A stretch of DNA of 63,056 bases, counting the filler, from Hyphochytrium catenoides (Eukaryota; Protista; Hyphochytriomycota): the NCBI GenBank assembly GCA_900088475.1. It is 5 parts of 5 records of this genome, joined end to end, with 100 filler letters (N's around TTAATTAATTAA, not from the genome) between each part and the next. Parts side by side here need not be neighbours in the genome. Positions count along the whole stretch, not along the records: positions 1 to 19,957 come from FLMG01004444.1; 4 more parts are not named here. One strand, given 5' to 3'. The notes beneath the pieces were generated by a model, which had not been told where the DNA came from, ran no database searches, and was given only the letters and a program-made list of their open reading frames with translations. Positions 1 to 63,056 of the stretch are shown piece by piece. The position numbers and the translations under genes are program-made. The stretch's first letter is position 1. The number at the start of each line of letters is the position of its first letter.

Positions 1-189
1 ATAGTGTGCCCGACAGACAGCGAGGCGGGGAGAAAGGAGAGAGACCCAAAGAAGACCAACCCTCACTCTTGTTTCCCATCAAGAGCCGAGGATGAAGGTC
101 GGAAAAATCGAGATAAGATAAAGGAAACGATCCGTAGATCAGGAGGCTGGAGGACAGTCTGTAGCCTTGTCGTGCTTCTTTATAATGAT

Positions 190-1235
190 AAGCAACCAAA
201 GAAGAAGGACGTACCTACGGGATCAGCAGCGCAGCAGACTGGCCTGGCCTTATAATTATGGAACCCCTTGATGTGGAGGGTTGGAGAACAGAAGAAGAAG
301 GTAATAAACAACTTCTGGCACAGGAGCAGCCGGACAGAAAGAGGCTCTTCTGGTCCGGCTCCCCGTCAAAGTAGAACTAGGTTTCATCTGGGAGGTATAG
401 TTCGACAGCGAGCCGGCCAGCAAGAGAAGAACGAAGAGGAACGAGTACGGGCCAGCACTGGCTCTTCATGAGTTAAGGAACATGATGAGGCAATAAGATA
501 TCATAAGACTTGAATGGGTTCTCAAGGGCAAAGCCGCCGCTGACCTCGCTGGCCTGCGACAGCTCCACACACACCAGAAGCCTTACGAAACCACTAGTGA
601 CGGAGGAAGACAGACTCGCGTGTGTAGAACGGTAGAACCACCTGTAGAACTATTGAGGGACGATACTCGATACATTATCATAGACTTTGAGGTTGGGATC
701 AAGAGAAGGGCCAGGGGATATTGCGACGAAGTCTGGGAGCTGTGTCTGACATCACGACGGAGCCGTGCAGTTATCCATTATGATATATAACAATAGTGCT
801 CGCTCAGATGTCAGGAACGGCCACTCACTAATGAGCTCACCATCTGACCAGACAGACCAACCAGAGGACTATATACGGACAAATATAGGATTCTCAATGC
901 CGTGGGCACCTCAGCAGCCATGAGAACAACCTAAGAATAGTATCCGTAGGTCTACTATTTGTACTGGTGATGAAGGAAGACGGAACAGCAGGGGATGCGG
1001 CCTTGAATGTTCGAGTCGAACTACCGTGACCGCTGTACTCTTAGGGAGTCTCTAAGGTCTTTCAAACAGCCTCTACTATGGGTTCAGAGAGACAGAAGTA
1101 TTCAGTTTGTCCACGTTCTTACTAGTCCCGCCCAGGAAAGGACTATGTGGGCAGCATTCTTGGCGCTATGGCAACCGCTATGGGAATTGTACGAGTAGAA
1201 TCATAGTGAGAGGATTGTCAGATCAATGAAGCGCT
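190..1235 (+). mobile_element. Decayed non-LTR retrotransposon relic (RNase H-like and zinc-knuckle remnants)
   Basis: Broken + frames give motifs in the expected order: VPTGS (~211, cf. YTDGS), FDSE (~401, cf. TDS), IRLEWVLKG..AAADLAG (~503-553, cf. RNase H WVKGH..ADxLA), then CPR..DYVGSILG (~1108-1165, cf. CxxC..xHxLGGC) and LYE*NHSE (~1187-1210, cf. YxxRHN). Many stops and frameshifts; motif matching by eye only. Confidence 0.4.
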
Positions 1236-1269
1236 GGCACGTCCTCCTCCTCCCATTGCAAGGCGTTAG

Positions 1270-2330
1270 TCTACTGATGACAATACCCAGTGCAAAGAGG
1301 TAGTAGGTTTTATGAGGCCTGTGGCTATTTTAAAGCTGTAAGGCCGCAGCCTCTCCCGCTAGCACGGGATATTTTGCGCGAGAGGGGCGGCTATGCTATG
1401 ATACCCGCCTCGTCGTGTCCTTGGCTGTGGGCAGGAGTGGCTTGTGCAGCAGCTTGTAAAATATAATGTGATGCTGCTCTATCTTCTTCATTCTGAATGC
1501 TCTCCGTCGTCTTTACGCCTTGATAGATCGGTAGAGAGTCGTCGGCAATCCATGCAGAACGCGCTTCATCAGATTCTGCAGGGTACTCCTCCTCAACAGT
1601 TGGATCCTTCTCTGTTTAATTGCTCGTCTTCTTTTTCAGAGTGATGATGGTCGGGTGGTCTGTCGTCCCTTCTTCCTTCTTCTCTCTTCCTTCCATCATT
1701 ATTGCTTAGAACAGCAATGATAATTCTTCTTATATATCCTCAGAATGATGCTGTTGGAGAGCGGAGAGAGGTGAAGCGACCAAGACGCCGTGGCTGTTGC
1801 TTCTTCTTTCTGTTCTTCTTCCTGTTGTTCTTCTTCTCCTTCTTTTCTTTATTTTTTTTCCTTCTCTCTTTTTGTCCACGTTGTTAACGAGCAATTGAAG
1901 GAGAATAGCTGCTACTACTACCTATAACTAAGATGAAGAAATAGGAGGAGAAGAAGGAGGAGAATATGAAGAACAAGGAGAAGAAAATGAGGACGAAGAG
2001 GAGGAAGACGAAGAAGAGAAAAGAAAAGCTATAACGCCGTGGCGGTCTCCTCCTCCTCCTCGGCTCAGTCAATGTCCGCCTCCTCCGCGACGACGCCCAT
2101 CAATAATAAGGGAAGAATCATTGTATAATAAGGGGAGAAGGCGGAGGAGGATGGTATGAAGCGCGCGCCTAGCACAATGTCATCATCGTCAAGCTCGACC
2201 GCCGCCGCGAGGCAAGCAAGCAAGCGAAGGGTCCACCAACTGCTCAAGAGGAATAATAATAAACTGCTGCTTCAGACGCTGAAGAAGCGCAATTCTTCTT
2301 CTTCCGACGCCACTTCATGTTCGCTAAAAT
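1270..2330 (+). pseudogene. Dispersed repeat copy A; possible decayed AAA-ATPase-like + PD-(D/E)XK nuclease gene
   Basis: Nucleotide similarity to 8620-9260: GTCATCATCGTCAAG..CGCCGCGAGGCAAG..CCAACTGCTCAAGAGGAATA here vs GTCATCATCATCAAC..CGCCGCGAGGCAAG..CCAACTGCTCGAGAGGAATA there. Residual peptides VVGF, CYD, KYN, LLFQS (1628), IYPQNDAV (~1732), GRII (2111) and VIIVK (2179) follow the motif order of the AAA-ATPase-like/PDDEXK_9 family. Confidence 0.4.
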
Positions 2331-2404
2331 CCGAAAATAGAAGGAGTTATTGTCGAGGGTGCGGGCACTCCTGGAGGAGATTTGAGGGTCACATAAGTAC
2401 CTTA

Positions 2405-2459
2405 TGTCTCCCTCCCTCTTCTCTCTTTCACATTTCTTTCTCTCTCTCTCTCTCTCCCT

Positions 2460-2499
<40 letters not shown>

Positions 2500-2537
2500 C
2501 TCGCTCTCTCGCTCTCGCTCTCGCTCTCTCTCTCTCG

Positions 2538-2579
<42 letters not shown>

Positions 2580-2640
2580 CGCTCTCTCTCTCGCTCTCTC
2601 GCTCTCCGCCTCTCTCCTTCTCTCTCTCTTCTCTCTTCCC
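2405..2640. repeat. (CT)n/(CTCG) microsatellite
   Basis: Directly visible CT dinucleotide tract with interspersed CTCGCT units. Confidence 0.95.
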
Positions 2641-2910
2641 TTGCACAACATTTCACTTCTAGAAGGAGGAGCACCAGCTGCGATGCTGCAGCCCCTCGGC
2701 TCGACACAGGGCAACGGAAGAGAAAAGCGGGAAGAGAGAAGAAGAAGCAGCAGGAGATTAAAAACCAAGAAGAGTCCGTTCGCTGAGAGTCGCGATAGAA
2801 GCAGCTCTTGGCCATTGATACAGTGACGGAGAGCGCCGGGAGCCAGGAGACGGGCCAGGGGAAGAGACTTGTGGCTGTGAGGAGCTGGGGATGGTGAAGT
2901 CTATGCGGAG

Positions 2911-3156
2911 ATGGGCCACAGGAGGAGAGGGCAAGCAGGGCTACCGAGAGATGAACACCTGGAGCTTGCCGCTGCGGTTCTGCAGGAAGAGACTGGAGTG
3001 CCCTGCTCTCCTCAGAGTATCTTGGCGGCAGCTCGCAATGACTCAGGGCCACAGGGAGAGACGGTAAGTACCAATGATCACACTGCGAGAGAGAGAGAGT
3101 GAGAGAGAGAGGGTGAGAGAGAGAGGGTGAGAGAGAGAGTGAGAGAGGGTGAGTGA

Positions 3157-3212
<56 letters not shown>

Positions 3213-3696
3213 AGACGGGGGAGGCGGGCTGCTGGAGAATAAATGCGGACAAGGAGAGAACGCTACTTACCTTCGCTTCGGCAGACACTCTTGCTTCTCC
3301 GGGTGCTGCACCACCTCTCCTTCCTACATCTGCTAGAGCTGCATGGGACGGAGGAGGAGCAGGAAAGAAGACACTGGGCGAAAGGGAGAGAATCCTGTCT
3401 TCTCTCTCCTGAGGAGTCCTTCTCCTGCTACTCTGCAGCCAGCAGCCCTCAGAGAACGCTAGCAATCTTAGTAGCGAGCCCAGGCTCTCGGGTCCAAGAA
3501 ATCTTGGACTCTGCTTGGCAGCAAGCTGAGACTCTGGAACGATATGGTGAGAGCCTTCTCTCTCACTTAAGACCATCGCGCTGGAGAGAGTAAGGAAGAG
3601 ATGAAAGAACGGAAGAAGAAACAAGGGAGTTAAAGGGGGAGCGGAGCAAAGGTGACGGGCCAAAGGGAAAGTGAGAAAGAGAGAGAGAGAGAAGGG

Positions 3697-3727
<31 letters not shown>

Positions 3728-6318
3728 TTAATAACCCGACAAAGTTGCCTTGCCCTTCTATTCTCTCTCACCTCTTGTCTTCTCTCAGACATTCTCCTGC
3801 AGGTGGTGCGCTATCATTTGTGGGTTATCGGTTATGATCCCACTTTTCTTTCTTTTCTCTCTCTCTCTTCATCTTCGCTGGAGGACTTGCTAAGAGACGT
3901 CCGTCCCCGGGAGCTCCTTCTGGCTCTGGGCTGGCTCATGGCAGCACACAAGACCTTTGACAAGCATAGAGAGAGAACCGTGAGAGAGAAAGACTTTCTT
4001 CACTTCCTGTCATGTTCCTCCTAACACCTCCAACAGACTTTCAGTCCTTTGCCTTGGTCACTCAGCCAGCTATTTGCCGTTTACTTTCTCTCCTGAAAGC
4101 TCCTCTTTGGCCCTCGGACGTAGCGCTACTTCTCTCTTCTCCGGCGTGAGAATAGCTTTGCTCTACTATCTGTGTCTTCCTTGTAACACTTCTCACTTTT
4201 CTCTCTCTCCTGCAGTCCGTAGTAGATATCCCTCCTGATGAGTGCATTCGAAGGAGCCTTTCAATGGCCCAGGAAATAGTTCAATCAAGAGTTAGGCAGC
4301 GCGCCTCCGCGAAGACAGACCCAAAGGTAGAGAGAGAGTGCTAACATTTGCATCTCCTGTTAGCAGCCAACGATCTTTCGCCTCAACTTCACTCTCTCTC
4401 GCTCTATTCCTCTCCTTGTGCATCGCTCAAGGTGGAGGATAGTATGCACATTGCACATCAGCTGCTGGGGCGACTGCGTTGCCGAGTGAAGGTCCACGAT
4501 GAGCTCCTGCATGCACGTGCCAAGCTGCGCCTCAGACTGCAGAGGCTACAAGGAGGTTCGGTTTGAACTTGCGCGTCTTTCGTCTTCCCTCCGATACTTT
4601 GTCCTCGCGTCCTACGGTCTCTAACCTTTCTGCTTCCTCTCTGTCTATACCAGCGAAGCTTTTCCTCCTCATCTCTTGCACGAATTTTGACAGTTAACTC
4701 TTCAGCAAATGTAATCTCTGTCTCCCTTCGTTGGCTATCCTCTCTGCACCTCACATGTACCACTAGTGATCTAGAGCCGCTGCCTCTGTCTCCTTCTCTT
4801 CTGCCCCAGAGCCGATCGGAAGGGTGACAAAGGGTTTACAGGGAGTTTCGTTTCTGTCTCATCGGGCTTTGGAGGCAGAAGAGCTCTTCTTCTGCTTGTC
4901 TCCTGATAGAACAACGGAAGAGCAAGATAATTTGGAGCAGCAGATGCTGCAAAGGTCAGCGTCCACGATGAGTCGTCTTTGCTGAGTCCTTTCGTGTATG
5001 CCGTCTCCTCAGCCCACCATATCAGGGCTGCCCCATGCCATTGCGTCTTCCGCGTTCTCATTGCCTTTCGACCACATATGACTCGCTTTAGATGTAACCT
5101 CTGGAACGTGCTCTATACCTCCTCATCACCCCTAACGAGCACCGCGCTGTACCTGGACTCTCTTTTCTTTTGAGTTTAACGTGTTGATTGCTATTCAACT
5201 CTTTTGGAGCTCGCTTAAGTCTCTTACGCCGATTTTATGCCCCTGAAATCTACCTCTGATATGTGTTAGACTGGTCGCTGTCAAGCAGGTGCATCGGAGT
5301 CTGCTGCTTGAAGACTCCTTCTGGGCCTGGATGAATGAGGTAGCGGAGCTGCACTTTAAGAATGCAACGGAGGTACAAGGATGTTTGAAGGCTTTCTCTT
5401 GTCGTCTCTCTCTCTCTCTCTCTCTTCCTACCGATGGCTCTCTGTTCTCTTTCTAGGCTCTCTAACGGTTATAACTCGGCACACCTTCTCCTGAGAGCCT
5501 TCCTTTCCGGGACTTCTGCTTCTCTCTCTCTCTTATTTTTCACTCCTTACTTTCAACGTCTTATTTCACCCCTTGTTTATCGCATTGTCAGGCTAGATAT
5601 TTCTCTTTGCCGCGATCCCTAAGATAACTTGTCACCCCTATTAAAGCAGAGGTGCACGGAGAAGCGTGTGAAGGAGATGCGAGAAGAGGCCCAAGCTGTT
5701 CCTTCCTCTGACCCCGCTCGTCTTCTGATCGAGGAGTTGAGGGCTGACTTAGCTGAAGATCTGAAGGGAAGGGCAGACACTGTCGAGGCAGTGCAGAATC
5801 GTTGGAGCCGGAACAAGGCAAAGCTAAGCAAGACAGAGTATGCAGCACGGTAAGAGGCGTTGACTATAGGTCTCCCGTTCCCTCTTGGTACCGTACTCCC
5901 TGCCAAAGTACGTCTTTCGCTTGCTTGCACCTCTTATGGCAATTCTTATTCCCCGTTATTCTTCATCTTTATCTGCCTATTTGACTGGTATTTGGATTTT
6001 TCTTTAGGCTCAACTGCGTCTTGCAGGCGTCCCGAGCTCAAGCAGCTTGCCGGGATGGCCGACAGTGAGCTACGCGGCCTCTCAGCGCATGTAGGGGGGA
6101 CGAAGTTGAAAGAAAACAGAGGCAACTCTGAAGAGAATGAGGCTGAATCCATCGGGGAACTACTTCGCCTGCTAGACGCTTTTTTGCTGGACGATTCGAC
6201 TGCTGCCGCGCTGAATGGACTTCGGGCAGAGCAGTGCCATGCCGTCCCCCGAACCATGGAAAGAGCTGAACCTATGACCGAGGTGCTGAGTCAAGCGTAT
6301 GGGTTCCACTTCCTTTGA
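2911..6318 (+). CDS. TEDC1: Tubulin epsilon and delta complex protein 1 homolog (multi-exon)
   Basis: Spliced peptides VVRYHLWVIGY..RELLLALGWL, HQLLGRLRCR and EDSFWAWMNE match my recollection of TEDC1/C14orf80 motifs (SQGY..SRELLLALSWL, WLMGKLRFR, VFWRWMDTV) in colinear order. GT-AG introns; last exon from ~6028 ends TGA 6316-6318. Internal exon boundaries partly uncertain. Confidence 0.75.
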
Positions 6319-6512
6319 CCTTACTAACAAGAAAAAGACCGCCGATAGCCTTCTACACTCGTCGTATCACCACACTCGTAAGTGGTTTTGTACCTTAATG
6401 ACTTAAGAGTTTGACCACACGCTATCGCTTGCCCGCTTGTCCCTCCGAGGAGAAGGCTTACTGGTGCTGCCATCCTATAAGGCCCTCCCGCGTACCCTTG
6501 CCGCAAACTCTC

Positions 6513-7535
6513 TTAGGGTAAGTCTACGTCAACCCACTTGGCCTCTCCTACAGATAAGGCTTCCTCTCCTCTCTGTAGTAAGAGGTATTCATGCACGATT
6601 ACCAATGCTTTGTTCTTCGCGAAGACTGCCATTGGTCTGCTCCTCTCAATCTTACCCTGATTAAGAAGGGGTATATCTGTCAGAGGTTGTGTTACTTCCG
6701 ACCAAATAGGGCCGTGGTCATCCTCTGTAGCGCTATGTCTTAGTAGCTCATAGAATTCCTCACAAAAATGACGAAATCTTTCTGAAGATCGTAACAGTCC
6801 ATCTGCTGTAACCACGAATGCCTGGCATTCCTCTTGTTCTAAAGCCAGCCCAATTACTGTTTTCCAGCAGTGATATCCCAACTGCGTCTTTGTCAGGTCC
6901 GGCCAAACTGCAAGAGCTTTATTCTGACAGAAACAAATTAGCTGAGAAAGTTGGGGCCATATTCTCTGGTTGACAATGCCTTGAAGGAACAATGAATCTG
7001 ACTCCGGCAGATTGTGACTGGCCATAGCGAACGTCGTCATAACATGCTTCTTATGTTGATGGATGGCGACAGTGAAGGGGTCAGATGGGGAACGATATCC
7101 TCCTTGCTCGACCACTATCATGACGTATGTCCTGAGAGATAAGCTAAGGAGACCACATGGGTCAAACGCTTCCCCAGCGCGACCATTATCTCTCGCCGTT
7201 ATTTCTTCCTCTATGACGCCGTTAAGAAACCGGACACACTTTGTGGGATGTTCCGCCAAAGTTAACAGAAGAATTGACTTTAGCAAGAGCTCTTGTGACC
7301 GTCTGCATCCGCATTCACGATAAATGAGGGACACAAGGTGGGCTGTTGGCAAGACCTTTAGCCTGTCAAACAGTTCTCTTACATCATCTGGTGGAGTTTC
7401 GTTGGAATCACCCCGGTGAGTCAGGACGGCAGCTGGTGGCTTATCTTCTGTACGCAAGTGTAGGGAAAAGGTCTGTTGCGCCATCTTGACTCTCCTACTA
7501 TTCACGGCGGATATGAACGAGGCCCAGGTCTTCAT
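6513..7535 (-). CDS. Intronless ~340-aa hypothetical protein, weak RasGAP-domain resemblance
   Basis: Stop-free ORF with non-repetitive, protein-like composition (first ATG at 7535). Segments FLNGVIEEEI..AFDPCGLLSLSLRTYVMIV and WPQLSQLICFCQNKALAVWPD resemble RasGAP helices. Confidence 0.65.
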   Translation of the reverse strand: MKTWASFISAVNSRRVKMAQQTFSLHLRTEDKPPAAVLTHRGDSNETPPDDVRELFDRLKVLPTAHLVSLIYRECGCRRSQELLLKSILLLTLAEHPTKCVRFLNGVIEEEITARDNGRAGEAFDPCGLLSLSLRTYVMIVVEQGGYRSPSDPFTVAIHQHKKHVMTTFAMASHNLPESDSLFLQGIVNQRIWPQLSQLICFCQNKALAVWPDLTKTQLGYHCWKTVIGLALEQEECQAFVVTADGLLRSSERFRHFCEEFYELLRHSATEDDHGPIWSEVTQPLTDIPLLNQGKIERSRPMAVFAKNKALVIVHEYLLLQRGEEALSVGEAKWVDVDLP

Positions 7536-8619
7536 TTGCTGAAACGTAGGGAACTTGGAGAATTGAGGCACTCTTTATCCTTTTGCGCGTCTTGCCTTCC
7601 CTAACTTCTTATTTGGCTAGGACTTGGTAGCAGCAACGGCAGATGTCTAGCGATACCTCCTGGCGGCGTCAGAAAGAAGCTACACGGCAGCGAGCAAAAG
7701 AATATAACAGGCGACACTGCAGTAGTAGGCCAACTCTGGTGTTTGTTTTTTGGCTAATAACAAGTCGTGGGATGTATGGATATTCTAGGAAGTGTTTTAT
7801 TGGAACTTGGGAAGTCAGAAGTTACGGACGTGGCGGCCACAAGTCTATCTTGTATTCTAGTGCCACTGCAAAGCTTTGTATTATGTGTATGTCTTGGCGT
7901 TTATTTATAAAAAATTAGGATGTGTTTGGCATTCATCACTGGCTCGATAGATAGTTAGTTCTACATCTGTCAGGTCACGTCCCAGTAGACGGCGTAGGAC
8001 CATCATAGCGTGTTAGTTACACAATCTTCGCTGCCTCAGCTCTGTATATCCCAGGATCCGTGTGGAACCGCGGCACAAACGGCACCTCCCAGGGAGTTCT
8101 TATAGCGGACGAGCGGCACCTAAAATTTCTTACAAGAATTGCCAAACAGACTGCAGTCTTATTAGTATAAAAGCAAACCACATGAGATCTTGATGTGTTT
8201 GTCTTGCGTGAACTGGCAGATACTATAAGATCCTCGTTCTGCTTTTCCGGTTGCAAAATGAGTAACACAATTGGTAGAATCGACTCTGAAAGACATAGAA
8301 TTATTGTTCATAGCTTCTAGGCCCTTCGCTTTTGAACAGTTACAGGGTTGGAAACAGTAAGGCCTAGTAGAACTAGAATGAGCAGTCTAGTACTCAAAAA
8401 TTTCTGCTTGATGAGCCAAAAGAAATAGTTTTTTTATACTCTTTTTATAAAAAAGCCCTGACTAATTCCTGCGGACCACCAGTCAAGCTTTATTTACTAT
8501 ACAAGGGTTCCCTATTATAATAAGTGCAGTTTATTTTTGTTGAATTAAAATAAATGAGCGCTACTACTGACTACTACTATTCAGAAGAAGAAGGCGACTA
8601 CACTTATTTTTTTTAAAAA

Positions 8620-9260
8620 CTATATGAACCAGAGGGGACGCAAAGAGGAATTGTCACGTTGCTGCTTTTCCTCCCTTCCTGGTCGCTAAACACAGTAAGA
8701 ATATAGAGACCCTTCTTCCTGTTCGGATGTTGTTGGTAGAGGAGGAGAACGTGTTCAAGAGCACCGCTCTTCGTAAGCCCGTGTCTCGTCTTTCTTTTTC
8801 TCCTCCTTCTACTTCTTCTTCTTCTTCTCCTCCTTCTTCTCCTCCTCATCCTCCTCCTCTTCTTCACCTTTCGCTGCTTTCTTCTTTTTGATTACTAGTT
8901 GGGGAAACTACTACTGCTTTTTTTTGTTTTATACTATGCTGAAGGATGAACAAGAAGAAGAAGAAGAAGAGGAAGAAGAAAAGAAACAAGGAAAGCTACA
9001 ATGCCTTGGTCTCATCCTCCCCAACCTGATCTCTTCCCCGCTCATCATCAGTAAAGGAAGAATTATAATTGATCTCTTCAGCGATAAAAAGGGAGAAGCA
9101 GGAGGAGGAGGTGAACCGACCACTAGTCATCATCATCAACTTCAAACGCCGCGAGGCAAGAAGCAAGAGAAGTGTCCAACTGCTCGAGAGGAATACGCTT
9201 CAAGATCTGAAGCGCATTTCCCTCATGAATCGCCATAGAGACTCTCGTGTGAAGGCGTAA
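8620..9260 (+). pseudogene. Dispersed repeat copy B; possible decayed PD-(D/E)XK nuclease region
   Basis: Direct-orientation similarity to 1640-2330. Peptides SKGRIIIDL (~9050) and VIIINFKR..VQLLERN (~9126) resemble the GRxD..xxxEFK..QI pattern. Interrupted by CTT/GAA microsatellites. Confidence 0.4.
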
Positions 9261-10036
9261 AACCATGGCCAAACGGGACATTGACCAAGATGCCGAGAAG
9301 CATCAAGAGCAGTGCGGTCACATTGAAGCTGCACCAGATGTCTAACACAATCAGCAACGCTGGATTATTAGTAAATAGATTCTTTCCCTCTTCCTTCTTC
9401 CTCTTACTTAGTAGTTATTAGTACAAATAAAGTAGTAGTAGCTAATATCCCCCTTATAATAAGAAATCAATACCGCATTTTTACATTACGAGTATAAGTA
9501 GGAGTAGTTCTACTAAAGGAAACGGTATACATGTCAAGGGCAAGGAGAGCTTGTAGCTTTGAGCCTGGGCTGTTCCCTCCTACACTGCTTGTCGTCGATC
9601 ATTTTATTGCAACAATTCGTCGCATGCCACTCTGCGTGTAGTGCCTTTTAGGTATTGTAGTGAAAGGGATCGTGAAACCCTTATCCCGCTCTCCCTCCTC
9701 TATTCGCTGACCTCTTCTGATAAGCAAAATGTGGTTTTGTTTGTCTCTACTGGGTCTTTCAGATAGTAGGCACCAAGGAAGATGAACCTTCACTTTTACC
9801 GCTAGGCCTGGGTCCTTTCGTAACGATTGAGCGCGTAGCTTCTTTCTGTCGCCAATAGAATTGAGGATGCAGCGATTGAACGCGGCAAGGATACAAGGTG
9901 GTATCTTTCAGCTGACGCCGATTTGACCTTGAAGGAGATTGCCTGAAGGCACTACCCATCTGCAAGCTCCTGCTGCAGGTCATTGTCGGAGGAGGAGAGC
10001 CACTCCGAAGATTGCTACTGCACTTGCAATACAGCC

Positions 10037-13000
10037 ATGGTCAATCGCTTGTACCTGAGGCGCGGCGGGAAGCCATTAGAATCTATTCTAGTAATTACTT
10101 TCATCGTCTCTGCACTTCTTCAACTCGTATTTTGGATACCAACCTCTGCTACCGAGGGTGCAGCGACGAAGGCCAGCGACGGTATTGCTCTACCCTTCCA
10201 GCCTTAACGCCGGGGCGCGTTGATCTTATCTAAATCCTCTTACCACATCAGGTAGCTTTCTGAGTGCCATCAAGGGCCATTGCGGATATTCGTCATGGCT
10301 AGCCACAAAGCGAAACTGGTGCACCGCCACAGAAGTCACAGCCTACTGCGAGGCTGGGATCCGTACGGACCCATGTACGGGAAGCATTACGATGGGCACA
10401 AGTTCCAGAACTTACAAAGCATGGAGCGGCATTCAGTGTGGCAGTTCCCTTCTTTCTCCTGGGGAGCTGACTGTTATAACAATGTAAGCCGGGGATGGCA
10501 GATTGACCAACTTTTGTTACACTCATTGGTTCTCTTCTCCCTGACAGCGATATGACGAACTTTAATATGGCATGTGATCTCTCTCAGTTAGCAGAGGTCT
10601 CTGGAGGGTTGTTGGAAGTCAGCTACTGGTAGGGAGTGACACATGGATCTAATGCCATCACTGCCTGATTTGTCTTCTTTTTGCTTTTAACTTGCCCTGA
10701 CCGTCTTAATAACGCCATAGGACATTCAACACAAACAAGTTAACAGGCTCCATTCCGTCTTGGGTAGCAAGATCAAACACGCAATACCTGTATGTAATGC
10801 AAGCTTCACCATTTGAACAGTCTTTGACACAGGTGCCTATCTTAGGTCCATCAAATCCAATAGACTATCATCCGGACTCGCTATGCTAGAAAGCGCTAAT
10901 GCCCTCAAATATCTGTAAGTGATCTTCCAGAGAGTCAATGATCAGAAGCTAACAGATTTACGTCGGTGCGACAGCGACCTCTCACAAAATCTAATGGCTG
11001 GAGCCATTCCTGGCATTCTTTCTAGCTTAACAAGTCTGGAAACTGTGCTGTTAAAGAATAACTCACTCACTGGTGGCTTGCCAGACTTGACCCATCTCCT
11101 TATGTTGAAAACGCTGTAAGCCACTGTCTGACAATCATGCCCCCCTGTATCGTCTGCAAGCTTTTAGCTGACTCGAACCCATCATAGTGACTTGACGTCG
11201 AATCAGCTATCCGGATACCTGCCAGATCTAGGAAACTGTACACTGCTAAGTACTTTGTAAGCACCGCCTCTTACCTGTTATTCTCTGCAGACCTAACGGC
11301 AGTTTCGTAGAGCCTTGGCGAACAACACTCCTGGGTTCCAAGGCGAAATACCACGCTCCCTCATCTCAATGGCAGGATTCGATGCTACAACAGGTGTGGA
11401 CAAGCTTGTCAAAATGTAGGTTTAACATGGTCAGCTGCCGTCCCTTGACCTCATAATATTAACGGACCCCGGGGTCTTTCTTCAGTGACCTGTCATTCAA
11501 CAACCTGACTGGAAGCATACCTTCAGCCATTGGAGATAGAGCTATTCTCACCTACCTGTAAGAACTAAACCCACTGATAGAGATGGAAAGCAGTCCTCAC
11601 ATCTCCTTTTTGCTTCGACGCGCAGGGATCTCAGTGGAAACAGGCTAAGCGGTTCTGTGACCACCCTACCCACCTCCTTGTAAGTCTGTTACTCCCTTGT
11701 TCATTGCTCTTGCCATAAAAAGACTAATGCTAGTCTTTCACAAACAGAACGAACACTGGCGCTTATTTGAGGATCGGAGGGGTGAACCAAAGCTTCAACT
11801 GCCCTTTTCCGACCTCGCACAGACAACAGTTAATGGCAGACCTTTCAGCCAGCTGTACTTGTAGACCTGGATTCTTTTGTCCGACCACTGTTCAAGAGTG
11901 CGTGTGGGATTGCACACTGTGCCCTGGTGGCACTACTAGCTACACTGCAAATTCTCTTGAGTGCTCGGAAAGCATTCCAAGTGAGTATTCTGCTGCCCGA
12001 ACTTTATTGCACCCATAGTTGCCGGATCTTGGCTCCTCTTTCATCCTCTCTTTCAGAAAGTCCTACGCTTCTACCAACACCTCCTAACTTACTTTTCGCT
12101 GACTCAGGTACTATCCCTGAGCCCGATCCCACAAACAGCCCTACCCCCACTCCTCTCAATAGTTCCTCACCAACGCCTCCCCCTACTCTTTCTCCTAGCT
12201 CTGACTCCACGCCTTTTGCCACTCCTCCTCCTGCTTTTTCACCAACGCCTTCCCCTACCTCTGATCCCATGTCTTCTCCTATTCCTGAACCCACGCCTTC
12301 TCCTACTCCTGACCCCACACCTTCTCCTACTCCTGACCCCACTCCTTCTCCTACTCCTGACCCAACTCCTTCTCCTACTCCTACTCCTGAACCCACGCCC
12401 TCTCCTACTCCTTTTCCTACTCCTGAACCCACGCCCTCTCCTACTCCTTTTCCTACTCCTGAACCCACGGCCTCTCCTACTCCTTCTCCTACTCCTTCTC
12501 CTACTCCTGACCCCACTCCTTCTCCTACTCCTACGCCTGACCCCACGCCTTCTCCTACTCCTTCTCCTACTCCTGCCCCCACTCCTTCTCCTACTCCTTC
12601 TCCTACTCCTGAGCACACGCCTTCTCCTACTCCTTCTCCTACGGCTTCTCCCATTTCTGAACACACGCCTTCTCCTACTCCTGAACCCACGCCTTCTCCT
12701 ACGCCTCCTCCTTTCCCTACCCCTTCCCCTATCCCTTACCCCACTCCTTCCGCTACCCTTGACCCTCCTGCTCCCTCACCAGCACCATCCCCTACCATTG
12801 AAACCCCTCCTTCCCCTACTCCGTCGCCAACTCCTTTCCCTATTCCGTCGCCAATTCCTTCGCCCACTTCTGATCCTACTCCTTCACCTGCACCTTCCCC
12901 TACCCCTAATCCCACTCCCTCGGATACCGGTGACCCCCCTCCTTCTCCTACTCCGTCACCAACTCCTTCCCCTACCCCTTCCAGTCCTTTTCCTACTCCT

Positions 13001-16000
13001 TCGCCAGCACCTTCCCCTAACTCTGACCCGACTCCTCTCCCTAGTTCCTCACCTAACCCTCTCCTTACTTCACCAACTCCCCTATCTACTTCACCACCCA
13101 CTGCAATACCTTCTTCCTCCTCGCCTAGTTCTGAGATAGACCAAACACAGTCTCCGAATACCCCTTTGCCTACTGCTGCTCCAACGCCATTGCTGCCCAC
13201 CCCTTCCTCAGCCACTTATCCTACCCCGACGCCCACTATTTCCCCTGCTCCGTTACCTACTCCGCTGTCTCCAGGACCTTTCTCCACTCCATCTCCCGTG
13301 GCTTCTCCTACGGCCTCTCCTGGTCAGCTTTCGCCCTCTATCTCTCCTACCTTAACACCAACTCCGGCCCCACAAGAAGTGAACGAGGCTTCACCTGCCC
13401 CAGTGCCAGTGCCCTCTTCGGAGCCAGGTCCAGCATCTCATCCTTTGGAGGAGGGGGTGCAAGCCTTTACAAATTACCTTCTTTCACTTACTAGCCCCAA
13501 CCTGACGACCTTCAAAGATGACAGTACGTAACATACCTCGGTCGCTGAGTAGGAAATAGTTCCTTCATTCTGACCGTTGCCTACTCGTATGTCGTCGCCA
13601 CTCAATATTGCAGTTATATCCCTGTATATTCTGAAGACAGGGTGCAATTATCGGAACTGGAAGGTAACCCGGCAAAATTGGTGTACTGGTGGCAGTCCTA
13701 CCCCACTCTGCACCTCAGGACTGTTGACAGATCCATGCACTGGTCTCATTATTGCGGGAGAAAGCTCGATCCAGACGCACCCGTGGAAAGGAATCGTGTG
13801 CTCACCGTCCACCGAGATGGATGATGTTGGAGTCGTTACTGACATGTAAGTGTGTCTTCACAAAGCCGCTACGATCGTATCAGAGTGTGTTCACTCTGGC
13901 TTTGCGGTGACTAACTAGATTGCTCAATAGCTCCCTTCCGCAGGTTAACCTGTCTTGCAATCTGTCCGACCTCCCGTTTTCTAGCAAGGGTCTCAAGGCA
14001 GTCGAGGGATGGTAAGAATCTTGTTTCTTTTTATAAAATATATAGAATGGCTCCTTGACAGCAAGCTGTTTGCATTCACATATAGGGACTTAATGTTTAC
14101 CTCCATAACGGGTAACATTCCGCACGTTCTCAAGTCTGACACTGTGGAGCGACTGTAAGCGTGGCTGCTAAAGAGTCTTTTATTAGAAGACGTATTATCT
14201 GGATCAACATCTCATGTTCACTTGCAGCCGTCTTAGGGGAAATCTCCTTGATGGCTCCTTGATAGACTTCTCCAAATGGTGGCCAGTTCTGTCCATCCTG
14301 TAAGTGTAATGGAGGCGATCAATGGCTGAAATGAAAGCCTATAGACTCTAACCGATGGTGGCCATGACCGCCTTCGCCCGACAGAGACATCTCCAGAAAC
14401 CGCCTCGAGGGTCAAATTCCCAGCACCATCTCAAACCTAACCGTTCTTCGAGAGCTGAACTTGTCCAACAACTCTTTTTCGGGTCATTTCCCAGCATTGC
14501 CTCAAGATACTTTGAGAATCATGTAAGCACGTATCCATCAGCTGCTAGAAAGTTCGCTCTTCACTAGCTGGTTGAAGATAACATCCTATAGCAACGAGTA
14601 TCAGAGACACACTCTACTTTCAGGCAAAACTAGCAGTGCTGCTTCTGACCTTCTCACATCTTTCTGGCTGGCAGAGATCTCAGCTTCAATGGCTTCAGCG
14701 GACCTATACCCCCCATCGTCTCTCCTTATCTGCAAAAAATGTGAGCATGATGCACCCGTGTATGCAGTCTAATGAGACAAACTCATGTTTCACTGGTTGT
14801 CACAACAGCACCCTAGCTTGCAATGTCCCTGGCTTTGAGGGTCCACTACCAGCAGAAATTTTCACCGTGGCTGGCTTTGTGAGTGGAGCTGATGTCCTTA
14901 CTCATGTGTGAGTGCTCTCCACATCGCTTATCTACCTAGGTGGCCAGTTGGTTAGTTCATTAGCCATCCCTGACGACAACGATTGTTGTATAGGGATATG
15001 CATGGGAATAGGGTTAACGGATCGATCCCAGCGGCGGTATCTCAGCGCCAGTCTCTGATATACCTGTTAAGTCTGCTGCCTTGCTTACATGACTAGTAAA
15101 GCGGCAGCCAATCTAACCCGCAGTTGATTCTTGCTTCTTGCGCGCTTTTCTTTGCCGGGTTTAATTGCAAACCTATTCTCAGTGATCTTAGCTCGAACCT
15201 TCTTTCCGGACCCGTCCCGGTGTTGCCAAAGCACCTGTAAGTACCTTAATAAGAGCACAATCCGAAGGATAAGGGTTAGGAGATTGCCTTCTTGCAAACG
15301 AGACCACTTACTCTAACCCTTCGCACTTATTACTTCTCGCAGGACGGCGGTCAATCTATCTGGCGATCAGCACGATTTTGACTGTCCGCTTCCTGAACTT
15401 ACTGCGAACAACAGCGGTTACCTTGCTAATCTTACTTGTGCCTGTAAGCCTGGATTTATGTGCCCCAGTTCGGCGTCGGATTGTCGCTTCGACTGCGCCC
15501 CCTGCCCACCAGGACATTTTTCCACCGAACCATTTGTGAGGGAGTGTACTCCATGCCCTTCTGGCACCATTCCAGCGCCCGATGCTCAGAGCTGTGTTAG
15601 TTGCGAACAAGGGACAATTGCGTCACTACCAGGCCTTTCCCAGGTCCGTCTCGTGAAACAGTACCCCTAGTATTGAGCAGGAGTCAAGAACTAGTTTTCT
15701 TCTGCAGTGTCAACCTTGTCCGGCGGGCACCATGCCAAATGCGTTGAAAGCGGCCTGCAACTCTTGTCCCCCGGGACAGTTTAGTGCAGGTGGCCAAGGC
15801 AGCTGCTTTTCATGCCCTCCAGGTTCAGTCGCCGTCGCGGAAGGCGCAAGCGAGGTAAGGGCTTTACCAACATACCATTATCGTTGACAACGTTACCCCG
15901 TAACAGCCGCTCTTCAAGTGTGTACTATGCCCTCCTGGTACGCATAGCAATGTGGCAGCGGTTGAGTGTGTAGCCTGTGGTCCAGGAAATTTTGCGAACC

Positions 16001-19000
16001 GTACAGGCTCCTCAGAGTGCCAAGCATGTGAAGCAGGATATGTGTCTGGCAACGCTGGCATGACAGAGGTCAGAGGTTATGCCCTCCTTCAAGCTGCACT
16101 TACCCTGATGTTGAGCCCGGTCTCGCGTGATGCTCTCACTTCTACAGTGCACTGCTTGCCCAGAAGGTTCCGAGTACCTGAACTCCACCACATGTCTACT
16201 TTGTCCCCCTGGCTCCTTTAAGGCTCGGAATGATACCAGCGGCTGTGCACCGTGTCCTCCTGGCCAAGTGGCATCTCAACCAGGGTCTTCAAAGGTACGG
16301 TCGGAAGCTACCTCTCACGCTGTGTGCTGGGTTCAATGTCGGCTAATGGAGCAACAGTGCTCTCCTTGTGCTGCCGGCAGTTATGCTCAGAATAGCTCAA
16401 GTTGCCTTCTTTGTAACCCTGGGACATTCAACCATAGAGAGGGCCTTACCGCATGTACCCAGTGTTTGGTTGGGACCTATTCTAACGTGTCTGGTTCAAT
16501 AGCGGTAATTCGAGAATGAGTTTCCCGTTCATATATGGGCGGCTCGACTTTAACTTTACCTCACGTTCTAACGGAGGCCAGTGTTTGAACTGTGCCGCTG
16601 GAACCACTTCCACTTTGGGCCGAGATGCATGCTTCTTCTGCCCTGCAGGAACCTTTTGGCAAAACGCGGGCTCTGGATGCCAGGAATGCCCGTCAGGGAC
16701 TGTACAACCGAATCCTGGTTCTAAACAGGTAAGCAAGAGCAGCTGGGGAGTAAGGGACCAGAGTGTATTCGTATAACTGTTGTTGACAACCTTTTCGAAC
16801 AACTAAAACAGTGCATGGCTTGCTCTGTCGGCGCGGCCCCATCTGCGAACAAAACTGAGTGTTCAGTTTGCCCAAGAGGCTACGTCGCTCCAAATCCAGC
16901 GTCATCAACATGCCTTCCATGTCCAAAGAACTATTACGGAAAAAATTCAACAAGCTGTCTGCCTTGTCCTCCAGGGTCCGAAGCTCCCTTAGAAGGCTCA
17001 TCAAATTGTACACTATGTGGCAAGGGCTACTTTCAGAAAGAGTACGGAAGCCCATGCATAGCCTGTCCCAAAGGGTAAGCCCTTATAGAGGGAATTCTTA
17101 TTTGCTGTCGGAGGGGAAAAGCTGCTGACCACCCCGACCACATTTTCCCGGTACCTATTAAAGTACGTTTCAGGCAGACAACGGAGGAACCTTCTGCCGC
17201 GATTGCAGCATAGGGTCGTACACTGATGTCTTAGGGAGCTTCATTGTAAGCCCTTCTATAACTCATAACACTGCCTTGTTGTGCGTTTTCTTAGCTTTTT
17301 CTGCTTCCTTCAGTGCAACCCCTGTCCTTCAGGGACCCAGTGGGAGAGTCCTAGCTCGTGTGCAACCTGCAAGACTGGATACCATAGTTCTGGCTCTGCT
17401 GACGTGTGCAGGCCGTGCGCTGCAGGAACATACTTTGACGAGGATACAAAGGTTATCCTCTCTCTAGCAGACGATGGCAATCGACCATCTTTATTCACAA
17501 CACATTACGCTATTTACTCTGCAGAAGTGCCATGATTGTCCAAAAGGGTTTTTCCAGGATCAAGTCGGTCAGAGCATGTGTAAATCATGTCCTCCGGGAA
17601 CCTACCAAAACGTCTCTTCATCGCTTTCTTGTTCACCGTGTCCTGGGGACCGTATCTCCCCTGAGTCGGGGTCGGCAAGCTGTAGGCCACCTAAACCCGG
17701 TTACGAGAGGCTGAACTCAAGGGAAGAAACACCATGTCCAGAAGGTCATTATCGGTCAGAAGCCGATGAGGTTTGCCAGCCCTGTCCGGTTGGTAGTTAC
17801 GCTGATAGTCAGGTATGTCCAGCCTCTCAAGGTGGCACCATGGCGAAAGAATTGAACTCTATCCTAGGCTCTCGTCAGTTGCAAGAGCTGCAGTCCCGGA
17901 ACATACACTGACCAACCAGGAGCTATCTTATGTCAGCAAGTCCCGTCTGGGTACTACATTGGCAATGGAATGGCTTCATCCTACCTTCCTTGTCCTCCAA
18001 ACACCTTCGCTAACGAGTCTGGGTCTTTTCGCTGTTATGACTGCGGCTTTTATGGCTTCACGCTTACCGCTGCCCCTACGGAGTGTGTCAGCGTTGCCAA
18101 CACCTCGGTATTGCAGGAGCATGACATGATGGACCCCGCGAGCTGGTTGGTTGGGTTCGCGAACATTACCTGGGTTCCTTTACCGGAAAGGATTATTCTT
18201 CTATCTCCGTTTGACATGAAGATTGCCTTGGCGAAGACGCTAAACGTCAGCCTTCTCGCAGATGACAAAGTACTGCTTGTTGCAGAGTTAGGTATGAGGG
18301 CCACGTCTGCTAATGACCCTTCCGCCTTACCTGCACCTATGCAAGACGGTTCTATTAGCTTCATGGATGATGGATCTCAGGTTGAAACCAGGCAATCGTT
18401 CTCCTTCTACCTGAGGGACAGCACCATGGGAAGGTCTGCCAGCCATGCCCAGTTGATGTACAAGAACTACTCGAGTATTATTTCAAGTCCAGAGACCCAT
18501 CTGCGATTGATTTTCTTCCTCAGACTATTGGTCCAATCTAACGTCAGCAATATGAGCGTCAGCGCGCAGATTTCTAAAATCATCTTATCGGGTAAGTTCT
18601 TAAGAATGTAGTGTTAAATTTATGTACCTAGCAAACCCCTGACCTTTGTAAATAAGATGGGTACTCCCTCTGTCCTGCCGGGGAGGTGCTGGACCCGCTT
18701 GCAGGGACCTGCATGGCATGTGGACCTGGCCAACACGTGAAATTAGTTTCAGGCCGCCGGATTTGTGCAGATTGTGATCCAGGATCCTATGCGACCATGC
18801 CAAGGTCTAGAGTCTGCGAGAACTGTCCAGCCAACCACTTTTCAGGTGCCAAATCGTCAACTTGCGCCCCATGCACGATACAGGTCTTTCCGGATCAGTG
18901 TGTCGCTTTTTTCTTGATTCGAGTCGGGATACCGCTTGCGGGGCTCTTTGTCGTTCTACTTCTTGCTCTGGGCCTACGATGCGCGAAAAAGCAAAAGAGC

Positions 19001-19057
19001 ACTGTCGTCGGTAAAGACGGCCGTCAACCTCTCCCTAAGGTGAAGGACATTGAATAA
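10037..19057 (+). CDS. Large single-pass receptor-like protein: hydrophobic leader, LRR module 1, Pro/Thr/Ser stalk, LRR module 2, Cys-rich (GCC2_GCC3/ephrin-receptor-like) repeats, TM helix, short tail
   Basis: Roughly 30 or more GT-AG exons that splice in frame. Leader [17 protein letters not shown]; LRR N-caps (NWCT..TDPCTG..WxGIxC) at 10252-10483 and ~13614-13845; plant-type LRRs (LDLSxNxLxGxIP); PTPSPTP stalk ~12057-13525; CxxCPxG repeats ~15450-18080 and ~18660-18880; [25 protein letters not shown] followed by RCAKKQK; TAA 19055-19057. Confidence 0.85.
12280..13000 (+). repeat. Coding tandem repeat of 12/24-nt and longer units encoding [12 protein letters not shown]
   Basis: Repeated CCTTCTCCTACTCCT(GACCCCACT/GAACCCACG) units within the Pro-rich exon. 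Confidence 0.95.
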
Positions 19058-19080
19058 GCTTCAGCCAGAGTCCAAGTGCC

Positions 19081-19810
19081 TTATGCACTATTTATCTCTT
19101 GCAACGCGACAACGTCCCAGAGTTTCCAGTGTGCATCAGCAATCGTTCTGTTTCCCCGGGCGCAGTGGTGAAGGCGCATCCCTAGGAATAATTCCCCAAT
19201 AGAAAGCGCCTCTTTTTCTCCCTCTCCAGACTCCTCGTCCGACCGCCACTTCGCTTCTTCCACGCCATTAGGGTCTGTCTCTCTTGTATGAAGAGCTATA
19301 CAAAGGCAGAAAGCGACGACAGAAATTAGGGAAGTAGGAGAGAGAGAGAAGAGAGAGAGAGGGGAGGGGCGAGGGAGAGGGGACGCAGATGGAGAGAGGA
19401 AAAGAGAGAGAGAAAGGAAAGAGAGAGAGACAGAGAGAGAGAGAGAGGGAAAGAGGGGAGAGAGTCAGAAAGAAAGTCTCTCAAGATTTTGCGCTATATT
19501 CTATGGAAAAAAAAACAGTCAAGGAACCAACCAGTGCTGTCTCTCTCCTGCCGGTCTCTCTCCGGATGTCTCTCCTGGTCTCCATTTCTTCTCTCTGCCA
19601 AAAGGACCTCTGCCCTTTCAAAAAAATTGCCGGAGAAGAGACTCCCCGGTCTCCTCAGAGCAGCCTGGACTCTCTCCCAGAAAGAGGGAAAGCTCGGCTT
19701 GGGACAGAGAGAGAGAGAAAAAGAAGCATTGACCAGGTCAGCAAGTGGAAGCTCCAAGTCTTTATCTTCAAAGCGCTTGTGCAGCAGAGTCAGTCTCTCT
19801 CGATATCCAG
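19081..19810 (-). CDS. 3' two exons of a gene truncated by the contig end; weak SGNH/GDSL hydrolase C-terminus resemblance
   Basis: Exons 19810-19532 (279 nt, phase 1-1) and 19295-19081 splice in frame via GT..AG. The C-terminus LFLGMRLHHCARGNRTIADAHW resembles SGNH block V (DxxH..G..IA..W) but lacks the Asp. Confidence 0.5.
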
Positions 19811-19957
19811 CTTGAAAAGAAGAGGAGACAGAAGGACAAAGTCAGAGAAGAGGAATCTGACCAGGACTATCTAAGTTAGTTTTAATGGGACAGGGCGAGG
19901 GAGAAAAAGGAGAGAGAGAGAGAGAGAGCGAGAGAGGGAGAGAGAGAGAGAGAGAGA

Positions 19958-20057
19958 NNNNNNNNNNNNNNNNNNNNNNNNNNNNNNNNNNNNNNNNNNN
20001 NTTAATTAATTAANNNNNNNNNNNNNNNNNNNNNNNNNNNNNNNNNNNNNNNNNNNN
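19958..20057. other. Artificial contig linker N44-TTAATTAATTAA-N44
   Basis: Exactly 100 nt with a six-frame stop core; identical at four places in the window. Confidence 0.97.
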
Positions 20058-20067
20058 GCTTCTATAG

Positions 20068-21044
20068 TGGAGACGCTGCTCCACTATCAGGGGAGGAAGG
20101 AACAAAGGAGACTTGAAGGTGGAGCTGCCGAGGAAGAGAGAGAGTGTGAAGAGGAGAGAGATGCCTTAGGCTACACCGCGGACTATTGGGCAGTATCCTT
20201 CGGCCACTTGACCGTCCTCCGCTTACTTCTTACTGCGAAGAAGAGAGAACTCGCTTTGTCAAGTTCTCTGGCTTTCCAAAGGGATCCTGCGTCCAAAAAC
20301 TCTGCGCCTGGTGCTTATGACTCTGATGGCAACCTGATCGACAGGGAGACGCAGATTGAGGAGAGGATGGGCGGGTGGTACAAGGCGCACATGTTCCGAG
20401 GCGGGGTGACTCTGCTGCATAGGGCTGCGGAGAGAGGCAAAGACAGCTGTGTCAGAGAGCTCTGCGAAAGATTCCCGTCGATGGTGGATGTCAGAGATGA
20501 TAGAGGAAGAACTGCGCTCCACTGGGCAGCAAGATACGGCTTTTTAAGCACATTAGACGTAAGTTTCCATGGCTCTAGCTTTTCGCTCATGCCTCTATTT
20601 TGCATTTGGTTATGCGTTGACTGATGCGTTGTTCTCCCTTCTTCTCTCATTATTGACCTAGGTCCTTTCTCTCGCTCTACTTCATGTTTGCTTACCCGCA
20701 CCATCTGCTAGTCGGATCCACTCATCGCTGTCCTAGTTCTTCCCCCTTTCTTCGAAGACAGCCGGCACATCATTCCTCCTAGCATTCATCTTCCTCTCTC
20801 TCGTCTTTCTTCTTCTTCTCTTTCCATGTTTCACCATGTCTCTGTGTGTTGTCTCTGTGCTTCTTCGTCCCTTCTCCTTGTTTTATAGATTCTTGCCAGG
20901 TATGGGGCGGATCTCACTGCCACTGACAGCTTTGGAGAGACCGTGGAAGATCAAGCTCGCCGATATGGGCACTTCACCGCAGTGAAGAAATGGAGAGAGG
21001 CAATAGGGGTTGACAAACATTCCGAACGGACAGAGAGAAGATAA
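20068..21044 (+). CDS. Ankyrin repeat protein (3' part; 5' end lost at contig edge)
   Basis: Exons 20068-20558 and 20889-21044. Ankyrin motifs GYTADYWAVSFGHLTVLRLLL, GVTLLHRAAERG, DDRGRTALHWAARYG, YGADLTATDSFGET. Confidence 0.9.
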
Positions 21045-21925
21045 GCGTTAGAGCCTATGAGACCCAGCCTTTGAGCGTTCGGGCTCGCGTGAGGGGAGAG
21101 AGAAGCCACTAGTGGAGGATTGACAAGGGAAAGGAGTCTTCACCGAAGAAACTCCTCTCATCTTGGGTTTTCCGAGTTTGCACATCTGTTTCTCTCTCCT
21201 TAACGCCCTCGCTACTCTCTAGATTGCCTCTTTCTTGCAGAGGAAACATCTCTCCCTCCTTCTTTCCCGGACAGGCAGGAGCATTGAGGGAACAGCCATT
21301 GTGCCAATAAGCGTAGGCGGCGTAATATGAGCGGTGCTGCTTGACTCGTTTTGGCCCAGCAGCACATTAGTTCTATGGCTCTTTATTGTAACTAGCAGGA
21401 GCTAGTCAATGTATCTATGGTCCCTTCCCTTCGAGTACCTCTTGACTTTGACCCTGCTTCTCTTCAGTCTATTCTATATCTTTCTCAACCCTCTGATGCG
21501 GTTGGCTGGCGGGTATGGTTGGCTACTCAGAACGAGCATCTCTGTGCCCTACTTCTCTGCTTGTTCACGCAAGCAGCCCCTATTCTCTAAAGAAGGGCTC
21601 TTTGCTGGGACTCAGTGTCGTCTCGGCTGGGTGGTTCCCATAAGAGCTGCAGGAGCCTGATTACTTCTTACCCTGGCTATGACTCTCTCCTTGATCACCA
21701 GGACATCGGGGTCCACCTTTGTCAGGTTGCTGGGCCAATAATATCGCCTTCTGAGAGCGAAGACAAAGCTACTGAGGCTGCTTTTCCTCCTTCTCGTCAA
21801 CAGAACCGGGCGTAGAACAGTGGAAAACAGTGAGAAGCTAGAGCTCATTTTCACTGGCCAAGTCCTAAGAGAGTCGCGCCAGTTGAAGAAGAGTCGCCTT
21901 TCTTTGTTCTCTTTGCAATCTCTCT

Positions 21926-22963
21926 CTACGGGGAGGCAAGACTCTTCCCACAAACGGGACAAGCCATCTCTTTCTCAAGATGCTCCAGGGCACACTCATC
22001 ATGGAACTGGTGACCGCAAGACAGAGTGCTCAGTCCTCCACCAAGTAAGACCCCGCAGATCATGCAATAAGAGGAGGAAGGCGAGAGAGCGGAAGAAAGA
22101 GAGTGGCGCTGCCCCTCAACCCTGCTACTGATCCGTGATGATATAGGACCTCTCTTCATGCTGAGCCTCCCAGAGTCTCCGGCTCCCCCTCTCTCTCCCG
22201 TAGAACGGATGGCTTCAACTACTTTTTGCCGTTTCTCTTCTGAGTTTCTGCCCGCTATAAACGCTGACACGGCGGCAATTAGCGGTTCCCGGCTGAGGTC
22301 ACACCGTTGAAAGGCAGGCGAAGAGACAAGGTCAAAGATGTTCTGCAGGAAGGCTTCTACGTTGTTCACCATTCTCTTCCTTCCTAACCTTAGCGCTATG
22401 GTGATGCCATGCTTCAGCCTCTCTTTACTCTTTGGCAGCCGATTGGCTACGTCCTGGACGACGAAGTAGAGGTAAGGGCAACAGCCCTTGCAAGCGTGTG
22501 AAGTGTTGATAGCGCTGACAACTGTCAACCGAAAGGCCTGGATATCGTCCGGGGTCTTCAAACTCGTCCACGACTGTCCAGCCGGGCCGCTGACAGTGAA
22601 CTTGAAGGTCCGATCATGGCGTAGGTATTCAGATTGGAGAAGCAGAGGTGGACTGCCATTATACTGGGCGACCTGCAGAAAGTTCGGGCTGTTTCTGAGG
22701 AGCTTGGTATTCTGATAGTGCATGTGAGAGGAGAAAGAAGAGGGGCGCGAGACCGCCGAAGAAGAGTCATCTCCGCCACCTCCGTCATCTTCTCCTCCTT
22801 TTCGTCTGCCTCTATCTCTCCTAGTGCTAGAGTAGGCCGTCCGTCGGCTAACAGGGCCTTCGCTGTGGGAGGGAGAGTCTGGGGAGAGCCCATCGTCTGG
22901 CAAGGGAGGAGAGTAGGGCGGAGAAGGGAGAGAATAGGGAGTTGGCAGGGTTTGGTCCATCAT
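21926..22963 (-). CDS. PX-like domain + C-terminal RING-H2 E3 ubiquitin ligase (intronless)
   Basis: C-terminal CMIC..LSCGHQFHDEC..CPVC (C3H2C3). The central region FTVSGPAGQSWTSLKTPDDIQAFR..HACKGCCPYL..RLPKS..VEAFLQNI resembles PX-fold segments of oomycete PX-RING proteins. Confidence 0.85.
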   Translation of the reverse strand: MMDQTLPTPYSLPSPPYSPPLPDDGLSPDSPSHSEGPVSRRTAYSSTRRDRGRRKGGEDDGGGGDDSSSAVSRPSSFSSHMHYQNTKLLRNSPNFLQVAQYNGSPPLLLQSEYLRHDRTFKFTVSGPAGQSWTSLKTPDDIQAFRLTVVSAINTSHACKGCCPYLYFVVQDVANRLPKSKERLKHGITIALRLGRKRMVNNVEAFLQNIFDLVSSPAFQRCDLSREPLIAAVSAFIAGRNSEEKRQKVVEAIRSTGERGGAGDSGRLSMKRGPISSRISSRVEGQRHSLSSALSPSSSYCMICGVLLGGGLSTLSCGHQFHDECALEHLEKEMACPVCGKSLASP

Positions 22964-23625
22964 GCCTCTCTCAGAGAATGGTCCTTTCTGTTATGTTCCT
23001 TCACAGTCCTCCCCTGTCCAAACTCTCCTCTGCAGGAGGCTAGCTTCTGGAGTAAAAAGAAGCCCGTCGGCACTTCAACCGCTTATTCTCAATCGCCAGA
23101 GATGAACATCCAACAGGTTGGGAAAGAGTCAAGAGAATGACGGGTGTTGTTGAGCGGCTGTATTCACGTCGTAGGAGTTGGAACAAAACTCTGCCAAGAT
23201 AGAGGGACACACTCGGCCAAGATAGAGGGACACACTTCCTGTACACAGTATGGTAGAGTGGCCCTGAGGCAGCCTGCTGAAAGAGATTGTAGCTACGAAG
23301 AAAGACGAAGAGAAGGATGAGACTGGATTCTGCTCGGAGGCTATGCCGCACTCATTGAGAAAGTAAGCGTCACAGGAGTAAAAAGCCTATGCTTGGCAAC
23401 ACCCCCCGACGCCTTGATTTCTTGAGGTGGGATAGAGTACAGGACTGAAAGCAGAACAAGACCCGCCTTGCTACAATGTGATGGGCACAAATGCAATGGT
23501 ACTAAGAGACCTTAGATGGAGGATCTAAAGAGGCCGCGTACACTGAATACCAAGTGACAATGTATCCTGAATGATAGTGACGGGCATCATTTGGTCAACA
23601 GACTTCCCCAGGAGCTCCGACCATC

Positions 23626-23716
23626 GCAGCAGCGGCTGCAGCAGCAGCAGCAGCAGTGGCAGTGGCAGTGGCAGAGGCAGGAGCAGGGGCAGGGGCAGCA
23701 GCAGCGGCAGCAGCGC
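23626..23716. repeat. GCA / GCAGTG / GCAGGG tri- and hexanucleotide repeat
   Basis: Directly visible; not inside any ORF listed in the track. Confidence 0.85.
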
Positions 23717-25279
23717 ACGGGAAGGGCTGCATAGACATTGACTGACCGGTGACTGCAGACCTGAAGGAGTTTTTAGTTCTGAGTGCTCATCAGCTGCCTC
23801 TTCTTGCGAACAGTGGAACTTCTGCCCCTCGGATCGGCCCCAAAGTTGTGCGTCACTTCTACTCTTCCTTCGGTCCAGATAAAGATTCCGAATGATGACA
23901 GGAAAGGGCCTCTGTTCGTCGTTGTAGACAAAGGCTAGTGGGTGTTGTGATGCCTGGGTGTTAGGCGTATAATTTGCTGTACACCTTTCCTGAATACTCT
24001 GTATCCGGAATCCGTGAGCGGTATTGGGGATATTACCGAGATATGGGGGACTTGCTATATAGAATTATGATGAACTAAAAATAGCGAATCTCGATTTGTT
24101 TGTTGTCTGCACAACAAACAGAGATGCCCAGTCTTCTTCTTTGAAAGATGTACATTACTGATTCTTGTTGTTAACGCCAAAACCAACGACAGCAGCAGCT
24201 GCTCATCCTGCCTCATGATGTAGCTTTCCCAAGAGCTTTCCTGGAGTTTATCCCTTCAAGGATCACGTCCTGCCTGGCGGTTCTTGGCGCTGAACGAACA
24301 GCCATTCCGAATGCCTTCCGCCGCGAAGGCATCGTCGTCGTCGGATATCACCACAACCGCTGTTGTTGAAGGCAAGACTTTGAAGGAAAGTAGTGGGCGG
24401 AGTTGTAAAAAAGATGGGGGACCTCTCTACTATCTCCTATCAGCGTTTCTCTTGGGGGCAAAGACATAACTCTTCCTCCGCATCTGTCGAGGGACGCCTA
24501 ACTCATTGGCAACAATTATTATGCGGTGGACATCATCAATAGTAGCTCCATCGCGCTCTTCTAAGTATAAACACTACGAGGAACTACTAGTAAGGCATGA
24601 TTGACTGAGGAGTAACCGACGAGCAAAAAGTCAATTGGTTAATATGCTGTACTGCCTGTACAACCATCATTATTTTACTGCAATGCCTCACTTGTAACGC
24701 AAGAAACTCTTTGTTTCCCAGGGTGACCTTCACTCCTAAACGTGGGACCATCATTCTCTCATGTAGGCCTTCAGTCAGAATATGCTTTGTCCTAAGATAG
24801 TCGAAATACGTGTGCATTGACTTTCAGCATCATACGAGGGTGCACCAGTAGAGTCCTCACATCGTCGTAAAGTTGAACAATACCAAAAGATTCCACACCA
24901 ATAAAAAGCGAGCAAGTGAGAGCAAAAAGGACTCTTATCATAGCATTTATTGGAATAAGTGTTCTGGATTCTGGATGGTCGTTTTGGGTGATTTTATTTG
25001 ATGAGGGAACATCTTTTTTGCCGCCAAATTCTCAAAAGTCTGCGAAGGAATTTCGCCCTCAGTGATGGTTCGAAATCTTTGTCCATCAGTCTTCAGCTCT
25101 GAAAAAAGCTTCAAGCAGAATCCATTAAGCTCTGAATAGGCCGCTTCGATGTTGCTCTGAAGAACTCAATCATCCAGAGAAGTGAATGACACTGCCGTCG
25201 GGGAGTATCAATTTGGCTATTCTTGATCTTTCCGAGACTGACCTAGAAGAAAATATAGTCAGGCGTAAAAAGCAGCATT

Positions 25280-28200
25280 ATGGCGGTTGACTCAGTTCGC
25301 CGAAGTGCAAGAGACCGCAAACCTCCCAAACCCATCTATGTGGTGCAAAATCCCCTGAGCTCTCCTCGCACCAGGTACTTAATCTATATGGGCTGCACAA
25401 GAGTTCCACCTAGGTGTTCTTGGTTGGTTACTCTCCTTGTGGCCGTAGTTCTGAGGACGAAGATGGTAGCGATGAGGCAAACTCACCTGTGCAGGCTCGC
25501 CGTCAGACCCAGCCAAAGAAGCCAAGGTAAGTACCTGCTGTAGTCTTACTTCAAGCAATCCTTAAGAAGCCCTATTTTAGAATGGCGGCGAAGGGGCCTT
25601 CCACAGCCAGCAAACGCTTGCAAGTTGTACAAGAAGAAGATCGCGGTAGATTGGGAAGAGAGGAAGAAGACAGCGAATCTGATTCCTCCCTTTTCGGTAC
25701 GTGGAATGCCCAAATAAAGACGTGTAACTATCAAAGCGTCTTGTCCTCCAATGCCCTATTTTTATTGCCTTGCTGCCAGCTAACTTGCCTCTTATTCGTC
25801 CTGTACAGAGAGTCTCAAGCGCCCAAATGTGGCAATAGACTCTGTAGTGTCTGACTGGATCGAGCAGTTTCTGGTAAATACGTGCTGATTAGTCCTATAT
25901 GGTTGAGTCAGTGGCTCACCGATCTCTCTCATACGTATGCAGGAGAAGCGTAACGACGCACTAGTAGAGCTGCTTAACTTGCTCTTTCATGTAAGCTGAG
26001 CTCTTTTGCGTCTTATCTTTACATTAGGCTTCCTTTAACCTTATCCCCTATACCTGAAGTTCAAGCTGGATATCGCTATGGCCTATCCTGCTATAATGTT
26101 TGGCCTTTTTATCTTTTTTGTCGATTCACTAGGCGTAGCGTGCAGAATCATCTTATCGCTGCGCAGACCAGCGCACTTGGTTCGTCGCTATCGTGACTCT
26201 AAATCATTGTTGCTCTTTATTGATCTTATGATGGCTCTGACATTTCTCCTGTCATGTTAGTCCTGTGGTAGTGCGCAAAATGTGGTTCATCAGGGGCAGG
26301 ATGTGGACAACTTGGAGCTGGACGAGCTAGCTGGGAGAGTTATTGAAAATATGACGTCGGATGAAGAGTTCCCGTTAACATCTAAGAAAAAGGTAGCTTT
26401 CTTCACTTGGAAGTATGCGCCTATATGCTTGCGCAGCTACTACCGGACCCCTAGCGTCCCTCTATGTCTTTGCTCTCCTCTTCTCAGCCATTTGCCCTCT
26501 AATCTGATGACATTTTTACCATCAACCCTCCTCACTGTGAGAAATGCTTCATCTTCTTTTGGTCCAGGAGCTTAAGAAATACAGAGCAAACCTCATGCAA
26601 TTCTGGAGAAAGTTGATCCAAGGGATTCGGGGCGATATTCTTTTTGAAGGAGACCTGGTAGAAACTCTCACTGACTGGACGACAAGTCTGGCTAGGTAGT
26701 ACCACCCATCTCCTTGTCCTTCCATCCCTTGTCGTCTCAATACTAAATCTTCCGTCTTGCTGCTGCACTTCACTCCGGAACACATTCTCTGTTGTGCTGG
26801 TACATTTGCGGTTTAACGAATTAGCTCTTCATCCCGGGCTATTCGCTTTACTGCCACAGTTTGCGGTTTGGAGATTGGCTATGGGCTCATTAAAGAGATA
26901 AACCAGCTAGGAGACGAAAAGCAGGTTGCAGAAAGGCAAAAGGCTGCAGAACAAGGAGCGAAGAAGGTACGAGACCCTGCTAACCCTACTCTTTGTTAAT
27001 GCGTGATATTCCCTGTCTCCTTCCTACTGTTTCGTCCCATAAATCTGAAGCCCTTCACCTTTTGAATGAATAGAAGGGAGAGCAGAGTAACAAGTCAAAG
27101 CAGTTGGCTCAGAACATTCTCCTTTTGGCAAAGGTATGGGGCCAAACTATACAAAGCTCACGTATGTCCAGCTACATTACCTTGATCGTGGTTGATCGTG
27201 GTGGTACTATTAAGTTCGTCCTTAGTATTCTCTTTGCTTTTTGTTCTTCCGTGCTCCTCCCTTACCTTCCTTGTAATATTCAACGGGTCCTTCTACATTT
27301 CTGCGGCACCGCAGCGCCAGGAGAAGCTTGTGGAGCAGTTGATGTCGATCTTCAAAGGCATATTCATGCATCGATACAGAGATGTCCACGATGACATCAG
27401 GCTGGAGTGCACAGCATCCTTAGGTAAGAGCATGAGAGCCAAGAGACGGGAGTGGTATGGCTTAGATTACTGTGTCCAGCACCAAAAGGCCATTCTGCCT
27501 AACCTCCAGCTGTTACGCCTTTGACTTGGCCCTCGACGGCAACGCAGGAAAGTGGATATCTGAGCTTCCAGAGGTCCTTTTAAATGACCAGTACACCAAG
27601 TACCTGGGATGGCTGCTTTCTGACCTTTCTGCTTCGGTTAGAAAGGCTGCGCTTGTGGCTCTCCGGAACCTTTATGAGGTGAGGTTCATAAATGATAGAC
27701 CATTTCAGCACCTTTATCGTCAGCTCAATTGTTTGCGGCTGCACCTTGGTTTTCTATTCTCGATGTCTCTTTTCCACTTCTGTAGACATTGTTCACCTGT
27801 CTCCTCAGACAGACAGACTCTGTACCCCCTCTAACCTCATCTTGTTCGGGCTGCTTCACTAGAACGAGTCCTACGTAGATAAGCTTGAACTTTTCACTAC
27901 TCGGTTCACGCCACGGCTGGTTGCCATTGCAACGGATGAGGATCGGCATGTGGCCATGGAATGCCTCTCACTCCTGAAGCACCTCATGAGGTACTTGAAG
28001 CTTATTGTTGTTCTGTCTATCACTTCATAATTTCTTTCTAAGCCTCCATGGGTTGCTTCATGAGCTCGAGAAGTATCCATTCCTTCTTCTACTACTATAT
28101 CAAAAAGGCCCTTGGCTTCCCTTGTGTTATTCGCGCCTATCAGCCTCTAACAAATAATCCTGTTTTGCGGGGCGTCTAGCAATGGTATTGTCGCTGAAGA

Positions 28201-31200
28201 GGATGTGGACACGGGCTCCCTCTATCTTCTTATCTTTGATGAAGATGAGGGAATTCGGAAAGCGGCAGCCTCTCTGTGGTCCTCTCTGTTCGAGGCATTT
28301 GAGATACCTGAGGGCGAGAATGACAGCGCAAAAAGCAAGGAGCAGGTGCTTTCATAAGGAACCTTCGTCCAATCGTTTTTAGTAGTATGCTGTTCGTCTC
28401 TCTTTGGCTTTCGACTTTCTTTGGCTTGTCTGGGTGTTATCCCCTTACGTTCCTTCAATTCCTTCTCAGGCTTTGGTCGAAGTAGCTCAAAGGCTGTTAT
28501 TTACTCCTCCATATTTTCTTCCGTCTTCCATAGCTACTAGCAATCCTGGAGCTGGCAGAGAAGTTCGGAGACGGTGACATGACGGAGCATGTCGATTACA
28601 TCGTCAGTGCTCTATGGGAAGAGCCAACAGCAGGTGAAGTGCTCTCTCCATGTGGTGGCTCCTTTACCGTACACTGGCCGTTAGATGACGTTGTTCCACT
28701 ACATCGCACTATCAGATACATCGCACTATCAGCTTCACCATTTTGCGCATCGGAGGTTGTTCGCCGTCTATGCTTTTGATCACGTGCACTTTGTTCCTTG
28801 ATGGTTCTCTATTCGCATTTAGTAATCTACTCTGGCTTTTGCTTGGTATTTGATTCTTGAAAGCACCCCTACGTTACGTTCGTATCTACAAGTTTCACAA
28901 CTCCTCCTCTCTTCATTTTATCTTTGCCTCACATAAGCTTTTCCCGCCTGCTATGAAAGTTGGGGTGAAGAATTGGGAGGCCATGAATGCTATGCTAACC
29001 TCGTCCAAGAAGAATGAACAATTGGAAGCCTATCAGACGGTAGGAGAAAAGCATGGAGGACGGAATTCCGGTTAACTCTGTATGAAAGAGTTTACATTCA
29101 AACCCTCCTTTGGCTTTCAGGCACTGTTGGTCCGTCTATTGTGTGCCTCTTTCTATTTGGCATGCCACACTGGCGATCAAGGAAAGACCAAAAGTACTGC
29201 CAAGGCGAAAAGCAAGGAAGACCTTCGGGTAGGGTGGGCTGTTTGCGGTACCAGTTGTGCAACGTCACCAAGTGATCTGCCTTCATGTTTTGCCCCTCCG
29301 TTGTCTTCAGTGCTGATCGCCTTGTCCGGCCCCTTTTTTGCGTTTGACCACATTGATCTTAGGAGGAGGCCACTGTCCATATGGTCAAGGTCCTTCCAGG
29401 ACTTTTGAAGGCATTTCAGGGCGATGCAGCTCTTTTACGACCTCTCTCCTCTCTCGTTGTGGATATGAACCTGATGGCTTACGGTTTGAACAGACAGACA
29501 AAGAATTTCAAAGGTAAAACCGTTCTCGAGCTGCCGGGCCCGCGCAATCAGTCAACTTGTCGTCCTTTCAAGGTTCTTAACGCTCTTGCTGGCATCAACC
29601 TATTACGTGATTGGCCCACTTCAGTGACTATGTATCATTGTCTGTATTTAACATACTTTATTGCAGAGCTCTTGGCCCGATTACAGGAGGTTTTTCTATC
29701 TTCAAGCGATGAGGTTACGCTTTCAAATGTTGCCAAAGCCTTGAGACACTTCGTTGTTGAGGAGCATCCCAGACAGAGAGACGCAGAGGGCTTAGTGGAG
29801 GAGTTGGTGGGTGAGATTATCAATAATTTTGACGGATATAAGAAGGTATGACGCATCTATGAGGACTAAAGAGCTCATAGAAAGTAGGTTTGGTCTATAA
29901 GCGTCTAGCATTTAGTTTATAGTGAGGACGCGTCCCTCAACTAACTCTCTGTCGACGATTGAACAGTCTGAGGCCTCACACAAGACAACAGCAGACGCGG
30001 AATTTGGGCTCGAGGCAAACATTTCGCGACTTCGTTATTTGGCAACAGCAGTCAATCTCTTGACGTTTCTCCCAAAGGACGTCGACATCGTACCCGATCT
30101 TCTTTCTCTCGTTGAAAGGAGGGTGAACCCCAATCTTTTTTTGAACAAAGGGAAAAGCTCGTCCTCATCGCTCCTAAAAAAGACGAAAAGAGATTTGCTC
30201 GGCTCTCGTACTGCTTCTGAAACTCTTTCCCTGTTGTTCTCTCTGTTTTGCTGGAGGTGCCAGCCCATCTTCTCTAGTGTGTCAGATCCGTCGCAAACCA
30301 ATCCTGAAGGTGAGAGCCAATGCGTTCCTGCTCTGCTCGATTGAAGTGTAACCATCTCCACTTTCCTGCTAGAGCAAAGCGAGGAGGTGAAGGAACAGAT
30401 TGAGTCAGTGGTGCAACTAAGAAATCAACTTGGTGAACTCATCGAGAAGGCGCTGGCGGCAGAAGGCAACATTGCCGAGGAAAACGATAGAAATGTGCAA
30501 AATGCAGCGGAGGAATACGTCTCTGCAATACAGAAAAGAGCTTACGAAGTCTTGAGCGATCTTCGCTCTCTTTGCGTTGACAAGCTAGAGTCGCATCCTG
30601 TCCTACGTCCTCTGGCCTGGTCTCTCTCGGACAATCTCATCTCTCTGCTTCAGCGCTACTTTCAGGCCAAAATGACTCAGGTAGGGTGGAGAGATAAAGA
30701 TCTGGCAGAGAGGCCGGGTTGCTGGGATGTTTGCGTTATTTGGATTCTCTGAAGTACGGGAGCTTTCGCTTTCTCGCGCTCTCATCTAAACTTTCCTCTT
30801 ATGTGGCATGATGTAACCCTTGAAATTTGTTCTAAGATGCATCACCTGTTACCATCCTCAGCTTCATGAGATTGAAGAACAACAGGAGGATGAGGAAGAA
30901 GATGGAAAGAGACACGTGGAGGAGGAGCGGGAGGGTCTAATTTTCAATCTCGCCCACCAAGTCATTAGCAATAAGCTGCACCGGAAGCAAGCAGCCGCAA
31001 TCATTGACGCGGTCGCAACAGAGGATGAGAGAACTATCGAGGTAAGGCTGCTCTAGTTCTCTTTGCACTATGTTCGCCACTTCACTTTTCTCAATGAGTT
31101 GACCTATTTCGCCTTAAGCTAAGCGGATATGTTGCTGGTTCGATAGTAGCGTTAGCACTTGTCCGTGTTTCTATACTTTCCTCTAAATTTTGTTTTCTTA

Positions 31201-33685
31201 GGTGGTCAAGGCTTTCGCAAAGGGCTTGAAGCAGCACAGTCCTGCCAATTTCTTGGAGGTTCAAATGACTGCGCTGAGGAAAGCTTACAGAGATTATGAA
31301 GACATCGTGGCCCATGCCAATGAGGTAAAGCAACACTATTCTCATAGAATGCGCCTCTTTGAAAGTGGAGAATCGACCATGGTTAGAGGGCTAAGGAATA
31401 CAGGCTTGCAGCTGAAAGGGAGACTTTGCATAAGGCCAGAGGGTAGAGGACTGCCTATTCCTCGTATATTTTTTTCTTCGTTCAGCTCTCTCCGTGATTC
31501 TCGTTGGTCTGTTCGCATCATTTTGGGGATGAAGCGGATGATTGATGAAGAGTCCGTGACCAAGACTTATTTTGAGGGACAAGATTCGCTATCACCTTCC
31601 CTCATGTTCTCACCTTTTGCTCTTATGTCAACTTCCGGACCTTTCAATTATGGTTCTGCGCGAAGGATTTCGATGCCCTTGAAGGATCAAATGTGGAGGA
31701 AATCAGTTCGGTTCTCTCTTCCCTGCGAAATCTATCTAAGAAACTAGTCCACATGATGGGAGTAGGGAAAGCCTCGAAGGACATGGAGGCGCCTTTACAG
31801 CGCTTTCTCTTGGAAGGGATCAGGTGGGCGGAGCCGTGTATGCGCTCTGAGTTCCGCTTCGTTTTGTTTCCCATAAATTCTGTACCTCTTCTTCTTTTTC
31901 CTCTAAAATATCCCTATGGCTCGCAGAGTCGTTATCCATATGGGGAAGAGACTATGCCTGGAGGTTGGCTTACATTCCAGCAAACTAACATGCATTACCT
32001 GACAGATATGCCATGGCCGCCCCTTCACATCTTCGGTTTGCTGAGGCTCTGAAGCCCTACTTTTCCCACTTGCGGCCGGCATCTCTATCCACACTACTAA
32101 GGGAGGTTCTCGCTCTTGAGGAGCAACTGGCCCCTACGGTAAAAGAAGAGATGGAAGCCCAGTTGGCGCTTCCGGCTGAAGAAAGAGAGGATTATTGGCA
32201 TGCCTTTCTGGAAATCACCGAAGCTTTCGGGAGAGAGGACGGAGGAGGAAAGAGAGTATCCCCGAAAGGCATTGCAGCCAAGAAGGGATCAAAGGTTAGT
32301 TCAGATAAGTCAACGCGAGACCGTGGACGACTAGGGGTCCTATTGTTTGACAATGGCTTTGTGCTAACCCAACTGCGTGCATTTAAGCTGGCTGGACTTG
32401 CTAATCTCCTGGCGATTTTAGTTTACCCCTAAAGCCCTTGCTCTACGAATAGGTTATATGGATCTTCTTGGCCTCAAAAAAACACACCCTTGCGTTGACT
32501 CCTCTTACGCTCTTAGCCCGTTGCCTTTAGTATGCTCGATTTGACTTCACCTCCTCAATGTCGATCTTTCTTATACAGGCACGCCGAGCTCTTACCGAGG
32601 AGGAAGAAGAAGATGAAGAGACTCAAAGGTCTAAGCAGGTAATGACCTTGCTTACCATGTTATCCATCCTGTTTCCCCCTCGTCTTTATTCCCTTTGTCG
32701 TCCTATCACAGTTACTGAGTTTTCTTGCTTGCTCAGTCATGGGGGACTGCCGTCTAAACGTTGCCTCACTGTCCTCGTGGATAAAATACAGGCTTTTTTA
32801 GCTGATCTAATTCTACTTGTCCTTTGGTTCGGTCCGTTGTATCTCATGGCCGCGCTTTTTTCTCTCTTTGAATCTCCTATGATTTTGAATCTACTGCTAC
32901 TTCTTTCTATATGATATGAAGGCACGCCGTGGAAGACCGCCCCTCGCTCCAAAGTCTGGTGGAAAGAGACAGAGGGCAAGCCCTCCTGGGTCCCAGTCAC
33001 AGTCGCAGTCGCAGCAGGTTCACGGCGGCAGCCAATTTAGGGAAGAGGATGAGGACGACGAGGGAGTTTACTCGTCCCCTCTGCCTCTCAAAAGAAAATC
33101 AACGAGGCTTGAGTCGGATGATGAGAGTGAGGAAGAGGTAAGAAGAGACAAGAAGGAATGAAAAGCTAACTAGGAGCACGAAGATCCAAAGCAGGAGTAT
33201 ATTTATCGAGGCCGGTGAACCTGTTGATTTTTAGCTATACAGCCGTTTAATAAGTGTCACTATTCCCTTCACCAGCAATCCCCTAAAACGAATACTAAAG
33301 GACGAAGAGCAGCGAAAGGCAAGCAGAAGAAGGCAAGGCTCAGTACAGACGAGGAGGAAAAAGACGGAGCCGAAAAGGGGACCATGCCAGCACGAAGGAC
33401 CCCGAGACTCTCACGCAGGTCTTCGGGAAAGAAAGACATGGGCGACAGCGATAATGAAGATCGGATGGAGGAGGAGACACCTGCAAGAGACGAGGTGAGT
33501 ATGATACTACGGTACTACGGTTCTTTTGATCAGCCCAAACACAGCGCTTGGCCCAATACGAAGGCCCACTTGCACTACATCTTTCTCTTTGCTAATGATC
33601 CCTGGTATCGTAGGAAGAGCAAGAGTCAGAGGAAAGTGAGGATGATGTACCACGTCGTTCACGAAGGGCGGCGGGTCGAGGCTGA
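25280..33685 (+). CDS. SCC3: Cohesin subunit SCC3/STAG (stromalin), multi-exon
   Basis: Hallmark SCD segment FMHRYRDVHDDIRLECTASLG|KWISELPEVLLNDQYTKYLGWLLSD..VRKAAL and LELFTTRFTPRLV. STAG-domain exons at 25940-26970; charged N- and C-terminal tails; last exon 33614-33685 ends TGA. Confidence 0.95.
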
Positions 33686-34145
33686 GCTCTCGTATTTTGT
33701 GTGAGGCCAAGACAAAAGAAGACTTCGAGACGGTCCGAACGACTTGAGCTTCCGCAGCCTGTTGTGCGTGCTGCGGCAATGTCGAAACCGCTTGTGAAGG
33801 AGATCGCTCGTGTTTGATCGTGTTTGATAGTTTATTCAAAAGCAATGACTTTCCTACCGAGCGGCTTGTACGATGTCAAGCGTTCGCCTGACGTGAAAGT
33901 CTGCCAAGAGAGAGCAAGCAGCTTCACCTAGTGAGGTGGTATAAAGGAAAGATGTAAATGGAAATGAAGGATGTTATACGAGTGCTGCTCTGCTACTCTT
34001 CGTCCTTGCCCAACCCAAGACTCTTTAGGGGGTTTTCACGCTCTTCTATTGTGCCACTTTCTGTTTCGGTGTTCATTTGCCTGGCTTCGAGCTGCTCATA
34101 CATCTGCAGCCTCTCGCGCTCCGTTTATCTGCCACTGTCCAGCCT

Positions 34146-36448
34146 CTAAAAGAACTTGAAGTATATGATGAACATAAATACTAGCCCCACCACTCCCACG
34201 GGCGCGTACTTCCTGTATAAGGCCTACACGTAGGCAAGGAACCGACAAGGAAAAGAGTTTGAATTAGCATCGCGGCCAAGAGGCGGCCTGCCCAGACTAA
34301 GCTTTCCTGGGCCCCTGCGACTATTTCTCTGCCATCTCCTTGCATCACAGCTCTCTCTTTCTTTCTATCTTCACACAAAGCTTTTGGAACCTTACGCCTC
34401 TCTCACCATCAGCTGCCATGCTCATCAGCCTCGACTGGCCTTTACCTGTAAATTGAGCTTCTTGGCCCCCCATTTGAATTGTTTCGAGTCTGCTGCGAGC
34501 TTGGTTGAGATTACGGAGACGTCTGAGAGCAGAAGAACAACATGGTGCCTGATGTTAGAGTGGGCGAACAAACCCTAAAGTGGGCTCTACGTGGACGTCG
34601 ATATGGAACCCATGCGTCTTCTCCCGATGGGCGATCTAGCCGTCTTTCTGCCGGGGCCTTCATCCTGTGCTGCACACACTATCCCCCCACTTCGGTCTAG
34701 GGTGGATGCTTCCAAAGCATAGCTAGTCCTCTATATACCGACTTACGTTCTAATCTTTCTCCTCGATTGAGCACTTCCTGAATATTTTGCTTCATGACGC
34801 TGTGAATGTCCGCCAAGTCATCGTTCAGCTTGCCCATGTTCTGCCTGGACTGAGGGTCGGAGTATTCCTTCCTCTTTTTCTGGATGAACTTGTCTGGCGT
34901 GCAAGCAGAAAATAAATAGAGGAAATCAGATAGTGAGGGTTGCGATGCGATAGGGAAGAGCACTGAAGAGCACTGTTGCTACATTTTGAAGGAATATAGT
35001 GTAGCACAGTTGTTTCCGCTTGTAGATTCTTCTGATATAAGCAAGGGAAACGAGACAGTAACGGAACGGAGAAGCTGAAGACGGAAGAAAGAAAAGAGAG
35101 AGAGAGAGAGACAGAGAGGGGAGAGAGAGAGAGAGAGAGCTACTTGTTAAGTGCCGTACCGAATTTGATAAAGGCGTAGGGCCTTGAAACAGTGTTGACT
35201 TTATCAAGCCACCTGAGGAATAACGTGTTCATGAGAGATGTCGAGAGCTGAAAGGCCCAGGTGGAGACAATTCCGGAGGTTCAACGAAGACGCGCGATGA
35301 GTTGAGATGGAGAGGTCAATAGCTAAGAGAAGGCTTGACCATAGGCAGTGCAGCCTTGGAGGAAAGAAAAGTCTCTATATCCCCAGNNNNNNNNNNNNNN
35401 NNNNNNNNNNNNNNNNNNNNNNNNNNNNNNNNNNNNNNNNNNNNNNNNNNTCCTGAGTTCATCAATAAAGCCTTGACGAATCTCCTCCAGGTACAGAAAG
35501 GCTAATCTTTTCGGGTAAGCCTTAGCAGAGAGCGTAAGATAGCAAATTCCATCCTCAATCAAGTAACTGAAGATTATTAGAGCAACAAAAGGAGAGAGAG
35601 AGAATGACAAAAGAGCAAGCAATGAGGCAGGTTAGTTTTGCAGAGTCCTGATAGATCACGAGCGCGACGGAGCTTTAATATCCCGTTCAAAGAGTCTCTC
35701 TCTTCCCTCACCCTCCACATCGACTGCACAGTTAAGACTACTTCCAGTCGTGTCCGCCTTGCATCATCATTGCTTACTTTTATCTCTCTATATTGAGCAG
35801 CTTGCTCGGACACTGTGCCCGCGTCGCTACCCTAGCCAAAGTATTCTGATCTGCTTGTACTCTCTTTATCACACTCCAGATCAAAAGATTCCTAATCTGC
35901 CATTTCTTCTCTCCTCTTTTCTCTTCTCTCTTTCCAACCCTACTTACTGGAAGTTGCATCCTCCAGACTCTATGCTGCATTTGGCCGGAGATCTAGGGTT
36001 AAGCCTCTTCAGAATCTGCTTGGCCTGGAGAGAGATGAGACATCGCACCGGAGAAGTATGAGCAAACAAACGACCAAACCACAGCCCCACGAGGAGAGAG
36101 TGACAGTGACATCTTAGTGAAAGGGAGAAGGTGTTTGTGTAAGAGAGAGGCTTTGTGTAAGAGGGAAGGCTAGCAAGTGAGGGGGATGGAGACTCAGACA
36201 CACACCCAGCAGAGAGAGAGGGAAAGATAGAGAGAGCGGAGAAGCATAATAGCTGATAAGGAAGGTGGCGCCAAGGGCCAGCCGGCTTAGGTACAGAAAG
36301 AAAGGGTTTGGGAACGAGACCAGCGGCCCATCGACTCTTCACTCACCTGCTGCTTGTAGATATCGAGGTTCCCATCACCGGTCTGCTCCATACTCGCTAC
36401 AAGGAGCATCCCATCGCTTACGCGAGCAATGAAAGTCAGGATCGGCAT
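34146..36448 (-). CDS. SEC22: Longin R-SNARE Sec22
   Basis: MPILTFIARVSDGMLLVASME..YKQQ|AKQILKRL..; YPKRLAFLYLEE; RPYAFIKF|DKFIQK; NIQEVLNRGERLE; C-terminal TM ALYRKYAPVGVVGLVFMFIIYFKFF*. An N gap at 35387-35450 lies within the gene. Confidence 0.96.
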
Positions 36449-37561
36449 ATCTACGAAGTATACACGCCTCTACTACAGTCGTATAAGACTACTTCCACAG
36501 AGAGCCAGGTATTATGCAAAACGTTAGCCTAGTTGGCCACTTGTGTCAGAAACTCTTTACAGGGCTTCGTCAGCGCCTTTCTCTCTCTTTCTGTCTCTGT
36601 CCTCTCTCTCTCTTCTCTCTTATGGCTCTCGCTCTATCATTCTCATTGGTCAGAAACCCCCGTTGACGCTGCTTCGTCTCTTTCTTGTCCGCTCCCGTCC
36701 TCCTGTTCCTTGCTGCTCTGTCTTCCTCTTCTCTGGAGCTTCGACGTGGCAAGATTCAATTCGATTGTGAGCATCCCACAGAAAGAGCAGAGGGGGAAAG
36801 AAGGAGGAAGAAAGGAGAGCGCCACAAAGCCTCTAACCGCCAGGGGCGAAAGATCCGGAACTCAGTTACTGTTGGCTAGAGACTGTGTTATGATCTATTA
36901 TTGGTTATCACTTCCCGGCTCATTGTGTAAAGAGCATGGTCTCAATAATTTCCAATTTCCAACACAAAATTACGCTCTGTCTTGCATTTAGCTCTCGTTG
37001 GTCACTCCCTTTTTCTTTGGTCTAGTTAAGTGACAGAGATACAGCTGTCTGTCTCATTGCTGGAAGCCTTTCCACATCTCTTTTGGCACTCACTTAACGG
37101 AGTTTTGTTCATCAGAAACCCAGCTGCGGATTCTGCGCCGCATCAGCATCCTTGTTGAGACTCTGTAAGGATCTTCATCCTCAGATTGGGCTGCTCCTAG
37201 AGAGACCATAGGCCACTCTTCCTAGCCAACAAGCGGATAGGCTTTTCTTGCTCTTAGGCGTTCATAGCCTTGTAGCTGTGACTCTGTCGCAGAACGAAAG
37301 GAGCGTCACGTAGAGACCGTAACTTGGAAGCACGGCACGACGACTCTGCACTATTTGCTGGGATTCTACCGTCAGCCGGAAATTATAAGAAGCAGCAGGA
37401 GGAAACAGCTCTTTCTTTTCACACCCAGATGAAGTGAGATCAGACTGCGGCCCGTCTGGGGGATCCACCTATCTTCTCCCGCCCGTGCTTCCACCCTTAA
37501 TTCTCCCCTTGGCTCAGCGGCTCGCGACTTCGAAGTTATTACCGTCTCCTCAACCTTCACC

Positions 37562-39011
37562 ATGCTTCTAGGGCTGGATACACCCGGAAAGCACTTGCTT
37601 TTCTGGGGCTACATCTCTCTCTTTATCTCCTATTATATGTTTGCCCATAATGCCAAAGAGCTCTCTCTTTCTGTCTCTTCCGCGTCTCTTGTCCTCTCTA
37701 CCGCCATGATGAAGCTAGGCATTGCAGTCTATATGTTCCTCTCCTCCGATGGAGACTGGCGCCATCTACTGCGCTCGTTCTCCCTCAACAAGCGCTGCTT
37801 TCTCCTCTATCTCATCCCTGCGGGACTCTATGCAATCTATGACAACTTCGCTTATTGGAATCTACGGGTGTTTGACCCAGCGACTTATAATGTGCTGATG
37901 CAGGTGAGACCAGGACAACGGAAGGGAAGGGCCCGTAGACTGCGTTAAGCATTGTTGAAGAAGGAGAGAGAGATAAAGAGACAATGGACAGGAGGACATG
38001 GTGGAGAGAGAATTTGCCAAAGAGAGGATGGTCGTGTGATGTCAAATAAGGGGATATTGCTTATTGCATAGGCTTAAGGGCAAAGCGGGGCGTCAATCCT
38101 TCTGCACAATTCAACGAAGCTCTTCATTGAGCGCTCACTCTTTCTCTTCTCTTTCTCCGTCTACTTCACTCTCTCCCCCTCACTCTTTCTGTTCCTCTCC
38201 CTCTGTGTGCGGCGGTTCCAAGACCCGTCTAGTTGTTACAGGCCTTTTGTTCCAGTGGATGTTCAACAAGACTCTTTCGCGTCCACAGTGGGCGGCTCTT
38301 GTCGTGATTATGATGGGCTGCAGCCTCACTGCCTACACTGCAGCCAACCAGGGCAAAGTCAAGGAAGAAGGGTCCGAGAAGGAGAAGGGCGGGGGACCTT
38401 CTCTTTTTCATCTCCTTCTTCTCGCCATCCAAGTGCTGTCTGCTACTTTCGCATCCGTCTACAACGAGGCTCTGCTAAAGAAAGAGACAAGTTGCCCGCT
38501 AAATTTGCAGAATATCTTCATGTACCTGCATTCTATGGCTTTTAACCTGCTCGGACTCTGCCTCAAACCTGGATCCTCTCTTTCTGACGTCTTCTCTCCT
38601 TCTCACTTCCTTCCTGTCCTCTCCCCGTACATATTCCCTATGGTTCTCCTGATGGCAAGCGCAGGAATAGTCACCAGCCTCTTCTTAAAGCACCTTAACT
38701 CAGTGCTAAAATCTATGGCCTCCGCTATAGAAGTTGTGATCATCCCTGTCGTGCAGTTGTTCCTCTTTGGAATTCCTGTTACTCTCTCTTCTATGGTCTC
38801 TGTGGTCCTCGTGGGAGGAGGAATCTACCTTTACTCTGCAAGGCCGCAAGCTCTCTCCCTTCCTACTGCGCCGTCCTCTACGGCAGCGGGAACATCACAA
38901 AAGGGAAAGTATAGTCCAGGAAGAGAAAAGCGAGAGAATGGCTCTGTCGAAGATAGACAGTCCCTTCTTGAGAGAGGACGACCAGCTGGAGCTTTGGAGA
39001 ATGAGGAGTAG
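37562..39011 (+). CDS. Nucleotide-sugar transporter, SLC35A (CMP-sialic acid/UDP-galactose transporter) family
   Basis: Exons 37562-37903 and 38223-39011. Motifs YLIPAGLYAIYDN, DPATYNVLMQ|TRLVVT, LSRPQWAAL, FASVYNEALLK, LQNIFMY, GIVTSLFLKHLNSVLK; about 10 hydrophobic helices. Confidence 0.93.
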
Positions 39012-39602
39012 CCGCTCCATGCAGGAGCTACTGCATTCACCTTCCTCCCTTCATTGATTCCGTCTTCATCAGCCACCTCTTCCTTACAAACTTACAAGGT
39101 CCGATCCCTAGGAGACCGCAAGAGCTGTATAGGGTTTATCCCTGCCTGGCTGCTGCGTTTCCTTCTCTTGCTACAGTCTCAGCCGTTTGCCTCTCCACGG
39201 TTATTGCTCTGGGGCTTCCGGCTATAACTTGCGTCTAATGGGCAAAGGCGTCTTTCAAGGCTCAAGGCATAGCGCAGATTATGCATTCGATGGGAGACGC
39301 AGTTAGCCTTAGTTCTTTCCAACCTTAATTCTTGCAACGTCCTCAGAAGCTCTGGGGATACTAGAAAGGCCTCAGCTTTTTTCTCATTAACAAATAACAC
39401 ATTGACTCTAAATACTCAGAGAAGAACCACGTCCGCGACTGCTGTCCTCTTCTTTCTTCCACTATCGTCTTCCTTCTAGCCAGGCTACAACGCTAACCCC
39501 TTTGTATCCCAGCTGGCCGATTTCCAGCTTGGATGGTTAGTGAAAGAGACCAGAAAGAGGGAACTAATAAAGAAAGACAAAGGACAAGCGGTAGGAGAGA
39601 AG

Positions 39603-42361
39603 TTATCCAAAGCCAAACCCTTCTGAGCCTTCTCTAATGGCAAAGAGCAATCGCTCCTTGAGTTGGTCCTCACTGGTGTACTCAGGGAGATCCAACTGGT
39701 TGAAACTGAGGGGTGGGAGCAACAATGAGTGACTTTCAGCAACCAGTACAAAGCAAGACTATAAGAAAGGAGATAGACAGAGCGTATCGGGACAGCCTCC
39801 GCTTGTGATTCAAACGGAGAGAGACTGAGAGGATGCCCAAGAGGAACGTAGGTCCTTTACTCACCAGGTGTGCGCGGAAGGGAGAGCATTCTCTCCCTTG
39901 TAAGACTTATGGATGTTAAACAACTGCGTGCCGCGCATGCCCTGCAGTGCTTTGAAGCCTTCAAGAGGCACTTTTGAGGTACCTACACAAAGCAATGTTC
40001 GTCACCCTCATCGTACGAGTAGTATGGACGCAAGCTAAGCGCACCAACAGAGACACATCCCATCGTAGCAACAAAAATGAGAGCGAGAGAGATTGTGACA
40101 TATAGACAAATCGAGAAAGAGAGAGCGATATTGAGGAGGCGAGCGAGAAGGGATAGCTCTGGGTCGCATAAGGCAGAGAAAAGGGAGAAAATCTGAACAA
40201 GCTCTGACTGGATTAGACGCTATGGCCAACGCTAAGCCATCACTCCTTCCCATCTCGCTTCTCACCTGTGACGAATTGGAGGAAGAGAGCCTTCTCTTCT
40301 TCAGAAAGAGAGTAAAGGACGCTCCAGAACCATCGGATCTGGGTGTCGGTGGCCTTGTAATTGCTATACTCTGTGTGGCTCTTCAGGTCATCAATGTCAA
40401 TCTCTGGGGTTCCAGAGATCAAGAGCTCCAGCTCCCTCTCATTGAAGATTGATATCAACGAAGAAGGGACAAGCTCGTGAAAGCCCTCAAGGAAAGCTGA
40501 TAGTTGTTGAAAAACCAGAGAAAGAGAGAAAAGTCGCAGAGGGAAGGAGAGAGAGTTAGAGCGAGTGGTAAGCCTACGAAGGAAACAAGCTCCGAAACTC
40601 CCACTTGGCGGCAGGTGCACTCCTTCTCTCCTTCTTAGCTCTTGGAAAGTTGCTAGTCAATGTCTACAAGTATCTCTCTCTCTCCATTGCGTTTGGGAAC
40701 GGACTTCATTCTCCTCCGCCTCCCGTTAGCTTTCGTGGCATCTTCTCTCTTACCTTTGGTCTGCTCCTTGATGGCGCTGGTCATTCTGTGATGAGTGACC
40801 AGACGAATGTAGTCCATTTTGTTCTCGTCTGTCACTGCAATGTGTCTGCCTCCGGGAAGTAGGTCCACAACCTCCAGCTGACGAACAAGAAAAGATTAGT
40901 ACGGTCGAAGCCAATAAGCTATGGATAAATAGAGCATGATATAGGCTCACTCACACACAGTGACCTCAGAATGGACGTATGGCATCGTCAGAGAGCATTC
41001 ACGTCTCAACAAATGAACTAATGCTACCCAGATGACGATGCACAAGCGAAATGGGAGTTAGCCCAGGACAAGATGAGAGGCAATGGACCACGAGGCGTCG
41101 ACTCCTCCTTCACCTTTCCAAAGTTGTTGGTTTCCACACTGAACGTAAGGTCGAGACAGAGGTCGTCGACACTCTGCTCTAGCATTTGGCTCAGGTTCTT
41201 GAAATATTGCGGGTCAATCGCTTCCATATCCTGATAGTTGACTGGGATGCCAAGTATGTGCTTATAAAACGATCGCGTAAAGTGAGCATCTAGCAGCTGC
41301 CCGTCCGCTATGGCCTTCCCTATCACTCGACCGACGAACTTGAAGTACGCGAGATGGTCCTGGAGGGCAAGCAAGGCTTAACTTAAGGGCGAGGGACATA
41401 TAGAGAGGCTCTACAAGGGAAGACGAGAACGTGGAAGAGCAAATGTAGTTTGAGATAGGGCCGAGAGGGTAGAGCGGGAGGGGTAGCCAAGGAATGGATC
41501 GTACAACCACATAGAGAGAAAGAAAATGAGCGAGGAAGAGGGAGAGATTGAGAAGAGAAACAGATAGAGAGAGAGAAACTTGAAAGTAAGAAACACTGAA
41601 GAGAGGCCTCGGAGGACATGGATGCTGCATGTGCCAGAGAATCGAGCAGACTGACCCTGTTGATGTAGGAGAGAGGATTTGGCTGGAAGGTGGGACTGTC
41701 ATAAGAAGGAATGAACAGCGCGTAGTTGGGGTTGAAAATCTCTCGAGCGAGGATTTGGTACCTGGTCGAAGACGAAACGAAGGCAGGGAAAGGAAGACAG
41801 GGAAAGGAGTGAGTCAACTCGTGACATGCGAGCGAGACATCTGATCCAGAAAGAAAGACTATGAACACCAGAAAATGCAGTTGATTTCTCGCTGGAGTCT
41901 CTCTCTCTCTCGCGCGCGCGCGTTGCACCCATGCACGATGGAAACTCTGGCACTTCAGACGTTGTCTTGCCGTTCGCTTTAGATTAGATGTCAAAAGGCT
42001 CTCCTAGGCTCTCCTCAGAAATGCTCTTACCACTCCCTGGTTAGACCTCCAGCGTCGATCCCTTCTTCTCCCTGGAAGGTTACTTGGAGCCTTCCGCTCA
42101 TCTCCTCAGCAGTGCGGTGTCGTATGTGATGGAAAGAGTCCTCGAAGAGCTGGGAGAGGAGAAGGAAACCGTCACCCAAGCGAGCGTTATTAAGTGATGG
42201 CAAAAACGACGAGGAGCAAAGTTCTGTAAGTGTAAGAAGGTAGAAGACTAAATCCTTAGCAGCTTTAAGGACGGAGAGAGAGAGCTTTTGCTTCTAACGG
42301 GAGAAAGATTAGTTCTGGACAAAGGTTGTAGACAGATACATAGGGAGGGAGCGAGAGAGAA

Positions 42362-42394
<33 letters not shown>

Positions 42395-45300
42395 AGACAA
42401 TACGCTCCGTTTCTCTACACCATCTCACCATATTCCGCCTAACAGTCATACGAATGGTTCCATGTCTTCTACTGGCACTCTGTCTCATCTTCTTCAACTG
42501 CTGGCGGAAGAACGCTCTCTTATTGTCAAAGTCCAAAAAGGCACGGCAACGAGGCAGCTTCACGAGAGAAGATAGCGACGAATCCAGTAAGGAGGGGGAG
42601 TCTTTGACGAGAAGGTTCAGAAGAACGCGATTGTGCTCCACGAAGGAGAGGAGACGGCGAATCTCGGGAGAATCTCCGGCTCCTTGCTGCTGTCTCTGTC
42701 GTTGTGAGGGCGATGTGGGAGATTCCAAGGACAATTTGCTATGGGGACGAGGAAGAGAAAGACAGAATGAATGGCTGTCAGGCGTCTATTTTTTTGCCTT
42801 AGAAGAACTCACTTCCAAACTTACCCTTTCCCTTCAGGAGAGCGAGGAGCTGACCCAGCGCCAGCAGGAGAAGAAGCACCAGGAGAGATAGAGGTGGCGG
42901 AGGTAGTAACCATCTCAACTATAGGGGCGTCGAGGGTGGATCTACCAGTCTTCCTTTCTCCCTTCAACTCAATTGACTTGGCCTCTCTAGCGTTGGCCAC
43001 AAAGAAAGCCTCTACCATGGGCAGGAATCGGTTGACTAGGCCCATTGAGGAGAGAGAAGACAGCAATGTGGGCTTCTTCTTCTCTGCTTGTGAGGATGAA
43101 GATGCAGAAGGTTGTTCCTTGTCCCCCTGAAGCCCTGTGAGATGCATCGCATCGTGTAGGCAAATCTCCAAACTCTTCCATAGAGGGTCGAGACGTATCT
43201 GTGCCAGCAAAGGAAGAACAGGAGCGAAGAGGGATACAGTTAGTTGCTCCTAAGCATCGACGGTCAAAGTGGCAGCAAAGGCATGCTTGCATAGTTAAAG
43301 ACGGGAGACGTGACAGAGAAAGTGGGTCCAAAGACTGACAATGAGCTGTCTCCGGAGTCACACTTTCTCTTCCCATCCTCTTCTAATGATGTCTCATCTT
43401 GTCTCTTCACCTGCTTTTGCTCTCGCTCTCCTGTCCCTCTCTACCTATCTCTATTACCTCGGCACAGCAGCCAGCAAACGCCTTGTCTTCTTCAGCGAGG
43501 TTGTCTAAAGTCTGCAGTAACGTGAGGAGCTTGAACTCAGACGAGGACGAAGATAGAGCCACTGAAGTAGGAGGAAGAGAGCTCTTCGCTCCACCTTCTT
43601 CACCTGTCAGACAAGCGAATGAAGTGATCTGAGCCACCAAAACTGATTTCAGCGCTAGCGGAGGACCAAATGACCATCATGTCAGAAGCGCGGGTTGGAG
43701 ATGGTGCTAGGGAACAGGCGTGGTGAGAGGCGAGAGGCAAGAGGCAGAAAGGCACCGCGAGAACAGTGCTAAAGGTGAAATGACCGCGTAGGGGTGCGCC
43801 CAAATAGCAATAGACGCCTTCCTTACCTAGGATAACTTTCCTGCTCTTTTCAACCTCCTCCATCTCCCCTTTCGCAGTGCTCTGCCGCATAATCTGTTGC
43901 TGGCGACCCTTAAGCCTGTCTTTCAGACTTCGTAAACTTGCCTCTGCTTTGGTCGCGAAGACCTTGGCCTCCTATTTATGAAACATCATGATGCACAGAG
44001 GATCAACAGTCTTTTAAGGTAGGAGCTAGAAGAGAAAGAGTAACTGGCCTCAAGATGATAACTCAGAGGAGGACGGTGAGATAAGAAGTATGCGTCAGGG
44101 AGAGAGTCAATAGTAGGATGCCAGCTTCTGAGAAGAGAGTTAGGTCTTCTATCCCCTGCGTACCTCCACAATGTATGTCAGAAAGAGACCCTTGTTACTT
44201 TCTATCAAGGCCAGACGGGAGATGATAACGCTAGCGCGAGAGAGAATGCCTTCCGTACAAATATCCAGCGTTAGAAGACCGACCAACTCCCTGACCCGTG
44301 AAGGGGACAGTCCAGGGCGGGGGATTGGCACCCACTGCTCCTCCTCTCCCTCCTTCTTCTCCTCGGAATTGGAAGCACTTGGTTGATGCTCCCCTCCTTC
44401 CACTTGCATCGGAGTTGACTCTTCTTCCCCTTCTTTTTCCTCCTGCCCCTCTTCTTTCTTTTCCTCAGCTTCCTCCTACACATTTTGGACACGAGAAAGG
44501 GTTAAAGTGGGAGAGAGAGGAAATAGGAAGTGCTAAGTGAGTCCCAACCCACCGTCCTAAAGAGACAGCTAATTATCTGTCCCTGTGTATAGATGGAGAT
44601 GGACAAGGTCAATTAAGGAAAGTCAGAAAAAGGGAAAGGCACAGACGGGGAGAAGGAGGAAAGTACAAAGAGAAGAGGATCTAACCATGGGTTTCATCTT
44701 CTTCTTTTGGGCCAGCTTGGAAAGCGGCGCCACGATCATCTCTAGTAGCTGCATCAGCCGATCCATGTTAGGATAACTCAGACAGATCAAAGGCTCATGC
44801 ACCAGAGCAATTAGCTTCTCAAACTCTGCTCCCTCGCCCTCTGTCTCAGTAATCTCCAGCTTTCCTTCCTCTTCCTTGTGGGCCAAGCGAAGAGAGGAGG
44901 GCCGGAGAAAGAAGTAGGGCGTGTTGCTGCTGTGACGGAGAAGATGCGCCAATAGGTCTAGCACTCTTCTAACTATAACACCAGGAGCTCCCGCTCCTCC
45001 AGTAGATTCCGAGAGATCCAGCCCTTCCGGTAACGAAGAGCCAATTGGAGAAGACTTTCCTATTGCAAAATGAGTGAGAAGAGTACTTAGAAGAAGAGAG
45101 ATAGAGGACAACCGTGCTTAAGGAACAAGCTAGATGCGTAAAGATGCGTAACTATGCGGCTATCGTACGGAGAGAAGACACGCGAGAAGCGGATTTTAAG
45201 TGATCAAAACAGACCCCAGGTGCATGCGACATATAGGCGAGAAGAGCCCAAGAGGAGGGTGCCAGAGAGAGAGCGAGAGAGACCGCAGAAGGAGTTTCTC

Positions 45301-48273
45301 CATTACCTTTTTTCTCCCGTCCTCTTTTCGTTTCCAGCAGGACCGCAAGAAGCCTACCTAGGATAAACTCTCTATTTTTGCTATGGGCACATAGATTGTG
45401 CAAGAGGCGTTGGTACACGCGGGAGCGCACGGGAGACGGGAGAAAGAGCAGAGATAGTAAGAAGTGTCCCTCTTTCGGATCTCTGAAGCCTAAAAGTTTG
45501 CTATAAGCCACAGAGTCTCTGTCTTTCTCCAGTAACATTTCTCCCAGGTGGGATTCCTTTTTCCTCTGTCGCGCAGCTTCAGCTTCTGGCAATTCAGAAA
45601 GTTGGTCAGTCACAGTGAAGGACGGAGCTGCTCAGAGGAGGCGCCATGCATAAGATAACGCGACAACAGGAAGCAACACGGTCCGGTACTCTCGCTCTCA
45701 TTTTCACTCTGAATTCCCAGCTTCTGCCCCCAGTCTGGGTCGACGCCTAACACCATATCCTTTTCCTGAGAAGCGAAAGAAGAGCATACCTTCTGCCTGG
45801 GCTGCCTGCGTCCTCCCTTCTCCTGCTCTCCCCCCCTGCAACAGGGCAGCAGGAATAGAACCCGTTCCAAAGTGAGAAGAGACCGCTCTCTCTCTGAGAA
45901 GTTGTGCCTCTGCCTGTATATTAGCGGGAAGGGAAGAGAGGAAGGCTTCATCGACCGAAAGAAGGACCTCCTCCCTCAGGTCTGGAGTAAGCGTAGCAAG
46001 GAAGGAGGCATTATCCATATCCTGGGCATGACTAGCGTCAGCAGGTGGCGCTGCTGCTTGCTCTTCTCTGGCTCTCCTCTCTCGCTCTTGCTGCTCCAAG
46101 ACCTCCTACAATNNNNNNNNNNNNNNNNNNNNNNNNNNNNNNNNNNNNNNNNNNNNTTTACCTGTCGGATGTCCTCAGGAAGCGCGGCCAAAGCCTCAGG
46201 ATCGAGCCCTGCCGCCTCGGCGCTCGAAGCTGCGAGTGTCTCTGCCCTATGCTGAGCTAAGACTTCCTCCTGCATCTCTGAAGGCAGGCAGGCGAACACC
46301 TCAGGGTCGAAACCGGGAGGACAAACGAGAGCTGCGGGCTGCCCGGCTGCCTCCCTGGTCTCTGGAGATACGTTTTGCTCTTGTTCACTTTCCTCTTGTT
46401 GTCCTGCTTGAGCGAAGCTTCCGGCCACGGCTGGCTCCTGTGGCCGATCTCCCTCTGGGGGAGAAGAAGACTGCTCAACCGCAGCTGGCACCTGTAGAAA
46501 AGGGGCGACGAAAGAAGAGCAACGGCAACCTTTGCTCAGACAGATATACCCCGGAGTGAAGAAAGGACACTAGAGGTATGCATGGCAGGTATGGGCATCG
46601 AAAGTACGGCGATCACCCGAAGGCTACACCATAGGGGATGACAGAACCAAATGCATGATCTTAAAAGTGAGCCTAGCCTCGGACACGGTTACCTCGACCG
46701 CAGGACGGCTGGCTGTCTCGGTTGAAGGCGTGTGGGCTTGGCTCTCCTCTCCTTGGGCTGACGAAGCAGGAGAACGGAGTGATGAACTATCTAGAGTCTC
46801 GACCAGCGCGGAGACAGCATTATCTGAAGGCTGAGGAGATGGAGCCTCCTCATCATCCTTCTTCTCCTCTTCCGGTTGGCTGCCGTGCTCCATTGATGCC
46901 GGTGTCTGCACCACCGAATGGCGACCGAACGAGGTGCATTAGTCTGACAAGAAGGTCGGATTGAAGAGAGCAGATAGTTCAAGCAAAAGGAAGGAGGTAA
47001 TATGCCGTAAATCTAGGAAGCCCCCGCTCAGCATATGGCAAACCAAGAAGAGATCTAAAGGCTCTTTCTCAATCTTTCTTCATCTTGCTTTCCTGTACCT
47101 GCTCCGCTGCCCTCCGCGCAGCCTCTTCTCTTTCTCTCAGTCTGCGGGTCAACTCTTCCTCAAACAGCGCCGCAAATTCAGAGCCATTGACGTCTGGTCG
47201 CTGGCCATCGTCGACCCATCGACTAAAATTAGTCAGAAACCCTCCTCGACCGTTCTGCCTACTAAGATACGAGGGGAGACACGGATGTGCCCGTTTAGAG
47301 GAATTGCTTATGGCCCCAATCAACAAGAGAAGAGGAGTGCCTAGGCGTAAGACCACGGTAAATGAATACAGGGAGAAAAAAGATACAACGAAAAGGATGA
47401 GTGCTTTCAGTCCTTCTCTATTGAAATTACCTGTCTCTTCTGTAGGCAAACTGCTGTCTTCTCCAGCGCATCAGACCGGATCCTTCTGGCCCGTCGGCGG
47501 CTTCTCTACCACCCCAGGCATTCTGAGGTCCCAGATAGTCAGAGGCAGAAAGCCGGTCCAGGGCAAGAAGAGGGTGAGTTTGGGGGTTGTCGGAGGACGT
47601 CGAGAGCGCGGAGGTGGTAGGGAAGCTGGCGTTGAAGCTGACTGGAGCATCGTCATCGTCCTCCTCTAAGAATTGGAGGAGAGAGGCGGCAGACGCTGAA
47701 TGTTAACAGGTGCGTCTCACTCTTTTCTTAGAACCACTGACCGCTACTAGGACCTTCTCTAGGGCGAAGGCACTAATTTGATACCTCGCTGGGCCTCTAC
47801 CTTTGCCTCATCGCTTTGGCAGAGTCCTCTCTCTCACTTCTGTTCTCACACAATTCAACTCATCTCCGTCGATGTTGCACCCTCTCTGTGCTAGAACCCC
47901 ATCTTCTAACCTCCAGCAAATTTACGCTAAGACCAACCCCACCGAGTAGAAAGACAGGAAACGTTAACAATCATCTTGTGGAGTCTTACCGAATCTGGAG
48001 ACTCTGATATATCTGTTGCCATGGAGCGGGATCTCTTGGCTGTTAGAGCTAAAGATCCGAAGGGTCCGGCCGCGAGGAGGCACCGAGCCACGGAAGTTTG
48101 CAAAGCCAAACGCATTTCGACCTTCCCCAGCATCCTGTGAGGAAAGAGAGTAGTTAATACTTGCGTTGGACAAAGTAAGGTACTTCCCACTGAAAGTCCA
48201 TTGAATGACTGTAAGTCGTTAACAGCTGACATCCAACCCTTCTCTCAGCTCAGCCACAACCGGGCTTCCTGAA

Positions 48274-48320
<47 letters not shown>

Positions 48321-49915
48321 TGTCCTTTCCTTGTGTCTTCGGGTTCGTACCTCCCTTAGCACTCCTTGCAGGATGGCTTCAGTCGCGTCTGCAACTTCTC
48401 TAATCTCAAGGACGTTGCGATCGCCCAGGAAGTCTGCTAGTTGCTGTAGACCGCGAAACCGACGACCAGACTGCCCCGGGACTCCGTCCTCTAGCTCAAC
48501 AGGGGTGCCCAATGTCTCAAAGTCCTGCAACTCTTCTAGCAAGGAAAATTCAGGGTCTAGCTCATCCTCGCTTTCCTGTAGACAATACCGGAAGAGATAG
48601 GCAGATCAATTGAGTATATGGTGACTATGAAAAACAAGCCGGCCATGCTAATCCGGAAAGAAAAGAGTAAGTAGGACACGATACCTCCCTCCGGTTGTTT
48701 AAAAGCTTGCGGGACAGACTAGAGGAGATGAGAGAGAGCAAAAGGAGAGGAATAGGGAGAAGACAGGGCCAAAGATACATCGAAGAAAACTTGGAAAGGC
48801 GGCAAAAAGTAAGAGTTGGGGAGAAGAAAGCCTTACATCAAACGAGCCCGCATCTATAAGCTGTTCAGGGGTGACAGTCTGTAGGGCAAAAAGGGCCAAG
48901 GTAAGCAGCACTAGTGTTAGAGTAGCGGGCAGGGACACCATCGGTGGAGACATGAGCAGAGAGACAGTAAGGCGAGCCACTGTATAGGAACTAGCCCGGT
49001 TCAGCCGATAGGTGTGCAACAAAGAGAGAGACAGACATAACCGTGACGCATCATAAGACTGACACCTCACCTCAGGCTCATCCTCATCTTCATCACCTTC
49101 CTCCTCCTCACCCTCCTCCTCATCCCCTTCATCATCTTCTTCATCCTCGTCCTCGCTTCCGTCTTCCTCCTCCTCCTCCTCATCCGAATGGTCGCTCATA
49201 CGCGCCCTCAAGCCTCGCATCGACGGAGGGAGGTCCTAATAACGGTAGCATAACACAAGGTTAGCAGAACTCATCAGATTCGAGGAAAGGTAAGCCATGG
49301 AAGGAGGTTCTCGATCCTCTAGCTCACTTCAACGGCGTGTTCTGTACGTCATCCAGACCATGCTGTCGAGCAGGTCTGCCGAGCAGGAGACTAGGCAAAG
49401 TCTCCTTGCGCTCTTAACGCCTCATGATTATACTAGAGCCTTCCCTCCAGCCTATGACCTACCTGGTCCATCTCTTCATCGCTGTCTCCTCCATGTACAA
49501 TATCTTCCATGATCTCTCTCAGAGTTACTCCAAACTCTCTTCCTCCCCGTTCGCTCCCTCCAGGTCCTTCTCCGATGCCTTCCTCGACCATAGCAGTATT
49601 GCCGGACGAAGCTCGTCGCATAAGCTCTGGTTCTTCTCGTTCGTGGCCTGTTCTATCGTCCCTTCCTTCCCCTGAGAGAGAGGCACTCTGATCACGCCCA
49701 TCCCCGTCCTTCTTCCGTCTCTCCTCTTCTTCCTTTTTAGTTGAGGAGGCTACCAATCGGTCCACGACTGTTGATCGAGTCATAATCTCTACAGGCCGAA
49801 GGAGGAGAGACAGGAGAGAAGAAGATAGAGTGGAAGAGAGGTCCACTTTCTCTCCTGCTTTGAGAAGGCTCTCAGTGATATTGTGGTCCACCATTAGCCT
49901 CAGAACGTCCCAAGC
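39603..49915 (-). CDS. HUWE1: HUWE1/Tom1/UPL1-type HECT E3 ubiquitin ligase (C-terminal half; 5' part beyond contig edge)
   Basis: UBM repeats ([51 protein letters not shown]), [10 protein letters not shown], and HECT motifs [45 protein letters not shown]|[18 protein letters not shown]. Confidence 0.96.
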
Positions 49916-49940
49916 TAGAGCAGAATCGTTGGAGAGAGAA

Positions 49941-50040
49941 NNNNNNNNNNNNNNNNNNNNNNNNNNNNNNNNNNNNNNNNNNNNTTAATTAATTAANNNN
50001 NNNNNNNNNNNNNNNNNNNNNNNNNNNNNNNNNNNNNNNN
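49941..50040. other. Artificial contig linker
   Basis: N44-TTAATTAATTAA-N44. Confidence 0.97.
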
Positions 50041-50139
50041 CTTCAAGAATGCGAAGGACTCAGTGGTCTTAGGCTCTTACTATAGGATGGAGGGTGCTTG
50101 GTAGATAATGAGGAGTAGGAGGAGTTATTTCCTGTTTAG

Positions 50140-50185
<46 letters not shown>

Positions 50186-50687
50186 CGTCTTAGTACTTCT
50201 CCAAAGCTACTCTTTTCTATCTTCTCGTAATGTCACCTAACGCTCTCGTTAGTCAAAGCTAGGTCCCTGCGCAGAGCAGTGGGCTTCTTCAAGATCTAGT
50301 TCTGTTCTCTAGAAGAGGATTGCTGGCAATGACGATGGCCCACATGGTCGTATCTTCTCCCTTTGCCTTCATCATCGCGTGATAGACGTTTGTTCGACAC
50401 CCTGTAACATTACTTCCTGTTCTGACGGCGCGGGGCGCGCGGAGCTCTCTGGAGTCGTTCCTCGTGGCAGAGAATGGCAAGAGGAAAGACGGAAGAAGAG
50501 AAAGGGAAGAGGTCAGAGAGTGAGAGAGTAGGAAAAGACAGACAGCGAGTAAAAGAGAGAGAGAGATGTCCGTAGTTCGGAGCATATAGAAGAGAGAAGG
50601 CGCTGTGAGCTAGAAAGAGAACAGGTTGACTATCTCTATATTATGCAGAGGAGAGACCATTTTGGTCTTTTCTCTCCCCTCCTAGAT

Positions 50688-53600
50688 CTAAGCGATGTAG
50701 CCCTCGAGCACGTCAGCGCTATAACCCTTGATGCTGCTGTCTCTCTCTGTCTTTCTCTCTCTCTTTATCGTGGTCTTCCTTCGCCATGGTGGCTCCTTCA
50801 TAGTATCCCTCTTCTCTCTTCCCTCAGGAGACGAAGACGGTTGACCAGTGAGGATCACGCCATTGAAAAAGACAGTGGTTCCTGTCGGCAGCGTCCCTAG
50901 AGAGACGCCTACTTCAGGCGGCACGTCCGTCATCTTCACCTCCAACTGTCCAGGGCGATAGAGGATGATAGCGAAGAGGGAGAACGAGCCGCCCGACACT
51001 GGGCGGACCGTTCTCTTGACAGAGAATCTCCCTGCTCCCGGAGAGACGGCGACAGCTTCTATGATGTGATTCAGCACCCAGAAGACATTGAGCATCACTT
51101 TGTTCTCTTTCTCTTCTTCTCCTGTTGGCGCTGGCCTGATCATCGCCATAGGGAGGACAAGGTCCACAGGACGGCCCAGTTTGTCTAGCACAGCTCCAGC
51201 ACCTAGGGCATCCTTAGTCTTGACGGAGATGTAGGAGCCGCCACTGAGGACGGACTGTCTCAGAAGAGAGAACGCGACAATGACAGCCCAACAGATGGAG
51301 AACAGACCGATCTCTACCTTGGACCTCAGCCAAAGAGGAAGCAAATCCTCTGCTATGATGCACACTCCTGAAGCCGTAAGGATAAGCATTACTGGGCTCA
51401 CCGTTGCGCTGCTCCAACGCCTAAGTCTGGCGCTGAAGGCCCCACCTCGCATGTCAGGGGTAGCGGTCATCACACTGCCCACGGAGAGAGCAGCAATGAG
51501 CCAGATCAGCCATTGACTAGACGTGGTCTCTGCCATTGCTCCGCGGGTTATCAGGATGTACTGCTCTGCCACGATGACACCAGAGTCTAGACGCGCGATA
51601 GGGCGAATCATCCTCGCCAGAGTGACCATAGAAGGCAGACAGAGAGCTATCTTCTCTATTAAAGAGCACCGCGCCATCTGCCTCTCTGTGTAGTCCACGA
51701 ACTCGATGAGCGGCCCATTGTAGAAGAGAAGGATCTTCTTGGCTGTGGGGTGGTCAAAGGTACTGAGCACTCGAGAGACGATCCTCACTCTGCTGATGAT
51801 CTGCTTGACCAGACCTACAGTGTAGATGGCGTTGATGAGGATGCCGATGTAGATGATGCCATTCTCATAGCTGCGGAGCCCGTTAGAGGTTGTCTCCACA
51901 GTCTCAAGGACAGAAGAACTAAGAGCAATGAGGCTTTCTCCCTCGGTAGAGTCATAAATGTTCAGCCTCTTACTGCTGTCGCTGCCACGCATAATGTTCC
52001 CGCACTCTATGGGATCTAGAAAGGTGATGCGATGGATCTTGAAAGAGCAGCCTTCTCCCAGTCGTGGCTCTCTCTCTCCCAAAGATGTCTCTTGGTCTTC
52101 CTCTCCCTGCTGGTTAGCAGAGCCGTAGTAGATGCCAAACTCCGTGGAAGAAGAGAAAAAGCACGCCTCTCGATAGCCCATCCGGTTCTCTAAGATTGCG
52201 CTACTGCTGACTAGGCTTACTTCTATCTCAGATCCCTCCTGAAGTTCTCCTCCTCCTCTGCCTCTCATGGTGATCCAATGAGGATAGTACGGGCATCTCC
52301 TGCCATAGAACTCCATAGCGTAGATGCTATTCTTCTCCGTTGATAGATCTCTGGCTGAGGCGTTGAGGCGTTGCGCTACTTCGCGGTCTATCATTCGGTA
52401 GCTGAGCCCAGAAGAGTCAAAGATGATCAACGACTGGTCAGACGGGAGAAAGAAAGGGTCCGTAGCTTGACAAGGGCTGCCAATGCACGAGGCAAGAAGC
52501 GGAGAGGTCTTATCAAACTGCTGTCGAGAGGACTCGAGGTACGTCTCAGAGTTAGGTTCAATGTACAGGGACGACGTCGTCTGAGGTGGAAGAGAAGGGT
52601 CACTAGAGACGTTCTCTGCTGCTTCTCTCTTCTTGAGAAGAGACAGAGTGACCGCAGGTCCATTGAGAGTCAGGGGAACGGTGGCTCCTCCAGCTGTAGA
52701 AGAAGGGAAGATTGACTCCAAGACGCGGCTGGTCAGGTTAGACAACACCTCTCCTTCCAAGGGAATGCCTCTCGAAATAAAGCTATACCTCTGACTTGTA
52801 GGAGAAGCTCCGAAGGAGGAAGACAAGGCCATTGGCAGACTTGTTCCTGAGAGAGAGAGGTGTCTTCTAATGTGCTCTATCATCTTTCTCTCTCTGAAAA
52901 CAATTGTCACGTTCGCCCTTTCCCCGCTAACAGTTAGCGATCCGTCTATCGCCATCCTCGTGATCCACTTCGTACGGCGGTAGGTGTCCTGCCATCGTCT
53001 CTGAAGACAGCTCCTGATGGAGGCAAGCATGGGCTCAGACAGCTTATCTTTATCCTGGTCCAGCAGGTAAGCAGAGCCATTCACGTATCCGCACCACGCC
53101 ACGTTGGCAATGTACCCAGCGTTTTGCCCATCAAAGATGCCCTGAACGATGTCTGCCGCCTTAGTAGTGGTTAGCCCTGACTGGAGGACTGTCCTAGAAA
53201 CTGCCACTTCCCTTAGAGAGCCGACTCCAGCCGCGGAGTGCTGCTCTACCTTCAGTCTGAGGGCTGAGCTAATCGCGGTGATATGCTCCAGGTCACTAAT
53301 AATCCCTGTCTTTAAGGCTGGGCATCGGAGGTACAGCGCCATCTCAAGCGGGATCCGCTGCAGCGTGTCAGGCACCTCGTACTTCAGCTCCATCAGGTCA
53401 CTGAGGATCTCTGTACACCCGTGCATCTCCAGGAAACCCTTAGCATTGAGCATGGTGATCCCCGCGATATAGTTCCGCTCCACGCCCACTGACATCTTTG
53501 TCTTCTCACAGCGGTAATCTCCACAAAGCCAGTCATCTGTCTGCTCCGCGGACCATATGTCACTGACCAAGGTGCTGACAGCGCCGGCGCTCTTGATGAA

Positions 53601-54398
53601 GGAGCTGCTAGCGCCGTTGCTATAGCAGATCCCTCCAGGGCAGAAGCTGCTGCTGATCAGTCCGAACAGGAACTCTCCGTTCACGAACATGTTCGCTGAG
53701 CCTTGAGAGACAGCGTCTGCGATGTCCTCAGGGTCTCCATGCGCCGCAACTTGCTGGACCAACCGGACCACTTGCTCTACTTCCGTGTCAACATTAGCAG
53801 CCACGGTCTCAAAGAGAAAAGGAAGATTGGCTTGCAGACAGGAGCCCGTCTTAGTGCATGAGTCACCAAGAAGATCTTCTAGAATCTCGGCATAGATAGT
53901 GATCAAGCCGCCTAAAGGTAAAACTATGGGAAGGAAGTCAACGTCGTCCTCCTCTTCTTTGATAGCTGTGGCATTGACTGCATCGCGTGACGGGTGGCCA
54001 AAGATGGGCTTATCATAGGCGATCAAACACTTGGTAGACAGGTCTATTGGTAGCTTTAGATCGCGACAGGGCGGGACCTGCCTCTGCACCTGCTTCCCAC
54101 AGCCTCGATTGTACGCACGCACCTCATGCTTGTTAAGATAAGCCTCTTCGGGAGAGCACGCCAGCACTTTGCTCGATCTCTGCTGTTGTTGGTCCTCTGT
54201 AGAGCTGCTAAGGTTGTTCCTTGACTCGTGTTGGTGGCCAGAGTAATGAGACACGTGGTAGCTGCGTATAACGGAGCCATCGCCTGTGTAGAGCAAGAGC
54301 GTCTTCATTGGAGACAGAACGACGGAGAGGGTAAAGACTGCTGAGACTAGAAGCCTAAGCAGCCGCTTGGACCTGGTGAGGAGGCTGTCCCAAGCCAT
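50688..54398 (-). CDS. Intronless 1236-aa predicted multi-pass membrane protein of unknown family
   Basis: 3.7-kb ATG-initiated stop-free ORF. N-terminal hydrophobic helix (LLRLLVSAVFTLSVVL), a long Cys-containing segment with several NxS/T sequons, then several hydrophobic helices (GIIYIGILINAIYTVGLV, WLIWLIAALSVGSVM, VMLILTASGVCII, IGLFSICWAVIVAFSLL). Confidence 0.85.
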   Translation of the reverse strand: MAWDSLLTRSKRLLRLLVSAVFTLSVVLSPMKTLLLYTGDGSVIRSYHVSHYSGHQHESRNNLSSSTEDQQQQRSSKVLACSPEEAYLNKHEVRAYNRGCGKQVQRQVPPCRDLKLPIDLSTKCLIAYDKPIFGHPSRDAVNATAIKEEEDDVDFLPIVLPLGGLITIYAEILEDLLGDSCTKTGSCLQANLPFLFETVAANVDTEVEQVVRLVQQVAAHGDPEDIADAVSQGSANMFVNGEFLFGLISSSFCPGGICYSNGASSSFIKSAGAVSTLVSDIWSAEQTDDWLCGDYRCEKTKMSVGVERNYIAGITMLNAKGFLEMHGCTEILSDLMELKYEVPDTLQRIPLEMALYLRCPALKTGIISDLEHITAISSALRLKVEQHSAAGVGSLREVAVSRTVLQSGLTTTKAADIVQGIFDGQNAGYIANVAWCGYVNGSAYLLDQDKDKLSEPMLASIRSCLQRRWQDTYRRTKWITRMAIDGSLTVSGERANVTIVFRERKMIEHIRRHLSLSGTSLPMALSSSFGASPTSQRYSFISRGIPLEGEVLSNLTSRVLESIFPSSTAGGATVPLTLNGPAVTLSLLKKREAAENVSSDPSLPPQTTSSLYIEPNSETYLESSRQQFDKTSPLLASCIGSPCQATDPFFLPSDQSLIIFDSSGLSYRMIDREVAQRLNASARDLSTEKNSIYAMEFYGRRCPYYPHWITMRGRGGGELQEGSEIEVSLVSSSAILENRMGYREACFFSSSTEFGIYYGSANQQGEEDQETSLGEREPRLGEGCSFKIHRITFLDPIECGNIMRGSDSSKRLNIYDSTEGESLIALSSSVLETVETTSNGLRSYENGIIYIGILINAIYTVGLVKQIISRVRIVSRVLSTFDHPTAKKILLFYNGPLIEFVDYTERQMARCSLIEKIALCLPSMVTLARMIRPIARLDSGVIVAEQYILITRGAMAETTSSQWLIWLIAALSVGSVMTATPDMRGGAFSARLRRWSSATVSPVMLILTASGVCIIAEDLLPLWLRSKVEIGLFSICWAVIVAFSLLRQSVLSGGSYISVKTKDALGAGAVLDKLGRPVDLVLPMAMIRPAPTGEEEKENKVMLNVFWVLNHIIEAVAVSPGAGRFSVKRTVRPVSGGSFSLFAIILYRPGQLEVKMTDVPPEVGVSLGTLPTGTTVFFNGVILTGQPSSSPEGREKRDTMKEPPWRRKTTIKRERKTERDSSIKGYSADVLEGYIA

Positions 54399-56213
54399 AT
54401 CGACCTGCTTTTTACAGCGCTGAGCCGAGGAACATGGAGCGCCCGGAACACCTCAACGAAGGAGGAGGAAGCACCTTCTCGTCGGCCGCTGATATCCCGT
54501 CTATGACGCGCTGGTACGCATCGTTCTGGACTGAGATGGGATGGTCGTGCTAGTTGAGAGAAGAAGACACCAGATGCCTTGCCAATGGGCATTCACCTAT
54601 AAGAAGAAGAAAGTGGGAGACCCGGCTTGTTGGTCATAGACGTGAACGGGACTATTGCCCTGACGTGATTCTAATATCTCAATCAAACGCCTTGCCAATC
54701 TCGTGAAGGACCAAGGATCCTCTGAGGACAACCTCTTGTTGGCCGCTAAGGAAGAAGAGGCTCCTCCCGCCGCGCATTATCCCGTGCTGGTGACTGTCTC
54801 ATGTCCTTTTATAGTATGAGACAGAACCACGCAGACAACTGCATCTAAGCGCATGCTCTTCAACCATGGCGGCGCGCGCAGTACCGTCGGTCCCATGGAC
54901 AATTACCGGGCTCTGCGGTGCTACAGTGTAGCTAGAGAACCACAAAGAAGGAAGATTGGAGAACGAAGAATCTCTCCCGCACGGAAAGGAAGGGAAGAGA
55001 GAGAGAGNNNNNNNNNNNNNNNNNNNNNNNNNNNNNNNNAGAGAGAGAGAGAGAGAGAGAGAGAGACAAATAACCAGGACATATAGCACGGGAGACCGTG
55101 CAGAGGCCAGGATCCTGCTGAGGGAGCAACAGGAAAGGCGAAGAAGTGCAAAACTTTGACAGATGAGAGGGCCCATCAAGTTTGATAACCGACGGAAACC
55201 TTTCTTTGAAAGAATTGAAATGTTACCATGAACACCTGTAGTTCTCATCCTTAAGCTTCGGCTTGCTGGGGTTTGGAAAGTTTAGGTAATAAATCCTTCC
55301 TTAATGAGGCAACTTTCAGGTGGCCCTGAGGTGGTGACCAGGAGATCAAGAAAAAGAGAGAGAAGAGAGAGAGCGAGAGAGAGAGAGAGAAAGAGAGAGA
55401 AAGAGAGAGAAAGAGAGAGAAAGGAAGGAAGAGAAAAAAAGGGAGAGAAAAAGAGGAAGACGAACTGAGCACTGAGCACAAGGAGAGACCATGAAGGGGA
55501 CAGCGGAGCGGGTGCTCTCTCAATCCAGCGAACGGAGAAAAAGAGGGAGAAAGAGAGAGATGTGTGAGAAAGAGAGAGAGAGAGATGCAGACAGCAACGG
55601 ACGTTATTCCACGTTTCTCTCTCTCTCTCTCTCTCCTCTCTCTTTCCTGCCCTTGTCTTCTGGCCGGCTTTCTGATCCTGTCTCAGCTCCTGTCACGCTC
55701 CTGCCTGGAGCCCCTTAGGGCTCAGTTGAAGAAGAGGAAAGGAGAGAAAGGCTCCTCAACCGTCTCCTTTTCACGGTTCTCTCCATTCCTGCTGCTTCTG
55801 GTCTTCAGCTAATGTTATTCTCTTTCTAGTTCTCGTCTACGCACGGCACTGTGTGAGTCGCCGCTTACGTAGGGTGGGCCCTTACTCTCTAGATTTCTTC
55901 TTCTCTCCTGTTATCTCTTTTGATCTCTCTCCCTCTCCCTCTCCCTTCTCTCTGTCTCCCTGTTTCCTTGTCTCGTTCTTCTCCTCTTTTTGTTTGCGCT
56001 TGCATTTGCCTTTTCTTCCTCCTCTCTCTCCTGTCCTTTCTTGGTTGCTTGTTCTCTTATCACTCTCTCCTTCTTCTCTCTCTCTCTTCTCTTCTCTTTT
56101 TCTCCTGATCTTCTCATTGCCTCTCTCCAACTTTTCTGTCTCTTTCTCAGTGCTGCGCTCATCATCTTCACTCTCAGACAAGGACACAAACGACAACAAG
56201 AAGAGAGAGGAAG

Positions 56214-56822
56214 ATGGCCTCTCTCCTTTTCGATTCTGCCACTGAAGGGATCTTGGGCAGTTCATTGCTGTTGGGAGAGGAAGAGAGACTGGCAACGGAG
56301 ACCTACATCGATGGCAGGGACTCGTGGGCTCACGCCGTGGGGATCTCTCTCCTTGTTATCAACTGCTTGCTCACGCCAGCGCTCTGTCTGCTCACATGGA
56401 AGAGAAGAGACGTCTTCCCTGTCAATGCAACGCCCGCCGTCCTAACGATAACCACGCAAGTAGGCGCTGGGCTCTACGTTCTCTCTCTTCTCCAGTCCAT
56501 CATCTTCCCTGAGATCCCCTGCGGACTGCACATTGTCCTCTCCTTCGCGGACTATTTCCCTTTCTACACTGGGACTTTGCTGCAGTTAGTCTCCACGTGG
56601 GCCAGGCACGGCGGGCAGCGCAATATGATGACGAAAGGATCACAAGGCTGCCTTTCGTCTCATGTCCAGCGGCGCTTGACTAGCATCGGAGGAAGGAATC
56701 TGCTGGTGGCGCTTGGTCTTCTTCTCTCTCTCCTTCCTGTTGCCCGACTGGCCTCTAGAGGTCCGTACCTAGGACAGCCCATGCTGGACGTGAACTGTTT
56801 GAGGCTCTCCTCCTCGGCTGAG
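56214..56822 (+). CDS. First exon of a 7TM receptor-like protein (7TM-RGS / GPCR-like); truncated by contig end
   Basis: TM1 followed by WKRRDVFPV, TM2, IPC before TM3, TM4, then a loop Cys and a GTAAG donor at 56823. The pattern resembles the N-terminal 7TM region of protist and plant 7TM-RGS proteins; no RGS domain is visible in the contig. Confidence 0.6.
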
Positions 56823-57447
56823 GTAAGGAGACGAGGTCTTTCAATTCAGACATTATAAGCGCTTTATTGCTTGCTCACGCCCACTTCTCTTTCTTCTTTC
56901 TCCGTTTCTCTGCCTCTTTTTTTTCTCTCTCACTCTCTATCTTTCTTTCTCTTGGTCTACTATGCATCCGTGTTTCTATCCTCCTTGATCTGTCTTTCTT
57001 CTTCTCCGCCAGATTCTAGCTACCGACCGAAGCTTCACTTTTTTTCCTGTTGGTTGGCCCACGGCGTCGTCGTCCTTTTCTCCCTCTCCATCTATCCTCT
57101 CTTTATCTTTGATGGATCAGCCAAATGTCTGTTGCTTCTCTCTTCCTCTTGACCGGTGCTATTCGTTGTTCCTTTCACTCCTTTTGGCCCTGGCCCTACG
57201 CGTCCCTTCTCTTCCCTCCCTTCGGCCTCTTTCCTGCTCTTCCTGCCCGCTCTTAGACCCTCTTCCTCAATCTTCTTTTTTAAATTTTTAGCACCTCTTC
57301 GTCACGAGCCATCTCTGTTTATTCTCCTGCTGATAAGATATCATCACGGATGTCTTTCTAACAGTATCTCCCTTGTTCTCTCTCACTCACTCACTCACTC
57401 CTCTCTCTTCTCCCTCGCGGCGGTCTCTCTCTTTTTTTTTTCTCGCT

Positions 57448-57547
57448 NNNNNNNNNNNNNNNNNNNNNNNNNNNNNNNNNNNNNNNNNNNNTTAATTAAT
57501 TAANNNNNNNNNNNNNNNNNNNNNNNNNNNNNNNNNNNNNNNNNNNN
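57448..57547. other. Artificial contig linker
   Basis: N44-TTAATTAATTAA-N44. Confidence 0.97.
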
Positions 57548-58029
57548 GGGGGAGAGGACGGAAAAGAGAGAGAGGGGGAGGGAGAGAGAGAGAGGGAACG
57601 AAAGAGCAAAAGAGAAAGAGTGCAAAAGAGAGAGAGAGGATAGGAGCGAGAAGGAGCACGAGAGGGATTAGGAGAGAGCGGGAAGGGTGAACGAGAGAGG
57701 GAAGGCGGAAGGGAGAGAGAGAGAGAGAGAAAGAAAGAGCAAAAGAGAAAGAGAGAAAAAGAGAGAGAGAGAGAGGATGAGAGCAAGAAGGAGCGCGCGA
57801 GAGAATGGAGAGAGACAGAAGAAAAACGAAAAGAGAGAGAAAGAGCTAAGAGATAAACAGAGACGGGACAGAGAGGTAGAAGGAAGGGAGGAATATATGA
57901 CTATATATAGAGAGAGAGAACGTGAGAGAGAAGAGAGCCTAGAGATAAAGAGTGAGGAGAAGAATGGAGAGCGAGAGAGAGAGAAAGAGAGAGAGGGAGA
58001 GAGAGAGAGAGAGACTCTCTCCTGCTTAC

Positions 58030-58154
58030 CTTGCCCATTTCAAGGTGTTGCAAGGGGATGAGAGCATAGCCCATCACTGTGCTGGTGCCCAAGCGGCTCT
58101 GATCCTGGACATCCACGCGGATTAGATGAGAGTCGAGGCCGCTCACCTGAGGAG

Positions 58155-58202
<48 letters not shown>

Positions 58203-58220
58203 GGAGAAAGAAAGAGAGAA

Positions 58221-58267
<47 letters not shown>

Positions 58268-59190
58268 AAAAAAAAGAGAGAGAGAAAGAGAGAAAGAGAG
58301 AGAGAGAGAGAAAAGAGAGAGAGAGAAAAAAAAAGAGAGAGAGGGAGAAAAAGAGAGAGAGAGAGAGAAAACAAAGAGAGAGAGAGGCGGACGGGGGGTG
58401 AGAGGTAGGAGGGGAGGTAGGAGGAGAAAGAGTGAGAAAAGAAAGAGAAGAGAAAGACGAGAGAGAGGGTTAGACTCTGCAGATTGATTTGAAGAGAGAA
58501 GAAGAACTAAAACTGTGGCTCGGCGGCAGTGAAGGGTTCGTCACTCTTCTCCCTATGGAGGTTGACGCAGAGATTTGAAGACACAGAGGGAGAGAGAGAG
58601 AGAGTGAGAGATAGAGATAGAGAGAGAGAGAGAGAGACAGAGATCCATACTCTACAGTGAATGAGCAACAAAGAGAGAAGAAAGAGACGAAAGGAGAGCG
58701 AAGCACAGATATAAAGTCAAAGAAATAGAAAAGAAGGAAGAGGTAGACAACCGCCGAGGGTAGAAGAGAACAGCGAGGGACACAGAGAGATGAAGGAAGA
58801 GAGAGAGAGAGAAAGTGAGAGAGAGTGGGAGACAAAGCGCGAGAAAGGCAAGACCAGAGAGAAAGAGAGAGATTGGTACGGAGACATAGACAGATCCTAG
58901 AGGCAGATAAATTGATAGATAGAACGAGATAACCTATATTGGAGAAAGACACAGAGAGAGGGGGAGCGTGAAAGAGAGAGACAGAGAGAAGAGAGCAGGG
59001 GAAGAGCGAGAGAGAGAAAGAGAGAGAATATAAGATAGGGAGAGAGAGAGAGAGAGAGAGAGAGTAAGAAAGGGAGAGAGAGAGTAAGAGGGAGAGAGAG
59101 AGAGAGAGAGGAAGGAAGGAAGAAAGGGAGAGAGAGAGTAAGAGCAAGAGAGAGAGAGGGTAAGAGAAAGAGAGAGAGAAAGTAAGAGCA

Positions 59191-59225
<35 letters not shown>

Positions 59226-60060
59226 TGTGTGTGAGAGAGGAAAGAGAGAGAGAATAAAAGAGGAAGTGGGAGAAAGAGAGTAAGAGAGAGAGAGAGAGAG
59301 AGAAAGAAAGAGAGCGTTGGTCACCATGAAGGCAAAGCGTTGCTCCCACTTTGGGGAGGGAGTGTTGGTGGTCACCACCCGCGTCTTCTGTCTTTGATCC
59401 CCATCCTGGGCGTCCAGCCCCTCGCCAACTGGGAGAAGGTAAGAAACGCACTGAAAATCAAAAGAGACAAGCTTTCCCAGCTCACTTCTCCCTCTCCCTC
59501 CGGGGTAGGTCAGCTCTCTCCCCTCATGTAATGTTAGGAGAATGACCCGAGTCTCCCAGCTGCTGGCTGTCTCTCCCTCTCCCTCGGAAGAGAGAGAATG
59601 TGCAGGGAGAGGAGCGCCTTCCCAGAGAGGAATTGTCTTGAGTTTGGGCCAGACAATGTACTCGACAATCGTCTCCTGGAAGTGAGAGAGTAGAAGAAAG
59701 GAAGAAGGACGGAAAGATGAGAGACATAGGGAATGGAGTTTAGTCAAAACGAAAGAAGAGAGAGAGAGAGAAGAGACAGAGAGAAAGAGAGAGAGAAAGA
59801 AGATACGTCGGCAGACGCAAGGGCAATAAGAGAAAGAGCTTGAAGATGCAGGACGGCAGATACCAGAAAGAGAAAAAGAGCGGGAGAGAGAGAGAGAGAG
59901 AGAGGCAAAGCGAGAGACAAAAAGAAAATTTCTAGTTGGGAACAGAAGAGCGGTAACATAGGAAGCGAAAGAGAATAGCAACGGCGAACCCGGGAAGGTT
60001 GACTGACCGACGAGGGCACAGACAAAGCCAGGTGAGCTAGTCATAAGATGGCACTGGACA

Positions 60061-60124
<64 letters not shown>

Positions 60125-60508
60125 ACGAGCTCGCCTCACCTTCAAGAACTGGTGCAGCCAGTTCGCCACCATTGGGATGCCCGTGACCGAAACTTTTCCA
60201 AAGGTAAGATGGAAATCTATGGAAGGTTTGCCGACAAACGAGACAGAGATCGCTGAAAAGCCTGGCCACTGGTGCCACAGCGGGTCCAAGATAATTCTCA
60301 AAGTTCCGATAATTACCAGCTCGGTAAGAATCGACCGTGTCTTAAACCCCGGCGCCATGAGGAGAAGGACGGCACTCTGTGTCTCACAGGCAGCGAAACG
60401 GACGTCAAGGTCTAACATAATGTTCTGGTCCGAGGGATCGTTGTCCACGAGGCGAACGCTGGTCACCACGGGGTGACTGTTGCCGAAGTCAACCCTGGTG
60501 AAGACAGC
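58030..60508 (-). CDS. SMP + C2 domain protein (synaptotagmin / extended synaptotagmin / tricalbin-like), internal exons
   Basis: Phase-0 exons 60508-60140, 59675-59325 and 58146-58030. SMP motifs FTRVDFG..P, GTLRIILDPL..WPGFSAISVSFVGKPSIDF, IVWPK; C2 motifs LTLHEGREL, QKTRVV..SPKWEQRFAF, RVDVQD..MGYALIPL. Confidence 0.9.
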
Positions 60509-60542
<34 letters not shown>

Positions 60543-61049
60543 GACAGAGAGAGGGAGGGGGAGAGAGAGAGAGAGAGGGCAGAGAGAGAGAGAGAGAAAA
60601 AGGGAGCGAGAGAGAGAAAGACAGAGAGAGAGAAAAGAGAGAGAGAGAGAGAAAAGCAAGAGAGAAAAGGGAGGAGAGAGAGAGAGAGAAGGGAGGAGCG
60701 AGAGAGAAAAGACAGAGAGAAAATTAAGGGAGAGAGAGAGAGAGAAAAGGGAGCGAGAGAGACAGAAAGAAAGGAAGAAAGAAAGAGAGAGGAGATGGTG
60801 GGAGAGAGCGGATTGGTAAGAGAATGCGAGAAAAATGGAGAGTGTTAGGGTTCGGGAGAGAGTTATCATAAGAGCAGAGAGAGAGAAAGAGAGAAGGGGG
60901 AGGAGGAGGAAAGAGTGAAGAAGAGAAGGAAGGGGACACTGTGAATAGAGACAGAGTTCGGACATAAGAAAACAAGGAGAGAGAGAGAGTTGGGGAGAGG
61001 GATAGAGACAGAGCGGGCAAAGAAGCGGAAGGCAGTAGAGTTGAGAGAG

Positions 61050-61275
61050 AAGAAGAAAAGGGAGAGAGAAGAAAGAAGAGAAGGGAGAGAGAAGAAGGAA
61101 GAGAGGGGAGAGAGAAGAAAGAAGAGAAGGGAGAGAAAAAGAAAGAAGAGAAGGGAGAGAAAAAGAAGAGAAGGGAGAGAGAAGATAGAAGAGAAGGGAG
61201 AGAGAAGAAAGAAGAGAAGGGAGAGAGAAGAAAGAAGAGAAGGGAGAGAGGAGAAAGAAGAGAAGGGAGAGAGAA
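61050..61275. repeat. Purine-only ~23-nt minisatellite (GGGAGAGAGAAGAAAGAAGAGAA)
   Basis: About 9-10 imperfect tandem copies visible within a longer polypurine tract. Confidence 0.8.
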
Positions 61276-61510
61276 GAACGAAAATAAGGGAGAGAGGAGA
61301 AGAAGAGAAGGGAAAAAAGAGAGACGGTAAAGGAAAATAGTGAAAGACCAGAGAGAGGGGTTGGTAAGAGACATTGGGGAGCTTGGAGAGACAAAAGTTG
61401 CCGAGAGAAGGTAAAAAGAGTGACCGGAGGGAGAGAGAGCGAGAGAGAGAGTTGGGGAGAAAGAGAGAGCTGGGGGAAGGGAGAAAGTGGGGCCCTTGGG
61501 GGGGGGAGAG

Positions 61511-61610
61511 NNNNNNNNNNNNNNNNNNNNNNNNNNNNNNNNNNNNNNNNNNNNTTAATTAATTAANNNNNNNNNNNNNNNNNNNNNNNNNNNNNNNNNN
61601 NNNNNNNNNN
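61511..61610. other. Artificial contig linker
   Basis: N44-TTAATTAATTAA-N44. Confidence 0.97.
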
Positions 61611-61831
61611 GCAAGGTGTTGAGGAAGCAGCTGGAGTGGCAGATTGAACATCCTCAAGGGTCCAAGGAGGATTGCCTGGAGGCTTTGCGCAGAGAGCTGC
61701 CGTACATTGTGGAAGAGGAGAAGAGAAGGGAGAAGGAAGATGGAACATAGTCAGAGCTCACTACTCCTGCTCGTAAAGAGTAACAGCTATTTCACATTTA
61801 TTTCTCCCTTCTTGGGGCAACAGCGCCTTAG

Positions 61832-62780
61832 TTACGTCGCTAACATCGCTGGGCTTGCGTTATTCGCCTCATTAGTAAGCCCTTCAATGAGCTCATTGAG
61901 CGGCGCAAGCTGGTCCTTCTCGATGAGACTGAACTCCTGGACGAAGAGGATGAAGTGCTTGAAGCAAGTGTTGAGGTGCGCTTCAGCCCCAAGCGCCACC
62001 ACCTTATCAAAGTGCGAATAGTAGATGTGACCATACACGCGGAAGAGGCGCTTGAAGATTGTCTTCACAATAGACTCGAAGTTCTTGGGAAACGGTGTGC
62101 CTGGATTGAGGAAAACATCCATCAAATATCTGTTTGGCGACTGTCTCATACAGTCTGATGTTAAGATTATGGCCCTTACTTTCCAACCTCCTCTTTGTGT
62201 GTGTCTCTCCCTGTCTCTTGTCATCACGCTCCCTCGCCTCCAAGTCAGTTATTCCTCTAACTTTCAGAATAAGTACCCCAAAGAGTGGGCACACAGGCAA
62301 AGTGTCGAACCTGTGGAGGTCGGGAACACTTCTTCATTGTCAAGCTGTGACGCGATCCATGTCATCAGGTAATCGATGTACTCAGGCGCCGAGCAGTGAA
62401 TGGGAATCTTGATGCTGGTCCCGTCAGCCCAGAGGTACTCGTACCTGTGCCAAACGGTTGAGATTGCTAGGGAGAGGAGTACTTGAGCATCATTAAGGAC
62501 GTAGGAAAGACAATGGCATAGACCGAGACATGACGAGAAGCAAGGCGAAGAGACAGGTCCTCGGACAGCTGACAATGAAAGAGAGAGGGAGAAGCAAAGC
62601 CAAGAGGAAATGACAGGTAAAAAGTCCTAGTAGCAGTGGGAACGAATGTAAGGTTTGGCAGAGGAAAAAGGGTCTGGTTGCCATACTTGGGTCCAGCAGA
62701 CATGACCTTGCAGGTCTCCGCCGTGCAAAATTCTGCAATAGTGCCGTAGAGAAGGCTGATCTCATTATAAAAGTCAAATG
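61832..62780 (-). CDS. MOB1: MOB kinase activator 1 (3' exons; 5' end beyond window)
   Basis: Exons 62780-62687, 62444-62311 and 62100-61832: DFYNEISLLYGTIAEFCT..MSAGPK|YEYLWADG..SAPEYIDYLMTW..|FPKNF..IFKRLFRVYGHIYYSHF..EAHLNTCFKHF. Confidence 0.97.
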
Positions 62781-62942
62781 CTACGCAGGCAGAGAAGAAA
62801 GGATGAGAGGCTGTTCGAGGAAGGCCGTTTGTCTCCCCGAACTTTCCTATAGGCATGTGCCGCATAGCAGATTCCTCTTACGCGCTTTCTTTTAGCTGCC
62901 TCCCCGTCATCCTCTTCTGCCTCTCTCTCTCGTCTCTCTCTG

Positions 62943-62987
<45 letters not shown>

Positions 62988-63056
62988 GCTTCCTCTCCTT
63001 TTGCCTCTCTATTCTCTCTCTTCACTCTTGCCGCGCTCCCTCTTCTCAATGCCAGC

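What the first reader, a model, noticed from the sequence alone, without database searches (positions are those of the whole stretch)
10037..19057. Twin-headed LRR receptor: two homologous LRR sensor modules separated by an extensin-like stalk, on a Cys-rich rod, with no kinase
Seen: cap 1 ([33 protein letters not shown]) aligns nearly gap-free with cap 2 ([33 protein letters not shown]). Each is followed by nine LRR-type units in eight exons of matching length (81,69,69,141,69,105,72,54 vs 81,69,72,138,66,99,72,54 nt) and a matching C-cap ([22 protein letters not shown] vs [22 protein letters not shown]). Both share an atypical repeat ([13 protein letters not shown] / [13 protein letters not shown]). 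This indicates an old intragenic duplication of an entire module. A ~490-aa PTS stalk would place one head far beyond the other, and the tail is only ~26 aa. I do not recognise this architecture. Inference: a bivalent adhesion, prey/pathogen or mate-recognition receptor that needs a co-receptor.
Basis: partly seen in the sequence, partly recalled or inferred. Interest (0 to 1): 0.78.

Follow-up and report, generated by a model that had tools for sequence, protein, structure and literature searches.

The report
Two-headed LRR surface receptor gene
A gene of the water mould relative Hyphochytrium catenoides most likely encodes a very long surface protein with two copies of a leucine-rich-repeat binding head, the outer one held away from the inner one on a long proline/threonine/serine stalk; its relatives in oomycetes have one head, and no transcript yet proves that the two heads are made as one protein.

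Summary
Window 10037-19057 (+) reads as 33 exons with 32 GT-AG introns of 54-152 nt and one frame of 2,184 codons. The order is: signal peptide, head 1, a 489-codon Pro/Thr/Ser exon, head 2, a rod of Ephrin_rec_like Cys-rich repeats, an unassigned insert, one TM helix and a 26-aa tail. No kinase is present.

The two heads share 38% identity over 353 residues. They have the same exon layout, including identical 232-nt cap exons and the same intron phases.

The genome is very probably Hyphochytrium catenoides. The only relatives found have one head: one paralog in the same genome, and ~900-aa hypothetical proteins of Saprolegnia and Thraustotheca. The basic architecture therefore already exists, uncharacterised, in databases. 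The doubled head on a stalk is new.

Whether both heads sit on one transcript rests on a 90-nt candidate intron (13524-13613). Its splice signals, phase and position match the ancestral intron before the cap exon. No transcript or gene model could be reached.

I put a single gene at about 0.7. The main rival is two genes: a secreted LRR-plus-stalk protein and a one-headed receptor. "Extensin-like" is not supported, because the stalk has no SPPP motif. Function is inferred only.

The parts
10037..10181 (+). Exon 1: start codon and signal peptide (basic n-region, 15-residue hydrophobic core); ends ...S-D then a phase-1 split codon
   Evidence: hydropathy 2.73 over 15 aa
10252..10483 (+). Exon 2: N-cap of head 1, 232 nt, 5 Cys, ends W-x-G-I-x-C plus first strand
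10548..10628 (+). Exon 3, head 1, 81 nt (first irregular LRR with C-D-L)
10721..10789 (+). Exon 4, head 1 LRR, 69 nt
10846..10914 (+). Exon 5, head 1 LRR, 69 nt
10975..11115 (+). Exon 6, head 1, two LRRs, 141 nt
   Evidence: LRR_1 17.3 bits, under the cut-off
11188..11256 (+). Exon 7, head 1 LRR, 69 nt
11311..11415 (+). Exon 8, head 1 atypical repeat (N-N-T-P-G-F ... A-G-F), 105 nt
11486..11557 (+). Exon 9, head 1 LRR, 72 nt
11626..11679 (+). Exon 10, head 1 last LRR, 54 nt
11748..11980 (+). Exon 11: C-cap of head 1 plus first Cys-rich repeat (8 Cys), 233 nt; homology with head 2 stops at its 3' end
12057..13523 (+). Exon 12: Pro/Thr/Ser stalk, 489 codons, built partly of 12-150 nt tandem repeats; last codons ...K-D-D then a phase-1 split
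13524..13613 (+). Candidate intron 12 (90 nt, GTACGT...TGCAG, CTGAC 40 nt before the 3' end) that joins stalk to head 2; holds in-frame TAA 13529-13531 and the rival start ATG 13589-13591
13614..13845 (+). Exon 13: N-cap of head 2, 232 nt, same length and entry phase as exon 2
13931..14011 (+). Exon 14, head 2, 81 nt
14086..14154 (+). Exon 15, head 2 LRR, 69 nt
14228..14299 (+). Exon 16, head 2 LRR, 72 nt
14385..14522 (+). Exon 17, head 2, two LRRs, 138 nt
   Evidence: LRR_1 32.4 bits, over the cut-off of 20.6
14675..14740 (+). Exon 18, head 2 LRR, 66 nt
14809..14907 (+). Exon 19, head 2 atypical repeat (C-N-V-P-G-F ... A-G-F), 99 nt
14994..15065 (+). Exon 20, head 2 LRR, 72 nt
15183..15236 (+). 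Exon 21, head 2 last LRR, 54 nt
15343..15643 (+). Exon 22: C-cap of head 2 and start of the Cys-rich rod (11 Cys)
15708..17812 (+). Exons 23-31 of the rod: 15708-15854, 15919-16068, 16148-16294, 16358-16504, 16582-16728, 16812-17074, 17164-17245, 17314-17451, 17525-17812. Five are exactly 147 nt with 6 Cys each. Some acceptors are ambiguous by 3-12 nt.
   Evidence: (PF07699 above cut-off)
17868..18591 (+). Exon 32: last rod repeats, then a ~190-residue Cys-free insert of unknown fold (about 18045-18591)
   Evidence: (no Pfam)
18657..19057 (+). Exon 33: two more Cys-rich repeats, TM helix (about 18902-18976), 26-aa basic tail, stop 19055-19057

Best explanation
The region is one 33-exon gene of Hyphochytrium catenoides encoding a type I membrane protein of about 2,184 residues.

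From the outside in, the protein is built as follows:
- a cleaved signal peptide;
- a distal head: a 5-Cys N-cap, nine plant-type 23-24-residue LRRs including one atypical repeat, and a Cys-rich C-cap;
- a 489-residue Pro/Thr/Ser spacer, probably heavily O-glycosylated and extended;
- a proximal head of the same build;
- a stiff rod of about 35 C-x-x-C...G units (Ephrin_rec_like / TNFR-like);
- a ~190-residue insert of unknown fold, then two more Cys units;
- one TM helix and a 26-residue tail with no enzymatic domain.

Origin. The gene belongs to a small family seen so far only in oomycetes and this hyphochytrid, and all other members have one head. The second head arose by an old internal tandem duplication. 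The duplicated segment ran from the 3' end of exon 1, through intron 1 and the head exons, into the C-cap exon. The stalk exon grew at the duplication junction by repeat expansion.

Inferred mechanism. The protein is a non-catalytic surface binding protein (receptor or adhesin). Each head offers an LRR concave face for a ligand. The stalk would put the distal head roughly a cell-wall thickness beyond the proximal one. Any signal would pass through the TM helix and short tail to a partner protein.

Shown here: the exon structure, the homology of the two heads, the domain families and the relatives. Inferred: splicing of intron 12, glycosylation, topology and function.
For: Continuous frame:
- 33 exons, 6,555 nt and 32 GT-AG introns of 54-152 nt, with no internal stop.

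Stalk exon:
- It is open in one frame only; none of 2000 dinucleotide shuffles is open.

Candidate intron 13524-13613:
- It is 90 nt long.
- The donor scores 4.9 on a matrix built from the other 31 introns, whose own scores run from 2.4 to 11.6. Only 3.8% of exonic GT sites score as high.
- The acceptor scores 5.9, against 3.1-11.2 for the other introns. Only 5.3% of exonic AG sites score as high.
- A CTGAC motif lies upstream of the acceptor.
- The acceptor sits at exactly the position of the acceptor before cap 1 and before the paralog's cap: ten residues before the first Cys, with identical 232-nt cap exons.
- The donor is in phase 1 directly after an Asp codon, as are the exon-1 donors of this gene and of the paralog.
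- These signals persist although the duplicates are only 38% identical, which argues that the intron is still in use.

Head 2 has no signal-peptide exon of its own:
- The only in-frame ATG (13589) lies in the candidate intron.
- It would recruit the cap's own first helix as the hydrophobic core, without a basic n-region.
- Only 57 nt separate TAA 13529-13531 from that ATG, and the sequence upstream is GC-rich coding sequence rather than the AT-richer region found before exon 1.

Domain families and relatives:
- PF07699 scores above its cut-off in six rod pieces.
- LRR_1 scores above its cut-off in exon 17.
- The oomycete homologue P0010 matches cap 2, an LRR exon and C-cap 2 and carries LRR_1/4/8 plus seven Ephrin_rec_like stretches.
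Against: - No transcript, EST or published gene model could be consulted.
- The donor and acceptor of intron 12 lie in the lower third of this gene's own splice-site scores.
- An in-frame ATG with a moderately hydrophobic stretch exists at 13589.
- The upstream half alone (signal peptide, LRR, Cys hinge, Pro-rich tail) resembles a known secreted architecture, plant LRX.
- No two-headed relative was found in any other organism.
- Function is pure inference. Structure predictions were of low confidence, and the fold search of the cap found nothing.
Confidence: 0.65

Rival explanations
1. There are two adjacent genes. Gene A (10037-13531, about 914 aa) is a secreted protein with a signal peptide, an LRR head, a Cys hinge and a Pro/Thr/Ser tail. 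It would be analogous to plant LRR-extensins and would be held in the wall by its glycosylated tail. Gene B starts at ATG 13589 and is an ordinary one-headed family member of about 1,281 aa.
For: - The stalk frame stops at TAA 13529-13531, 5 nt after the proposed donor.
- An in-frame ATG at 13589 opens an ORF running straight into cap 2, with an 11-residue stretch of hydropathy 2.3.
- Every relative found has one head.
- Intron 12 has below-median splice scores.
Against: - Gene B would have 57 nt for the 3' end of gene A plus its own promoter and leader.
- Its 'signal peptide' has no basic n-region and no small residue at -3, and it consumes the conserved first helix of the cap.
- The ancestral acceptor, a branch-point motif and a phase-1 donor after an Asp codon would all have survived unused since a duplication now at 38% identity.
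- The stalk has no SPPP motif and only 3 Tyr, so the likeness to extensins is loose.
Confidence: 0.22
2. It is one gene with two products. Splicing of intron 12 gives the two-headed membrane protein. Retention of the 90-nt intron meets TAA 13529-13531 and gives the secreted one-headed LRR-plus-stalk protein.
For: - The intron is short and a multiple of three.
- It has weaker-than-median signals and carries a stop 5 nt inside it.
- The retained form would be a complete secreted protein.
Against: No expression data of any kind were available. Nothing in the sequence requires regulated retention.
Confidence: 0.08
3. It is an artefact or a dead gene: the short-read scaffold wrongly joins two loci inside the Pro/Thr repeat, or the upstream half is a decaying duplicate.
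For: - The assembly is Illumina-only (PMC5795050).
- The stalk contains tandem repeats.
- At least 16 other loci carry similar repeats, and some contigs end in them.
Against: - There is no N in the contig.
- The other repeat loci are only 65-79% identical, too far apart for a repeat-mediated misjoin.
- The frame stays open across the whole repeat.
- All 22 exons of the two heads keep open frames, canonical splice sites and the conserved cap Cys/Trp pattern.
- The genome holds no other orphan half-gene that the pieces could belong to.
Confidence: 0.04

Closest known systems
Oomycete hypothetical proteins THRCLA_08639 (Thraustotheca clavata, 900 aa), SDRG_06268 (Saprolegnia diclina, 916 aa) and SPRG_08575 (S. 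parasitica, 909 aa), named by UniRef 'Tyrosine-protein kinase ephrin type A/B receptor-like domain-containing protein'
   Same: They share the multi-Cys N-cap ending W-x-G-I-x-C, plant-type LRRs with an atypical N-N-S... repeat, a Cys-rich C-cap, an Ephrin_rec_like rod, a Cys-free insert before the last repeats, one TM helix and no kinase.
   Different: They have one head, no Pro/Thr/Ser stalk, a shorter rod and a longer tail (~50 aa) conserved between genera. Identity to the window's caps is only about 30-37%. None has been studied.
Single-headed paralog in the same genome, contig C2851 (minus strand, about 11548 down to 6540)
   Same: It has the same exon plan (81, 69, 69, 135, 69, 69, 72, 54 nt LRR exons, phase 2) and a signal-peptide exon ending S-D with a phase-1 split. 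It also has a rod, an insert, a TM helix and a 16-aa tail.
   Different: It has one head, a cap exon of 259 nt, and 34-36% identity to either head of the window gene.
Plant LRR receptor-like proteins (RLPs such as EIX1/2 and the Cf proteins)
   Same: They share a signal peptide, an N-cap ending C-x-W-x-G-V-x-C, the L-x-x-L-x-L-x-x-N-x-L-x-G-x-I-P repeat type, a TM helix, a short tail, no kinase and dependence on co-receptors (the last from established knowledge). Plant RLPs and RLKs are the next-best sequence matches of the oomycete homologue's LRR part.
   Different: Pfam LRRNT_2 does not match the caps even at E 10, and the cap has five Cys. The Cys-rich rod replaces the plant juxtamembrane region. 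There are two heads.
Plant LRX proteins (LRR-extensins)
   Same: The order signal peptide, LRR domain, Cys-rich hinge, Pro-rich region matches exons 1-12.
   Different: LRX proteins end in Ser-Pro(3-5) extensin repeats with Tyr cross-link motifs and are secreted. Here there are 0 SPPP motifs and 3 Tyr, and the frame most likely continues into a second head and a membrane anchor.
Platelet glycoprotein Ib alpha; Slit and Toll ectodomains (from established knowledge, not tested here)
   Same: GPIb-alpha holds an N-terminal LRR head far from the membrane on a mucin-like O-glycosylated stalk. Slit and Toll carry several separately capped LRR blocks in one chain.
   Different: There is no sequence relation. 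None combines two capped LRR heads separated by a ~490-residue mucin-type stalk with an Ephrin_rec_like rod.
Fungal wall-stress sensors Wsc1/Mid2 (from established knowledge, a functional analogy only)
   Same: They are walled osmotrophs' type I proteins with a binding head, a long Ser/Thr-rich glycosylated stalk spanning the wall, one TM helix and a short tail.
   Different: The head domains differ (WSC against LRR), there is no Cys-rich rod, and their tails have known partners.

Membership tests
Oomycete/hyphochytrid cap-LRR-Ephrin_rec_like-TM family (THRCLA_08639 type) | Multi-Cys N-cap with invariant W-C ... C ... P-C-x-G ... W-x-G-x-x-C pattern | tested here: met
   A profile of the three Hyphochytrium caps finds the oomycete proteins. 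In the 17-sequence alignment C10, W22, C23, C32, P40, C41 and G43 are invariant. tblastn of P0010 against cap 2 gives 37% identity, E 1.8e-5.
Oomycete/hyphochytrid cap-LRR-Ephrin_rec_like-TM family (THRCLA_08639 type) | LRR block followed by Ephrin_rec_like rod, one TM helix, no catalytic domain | tested here: met
Oomycete/hyphochytrid cap-LRR-Ephrin_rec_like-TM family (THRCLA_08639 type) | Cys-free insert between the rod and the last Cys repeats | tested here: inconclusive
   An insert is present at the same place in the window gene, the paralog and P0010. No sequence similarity was detected between the inserts, and the model of that part has low confidence.
Oomycete/hyphochytrid cap-LRR-Ephrin_rec_like-TM family (THRCLA_08639 type) | A single head per protein | tested here: not met
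   There are two complete heads in one reading frame if intron 12 is spliced. This is the point of novelty.
Pfam Ephrin_rec_like (PF07699) | Score above the gathering cut-off of 23.1 bits | tested here: met
   Scores of 27.3 to 62.8 bits in six exon pieces of the rod.
Leucine-rich repeat (Pfam LRR_1, PF00560) | Score above the gathering cut-off of 20.6 bits | tested here: met
   Head 2 exon 17 scores 32.4 bits. Head 1 exon 6 scores only 17.3 bits as an isolated 46-residue exon, but it is homologous to exon 17 (z = 9.2). The joined heads were not scanned.
Plant LRR receptor-like proteins | LRRNT_2 N-cap (PF08263) | tested here: not met
   There is no match to any of the three caps at E up to 10, and the family is absent from the precomputed domains of P0010 and P0016.
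Plant LRR receptor-like proteins | Plant-specific 24-residue repeat with N-x-L-x-G-x-I-P, TM helix, short tail, no kinase | tested here: met
   Read directly from the exon translations. Tail of 26 aa. No Pkinase match.
Plant LRX / extensins | Ser-Pro(3-5) repeats and Tyr cross-link motifs; secreted, no membrane anchor | tested here: not met
   0 SPPP, 1 SPP and 3 Tyr in 488 residues. Whether the protein ends at 13531 is untested.

The most novel reading that the evidence does not exclude
The window contig and contig C2851 may be two strongly diverged haplotypes (idiomorphs) of one locus in this diploid. The flanks are collinear and 86-90% identical from base 1 of both contigs, but the cores are unrelated at the DNA level. 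One haplotype carries the two-headed receptor on the plus strand together with a unique 352-aa ORF. The other carries a one-headed receptor of the same family on the minus strand together with a 650-aa TM protein. That pattern would mark a balanced recognition locus, for mating type or self/non-self, in a lineage where sex has never been observed. The doubled head would be one allele's specificity determinant.
Probability: 0.15. Interest if true: 0.8.

Novelty: new variant of a known kind. Interest (0 to 1): 0.5.

Why it matters
Walled osmotrophic stramenopiles have no characterised surface receptors of this kind. The family itself (a plant-type LRR head on an ephrin-receptor-like rod) is unstudied, although it is conserved from Saprolegnia fish pathogens to Hyphochytrium.

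A version with two heads set a wall's thickness apart would be a natural experiment in how a non-kinase receptor reads ligands on both sides of a cell wall. It is also a clean example of module duplication with intron positions preserved.

If the paired contigs are alleles, the locus would be a first candidate for a recognition or mating locus in hyphochytrids.

If the two-gene reading is right, the finding reduces to an LRX-like wall protein next to an ordinary family member. That would still be a useful annotation but not a surprise.

Tried and rejected
- **Earlier findings and contig look-ups.** No earlier notes, contigs of the relatives or transcript-derived contigs could be seen.
- **Gene models or transcripts of this genome.** The cap profile against 1.84 billion representatives gave only 15 weak hits and nothing from this genome. 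No annotators' model exists to compare with.
- **Insert domain.** There is no Pfam match. A search with the homologous part of P0010 found only P0010 itself.
- **Structures.**
  - AlphaFold2 of P0010 with a two-row alignment gave mean pLDDT 52, with the insert below 50. It was not used for a fold search.
  - The cap 2 model with 17 rows gave pLDDT 61, and Foldseek against the PDB found nothing below E 6. The cap's fold is unresolved beyond an N-terminal helix.
- **ESM Atlas.** Searches with the two neighbouring ORFs gave nothing usable.
- **Literature.** No paper links LRR and ephrin-like repeats in oomycetes or names the three homologues.
- **Naive exon chaining.** A naive dynamic-programming exon chain mis-framed part of the rod. 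It was replaced by junction-by-junction inspection.
- **Branch-point motif.** CTRAY occurs in 12 of 20 known introns against 24% of exon windows. This is only weak evidence.
- **Rejected readings.**
  - Extensin (no SPPP motif).
  - GPI anchor for a stand-alone gene A (the C-terminus is not hydrophobic, read).
  - A downstream kinase exon (the stop is followed by the conserved non-coding flank).
- **Joined model.** The spliced protein was never sent to a search or fold tool. Exons were handled one by one by reference, and the joined step was left out.
Full report
**Source of the window.** The window is contig C3391 of a 61-Mb assembly of 4,759 sequences.
- The published Hyphochytrium catenoides assembly has 4,758 scaffolds plus one mitochondrial genome (PMC5795050).
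- An ORF on contig C3799 of this genome matches the solved H. catenoides channelrhodopsin HcCCR at 456 bits over 195 residues, which is essentially identical.
- I therefore take the organism to be H. catenoides, a walled, diploid, osmotrophic stramenopile that is sister to the oomycetes. This is an inference from two independent matches, not a label given by a tool.

**Gene structure.**
- From ATG 10037 to the stop at 19055-19057 there are 33 exons totalling 6,555 nt and 2,184 codons.
- There are 32 GT-AG introns of 54-152 nt, and no stop falls inside any exon.
- Exon 1 encodes a signal peptide with a basic n-region and a strong hydrophobic core.
- Exons 2-11 form head 1 and exons 13-22 form head 2.
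- Exon 12 is a single 1,467-nt exon encoding 489 residues: 37% Pro, 18% Thr, 17% Ser. It is partly made of tandem repeats with periods of 12-150 nt. It is open in only one forward frame, and none of 2,000 dinucleotide-preserving shuffles is open, so it is coding.
- The rod (exons 22-33) is built largely of 147-nt exons with six Cys each. It matches Pfam Ephrin_rec_like above the cut-off in six pieces, with weaker TNFR-like and NCD3G matches on the same stretches.
- Exon 32 also holds a Cys-free insert of about 190 residues with no family match.
- Exon 33 ends with a 25-residue TM helix and a 26-residue basic tail.
- No kinase or other catalytic family matched anything.
- A few rod acceptors are ambiguous by 3-12 nt.

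**The duplication.** The two heads are homologous along their whole length.
- The caps match at 44% identity, E 1.7e-13.
- The ten exon pairs give 134 identities in 353 aligned residues. Z-scores run from 3.7 to 16.3 for nine of the pairs.
- The cap exons are both 232 nt and both are entered in phase 1. All LRR exons are phase 2 and differ in length by at most 6 nt. The 54-nt last LRR exon and the 233-nt stretch up to the end of the first Cys repeat also correspond.
- Homology ends exactly at the 3' end of exon 11. There head 1 turns into an intron and the stalk, while head 2 runs on into the rod.

**Relatives.** The genome holds only one other cap, on contig C2851.
- That gene has one head, its own signal-peptide exon and the same eight-exon LRR layout, followed by a rod, an insert, a TM helix and a 16-residue tail.
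- The three heads are about equally distant from one another: 38% between heads 1 and 2, and 34% and 36% from heads 1 and 2 to the paralog. They are also about equally distant from outgroups, with cap 1 slightly more diverged.
- A profile of the three caps, searched against 1.84 billion representative proteins, gave 15 weak hits.
- The real relatives among them are oomycete proteins: full-length THRCLA_08639 of Thraustotheca, plus fragments from Lagenidium and Nothophytophthora and from unnamed assemblies.
- Follow-up searches added SDRG_06268 and SPRG_08575 of Saprolegnia.
- All full-length relatives are about 900 residues with one head, and they carry LRR and Ephrin_rec_like domains.
- Several fragments end in T-H-M, as expected if an ORF caller read into an intron at the same place as the window's cap-exon donor.
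- No paper mentions these proteins.
- The one-headed architecture therefore exists, uncharacterised, in public proteomes. The two-headed form was found nowhere else.

**One gene or two.** Everything hangs on 13524-13613.

For splicing:
- The donor (A|GTACGT) and acceptor (TTGCAG|) are canonical.
- They score 4.9 and 5.9 on matrices built from this gene's other 31 introns. That is low-to-middle within the true range, but only 3.8% of exonic GT sites and 5.3% of exonic AG sites reach those scores.
- The 90-nt length is typical, and a CTGAC motif lies upstream of the acceptor (weak evidence).
- The acceptor is at the very position of the acceptor before cap 1 and before the paralog's cap.
- The donor splits a codon in phase 1 right after an Asp codon, exactly as the exon-1 donors of this gene and of the paralog do.
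- This points to an internal tandem duplication that carried the end of exon 1 and intron 1 along with the head. Survival of these signals at 38% protein identity suggests that they are still used.
- Head 2 has no signal-peptide exon.
- The only in-frame ATG (13589) lies 57 nt after the stalk's stop. It has no basic n-region, and it would use the cap's conserved first helix as its hydrophobic core.

Against splicing:
- No transcript evidence could be reached.
- The splice scores are not strong.
- The ATG exists.
- Exons 1-12 alone would make a plausible secreted protein with the domain order of plant LRX proteins.

I put one gene at about 0.7, counting the variant with regulated intron retention, two genes at about 0.22, and artefact or pseudogene at about 0.04. 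Against a misassembly:
- the contig has no N;
- similar Pro/Thr repeats elsewhere are only 65-79% identical;
- the frame stays open through the repeat.

**Likely working.** This section is inference from the families involved.
- LRR solenoids of the plant type bind peptides, proteins or glycans on their concave face.
- Ephrin-receptor-like and TNFR-like Cys repeats form stiff disulfide-bonded rods.
- Pro/Thr/Ser runs with 118 S/T-P dipeptides are typical O-glycosylated extended spacers. At roughly 0.2-0.25 nm per residue, 489 residues would span on the order of 100 nm, about the thickness of a cell wall.
- The protein would then carry one head near the plasma membrane on the rod and a second head at or beyond the outer face of the wall.
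- With a 26-residue tail it cannot signal by itself. It either acts as an adhesin or wall-linked sensor, or hands a signal to a partner, as plant RLPs do.
- The stalk is not extensin-like: it has no SPPP motif and three Tyr.

**Structures.** The structure predictions did not help. The homologue P0010 gave a mean pLDDT of 52. The cap gave 61 and showed only an N-terminal helix and short strands, and the fold search returned nothing.

**Method note.** The spliced protein has no reference, so it was not sent to any search or folding tool. Exons were searched and aligned singly by reference, and frame continuity was computed exon by exon in scripts.

**Verdict.**
- The duplication reading is supported.
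- 'Single transcript' is probable but unproven.
- The function is unknown and only inferred.
- This is a new variant (a doubled head on a mucin-type stalk) of an existing but unstudied pseudofungal receptor-like family, with moderate interest.
- The paired, diverged contigs around it deserve a separate look.

Noticed in passing
window 1-6200 and 19105-19957; C2851 1-6085 and 15647-16499 (L008, L009): The window contig and contig C2851 are collinear in both flanks (86% and 90% identity) and both start at the same homologous base 1. Their cores (12.9 kb against 9.6 kb) do not align as DNA, and they carry the receptor-family gene on opposite strands. Three random 2-kb control regions of the genome have no such diverged second copy. 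The pair is either strongly diverged haplotypes of one locus or an old segmental duplication with turnover of the core.
   Followed up: partly
window 6516-7571 (-): A 352-aa intronless ORF between the left flank and the receptor gene. It is unique in the genome and has no Pfam match. The ESM Atlas gives only weak likeness to helical-repeat (ARM-like) proteins. It is absent from the C2851 version of the locus.
   Followed up: partly
L009 4651-6603 (+) = C2851 13651-15603: A 650-aa ORF with a central TM helix and no Pfam or Atlas match. It is present only in the C2851 version of the locus, next to the right flank.
   Followed up: partly
window 2407-2636, 3087-3212, 3673-3726, 19338-19464, 19910-19957: Long (GA)n/(TC)n microsatellites fill the flanks, and the contig ends in one. 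The same motif recurs at hundreds of places in the genome and seems to be a common cause of assembly breaks.
   Followed up: no
window 12057-13523 and at least 16 other contigs (for example C2829:1-305, C4515:47457-47784, C4108:138466-138875): Pro/Thr-coding repeats of the same kind (65-79% identical as DNA) occur at many loci. Glycosylated PT linkers therefore look like a common building block of this organism's surface proteins.
   Followed up: no
P0004, P0005, P0009, P0012, P0013 (Lagenidium, Nothophytophthora and unnamed assemblies): Annotated or ORF-called proteins of 126-170 aa that consist of a signal peptide and the cap only, and end in T-H-M. They are probably gene models truncated at the conserved intron after the cap exon, so peronosporalean members of the family may be under-annotated.
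   Followed up: no
G000:C3799:6417-7183 and C2531:7223-8107, 15707-16882: Three channelrhodopsin genes (HcCCR, HcKCR1/2 type) were found while identifying the organism, two of them in tandem on C2531.
   Followed up: no
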